DNA of 5,019 nt, taken from the IMG/VR virus record IMGVR_UViG_2695420600_000010; one strand, written 5' to 3'. Under the pieces are notes generated by a model. The model was not told the DNA's origin, ran no database searches, and saw only the letters and a program-made list of their open reading frames with translations. This DNA is from a virus. Its lineage: Duplodnaviria; Heunggongvirae; Uroviricota; Caudoviricetes. Both the position numbers and the translations under genes were made by a program. Shown here in pieces: positions 1 through 5,019 of the stretch; positions within the stretch are counted from its first letter, which is position 1, and the number at the start of each line of letters is the position of its first letter.

Positions 1-1
1 G

Positions 2-658
2 CAAAAGTGTAGCGGTATTAAGCGCAGCTATTTAGCTATTGGAGCTACTGATAACGCACTGGGTGAAAACTCCATTGTTCTGGGAGATAACGACACCGGA
101 TTTAGGCAAGATGGAGATGGTATTATTAGCTTCTATTCAAATGGTTCGCGCATCGGACATATTGATGAGTTAGGATTACATCTTTATAAAGATATTGAAT
201 CTAATGGCAGCAATTTTAGATTAAAAAGTAATTACCGCCACCACATTACATTCGCCAACGAAGACGGAAGAATTCGTATGTTTTTGTGGAAAGATAACGG
301 TGGTGATGGTGTTCATATTAATAACGGTTCAGATGGTGGTGGTGATTTCATTTTTAAAACAGATGGGGGATTTGCGCTGGGAAGTGGTGCGCAAGTTGCG
401 TCTAGTGGCGATATTTATGGTTCAGTGTGGGAAAACAACTGGTTAAGCACATGGCTGCATAATCATGTCGTTCGGGATATTCGTCTTGGCAGCATTGAAT
501 ATAAAAACGTATGGCGCGACTACGGCTTTGGCGATGCGTCAGGTTATGTTTTAACAGCCGCAATTAACAGCAATGCGGATGATATTGTCGACACTGTTGC
601 CAGAAGGCCAATTCAGAAATTGATTGGGGGAATATGGTACAACGTGGGGAGTGTTTAA
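2..658 (+). CDS. stf: Phage side tail fibre protein, C-terminal (variable) cassette; 5' end lies upstream of the window
   Basis: Frame 2 is open from position 2 to TAA at 656-658 (the ORF track reports only the Met-initiated part, 278..658). The translation contains ...[14 protein letters not shown]... and ends ...[18 protein letters not shown], paralogous to the minus-strand cassette ([16 protein letters not shown] ... [17 protein letters not shown]). Gly/Asn/Ser-rich composition typical of enterobacterial phage tail-fibre tips; the stop is 1 nt before the tfa start. Confidence 0.8.
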
Positions 659-659
659 G

Positions 660-1187
660 ATGATGCACCTGAAAAATATTAAGGCCGGGAATCCGAAAAC
701 ACCGGAACAATACCAGCTAACTAAAAAAGCGGGCGTGGTATGGCTCTTTTGCGAAGATGGCAAAAACTGGTATGAGGAACAAAAGAATTTTCAGCCAGAC
801 ACCATAAAAATTGCTTACGATGAGAACAACATCATCGTTGCTGTCAGTAAAGACGTTTCAACTATTAATCCTGAAGGGCTAAGCATAGTTGAAGTTCCTG
901 ATATTACGGCAAATCGTCACGCAGACAATAACGGAAAATGGATGTTTCTGGATGGTAAAGTAGTAAAGAGGGAATATACAGAACAGGAACTGCAACAACA
1001 GGCCGAATCACAAAAGGCCGCATTGCTTTCCGAAGCTGAATCAGTCATCCAGCCGCTGGAACGCGCTGTCAGGCTGAATATGGCAACAGACGAGGAACGC
1101 ACACGACTGGAAGCATGGGAACGCTACAGTGTTCTGGTCAGCCGTGTGGATACGGCAAATCCTGAATGGCCACAAAAGCCTGAATAA
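660..1187 (+). CDS. tfa: Tail fibre assembly protein (Tfa chaperone)
   Basis: ORF track 624..1187. Preferred start is ATG ATG at 660/663, preceded by GGGGAG (645-650), because the product then begins [22 protein letters not shown], aligning with the start of the paralogous minus-strand Tfa' ([22 protein letters not shown]). C-terminus ...[20 protein letters not shown] is the conserved Tfa tail also seen in the three tfa remnants downstream. Confidence 0.85.
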
Positions 1188-1192
1188 AAATT

Positions 1193-1212
1193 AAGGCCCG
1201 ATAGCGGGCCTT
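1193..1212. terminator. Candidate bidirectional intrinsic terminator between the convergent tfa genes
   Basis: Perfect 8-bp inverted repeat aaggcccg (1193-1200) / cgggcctt (1205-1212) with a 4-nt loop; A-run 1186-1190 on one side (a U-tract for the minus-strand transcript) and a T/C-rich run on the other. Sits between the stop of tfa (1187) and the stop of tfa' (1216). Confidence 0.45.
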
Positions 1213-1215
1213 CTC

Positions 1216-1749
1216 TCATTCTGGTTGTTCGGGAAACGTTACTGGCAGGCTGGAGGTGTCTGTGGATTCAACCTTCTGCGCATAGAGCATCCACTCGGTT
1301 AATTTTTGTTTATTCTCATCGGAAATGATGCCCAGCTGTAGCTGAGAGTCCCACAGCTGGGTTTTATCCCTGACGAGCTGCAGCAGGCTCTGCTTTTCAT
1401 TTTCCGCTTGTTGCCTTTGCTCTTCCTCGGTATAAGTTCGCTTTATCACCGCACCATCTTTGAACATCCAGTTGCCCGAAATATCAGCCCGGCGATTTGC
1501 TGTAATATCAGGCAACTCAACGACACTTAAACCTTCTGGATTAATTGCTGATACATCCTTGTCTATAGCAATAATTATTCCCTCAACTGTGTAAGCCAGT
1601 TTTATTGTATCCTCCTGAAAGTTTTTTAATTCCTCATGCCAATTTTTTCCATCTTCGGACCATAACCAGATAACATCAAAATTCTTTGTTAGCTGGTATT
1701 GTTCAACGGTTTTTGGATTACCTGCGACAATGTTTTTTAAATGCTGCAT
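1216..1749 (-). CDS. tfa: Tail fibre assembly protein, alternative (inverted-orientation) copy
   Basis: 177-aa ORF on the minus strand, [40 protein letters not shown]..., collinear paralogue of the plus-strand Tfa (shared N-terminus, ...[16 protein letters not shown]..., acidic/Gln-rich C-terminal part). Start ATG at 1747-1749 lies 2 nt after the stop of the stf' reading frame. Confidence 0.85.
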
Positions 1750-1751
1750 GA

Positions 1752-1898
1752 TTATACCTGCGATACGTTATACCATGTTCCGTTAATTAACTTTTGTATT
1801 GGTCTGAATACTGCCGGATCATCACCATCGACTTCACCGATAATACCAAGCCCCGTGATTACATGGCCTGATTTTTCATACATCACGCCTTTCTTCAT
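1752..1898 (-). CDS. C-terminal segment of the silent stf' cassette, separated from the main stf' frame by an in-frame TAG
   Basis: Same frame as the 1902..2513 ORF. Translation [48 protein letters not shown] ends with the same motif as the plus-strand Stf C-terminus ([18 protein letters not shown]). Not in the ORF track, presumably because it is short. Confidence 0.6.
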
Positions 1899-1901
1899 GG
1901 T

Positions 1902-2678
1902 CTAAACAACTCGTGTGCCAAGTCTGACATCTCTCACATAGCGGGAATCAAAGTTACCGTAATCCGAGGGATTAACACGTCCCGTAATATTTATGGTTTT
2001 ATTACTTTGAATGCTTCCGGAGACAAAGCGCATAACATGGACGTTATTAGCATAAACATCCAGATTACCATCGCCTTTTTGTTTAAAGCCCGTGTCATTA
2101 TCACCCAATACAATCGAATTACCGCCAAGAGCACTGGATGTTCCGATACCCAGTGCACCATTCAGTTGACCACCAGATAACGGCAGTGCACCAACATCTC
2201 CTGCTGAAGGTTTTCTGGTGGTGTAAAATTCGGACCAGTCGGCTTCAAAACCATAACCATCACGGGCTGAACGATAAAAAATACCGCCATTTTTATAATT
2301 AATCCGAAACTGAGCTGCAGGACAACTTCCTTCTCCCATATAAAAATGAATAATTAACGTTGATGCACCACTAATAGTTGCGTTATAGGCTCCGCTACTC
2401 CAGTTCCATCCAACTGCTTTATCATTCGCAACGGTGCTTCCTGTTTTCCCTAAGGCAAACGCACCAACATGACTTGCTTTTAATGTGATATCGGAGGAAC
2501 CATCAAAAGCCACATTGCTTATTTTCCTGGCAGTTTTTAATTTTGCAGCTGTAGAAGCATTGCCGGATAGTTCACCAGAAAGGCCACCGCTGAATGTTTG
2601 TCGATTAGTCCAGGTATTCGCTGTACTGAGTAACGGTATTTTCTCCCCGCTTGTGCCGAGTTCTCGTAAACCGAGGTT
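1902..2678 (-). CDS. stf: Silent alternative tail-fibre C-terminal cassette (stf'), no start codon of its own
   Basis: The minus-strand frame is open from the crossover site (a TAA at 2679-2681 on the minus strand closes it inside the site) to TAG at 1902-1904; the ORF track shows only the GTG-initiated part 1902..2513. Translation ...[28 protein letters not shown]...RYVRDVRLG is paralogous to the plus-strand Stf. The arrangement is that of the unexpressed S'v cassette of Mu G / P1 C / e14 P segments. Confidence 0.75.
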   Translation of the reverse strand, partial: NLGLRELGTSGEKIPLLSTANTWTNRQTFSGGLSGELSGNASTAAKLKTARKISNVAFDGSSDITLKASHVGAFALGKTGSTVANDKAVGWNWSSGAYNATISGASTLIIHFYMGEGSCPAAQFRINYKNGGIFYRSARDGYGFEADWSEFYTTRKPSAGDVGALPLSGGQLNGALGIGTSSALGGNSIVLGDNDTGFKQKGDGNLDVYANNVHVMRFVSGSIQSNKTINITGRVNPSDYGNFDSRYVRDVRLGTRVV

Positions 2679-2686
2679 TTAGATAA
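2661..2686. other. Crossover site for a Gin/Pin/Hin/Cin-family serine DNA invertase (gix/hix-like), right boundary of the invertible segment
   Basis: Sequence ttctcgtaaacc-ga-ggttttagataa is two imperfectly inverted 12-bp half-sites around a 2-bp core. It closely matches my recollection of gix (TTCCTGTAAACCGAGGTTTTGGATAA) and hixL (TTCTTGAAAACCAAGGTTTTTGATAA). It lies about 55 bp upstream of the invertase start and exactly where the silent stf' frame opens. Confidence 0.75.
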
Positions 2687-2740
2687 TGGCGGTTTCTGGC
2701 CTGCATGGCATGATTTGTGCTTTTGGACGGGAGATTCAGC

Positions 2741-2974
2741 GTGCTGATTGGCTATGTAAGGGTATCAACAAATGACCAGAATACAGACCTGCAACGAAAC
2801 GCTCTTGTTTGTGCAGGATATGAACAAATATTTGAAGATAAATTAAGCGGAACAAGGACAGGCCGACCTGGATTAAAACGTGCTTTAAAGCGCCTTCAAA
2901 AAGGTGACGCACTGGTTGTCTGAAAACTGGACTGACTGGGTCACTGTATGCGGCATCTTGTCGTGCTGGTGGTG
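2741..2974 (+). pseudogene. pin: Serine DNA invertase (Pin/Gin family), N-terminal catalytic region only; inactivated by two in-frame TGA codons and 3' truncation
   Basis: GTG start at 2741 preceded by GGGAGA (2729-2734). Translation MLIGYVRVSTNDQNTDLQRNALVCAGYEQIFEDKLSGTRTGRPGLKRALKRLQKGDALVV*KLD*LGHCMRHLVVLVVE is near-collinear with the Gin/Pin N-terminus as I recall it (MLIGYVRVSTNDQNTDLQRNALVCAGCEQIFEDKLSGTRTDRPGLKRALKRLQKGDTLVVWKLDRLGRSMKHLISLVGELRE). TGA at 2921-2923 replaces the Trp codon and TGA at 2933-2935 replaces the Arg codon. Invertase homology ends near 2974, where tfa homology begins. The ORF track entry 2717..2923 is this gene with an upstream GTG. Confidence 0.85.
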
Positions 2975-3087
2975 GAAGCCTAGAAAAAGTATCGGGTGTT
3001 GCTGAACCGTGTTGATACATCAACTGCACCTGATATTGAGTGGCCTACGAACCCTGTCAGGGAGTAATCATTGGGATTATGCCGCAG
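2974..3087 (+). repeat. tfa 3'-end remnant, copy A (last ~24 codons of a Tfa plus ~40 bp downstream), fused in frame to the invertase pseudogene
   Basis: 2974-3046 matches 4023-4095 (copy B) with 2 mismatches (59 bp identical at 2988-3046 / 4036-4094). 2989-3087 matches 4874-4972 (copy C) with about 6 mismatches. Encodes ...(A)[27 protein letters not shown], i.e. a Tfa C-terminus. Confidence 0.7.
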
Positions 3088-3115
3088 CACGTCTTAAGCA
3101 AGAACGTGCTGCGGT
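3081..3115. terminator. Stable hairpin at the left border of the methyltransferase cassette; weak terminator candidate
   Basis: 11-bp perfect inverted repeat ccgcagcacgt (3082-3092) / acgtgctgcgg (3104-3114) with an 11-nt loop cttaagcaaga. On the plus strand a T-run (3124-3130) follows only after an 8-9 nt spacer; on the minus strand it lies 8 nt past the methyltransferase stop but has no U-tract. Function is therefore uncertain. Confidence 0.3.
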
Positions 3116-3121
3116 TGGATG

Positions 3122-3790
3122 CTATTTTTTCCCTGAAGCGGAAAACATTACTACAGTACCTTGAACCTTGGTTTTAACATTCTCGAAATGCTCTGAGAGT
3201 ATATGTGTTAAGCCTTCTTCGGAATCTTTTGTGTTTGAAAAGATGCCTTTCTGATTGTAAATGCGCATCAGTTTTTGACCGAAGCTATTGTGCACAACTC
3301 CATCGCCAAGAATTGTGGCTCCGTATAGAGTTCCATCATCAGTTAAGGCCTGCGCCGCATTGCGTATTACACAGCTTTTTGTAGATATATTTCCAGGCAG
3401 GCAGTGAAGAAGGTAAAACATGGAAATGGAATCAAATTGACCATGTAACGCCGCGGGATAAGGTTCAAAAACATCATGGCTAATTTTATGTTTAATTTTT
3501 GATTCCCCAGCCCTTGTAGATGCCGCGTTCAGGCTAGCTTCGTTCAAATCCATTAAAGATATCAGACTACTCTCAGGTACGTGAGTAAGGTAAAACCCAG
3601 TTCCAACACCAATATCCAGATGGTTGTTACCTAAATGTTCCAGAAAGTGTGGAAGAAGGTGTTCCTTTGTAGGACATCCCCATGCAAGCCGATTTGATAC
3701 TCCCAAAACCCACCAGTCATAAAGCTTTAGGGTAAGTGGTGTGTAAATTTTAGCCCCATCATCTGTGTTTGTTTTCATTGATTTCACCAT
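3122..3790 (-). CDS. Class I (Rossmann-fold) SAM-dependent methyltransferase, substrate unknown
   Basis: 222-aa ORF. Contains the glycine-rich SAM-binding motif I (HLDIGVGTGFY), an acidic residue one beta-strand later (SLMDLNEASL), and further Rossmann-type motifs (FDSISMFYLLHC, DDGTLYGATI). I find no (D/N/S)PP(Y/F/W) or PCQ motif, so an N6/N4/C5 DNA methyltransferase is unlikely. An alternative start is the ATG at 3776-3778 (MKTNTDDG...), which has a GGTGA Shine-Dalgarno 5 nt upstream; the first ATG (3788-3790) has none. Confidence 0.8.
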   Translation of the reverse strand: MVKSMKTNTDDGAKIYTPLTLKLYDWWVLGVSNRLAWGCPTKEHLLPHFLEHLGNNHLDIGVGTGFYLTHVPESSLISLMDLNEASLNAASTRAGESKIKHKISHDVFEPYPAALHGQFDSISMFYLLHCLPGNISTKSCVIRNAAQALTDDGTLYGATILGDGVVHNSFGQKLMRIYNQKGIFSNTKDSEEGLTHILSEHFENVKTKVQGTVVMFSASGKK

Positions 3791-3847
3791 GTTATAGTTT
3801 TATTTGTGAATTAAATCAATTATGGCGATGAATTACAAGGGGTTAAA
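3791..3847 (-). promoter_or_regulatory. Candidate sigma70-type promoter(s) for the methyltransferase gene
   Basis: On the minus strand: TTTAAC (plus 3842-3847), 17-bp spacer, CATAAT (plus 3819-3824), about 35 nt upstream of the ATG; or TTGATT (3814-3819), 17 bp, TATAAC (3791-3796), abutting the first ATG. Hexamer matching by eye only. Confidence 0.25.
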
Positions 3848-3882
3848 TGCTGCCGCAGCATAGCGATATTGAAATAGCCTAG

Positions 3883-4116
3883 TATGCTTCGATACAGCAG
3901 GAGCCGAATGGCTGGAAGACCGTCACCACACAGTTCTACATCCAGGAATTCAGTGAGCATATTGCGCCACTTCAGGATGCTGTAGATCTGGAGATCGCAA
4001 CGGAGGAAGAAAACTCGTTGCTGGAAGCCTGGAAGAAGTATCGGGTGTTGCTGAACCGTGTTGATACATCAACTGCACCTGATATTGAGTGGCCGGAAGA
4101 ACCAGACACAATGTAA
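3883..4116 (+). pseudogene. tfa: Tail fibre assembly protein, 3' fragment (copy B): about 77 C-terminal codons, no start or N-terminal half
   Basis: Frame 1 after TAG at 3880-3882 translates [77 protein letters not shown]. This is collinear with the C-terminus of the intact plus-strand Tfa (...[42 protein letters not shown]...). Too short and start-less to appear in the ORF track. Confidence 0.75.
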
Positions 4117-4242
4117 GGCAGTATGACTTTCCGTGAGACAGATGCTGGCCAACGTGGGATATTTAACGCGGGTTAACATCGTTGTCAGAGCCGCATGGGT
4201 GAGCTGTTGCTACACCCCGGTATTTCCACCACGGAGGCCAGC

Positions 4243-4832
4243 ATGAACAACAATAACACATTGTACGTCGGGTTAGATGTTCACAAAGAATCGATTACTG
4301 TCGCTTATGCTATCAATTCAGAACCTGTTGAACTGATGGGTAAAATTGGCACATCACCTACTGATATTCAGAATCTTTGTAAACGTCTCAGGTCAAAGTC
4401 ATCGCAGGTCAGTATCGTTTATGAAGCGGGGCCCTGTGGTTATGGACTTTATCGTCGGCTGGTGAAATCCGGTTTTGACTGCATGGTCTGCGCCCCCTCA
4501 CTTATCCCGAAAAAACCGGGGGAGCGGGTTAAAACCGATCGCCGTGATGCCATCAGACTTGTGCGTTCACTGCGTGCAGGAGATCTTTCTGCTGTCTACG
4601 TACCCGGCATTGAAGATGAGGCATTCCGGGATTTGGCCCGGGCATGGGCATCTGCCCGCGATGATTTACGGCATGCAAGGCAACGTCTGAAATCGTTTCT
4701 TCTGGTTCATGGGGTCCATTATGTCGGGCGAGCAGATTGGGGCCCTGCACACCGACGCTGGCTCAGCAAATACTCATTCGAAAGTCCCTGGCGACAATTA
4801 GCTTTTGACGAACACCGTCGTACAATAGAAGA
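4243..4832 (+). CDS. IS110-family (DEDD) transposase, N-terminal ~196 aa; 3' part lost in the scaffold gap
   Basis: ORF track 4195..4890. Preferred start ATG 4243 with GGAGG (4233-4237) 5 nt upstream. MNNNNTLYVGLDVHKESITVAYA..., ...SIVYEAGPCGYGLYRRL..., ...RVKTDRRDAIRLVRSLRAGDL... reproduce the N-terminal DEDD catalytic-domain signatures of IS110/IS1111-family transposases. The reading frame runs into the N-run at 4833. Confidence 0.85.
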
Positions 4833-4873
4833 NNNNNNNNNNNNNNNNNNNNNNNNNNNNNNNNNNNNNNNNN
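4833..4873. other. Assembly/scaffold gap (41 N)
   Basis: Uninterrupted run of n. The flanks are not continuous: IS110 transposase on the left, tfa remnant on the right. Confidence 0.95.
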
Positions 4874-4971
4874 ATATCGGGTATTGTTGAATCGTGTTGA
4901 TACATCAACTGCACCTGATATTGAGTGGCCTGCAAATCCTGTCAGGGAGTAATCATTGGGATTATGCCGCA
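4874..4971 (+). repeat. tfa 3'-end remnant, copy C, truncated on the left by the gap and on the right by IS1
   Basis: 4874-4972 aligns to 2989-3087 (copy A) with about 6 mismatches, including the downstream non-coding stretch cctgtcagggagtaatcattgggattatgccgcag. Encodes ...IGYC*-frame Tfa tail ...[19 protein letters not shown]. Confidence 0.7.
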
Positions 4972-5019
4972 GGTGATGCTGCCAACTTACTGATTTAGTG
5001 TATGATGGTGTTTTTGAGG
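4972..5019 (+). mobile_element. IS1 left end (IRL and first 48 bp), continuing beyond the window
   Basis: ggtgatgctgccaacttactgatttagtgtatgatggtgtttttgagg matches the IS1 left terminus as I recall it (GGTGATGCTGCCAACTTACTGAT... IRL followed by the insA leader). The element runs off the window, so insA/insB and any target duplication are not visible. Confidence 0.9.

Follow-up and report, generated by a model that had tools for sequence, protein, structure and literature searches.

The type of locus analysed here has already been described in prophage Phi4 of E. coli EC958 (Forde et al. 2014, PMC4134206), which carries the same two 26-bp crossover sites and an invertase described as 'severely truncated'. 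PacBio reads from one EC958 culture were assembled into both orientations of the Phi4 segment, and the authors proposed that the invertase of Phi1 acts in trans; for the Phi1 segment, about half of the reads from the culture supported each orientation (PMC4134206). An experimental demonstration of inversion in trans between cryptic prophages comes from E. coli K-12, where PinQ inverts e14 (PMC12529663). In organisation, the e14 P segment resembles the locus studied here: it is an stf/tfa segment of a cryptic prophage, and a Pin-family enzyme from another locus of the genome can invert it, but its own pin gene (pinE) is intact. In the G segment of Mu, S/U and U'/S' lie between inverted 26-bp gix sites, and the invertase gene is located just beyond the right site, an arrangement that recurs here. 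Tominaga et al. are said to have reported, in 1991, a B segment in Shigella boydii with a functional pinB, a G-segment-like tail-fibre region in the chromosome. Likened by description, this segment is likewise an invertible tail-fibre region of a Shigella chromosome, but it differs from our locus in its functional invertase.

We analysed a 5,019-nt stretch of DNA (the window). It shares 99.6-99.9% identity with a set of chromosomes, among them those of S. sonnei 391324 and 830292. The locus comprises the greater part of an invertible tail-fibre segment of the Mu/P1/e14 type and lies in a decayed prophage of the Shigella sonnei type. Positions 33-2968 very probably represent the right-hand ~90% of a Gin/Pin/Cin-type invertible segment together with an invertase stub, in an orphaned state. 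According to the annotation of relatives, the prophage context is a lambdoid tail end with gpJ, Lom and Stf, which adjoins ompW and trpA; the structural genes of the prophage are gone in many of these relatives. The window carries IS630, ISSso6 and IS1, and IS elements flank it at either side. The left flank was rebuilt from relatives, which were located via the Tfa protein.

By its sites, its truncated invertase-tfa fusion followed by a SAM methyltransferase, and its ompW/trp neighbourhood, the locus belongs to the EC958 Phi4 type of orphan segments. The annotation of ST131 locus L002 and of loci L028 and L029 agrees with the fusion and the methyltransferase, and the crossover sites are identical to those of Phi4, the right one to Phi4_3prime and the left one, as compared in relatives, to Phi4_5prime. 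The likeness extends to the prophage type and to inversion despite a dead invertase, and positions 1918-4094 of the window are 98.6% identical to ST131 locus L002. In contrast, the DNA from position 33 to 1917, with cassette A, the two tfa genes and the end of stf' that encodes its C-terminus, represents another allele set than that of ST131, and these alleles are common to P2-like prophages, Mu-like prophages and 90-100 kb plasmids. Further differences are in the length of the segment (~2.9 kb in the window copy versus 3.1 kb in Phi4) and in the additional lesions of the window copy, in which cassette A is interrupted by IS630 and cassette B by a nonsense codon, and which also carries ISSso6 and IS1.

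DNA matches of the window include Mu U, U', S' and gin, and the H and G genes of P2-like phages. The similarity to Mu is high in the invertase gene, where 185 of the first 191 nt (positions 2741-2931; 97%) are identical to gin, and lower in U, U' and part of S' (~84% identity in DNA). However, Mu is a transposable myovirus with a full-length Gin (193 aa), whereas the present locus is a lambdoid remnant with a stub of ~76 codons, and cassette A is unrelated to Mu S in DNA. An earlier note, made from the sequence of the window, assigned the locus to the architecture shared by Mu G, P1 C and e14 P, and this assignment was right; a comparison with close relatives shows precise inversion at the 26-bp sites. 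The layout described there, stf-tfa on the plus strand, tfa'-stf' on the minus strand, a gix-like site and the start of a Gin/Pin-like gene, also holds when open reading frames and translations are inspected (Table 1). The HMM check yielded Pfam matches to gp37_trimer, gp37_C, Caudo_TAP (twice) and Resolvase, with which the phage matches agree. The layout, the reading frames through the site and the Pfam matches all point to mirror-image cassettes with cognate chaperones, either of which can be connected in frame with a constant 5' part; in relatives, each cassette does occur fused to this part, in genes of 918 aa and 875 aa. Thus, the family, the layout and the site proposed in the earlier note stand, whereas a working switch, the position of the left site and an intact invertase do not.

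Table 1. Features of the invertible tail-fibre locus and its right flank, in window coordinates
Feature	Position	Strand	Remarks
IS630 right end	1..32	+	last 12 nt of the transposase ORF (TAG at 10-12) and terminal repeat
Cassette A, variable C-terminal tail fibre (stf)	33..658	+	TAA at 656-658; Pfam gp37_trimer, 1.2e-7
tfa A, tail-fibre assembly chaperone of cassette A, 175 aa	660..1187	+	Pfam Caudo_TAP, 7.9e-37
G+C-rich hairpin between the convergent tfa genes	1193..1212		terminator-like; 8-bp stem with 6 GC pairs
tfa' B, chaperone of cassette B, 177 aa	1216..1749	-	Pfam Caudo_TAP, 4.8e-34
Cassette B, variable tail fibre (stf')	1752..2660	-	promoterless in this orientation; Pfam gp37_C, 9.6e-8
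Right crossover site (gix/pix-type)	2661..2686		TTCTCGTAAACCGAGGTTTTAGATAA; as half-sites, TTCTCGTAAACC-GA-GGTTTTAGATAA
Site-invertase spacer	2687..2740	+	corresponds to the Mu gixR-gin leader; 41/54 identical to Mu
Gin/Pin-type serine invertase remnant	2741..2968	+	GTG start; ~76 of ~193 codons
tfa 3' fragment, fused in frame to the stub	2969..3067	+	TGG->TAG at 2981-2983; from DNA alignment

The stf reading frame passes through the right crossover site (..LGL|RE..). This 26-bp gix/hix-like site, which the earlier note had located correctly, occurs once in the window compared to zero occurrences expected from 200 shuffles, matches Mu gixR at 23 of 26 positions, and is, as its reverse complement, identical to the Phi4_3prime site of EC958. 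The left site was found in IS-free relatives (positions 9086-9111 of locus L006), 231-256 nt upstream of the equivalent of window base 1, with a matching TC/GA core; if retained in the source genome, it would read TTATCGAATACCTCGGTTTACAGGAA and lie ~260 nt upstream of the IS630 insertion point. Because the left site differs from the right one at 4 of 26 positions, a search for exact inverted copies misses it. A search of loci L001 and L002 for an inverted copy of the right site with up to three mismatches found no partner; the left site was located with an inverted-repeat finder and a core-anchored pattern. The distance of 0.4-0.5 kb upstream of position 1 that had been predicted for it was an overestimate for IS-free relatives, and in the present genome IS630 intervenes. 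The left site and the constant part of stf both fall outside the window. In six related chromosomes (L005, L007-L009, L011 and L014), the left site was removed by an IS3-family element and a deletion.

Neither fibre cassette is intact in this genome, A being broken by IS630 and B by a premature TAG. The IS630 target inside the plus-strand stf cassette is CTAG/TA, with the junction at 32/33. In 200 E. coli genomes, loci of IS630-family transposases match positions 1-34 at 100% identity, the transposase CDS of Nissle 1917 ends at the equivalent of window position 12, and all relatives align to the window from position 33 onward only. The first 32 nt therefore belong to the IS630 right end and not to stf, which had been read from position 1; a mosaic junction within stf, considered as another explanation of these nucleotides, was rejected on the same grounds. 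Cassette A is severed by IS630 from its own 5' part. In relatives without the interruption, the place it occupies is connected to the constant part of stf, and in two S. sonnei loci (L006 and L013) it forms the C-terminus of an intact 918-aa Stf. Copies of the cassette with 97-99% identity are also found in prophages of the P2-like and Mu-like kinds and on 90-100 kb plasmids.

In cassette B, a CAG->TAG change at positions 1902-1904 creates an in-frame nonsense codon 49 codons ahead of the natural end. We considered the possibility that this TAG is a natural gene boundary and rejected it, since the frame runs on into the conserved end, and gpH of Yersinia phage L-413C, the C-terminus of which has 85% amino-acid identity to cassette B, has Gln (Q) at the aligned residue. 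In orientation-B S. sonnei genomes, the cassette is split into genes of 875 aa and 48 aa. The blocks that were proposed to be shared by the two Stf cassettes, one led by G(E/G) and the other being RPIQKLI(G/N)G(I/T)WYNV, are found in both of them. The accompanying Tfa proteins are 55% identical overall, alike over residues 1-120 and divergent thereafter, in agreement with the suggestion that they differ mainly in their C-terminal parts; the exact Tfa A protein is encoded in many S. sonnei chromosomes. The hairpin between the two tfa genes is likely to be a terminator, judging from its match to the consensus.

A Pin-family invertase gene was expected at position 2741. The start of the gene is indeed Gin/Pin-like and has a Resolvase domain; however, the gene is truncated, contains stops, and is fused to tfa at ~2969. 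It covers positions 2-69 of the 145 positions of the Pfam Resolvase profile, the HTH is absent, and two TGA codons interrupt the frame (2921-2923, codon 61, and 2933-2935, codon 65). Thus, the gene adjacent to the site falls short of a full-length serine invertase, i.e., a protein of ~190 aa with a catalytic domain, helix E and a C-terminal HTH; the missing C-terminal part (~117 codons) includes what aligns with the C-terminal half of full-length Gin, where helix E and the DNA-binding domain of Gin/Hin lie. The tfa fragment at 2969-3067 marks the deletion that took away the rest of the invertase, and other tfa 3' fragments that align to it are located at 3990-4116 and 4874-4952. The invertase-tfa fusion is likewise annotated in E. 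coli ETEC and ST131, and the exact 60-aa stub is widespread. The stub is predicted to still span the region of the Hin/Gin-type Fis enhancers, given the position of the Hin enhancer (~100 bp from hixL) and the 97% identity to Mu gin. This placement takes the Fis-dependent recombinational enhancer of Gin to lie in cis, within the 5' part of its gene.

In the intact ancestor, a serine invertase together with host Fis would have recombined two inverted 26-bp sites at the GA/TC core, one of them inside stf and the other beside the invertase gene, and would thereby have flipped ~2.9 kb. Each flip would join the constant N-terminal part of Stf to one of two C-terminal receptor-binding cassettes, each then followed by its own Tfa. 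The segment is now orphaned because a deletion removed the remainder of the invertase, linking its codon ~76 with the 3' end of a tfa gene, and nonsense codons arose after that.

We examined orientation polymorphism in four S. sonnei genomes. Two of them (L006 and L013) have the window orientation, whereas in the other two (L010 and L012) the segment is inverted, with the breakpoint at window positions 2666-2690. Between the two pairs, the outer half-sites are exchanged, the inner ones are kept, and the switch is at the 2-bp core inside the 26-bp site; this comparison of relatives shows exchange at the central dinucleotide. Both orientations are present among S. sonnei and E. coli ST131, and the invertase is dead in every copy. 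The tfa|IS1 junction is identical in L006, L010, L012 and the window; being common to both orientations, it implies that the flip postdates the IS1 insertion and that a trans-acting activity existed in the lineage. A synthetic orientation-B junction (600 nt) was matched over at least 80% of its length in 226 E. coli genomes, those listed all being 100% identical over 600 nt, and the orientation-A junction was matched in 302 genomes. The orientation-B matches in ST131 could have been attributed to prophage Phi1; this was rejected because their positions are at Phi4 (~1.48 Mb) and the flipped gene order was verified directly with Swedish strains 4/0 and 4/1-1. In these two strains, which have related names, the flip is the sole difference.

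Orientation differences may also result from RecA-dependent homologous recombination between inverted repeats, and the sites are indeed embedded in imperfect inverted repeats, which are short (32 nt in L002, 95 nt in L001). However, the exchange maps between two 12-bp half-sites, which differ on both sides, and the homology in S. sonnei and ST131 is just ~32-36 bp with mismatches, which is short for RecA-dependent exchange. The frequency is also higher than expected from this process, with about half of the EC958 Phi1 reads in each orientation and Phi4 represented by a separate alternative contig (PMC4134206); we regard this explanation as highly improbable. With its own invertase gene reduced to a stub, the segment could be inverted only by an enzyme that the cell makes from another gene. 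By analogy to the proposal for EC958 Phi4, we infer that inversion occurs in trans, through an invertase whose gene lies outside this locus. Continued flipping of this particular copy depends on the left site beyond IS630 and on an intact Pin-family invertase in the cell.

These dependencies bear on whether the copy in the source strain is a frozen fossil, i.e., whether its left site was lost through an IS-mediated deletion past IS630, or a compatible invertase is absent. We consider this a serious possibility, although somewhat short of an even chance. The loss of the left site in the six related loci shows that such events occur, IS elements are located at both ends of the window, and a plasmid search for a full-length gene of the Gin type found it in 11 Shigella plasmids, of which the one listed is from S. 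dysenteriae and none is tied to S. sonnei, so that the search yielded no trans-acting invertase for this species. On the other hand, the IS630 of the window is at position 32 whereas the deletion-associated IS in those genomes is at 370, a simple IS630 insertion would keep the left site ~1.4 kb upstream, and the derived IS1 junction occurs in both orientations. The opposite extreme, an autonomous host-range switch in which the adjacent invertase flips the segment and virions or fibres with two receptor specificities are produced, was the reading of the earlier note. Its canonical architecture and site are in place, and clear phage homologues exist for the two cassettes and the two chaperones; however, the invertase lacks its C-terminal portion and contains in-frame stops, IS630 cuts cassette A, a nonsense codon interrupts cassette B, and the loss of prophage structural genes in many relatives points in the same direction. 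For this copy the claim is refuted, and the chance that such a switch works here is close to nil: the output of the switch is lost in this genome, which makes it non-functional in host-range switching.

A domesticated element, one orientation of which yields a truncated or chimeric Stf that is useful to the host, e.g., through a block of a phage receptor like that by StfE2, would be another potential outcome. There is a precedent in E. coli K-12, where StfE2 is produced after PinQ-driven inversion of e14 (PMC12529663), and conservation of the segment, its sites and the invertase gene 5' part is 98-99% across S. sonnei, ETEC and ST131, amid heavy decay of the surroundings. However, both cassettes are disrupted in this genome, and half of the segment is deleted in several related chromosomes, which argues against selection; hence, domestication by analogy to StfE2 appears quite unlikely. 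A similarly low probability is assigned to the more specific suggestion that the orphan segment continues to invert in S. sonnei through an invertase from another locus and is kept because one orientation gives a truncated or chimeric Stf product with a host function (e.g., receptor-blocking phage defence), as in the case of PinQ and StfE2. The orphaned segment described above remains our preferred reading of the locus.

The locus adds one more copy of a phage host-range switch that is already well understood, and little turns on it; for the homologous ST131 prophage of E. coli, the orphaned, trans-inverted state is already on record. It should be noted that such segments cause assembly breaks and spurious alternative contigs in Shigella and E. 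coli genomes, and that they give rise to misannotated 'tail fibre' and 'recombinase' fragments. The orientation of the segment and its IS insertions (IS630, ISSso6, IS1 and the IS3-family element) could serve as markers of S. sonnei lineages. The locus is a clear natural case of a recombination substrate that outlives its own recombinase.

The arrangement proposed in the earlier note, stf-tfa on the plus strand, then tfa'-stf' on the minus strand, a 26-bp site and an invertase start, was recovered from six-frame ORFs and translations of the window and agrees with the Pfam matches.

Features of the invertible segment and its right flank in window coordinates
Feature	Position	Strand	Details
Foreign DNA (IS630 end)	1-32		
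stf cassette A, C-terminal part of tail-fibre gene	33-658	+	TAA 656-658; Pfam gp37_trimer 1.2e-7
tfa A, 175-aa chaperone gene	660-1187	+	Pfam Caudo_TAP 7.9e-37
G+C-rich hairpin	1193-1212		
tfa' B, 177-aa chaperone gene	1216-1749	-	Pfam Caudo_TAP 4.8e-34
stf' cassette B, second tail-fibre C-terminal cassette	1752-2660	-	Pfam gp37_C 9.6e-8
Right site, 26-bp TTCTCGTAAACCGAGGTTTTAGATAA	2661-2686		
Serine invertase gene start	from 2741	+	Pfam Resolvase 2.9e-15

The profile check of the four segment proteins returned tail-fibre or assembly identities (gp37_trimer, gp37_C and Caudo_TAP twice), and the motif blocks quoted earlier were found in the translations of both cassettes. The right site occurs once in the window, with none expected by chance in shuffled sequences, and the stf reading frame passes through it (..IEYLGL/RELG..). 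It is identical to Mu gixR at 23 of 26 positions which, with the Pfam identities, upholds the assignment to the Gin/Pin-type family. The Tfa proteins do diverge toward the C-terminus, as had been claimed: they are 55% identical overall, alike over residues 1-120 and divergent beyond.

The claim of two receptor specificities fails as far as working products in this genome are concerned, with IS630 in cassette A and a TAG in cassette B. The window start, taken earlier as stf, is an IS630 end. In 200 E. coli genomes, IS630-family elements have an end that positions 1-34 match at 100%; the IS630 transposase CDS of E. coli Nissle 1917 stops at the equivalent of window 12, and the window has TAG at 10-12. 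The alignment of relatives to the window begins only at base 33; their uninterrupted sequence there reads ..GGTC/TAGCTATTGG.. Because an IS630 end is present and the match of every relative starts at base 33, cassette A is cut in two by an IS630 that went in at a CTAG/TA target. In cassette B, an in-frame TAG at 1902-1904 lies 49 codons short of the conserved C-terminal end; gpH of Yersinia phage L-413C (85% identical to cassette B) has Gln at the aligned position.

The gene beside the site is of the predicted Pin family (97% identical to Mu gin over its first 191 nt), but it is not intact. Codons 1-64 match Mu gin at 185 of 191 nt; in-frame TGA codons are found at codon 61 (2921-2923) and codon 65 (2933-2935), and from ~2969 both translation and DNA alignment show invertase sequence giving way to the 3' end of a tfa gene. 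Approximately 117 C-terminal residues are absent in alignment with full-length Gin-type proteins, and the Resolvase match spans only profile positions 2-69 of 145. The same stub is present in three close relatives (L006, L010 and L012). S. sonnei relative L006 and ST131 locus L002 also have the codon-61 TGA; ETEC 504239 (L001, ~7326-7328) has TGG there, yet carries the same codon-65 stop and tfa fusion. Since L001 combines these states, the deletion and fusion appear older than the W61 stop.

Gin and Hin act as invertase dimers, one at each 26-bp site, that exchange strands through subunit rotation once a Fis-bound enhancer has activated the complex. That enhancer is located within the invertase gene near its 5' end, at a distance of ~100 bp from the site. 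The 5' region of the stub is kept at 97% identity to Mu gin, and it is plausible that the Fis enhancer is retained.

The left site had been placed 0.4-0.5 kb upstream of the window, which proved too far. In the IS-free locus L006 it is TTATCGAATACC-TC-GGTTTACAGGAA at 9086-9111, within an intact 918-aa stf, 231-256 nt upstream of the equivalent of window base 1, and the two cores are 2,916 bp apart. A search of L001 and L002 for an inverted copy of the right site, allowing up to 3 mismatches, did not detect the left site, because the two sites differ at 4 of 26 positions; their cores match. In the source genome, IS630 (~1.1 kb) lies between the window and the left-site position known from relatives. 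Six relatives (L005, L007-L009, L011 and L014) have lost the left site through an IS3-family element and a deletion reaching the lysis genes. There (locus positions ~8490-9646 and 9711 onward), the element abuts cassette A at window-equivalent 370, and the DNA upstream of it is the prophage lysis region. Because all tail genes, the constant stf part and the left site are deleted, the segment in these six loci is locked permanently.

Orientation was compared in the four close-relative chromosomes with both sites. The window's orientation is that of L006 and L013; in L010 and L012 the segment is inverted relative to its flanks, and the alignment breaks at window 2666-2690.

Half-sites at the two junctions in each orientation
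Orientation	stf-side	invertase-side
A (L006, L013)	TTATCGAATACC TC GGTTTACAGGAA	TTCTCGTAAACC GA GGTTTTAGATAA
B (L010, L012)	TTCTCGTAAACC GA GGTATTCGATAA	TTATCTAAAACC TC GGTTTACAGGAA

Between A and B, the outer half-sites are exchanged and the inner half-sites remain with the segment, a pattern that conservative exchange at the central dinucleotide would be expected to produce; on these junctions, past inversions in very close relatives were demonstrably site-specific. The tfa/IS1 junction is identical in L006, L010, L012 and the window, so the flip was later than the IS1 insertion, in a lineage with the adjacent invertase already dead. ST131 and ETEC strains share the stub, tfa fragment and methyltransferase at 98.6-99.1% identity. 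A synthetic orientation-B junction of 600 nt, built from L002, had matches covering 80% or more of its length in 226 E. coli genomes, and those listed were all 100% over the full 600 nt; the orientation-A junction matched in 302 E. coli genomes. The locus is shared by Swedish isolates 4/0 and 4/1-1, one having the order of the two Tfa genes and cassettes reversed relative to the other.

Window 33-1787 (cassette A, the tfa pair and the stf' end) shares 92-95% identity with the invertible segments found in a P2-like prophage (L003) and the Mu-like prophage of E24377A (L004), both with full-length invertases; cassette A alone has 97-99% identity on 90-100 kb plasmids, and ST131 Phi4 matches the window only from 1918 rightward. 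This pattern reads as the familiar modular exchange of tail-fibre cassettes between unrelated phages. Cassette B with tfa' (1752-2601, minus strand) is ~85% identical, in DNA and protein, to the gpH receptor-binding end and gpG of L-413C, a Y. pestis-typing phage, with a similar match to other P2-like phages; because of this likeness, one specificity of the ancestral switch is assigned to the P2/L-413C type.

Among complete E. coli genomes, coverage of the window does not exceed 52%. Chromosomes of 4.8-5.0 Mb, reached through the exact Tfa A protein, are 99.6-99.9% identical to the window; two of them are S. sonnei 391324 (CP179997) and 830292 (CP179990). The locus forms the tail end of a lambdoid prophage with J, Lom and Stf, beside a truncated ompW and beside trpA. 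The mobile elements IS630, ISSso6 (IS110-family) and IS1 are consistent with an S. sonnei origin, and we infer that S. sonnei is the source. The last 48 nt (4972-5019) are an IS1 terminus, and the IS1 transposase gene adjoins there in L010; since both ends are IS termini (IS630 left, IS1 right), the window probably equals one complete contig from a short-read assembly that broke at repeats.

A 222-aa class I SAM-dependent methyltransferase gene (3122-3790, minus strand; Pfam Methyltransf_12/23/25) lies between tfa 3' fragments 2969-3067 and 3940-4116 at the prophage end, an arrangement also kept in ETEC and ST131; it looks like cargo inserted via recombination between tfa ends. Rfam RF02111 'IS009' matches at full length at 3870-4073 (plus strand; 130 bits, gathering score 117), overlapping both the second tfa fragment and the sequence upstream of it. 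After this fragment, ending ..EWPEEPDTM-stop, comes the 5' part of ISSso6 (~4099-4832; Pfam DEDD_Tnp_IS110), which E. coli annotation calls an IS110-family 'RNA-guided transposase'. A run of 41 N (4833-4873) precedes a second copy of the tfa 3' end (4874-4952; ..EWPANPVRE-stop), 100% identical to S. sonnei relatives. The ~57 nt of tfa sequence on both sides of the ISSso6 part may reflect target-specific insertion, inter-prophage recombination, or a scaffolding or masking artefact.

It should be noted that this type of locus has already been described, as prophage Phi4 of E. coli EC958 (Forde et al. 2014; PMC4134206). The Phi4 segment, 3,106 bp long, has TTATCGAATACCTCGGTTTACAGGAA and TTATCTAAAACCTCGGTTTACGAGAA as crossover sites, the latter being the reverse complement of window 2661-2686; PacBio reads from a single culture assembled into an alternative-orientation contig (PMC4134206). 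In E. coli O25b:H4, chromosome CP015085.1 has the orientation-A junction and a 32.8-kb record of the same strain name, CP015087.1, has orientation B, which resembles the 'spurious alternative-allele contig' phenomenon described in EC958. The Phi4 invertase is 'severely truncated', and its authors inferred inversion in trans, possibly via the invertase of prophage Phi1, with near-identical sites (PMC4134206); experimental proof of trans inversion of a cryptic-prophage tail-fibre segment exists for PinQ acting on e14 (PMC12529663). Inversion at the present locus would likewise have been catalysed in trans. In this genome, the locus does not work as a switch: what remains is an orphaned substrate, with its own invertase dead and both outputs broken.

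What the first reader, a model, noticed from the sequence alone, without database searches (positions are those of the whole stretch)
2741..2983. Invertase gene is a pseudogene: two in-frame TGA stops and a 3' fusion to a tfa remnant, so the switch is probably frozen
The first 60 codons are almost identical to Gin/Pin, but the codons corresponding to the conserved Trp and Arg of ...LVVWKLDRLG... are TGA (2921-2923 and 2933-2935), each a single transition. After about 78 codons the frame stops resembling invertase and continues as a Tfa C-terminus, so the helix-turn-helix DNA-binding domain is missing. The Fis-dependent recombinational enhancer of Gin/Hin/Cin systems lies inside the 5' part of the invertase gene, which is retained here, so the segment could still be flipped in trans by a Pin-family invertase encoded elsewhere in the genome.
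Basis: partly seen in the sequence, partly recalled or inferred. Interest (0 to 1): 0.55.

Follow-up and report, generated by a model that had tools for sequence, protein, structure and literature searches.

The report
Dead invertase gene, switch still flips
This is the broken stump of a DNA-flipping enzyme gene beside a phage tail-fibre switch in an E. coli/Shigella prophage; the switch is not frozen but is still flipped by enzymes from other prophages, which was already reported in 2014.

Summary
Window 2741-2972 is the first 77 codons of a Gin/Pin-type serine DNA invertase. It has TGA at 2921-2923 (Trp61) and at 2933-2935 (Arg65). After 2972 it is fused in frame to the last ~31 codons of a tail-fibre-assembly (tfa) gene, which carries its own TAG at 2981-2983. 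The rest of the catalytic domain and the DNA-binding domain are missing.

The same junction and Arg65 stop occur in all 29 IMG/VR prophage loci found and in hundreds of complete E. coli genomes, so sequencing error is excluded. RefSeq already annotates the gene as a pseudogene.

The headline inference, "probably frozen", is wrong.
- Near-identical loci with the identical dead gene differ by precise inversions between two 26-bp gix sites. The inner half-sites swap sides and no long inverted repeats are present.
- Among complete E. coli genomes, 143 hold one junction and 374 the other, and similarly named isolates differ.
- One locus recombined the right gix site with a quasi-site in gpJ.
- Carrier genomes hold intact Gin-like invertases elsewhere.

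Forde et al. 2014 described exactly this for prophage Phi4 of E. coli EC958. Already known; low interest.

The parts
1..658 (+). 3' part of the tail-fibre gene variable region in the expressed orientation. It lies inside the invertible segment. The left crossover site is about 230-255 nt upstream of window position 1, outside the window.
   Evidence: In L030 (99.6% identical to window 33-4094) this reading frame is part of a 918-aa tail-fibre ORF. The left gix site sits at oriented L030 6144-6169, and window position 1 corresponds to about 6400.
660..1187 (+). Tail-fibre assembly gene (tfa) in the expressed orientation.
   Evidence: Pfam Caudo_TAP, E=8e-37; ORF list.
1216..1749 (-). Alternative tfa' gene in the silent orientation.
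   Evidence: Pfam Caudo_TAP, E=5e-34; ORF list.
1752..2660 (-). Alternative tail-fibre C-terminal region (Sv') in the silent orientation. It is interrupted by a premature TAG, read on the minus strand at 1902-1904, where NCTC86 has CAG.
   Evidence: The ORF list shows a break between 1752-1898 and 1902-2513. The NCTC86 sequence has CTG where the window has CTA on the + strand. L030 and L025 show the same truncated end.
2661..2686 (+). Right 26-bp crossover (gix-type) site, TTCTCGTAAACC-GA-GGTTTTAGATAA, with the central dinucleotide at 2673-2674.
   Evidence: Identical to the Phi4_3prime site of EC958 in Forde et al. 2014, Table 3. It aligns with the Mu gix site. The half-sites exchange between flipped and unflipped relatives.
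2741..2972 (+). DNA invertase pseudogene remnant: GTG start, 77 codons plus 1 nt. The catalytic Ser9 codon is present. The rest of the catalytic domain, the E-helix and the HTH domain are absent.
   Evidence: PGAP annotates it as 'recombinase family protein, incomplete, missing C-terminus' in NCTC86 and EC958.
2755..2830 (.). Region homologous to the Fis-dependent recombinational enhancer inside Mu gin. Candidate 15-bp Fis cores are GTATCAACAAATGAC (2762-2776) and GTGCAGGATATGAAC (2811-2825). The first core is centred about 96 bp from the gix centre.
   Evidence: Only one difference from Mu gin across 2741-2860 (2820, G to A). In Hin the distance from hixL to the proximal Fis site is about 100 bp (PMC3798978). 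Fis binding was not tested here; the site calls are by eye from the sequence.
2921..2923 (+). TGA replacing Trp61 (TGG).
   Evidence: The codon is TGG in 12 of 30 related loci and TGA in 18.
2933..2935 (+). TGA replacing Arg65, present in every related locus found.
2973..3067 (+). 3' remnant of a tfa gene (last ~31 codons), fused in frame to the invertase stump. It has an internal TAG at 2981-2983 (Trp in 13 of 30 loci) and its natural TAA at 3065-3067.
   Evidence: Caudo_TAP profile positions 104-130 of 131. It forms direct-repeat family D1 with copies at 4039-4136 and 4875-4972.

Best explanation
The window holds the right-hand end of a Gin/Pin-type invertible tail-fibre segment in a lambdoid prophage of the EC958 'Phi4' type. 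In the two complete genomes whose flanks I read, it sits beside the ompW remnant and the trp operon.

The segment's own invertase gene is dead. An illegitimate join after codon 77 replaced everything downstream with the 3' end of a tfa gene. An Arg65 nonsense codon is equally widespread, and Trp61-to-TGA and the tfa TAG arose later.

What survives are the cis-acting parts: both 26-bp crossover sites and the first ~230 nt of the gene. In Mu gin that 5' stretch contains the Fis-dependent enhancer.

The segment therefore behaves as a non-autonomous switch. Intact Gin-like invertases encoded by co-resident P2/P88-like or Mu-like prophages bind its gix sites and invert it. Inversion exchanges the tail-fibre C-terminus and tfa pair that is fused to the constant part of the tail-fibre gene.

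Shown here: the lesions; their presence in every related locus examined; precise gix-to-gix inversions among carriers; and intact invertases in carrier genomes. Inferred: which enzyme does the flipping, the dependence on Fis and the enhancer, and that the window's own genome also flips. One relative of the window's type (L025) is flipped.
For: Lesions.

Precise inversions:
- L025 against L030 (99.4-99.8% identical): a 2950-nt block is inverted, with only a 25-nt overlap at each gix site. The L030 self-comparison shows no inverted repeat of 100 nt or more.
- The inner half-sites TTCCTG and TTCTCG swap sides, while the outer halves GGTATTCGATAA (left) and GGTTTTAGATAA (right) stay in place.
- A second, independent case in the ST131-type allele: L016 and L031 against L017 and L034, a 3119-nt precise inversion.

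Census in complete genomes: the flipped junction is found in 143 genomes and the unflipped junction in 374. Similarly named isolates differ: 4/0 against 4/1-1 and 4/4, U12A against U14A, p11A against p11B, and 2019_APHA against 2017_APHA.

Quasi-site event: L010 is a reciprocal recombinant between the right gix site and the quasi-site TAACGAGAACTG-TC-GGGTTCTGGGAA inside gpJ. That site is intact in L001, L006, L013 and L026.

Candidate trans enzymes:
- An intact 199-aa invertase in EC958 Phi1.
- An intact Gin-like invertase (about 195 aa) with a matching gix site on the L025 scaffold.
- Listed carrier chromosomes mostly hold 2-5 invertase-like places; one chromosome (E138) holds only one.

Literature: Forde et al. 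2014 saw both orientations of this segment in PacBio reads of one EC958 culture. They noted the truncated invertase and proposed trans action by the Phi1 enzyme. A 2026 ST131 preprint reports within-isolate inversions in a lambdoid prophage for which it lists no invertase.
Against: - No reads or second assembly exist for the window's own genome, so its own switching is inferred from relatives.
- L025, the only flipped relative of the window's exact type, is a scaffold of three contigs. The inversion does lie inside the middle contig, with about 1 kb of flank on each side.
- The identity of the trans-acting enzyme and the role of the enhancer were not tested.
- In NCTC86-type loci the two arms are 781 nt long and 99% identical. 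There, RecA-dependent inversion cannot be excluded.
- In the window's lineage one of the two alternative tail-fibre ends carries a premature stop, so flipping may have no phenotypic consequence.
Confidence: 0.9

Rival explanations
1. Frozen switch. With its invertase dead, the segment is locked in one orientation and is simply decaying.
For: The invertase is unquestionably non-functional. One alternative tail-fibre end in the window also has a premature stop. Other parts of the prophage are pseudogenised in relatives.
Against: Both orientations are found among loci with identical lesions, with breakpoints exactly at the gix sites. Complete genomes split 143 to 374. Both orientations were present within one EC958 culture.
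Confidence: 0.05
2. The inversions are real but are made by general (RecA) homologous recombination between inverted repeats, not by a site-specific invertase.
For: NCTC86-type loci have 781-nt arms that are 99% identical. Arms of that length could support RecA-mediated inversion.
Against: In the window-type and ST131-type loci, the only inverted homology is the 26-bp site, with a 12-nt exact core, and self-comparisons show no longer inverted repeat. The exchange point falls between the two half-sites. The L010 event used a quasi-site in which 8 of 12 positions of one half-site match the gix consensus (my own comparison) and which has the same central TC. That is typical of Cin/Gin quasi-site use and far too little homology for RecA.
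Confidence: 0.04
3. The stops are sequencing or assembly errors and the gene is really intact.
For: None beyond the general possibility. The window does contain an N gap elsewhere (4833-4873).
Against: The same junction and Arg65 TGA occur in 29 IMG/VR loci and in hundreds of complete genomes from different technologies. Even with the stops repaired, the gene ends in a tfa fragment.
Confidence: 0.01
4. The short N-terminal peptide (60-64 aa; annotated as protein WP_071598134.1 in some strains) has acquired a function. One example would be a dominant-negative modulator of co-resident invertases.
For: In the alleles that keep TGG at codon 61, a 64-codon ORF is retained and PGAP calls it a protein.
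Against: It lacks most of the catalytic domain, the dimerisation E-helix and the DNA-binding domain. The window's allele shortens it further to 60 aa. Amino-acid changes and nonsense mutations accumulate, as expected for neutral decay.
Confidence: 0.03

Closest known systems
Prophage Phi4 of E. coli O25b:H4-ST131 EC958 (Forde et al. 2014, PLoS One 9:e104400)
   Same: It is the same locus type. The 26-bp crossover sites are identical (TTATCGAATACCTCGGTTTACAGGAA and TTATCTAAAACCTCGGTTTACGAGAA). The truncated invertase is the same, 99.1% identical over 2741-2972, and is followed by the same tfa remnant and SAM-methyltransferase. Inversion in trans was proposed there.
   Different: The window's segment interior is a different allele set; only 1918-4094 matches ST131 at about 98%. 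It has Gly rather than Val at residue 67, a premature stop in Sv', and an ISSso6 insertion downstream. The host is probably a Shigella or EIEC-like strain rather than ST131; that is an inference from the IS.
Phage Mu G segment with gin
   Same: Same architecture: constant tail-fibre part, gix, Sv-U and U'-Sv', gix, then the invertase. Nt 1-180 of the gene are 97.2% identical to gin, and the gix site differs at 3 of 26 positions. By established knowledge, the Mu enhancer lies inside the 5' part of gin (Kahmann et al. 1985, Cell 41:771).
   Different: Here the invertase is truncated at codon 77 and carries nonsense codons. The host element is a lambdoid prophage, not Mu. Nt 206-232 are pinE-like rather than gin-like.
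e14 P segment with pinE of E. coli K-12, and cross-complementation among Gin, Cin, Pin and Hin
   Same: Same enzyme family and site type. The last 27 nt of the stump are identical to pinE. By established knowledge, Pin complements gin mutants and the four invertases substitute for one another (Plasterk et al. 1983; Kutsukake and Iino 1980). That is the precedent for trans flipping.
   Different: pinE is intact, and it is only 69% identical to the window over nt 1-180.
Quasi-site recombination by Cin of phage P1 (Iida and Hiestand-Nauer 1987, cited)
   Same: The L010 rearrangement joins the right gix site to a weakly matching site with the same central dinucleotide.
   Different: It was seen here in a natural isolate's prophage, inside gpJ, and in a locus that has no invertase of its own.

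Membership tests
Gin/Pin/Cin/Hin DNA invertases (small serine recombinases), as a functional enzyme | N-terminal resolvase-type catalytic domain with the active-site serine (Ser9 in Gin) | tested here: inconclusive
   The Ser9 codon and profile positions 2-91 of 145 are present (Pfam PF00239, E=7e-22). The domain is cut at residue 77 and interrupted by two TGA codons.
Gin/Pin/Cin/Hin DNA invertases (small serine recombinases), as a functional enzyme | Complete open reading frame of about 180-200 aa including the E-helix | tested here: not met
   Stops at codons 61 and 65, and invertase homology ends after codon 77.
Gin/Pin/Cin/Hin DNA invertases (small serine recombinases), as a functional enzyme | C-terminal helix-turn-helix DNA-binding domain | tested here: not met
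   It is replaced by a tfa C-terminus (Caudo_TAP profile 104-130 of 131). No HTH-coding sequence follows downstream.
Gin-type invertible tail-fibre segment (the switch as a DNA element) | Two 26-bp crossover sites in inverted orientation flanking the alternative Sv/tfa gene pairs | tested here: met
   The right site is at 2661-2686 in the window. The left site lies outside the window but is present in the near-identical L030 and L022. The mirrored tfa pair is at 660-1187 (+) and 1216-1749 (-).
Gin-type invertible tail-fibre segment (the switch as a DNA element) | Recombinational enhancer with two Fis sites in cis, about 100 bp from one crossover site | tested here: inconclusive
   The sequence is 119/120 identical to the Mu gin 5' region, and a candidate proximal Fis core is centred about 96 bp from the gix centre. 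Fis binding and enhancer activity cannot be tested with these tools.
Gin-type invertible tail-fibre segment (the switch as a DNA element) | The segment is actually found in both orientations, with exchange at the centre of the sites | tested here: met
   the PacBio evidence in Forde et al. 2014. For the window's own strain: not testable with these tools.
Gin-type invertible tail-fibre segment (the switch as a DNA element) | A cognate invertase encoded next to the segment | tested here: not met
   Only the pseudogene is present. Intact family members are encoded elsewhere in carrier genomes.

The most novel reading that the evidence does not exclude
The 5' stump of the dead invertase gene may be kept by selection rather than by chance, because it carries the Fis enhancer that the segment needs in cis. 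The locus would then be a stable 'client' switch that relies on invertases of co-resident prophages, much as a non-autonomous transposon relies on a transposase from elsewhere. Its orientation, and occasional quasi-site rearrangements such as the gpJ inversion in L010, would depend on which other prophages the strain carries.

The evidence does not exclude this. Every locus found keeps gix plus the first 232 nt, and the first 120 nt differ from Mu gin at one base. However, the density of variable sites among the 30 loci is not clearly lower in the enhancer part (5 variable sites in 100 nt) than in the rest of the stump (14 in 132 nt).
Probability: 0.3. Interest if true: 0.4.

Novelty: already known. 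Interest (0 to 1): 0.15.

Why it matters
It matters mostly as a caution for annotation and interpretation. A pseudogenised recombinase next to an invertible segment does not mean the switch is locked, because Pin-family invertases act in trans on any compatible gix site in the cell.

For this locus type the point was already made for E. coli EC958 Phi4 in 2014, and RefSeq annotates the pseudogene. What this analysis adds:
- A census showing that both orientations are common among complete genomes.
- Half-site bookkeeping showing that the exchange is site-specific.
- An order of events for the lesions.
- One natural quasi-site inversion that disrupts gpJ.

The biological payoff is limited. The prophage is partly decayed, and in the window's lineage one of the two alternative tail-fibre ends is itself truncated.

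Tried and rejected
1. An exact scan of genome contigs (GTDB species representatives) for the invertase::tfa junction found nothing. The window's source genome was therefore not identified. The same pattern in viral contigs gave 29 loci.

2. I searched for an intact progenitor that would reveal the ancestral Arg65 codon.
- tblastn of the repaired stump against phages found nothing closer than Mu, D108 and SfMu Gin at 88.6%.
- A chimeric query (stump plus pinE continuation) against complete E. coli genomes returned only pinE itself.
- The 'single transition' claim for Arg65 therefore stays unverified.

3. My first flipped-junction query was built from NCTC86. It found no true flips, because the NCTC86-specific interior is absent from ST131 genomes, and its >=80% hits were just the left side of the same locus. 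I replaced it with junction queries from L016 and L017.

4. A literature search for explicit coordinates of the gin enhancer was unproductive. I rely on near-identity to Mu gin and on established knowledge.

5. I considered stop-codon readthrough or recoding and rejected it, because the gene lacks its 3' two-thirds regardless.

6. I treated the 26-nt inverted repeat at 2944-2969 and 3507-3532 (73% complementary) as a chance match.

7. I did not use structure prediction, Rfam or the large protein searches. They would not bear on the question.

Full report
**1. What is in the window**

The window is the distal end of a lambdoid prophage tail-fibre module. Its layout is:

| Coordinates | Strand | Feature |
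|---|---|---|
| ..658 | + | 3' part of a tail-fibre gene |
| 660-1187 | + | tfa gene |
| 1216-1749 | - | mirror-image tfa' |
| 1752-2660 | - | alternative tail-fibre C-terminus (Sv') |
| 2661-2686 | + | 26-bp Gin-type crossover site TTCTCGTAAACC-GA-GGTTTTAGATAA |
| 2741-2972 | + | invertase remnant |
| 2973-3067 | + | tfa 3' remnant |
| 3122-3790 | - | class I SAM-methyltransferase |
| ending at 4116 | + | second tfa remnant |
| 4243 onward | + | IS110-family transposase gene, running into an N gap at 4833-4873 |
| from 4874 | + | third tfa remnant |

Complete E. coli genomes carry the same right-hand part. In the two whose flanks I read, NCTC86 and 504239, it lies next to an ompW remnant and the trp operon. 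RefSeq there annotates a 'recombinase family protein, incomplete, missing C-terminus' followed by a 'tail fiber assembly protein, missing N-terminus'.

**2. Check of the observation**

- Frame 1 from 2741 reads through 60 Gin-like codons to TGA at 2921-2923 (Trp61), then TGA at 2933-2935 (Arg65), then LGHCMRHLVVLV. After 2972 it continues as (V)[29 protein letters not shown].
- Repaired, residues 1-79 are 88.6% identical to Mu Gin (E=1e-39).
- Pfam splits the repaired fusion cleanly into a Resolvase N-terminal domain (profile 2-91 of 145) and the last 27 positions of Caudo_TAP.
- The stump is a mosaic. Nt 1-180 are 97.2% identical to Mu gin but 69% to pinE. Nt 206-232 are 100% identical to pinE and about 52% to gin. 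Nt 181-205, which hold the Arg65 stop, are 64% identical to every reference.
- The join to tfa lies between 2972 and 2973, with at most 3 nt of microhomology, and happens to be in frame.
- The third stop, TAG at 2981-2983, is a Trp codon of the tfa part.

**3. Age and order of the lesions**

An exact scan of IMG/VR for the junction returned 29 loci. With NCTC86, strain 504239 and the window that makes 32 loci holding the junction.
- In all 31 where the 5' part is present, codon 65 is TGA. The junction and the Arg65 stop are therefore the oldest lesions.
- Trp61-to-TGA is linked to a C27Y change and is present in 18 of 30 loci that could be aligned.
- The tfa TAG is present in 17 of 30. One locus, L021, has the Trp61 stop but not the tfa TAG.
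- The window carries all three stops, plus a CAG-to-TAG change in the silent Sv' (minus strand, 1902-1904).
- The three changes whose ancestral state can be read from relatives (Trp61, the tfa Trp, and Sv' CAG) are G:C-to-A:T transitions.
- 'Single transition' is demonstrated for Trp61 only. For Arg65 the nearest intact genes use CGC or CGG, and I found no CGA-bearing progenitor.
- Sequencing error is excluded by the number of independent assemblies.

**4. Is the switch frozen? No.**

*(a) Window-type loci.* L030, L022, L011, L024 and L018 are 99.5-99.97% identical to the window over the parts they share, and in its orientation. L025 has the whole block between the two gix sites inverted:
- 2950 nt at 99.76% identity on the opposite strand.
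- Flanks collinear at 99.4%.
- Only 25 nt of overlap at each end.
- No inverted repeat of 100 nt or more in a self-comparison.

The two sites differ in their inner halves (TTCCTG... against TTCTCG...) and in their outer halves (GGTATTCGATAA on the left, GGTTTTAGATAA on the right). In L025 the inner halves have changed sides while the outer halves have not. That is the signature of exchange at the central dinucleotide.

L025 is a scaffold with single-N joins at 1594 and 6670. The inversion lies wholly inside the middle contig.

*(b) ST131-type allele (Val67).* L016 and L031 are flipped relative to L017, L020, L026, L027 and L034. Again the inversion is precise (3119 nt) and no long repeats are present.

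*(c) Complete E. coli genomes.* An 800-nt query across the flipped right junction is covered at 80% or more in 143 genomes, many at 100% identity. The unflipped junction is covered in 374. Similarly named isolates, possibly from the same studies, differ: 4/0 against 4/1-1 and 4/4, U12A against U14A, p11A against p11B, 2019_APHA against 2017_APHA, and WP3-S18-ESBL-08 against WP3-W18-ESBL-07.

*(d) A quasi-site event.* L010 shows a 6.2-kb inversion whose two novel joints reconstruct exactly a quasi-site, TAACGAGAACTG-TC-GGGTTCTGGGAA. This site is present intact inside gpJ of L001, L006, L013 and L026. An invertase has evidently acted on this locus's right gix site and a weak secondary site.

All these loci share the same dead gene, so the flips happened after its inactivation.

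**5. Who does the flipping**

- In the distant-mode search, listed carrier chromosomes mostly hold 2-5 invertase-like places. One listed chromosome, E138, has a single place.
- EC958 encodes an intact 199-aa Gin-like invertase in its P2-like prophage Phi1. Its 5' 180 nt are 95.6% identical to the stump.
- The L025 scaffold includes a P88-like contig with an intact Gin-like invertase of about 195 aa and a gix site identical to the site on the right of its flipped segment.
- Cross-complementation among Gin, Cin, Pin and Hin is established knowledge.
- The cis requirements survive: both gix sites, and the gin 5' region. The latter differs from Mu gin at a single base (2820) across 2741-2860.
- By established knowledge (Kahmann et al. 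1985; Johnson and Simon 1985) the Fis-dependent enhancer lies in that part of the gene. In Hin the proximal Fis site is about 100 bp from hixL (PMC3798978). Here a candidate core, GTATCAACAAATGAC, is centred about 96 bp from the gix centre.
- Fis dependence and the identity of the enzyme are inferred, not shown.

**6. Comparison with what is known**

This is prophage Phi4 of E. coli EC958.
- Forde et al. 2014 (PMC4134206) list its crossover sites, TTATCGAATACCTCGGTTTACAGGAA and TTATCTAAAACCTCGGTTTACGAGAA. These are the reverse complements of the sites found here.
- They report a 3106-bp segment found in both orientations in PacBio reads of one culture.
- The EC958 pseudogene lies immediately beside those coordinates.
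- A 2026 preprint on ST131 wound isolates also reports within-isolate inversions in a lambdoid prophage for which it lists no invertase.

The finding is therefore already known, both as an annotation and as biology. As an enzyme the remnant fails the membership test for DNA invertases, because it has no complete catalytic domain and no HTH. As a DNA element the locus meets the definition of a Gin-type invertible segment, except that it lacks its own enzyme.

**7. What is specific to the window**

- Its segment interior is not found contiguously in any complete E. coli genome of the collection; the best coverage is 52%. It does match six IMG/VR loci.
- The insertion sequence downstream is ISSso6. 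This suggests a Shigella sonnei or EIEC-like host, which is an inference.
- In this lineage the silent Sv' carries a premature stop, so one of the two states would make a tail fibre lacking its last ~49 residues.
- Whether the window's own strain flips cannot be decided from one assembly.

**8. Verdict**

- Observation: confirmed.
- 'Pseudogene' and 'fusion to tfa remnant': supported.
- 'Probably frozen': not supported.
- 'Could be flipped in trans': supported and previously published.
- Novelty: already known.
- Interest: low.

Noticed in passing
L010 (IMGVR_UViG_2541047879_000004) 5555-5581 and 11798-11823; quasi-site intact at L001 5950-5975: A 6.2-kb inversion joins the right gix site of the dead-invertase locus to a quasi-site, TAACGAGAACTG-TC-GGGTTCTGGGAA, inside the tail-tip gene gpJ. 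This splits gpJ. Both reciprocal joints are present, and the reconstructed site exists intact in four other loci.
   Followed up: yes
window 1902-1904 (minus strand TAG): The silent alternative tail-fibre C-terminus carries a premature stop (CAG in NCTC86, TAG here and in L030 and L025). It removes the last ~49 residues, so one of the two switch states would give a truncated fibre.
   Followed up: partly
window 2741-2972: The invertase stump is a mosaic. Nt 1-180 are 97% identical to Mu gin, nt 206-232 are 100% identical to e14 pinE, and the 25 nt between are 64% identical to either. No intact gene with this combination was found in complete E. coli genomes or in phage records.
   Followed up: partly
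window 2973-3067, 4019-4116, 4874-4972: Three copies of the last ~30 codons of a tfa gene (71-94% identical over 98 nt) bracket cargo: a SAM-methyltransferase at 3122-3790 (-) and an IS. The tfa 3' end looks like a recurrent recombination joint for cargo cassettes downstream of tail-fibre genes.
   Followed up: no
window 4120-4832, with an N run at 4833-4873: An IS110-family element, 100% identical to ISSso6 as annotated in EIEC and E. coli records, is inserted after the second tfa remnant and runs into a 41-N gap. L018 shares it. This hints that the window comes from a Shigella sonnei or EIEC-like genome.
   Followed up: partly
L001 (NCTC86) 9094-9874 and 11311-12091: In NCTC86-type loci the two alternative tail-fibre C-terminal regions are 99% identical over 781 nt in inverted orientation, and both inner half-sites read TTCTCG. 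This looks like gene conversion between the arms. The window's two arms are unrelated over the same stretch.
   Followed up: partly
window 2923, 2982 and 1904: The three nonsense changes whose ancestral state is visible in relatives (TGG to TGA, TGG to TAG, CAG to TAG) are G:C-to-A:T transitions. This fits the usual mutational bias in decaying prophage DNA.
   Followed up: no
L025 oriented 6671-7364: After a single-N scaffold join, the same IMG scaffold continues into a P88-like (P2-family) prophage. It has its own gix site, TTCCTGTAAACCGAGGTTTTAGATAA, and an intact Gin-like invertase of about 195 aa. This is a ready candidate for the trans-acting enzyme in that genome.
   Followed up: yes

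Follow-up and report, generated by a model that had tools for sequence, protein, structure and literature searches.

How does one prophage locus come to show three copies of the 3' end of tfa, the tail-fibre assembly gene? The question is posed by the 5,019-nt stretch of DNA analysed here (the window), which is a draft Shigella sonnei scaffold of a lambdoid prophage next to trpA. Its features, with coordinates and strand, are the following.

1-658, plus: 3' part of the expressed tail-fibre variable exon (Sv), with an ORF at 278-658 directly 5' of tfa
660-1187, plus: intact tfa, 175 aa (Pfam Caudo_TAP, 7.9e-37); the exact protein occurs in S. sonnei as a tail fiber assembly protein, the longest contig with it being 5.03 Mb
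1216-1749, minus: alternative tfa' of the invertible segment, 177 aa (Caudo_TAP, 4.8e-34)
1752-2513, minus: alternative tail-fibre tip (S'v; gp37_C, 5.8e-08), its ORF split on translation by an in-frame stop at 1899-1901
2661-2690, no strand: right crossover site of the invertible segment, TTCTCGTAAACCGAGGTTTTAGATAA, exactly where closed genomes L008 and L012/L014 exchange
2741-2965, plus: dead serine invertase (pin) stub of about 75 codons (resolvase N-terminal domain, 4.6e-15), with stops at 2921 and 2933
2966-3087, plus: copy A, the last 33 codons of a tfaD-type tfa (ending EWPTNPVRE, stop 3065-3067) and 20 nt of 3' UTR
3082-3114, no strand: hairpin with an 11-bp stem between the convergent tfa and methyltransferase stops (fold -24.8 kcal/mol)
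3122-3790, minus: class I SAM-dependent methyltransferase, 222 aa, ybcY counterpart (Methyltransf_12/23/25)
3883-4116, plus: tfaX-like tfa fragment, 5'-truncated (Caudo_TAP, 1.4e-26)
4113-4832, plus: first 720 nt (5' end) of ISSso6, an IS110-family element of about 1.5 kb in full, 99.5-100% identical to annotated ISSso6 copies
4833-4873, no strand: run of 41 N in the sequence, a scaffold gap
4874-4972, plus: copy C, the 3' end (ending EWPANPVRE, stop) and 3' UTR of a tfaX-like fragment
4973-5019, plus: IS1 left end, the junction being 100% identical in L008, L012, L014 and L018

The Repeated tfa 3' End

The original prediction placed three tfa 3' ends close to these positions, and they are there: a 38-nt core, CGTGTTGATACATCAACTGCACCTGATATTGAGTGGCC, occurs exactly at 3008, 4057 and 4893 (no match in 200 shuffles, 0 expected by chance). 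When the window was compared with itself, the repeat family spanned 2990-3087, 4039-4136 and 4875-4972. The similarity between A and B starts near 2966 and ends at 3045/4094, while that between A and C covers 98 nt at 94% and reaches the IS1 end; the left end of C is masked by the N run. Copy A continues the reading frame of the pin stub, the two being fused at a GGAA microhomology, and has a TAG at 2981. Copy B (4019-4094) lies inside the tfaX-like fragment and is followed by an allele-specific tail, EEPDTM and stop, at 4095-4116. The 3' end of the intact tfa is a distant relative of the repeat only (about 67% identity to A over 51 nt). The neighbours are also as predicted, A following the dead invertase, B upstream of the IS110-family element and C abutting IS1, and the tail-fibre region is indeed a mosaic with the copies at its module joints.

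A repeat conserved perfectly over 38 nt might be read as a functional DNA site, such as a recombinase target or regulatory element, rather than as coding homology, and nothing more specific speaks for that reading. However, by Pfam the repeat is an in-frame part of the Caudo_TAP C-terminus, the self-comparison found no inverted-repeat structure within it, and the region has its actual site-specific crossover point elsewhere, at 2661-2690. We consider a functional site barely credible.

A and the Second tfa Fragment Flank a Known Module

Window positions 2970-4093 are 97.1% identical over 1,124 nt to the 3' end of tfaD, ybcY and tfaX in the K-12 prophage DLP12. ORF and Pfam analysis gave the same picture: the convergent methyltransferase has a tfa 3' end to its left and a 5'-truncated tfa fragment to its right, both pointing the same way. 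Order and orientation are alike in the two prophages, from the EWPTNPVRE tfa end through the hairpin and the convergent SAM methyltransferase to the truncated tfa. Three differences set the window apart: its upstream tfa is cut to 33 codons and fused to the pin stub; its methyltransferase ORF is intact, the K-12 ybcY being a pseudogene; and its downstream tfa fragment runs to a complete 3' end, where that of K-12 (tfaX) stops early. A matching layout is annotated in K-12, ST131, ETEC and phage 2G7b, the last being one of the viable lambdoid phages that carry the module. By these alignments the architecture is already known, the window holding the S. sonnei counterpart of DLP12 tfaD-ybcY-tfaX.

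The arrangement of pin stub, A, methyltransferase and tfa fragment was found in ST131, ETEC and 10 closed Shigella chromosomes. The stub is 95% identical to a P88/Mu-type invertase up to 2931. The pin::tfa joint is old: it is common to the ST131, ETEC and S. sonnei lineages and predates their split.

The hairpin at 3082-3114 bounds the shared module on the left; IS1 (in copy C) and ipaH (in a paralogous module) join within or beside it. A simple terminator scan of 2900-4250 called nothing, the hairpin included. The module, about 1.04 kb (3082-4117), comprises a terminator-like hairpin, a minus-strand methyltransferase together with the DNA upstream of it, and a tfa fragment lacking its 5' part; lambdoid prophages have it immediately after the tail-fibre assembly gene. 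The resident tfa 3' end and the module's own tfa fragment thus form a direct repeat on the two sides of the methyltransferase. In the window the resident tfa was cut to its last 33 codons, copy A, by the old microhomology joint to the truncated invertase. Module contexts seen include a position behind a full tfa, a tfa fragment (in viable phages), a dead invertase and ipaH.

The copies had been taken for footprints of repeated exchange. This stands in part, since recombination between lambda and prophage DNA through stf-tfa homology has been demonstrated experimentally (De Paepe et al. 2014, PMC3945230). It does not hold for A and the fragment behind the methyltransferase as independent local scars; compared with DLP12, these two are the ordinary flanks of one conserved module that is already annotated in K-12.

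Boundaries of ISSso6 and IS1

The divergence of B at 4094/4095 had been proposed as the boundary of the IS110-family insertion. It is not. End alignment places the left end of ISSso6 at 4113-4118, GTAAG (4113-4117) being common to element and target; 8 copies have the left end GTAAGGCAG in common, with identity beginning at 4112/4113. What is more, ETEC and 13 viral contigs carry the B-type tail (4095-4117) free of any IS. On this evidence the tail of B is a native tfa allele and its divergence point an allele boundary.

The element belongs to the DEDD-transposase type, homologues of its transposase carry PF01548, and its left end matches that of other copies. It stops at element nucleotide 720, before the N run, and neither the right end nor the target continuation is present. 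We rejected the idea that a truncated IS ends at 4832: in other assemblies, and in several genomic contexts, the sequence breaks off at 4582, 4687 or 4813, so that 4832 is simply how far this contig extends into a multi-copy IS. Look-ups with partial ISSso6 transposases placed other copies by ubiC, K88 fimbriae and gal; a full-length ISSso6 transposase was not among the homologues listed by the homologue search. For IS1, whose right end is outside the window, the left end at 4973 shows the terminal inverted repeat, and the identical insertion in closed L008 has the 9-bp target duplication, TATGCCGCA.

Closed Relatives and Two Module Haplotypes

In all 10 closed relatives the trp-adjacent locus has two copies only, and the end found there is C-type. 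C takes the position of B in these genomes, and the IS1 junction is identical in three. Copy C is 100% identical to L008 13379-13477 and also to L012, L014 and L018; extended through IS1 (4874-5019), the 100% identity covers L008 13379-13524, corresponding to the place of B in the window. The first 32 nt of the window are unlike all relatives, and the closed relatives align from position 33 on. Against L008 we counted 2 differences in 33-3950 and 13 in 3951-4056.

The SNP tables resolve two haplotypes. At 3168, 3338, 3771, 3780 and 3881, the ipaH-linked module reads T, A, T, A and G with a B-type end at 14 of 14 loci (13 viral contigs and closed L020), while all closed trp-locus copies read C, G, G, G and A or G with a C-type end. 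The window reads T, A, G, G and A with a B-type end, a mosaic of both module copies, and from 3951 on its tfa fragment carries the ipaH-linked haplotype. Among other S. sonnei drafts there are four more mosaics, and left and right flanks occur in all combinations. The window's exact methyltransferase protein was found under the name S. sonnei in 406 contigs, none above 114 kb, and the allele looks like a consensus mosaic in its own right.

We infer the existence in S. sonnei of an ipaH-methyltransferase-tfaB-ISSso6 locus from draft L026, closed L020 (without the IS) and viral contigs. Exact-protein look-ups did not retrieve this locus from a closed S. sonnei chromosome, the cluster representative (P0001) leading to an unrelated context.

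The original prediction named a long-read assembly with only one tfa 3' end here as evidence against it, and closed chromosomes of the same clone largely bear this out: they have two copies, not three, and B with ISSso6 belongs to the ipaH-linked paralogous haplotype. That the three copies are independent remnants of separate exchange and decay events, with B truncated by the IS at 4094/95, is very unlikely. A different element does abut each copy in the sequence as given, and alternative tails after EWP are present at the tfa ends of many proteins. However, the IS begins at 4113-4118 behind a tail that is native without it, A and B/C belong to one conserved module as in DLP12, the A joint was present before ST131, ETEC and S. 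sonnei diverged, and C is the closed genomes' version of B.

Inconsistent Scaffold Joins

B and ISSso6 are linked to C through the 41-N join only, a linkage contradicted by every closed relative examined. It was absent from the 10 closed loci, 5,426 complete E. coli genomes, species-representative genomes, metagenomes and viral contigs, and neither uninterrupted sequence nor a closed genome gave three copies at one locus. The B/ISSso6 junction and the contiguous C/IS1 junction were both missing from the complete E. coli genomes, and neither had a match in species-representative genomes or metagenomes; among viral contigs each junction had one match (L017 and L018).

Two sister scaffolds, L026 and L028, contain the identical 41-N run joined at different points. 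In L026 the B-ISSso6 piece is linked to ipaH on its left, and past the 41 N the C-type fragment begins 80 nt earlier than that of the window. In L028 the order is reversed (A, methyltransferase, C, IS1, 41 N, B fragment). We also rejected the N run as a fixed-size mask over real sequence, since these public scaffolds show 41 N beside different sequences.

The known module architecture, with a third copy that is most likely an assembly product (a repeat-induced scaffold chimera), accounts best for these results. While the sequence comparisons are direct observations, the history of the scaffold is what we infer. S. sonnei would have two module copies. Locus 1, in the trpA-adjacent prophage, would run pin stub, A, methyltransferase, tfa fragment with C-type end, IS1; locus 2 would run ipaH, methyltransferase, tfa fragment with B-type end, ISSso6. 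The copies differ at a handful of sites only and are near-identical over about 870 nt, so that short reads cannot phase them. The contig would have come in from locus 1, followed mostly the locus-2 copy into ISSso6, and then been scaffolded over 41 N to C and IS1, the genuine 3' end of locus 1.

Alternatively, the layout could be real in this sublineage. Homologous exchange or gene conversion between the paralogous modules would then have carried ISSso6 and a B-type end into the prophage next to trpA, and the gap would conceal the remainder of ISSso6 plus further DNA ahead of a C-type end that was retained. A is joined directly to a B-type fragment and ISSso6 in three N-free contigs (the left part of the window, L017 and L029), and ipaH-methyltransferase-C-IS1 in L027 resembles the reciprocal product of a single switch. 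A closed ETEC genome has A, methyltransferase and a B-type end at this locus, showing that the combination is biologically possible and viable, and stf-tfa homology is a proven recombination substrate (PMC3945230). Yet the window haplotype needs at least three switches, the drafts are mutually discordant although the species is clonal, the end at this locus is C-type in 10/10 closed genomes, and the 41-N joins disagree among scaffolds, one being reversed. We judge a real layout unlikely.

The Invertible Tail-Fibre Segment

Upstream of the module, the window resembles the Mu G/gin, P1 C/cin, e14 P/pin and P88-like systems in its two convergent sets of tip and tfa and its 26-bp crossover site. 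The right inverted site is at 2661-2690 and the left one outside the window. Hybrid sites distinguish L012/L014 from L008/L015, with exchange exactly at the site, and both orientations occur among closed genomes. The start of the invertase is 95% identical to those of P88, SfMu and D108. Unlike in the known systems, what is left of pin beside the segment is a dead stub of 75 codons that runs into tfa and contains TGA at 2921 and 2933. Any inversion must be catalysed in trans.

Discussion

De Paepe et al. (2014, PMC3945230) described relaxed homologous recombination of lambda with the stf-tfa regions of the defective prophages Rac and Qin, and found no hotspot in the Rac region. There, as here, blocks of tfa and tail-fibre homology are common to unrelated prophages, which provides a tested mechanism for moving the DNA that they flank; at the repeats of this strain such exchange would be conjectural. 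The methyltransferase module might be homology-flanked cargo that moves among unrelated tail-fibre loci by its tfa-derived arms, and exchange between the two resident copies may truly have made the A-methyltransferase-B-ISSso6...C-IS1 layout in this S. sonnei sublineage; we think this improbable.

On the preferred reading, a repeat-induced chimera, the finding is a caution: an apparent cluster of recombination footprints would be a module already annotated in K-12 plus a mis-phased, two-copy, 1-kb repeat. Such scaffolds would mislead the inference of prophage rearrangements, IS insertion sites and tail-fibre mosaicism. The biology that remains would be ordinary, namely tfa 3' homology common to prophages and accessory genes carried behind tail-fibre genes.

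The Three Copies of the tfa 3' End

A repeat search of the window returned one three-member family (2990-3087, 4039-4136 and 4875-4972), whose 38-nt core is exact at 3008, 4057 and 4893 and found no match in 200 shuffles. All three copies (A, B and C, respectively) are in the reading frame for the C-terminal end of a tail-fibre assembly protein (Caudo_TAP), so the original prediction was right to see three repeats of the tfa 3' end. In-register comparison showed A and B to be similar from ~2966/4015 through 3045/4094 and divergent beyond, while A and C are 94% identical across 98 nt, to 3087/4972, where C meets IS1. The relevant features are as follows.

Left half of the window: invertible tail-fibre segment (tail-fibre tip, tfa, convergent tfa', alternative tip)
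660-1187: tfa, intact, 175 aa
Convergent to tfa: tfa', 177 aa
2661-2690: crossover site
Serine invertase remnant, first ~75 codons
3082-3114: hairpin, 11-bp stem, -24.8 kcal/mol
3122-3790, minus strand, convergent: class I SAM methyltransferase, 222 aa
3883-4116: 5'-truncated tfa fragment, including copy B

The intact tfa carries only a distant version of the repeat end, and none was found in the inverted tfa'. A 201-nt query, consisting of the tfa 3' block (first 75 nt) and ISSso6 (remainder), matched 4,540 of 5,426 complete E. coli genomes (median 2 places, maximum 18). Since ISSso6 occurs in only 50 genomes, the tfa 3' block is a common sequence in E. coli.

The Invertase-tfa Joint and the Invertible Segment

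Copy A comprises the last 33 tfa codons, joined in frame to the invertase at a GGAA microhomology (2966-2970). The invertase stub is 95% identical to the P88, SfMu and D108 invertases to 2931, with homology recognisable to ~2965. The resulting Pin(1-75)::Tfa(33 aa) reading frame (2741-3067) now holds three nonsense codons (TGA 2921, TGA 2933 and TAG 2981); ETEC retains TGG at 2921-2923 and 2981-2983. The same joint is found in ST131, ETEC and all the Shigella loci compared, and is therefore old.

The dead invertase stub is likewise common to ST131 and ETEC. Closed S. sonnei chromosomes carry the segment in both orientations (L008/L015 versus L012/L014, locus positions ~9100 and 12002), with the outer half-sites exchanged exactly at the crossover core (window 2661-2690). 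Both orientations being found although the local invertase is dead implies that inversion would be carried out by an invertase acting in trans. The alternative tip is divided by an in-frame stop (1899-1901, minus strand) into 203-aa and 48-aa ORFs, a split also called in closed genomes. Window 1-32 is wholly unlike all closed relatives and a sister scaffold (L026), which match one another, and may mark either a further mosaic joint in the tail-fibre genes or an assembly join at the window edge.

A Known Methyltransferase Module

Copies A and B had been taken for separate scars of exchange. However, window 2970-4093 is 97.1% identical to the tfaD 3' end-ybcY-tfaX region of K-12 DLP12, whose TfaD ends in EWPTNPVRE and a stop, as does copy A. 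In several E. coli contigs a full-length tfa precedes the module, and in viable lambdoid phages such as 2G7b, ev243 and the PhiR phages the module has the tail-fibre genes on one side and the integrase end on the other. Given this shared layout, A and the downstream tfa fragment are the ordinary direct repeats that flank a single conserved accessory module. Shigella and many E. coli have an intact methyltransferase ORF; its K-12 counterpart, ybcY, is a pseudogene.

The Left Boundary of ISSso6

The insertion sequence in the window is ISSso6. Its left end, GTAAGGCAG, is common to eight independent copies with unrelated flanks (window 4085-4118, L004, L005, L006, L032, L033, L040 and L057), and an uninserted ETEC site reads ...GACACAATGTAAG/CGAAAAAG. 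Together these place the start of the element at 4113-4118, with the tfa stop codon kept, and not at 4094/4095 as had been proposed. Nucleotides 4095-4117 (EEPDTM and stop) occur without any IS in ETEC, closed L020 and 11 viral contigs, and two further viral contigs finish at the stop codon of the same tail. This stretch is thus the native tail of a tfa allele, 4094/4095 being where alternative Tfa tails start after the conserved EWP. GTAAG is common to target and element, so insertion behind tfa preserves the TAA stop. Several left flanks are alike, with GACA..A a few bases ahead of GTAAG, and suggest that target choice may be sequence-guided.

Closed Chromosomes and the 41-N Gap

Proteins identical to the 175-aa Tfa carry the name Shigella sonnei and are encoded on closed chromosomes of 4.8-5.0 Mb, where the prophage has rha/ash and trpA as neighbours in ten loci. 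Compared with L008, the closest closed relative, the window shows 2 differences in 33-3950, 13 in 3951-4056 and no homology past 4094. Window 4874-5019 (C and IS1) is 100% identical to L008 13379-13524, where the fragment immediately after the methyltransferase has its 3' end; in the window B has this slot. Closed genomes therefore have two copies here, A and C. The IS1 junction is the same in L012, L014 and viral contig L018, and L008 shows a 9-bp IS1 duplication, TATGCCGCA.

The single N run of the window (4833-4873) recurs with the same length of 41 in sister scaffolds of the accession series (L026 134-174, L028 73-113), each time with an IS-terminated contig on one side and, on the other, a short tfa fragment from the other paralogue. 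The order in L026 is pin stub (to 2927)-N-ipaH-methyltransferase-B-ISSso6 (to 4832)-41 N-C-type fragment, and this last fragment begins 80 nt before its start in the window; in L028 the order is reversed, A-methyltransferase-C-IS1-41 N-B-type fragment. The constant gap, varying join points and both orders indicate a scaffolding convention and no measurement of adjacency. In several genomic contexts, other assemblies have contigs that stop inside ISSso6 at 4582, 4687 or 4813, so the end at 4832 simply reflects extension into a multi-copy IS.

Two Paralogues and a Mosaic Haplotype

A second module copy lies behind an ipaH gene and begins at the hairpin (3082-3087), the joint ...GGAAACCGT/AGCACG being the same in closed L020 and drafts L026 and L027. 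The ISSso6-bearing form of this copy is known from draft L026; the closed L020 copy is without the IS.

Haplotypes at 3168, 3338, 3771, 3780 and 3881, and tfa end (B-type, EEPDTM tail; C-type, as in closed trp-locus genomes). Short viral contig L052 spans only 3168-3464.
ipaH-linked (13 viral contigs and L020): T, A, T, A, G; B-type
trp-locus (10 closed loci): C, G, G, G, A or G; C-type
Window: T, A, G, G, A; B-type

The window haplotype is a mosaic, and several switches are needed to produce it. Among other S. sonnei drafts the combinations T A T A G B, T G G G G B and T G G G A C are found, as is an ipaH-linked T A G G A C, and their left and right flanks occur in 4 of 4 pairings. In a clonal species, such variety would be expected if each assembly independently resolved the few differences within a collapsed two-copy repeat. 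A real recombinant between the two module copies would also join A to a B-type end, as three N-free contigs do; the combination does occur in ETEC, and recombination through stf-tfa homology has been demonstrated experimentally (PMC3945230). The exact methyltransferase protein of the window is found on 406 contigs, all draft and none >114 kb, which fits a mosaic consensus of two paralogues. We consider a real recombinant improbable, and a known module in a chimeric scaffold probably accounts for the window.

In L020, L026, L027 and L044-L056 the module hairpin directly adjoins a Shigella ipaH effector gene (LRR and NEL domains); the module thus also travels in another prophage, alongside a type III effector. 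The comparisons gave no sign of repeat activity beyond coding homology. The repeat would arise because the right arm of the module derives from tfa and the module itself is situated behind a tfa; through the homology of such arms, RecA or phage recombinases could add, remove or exchange the methyltransferase.
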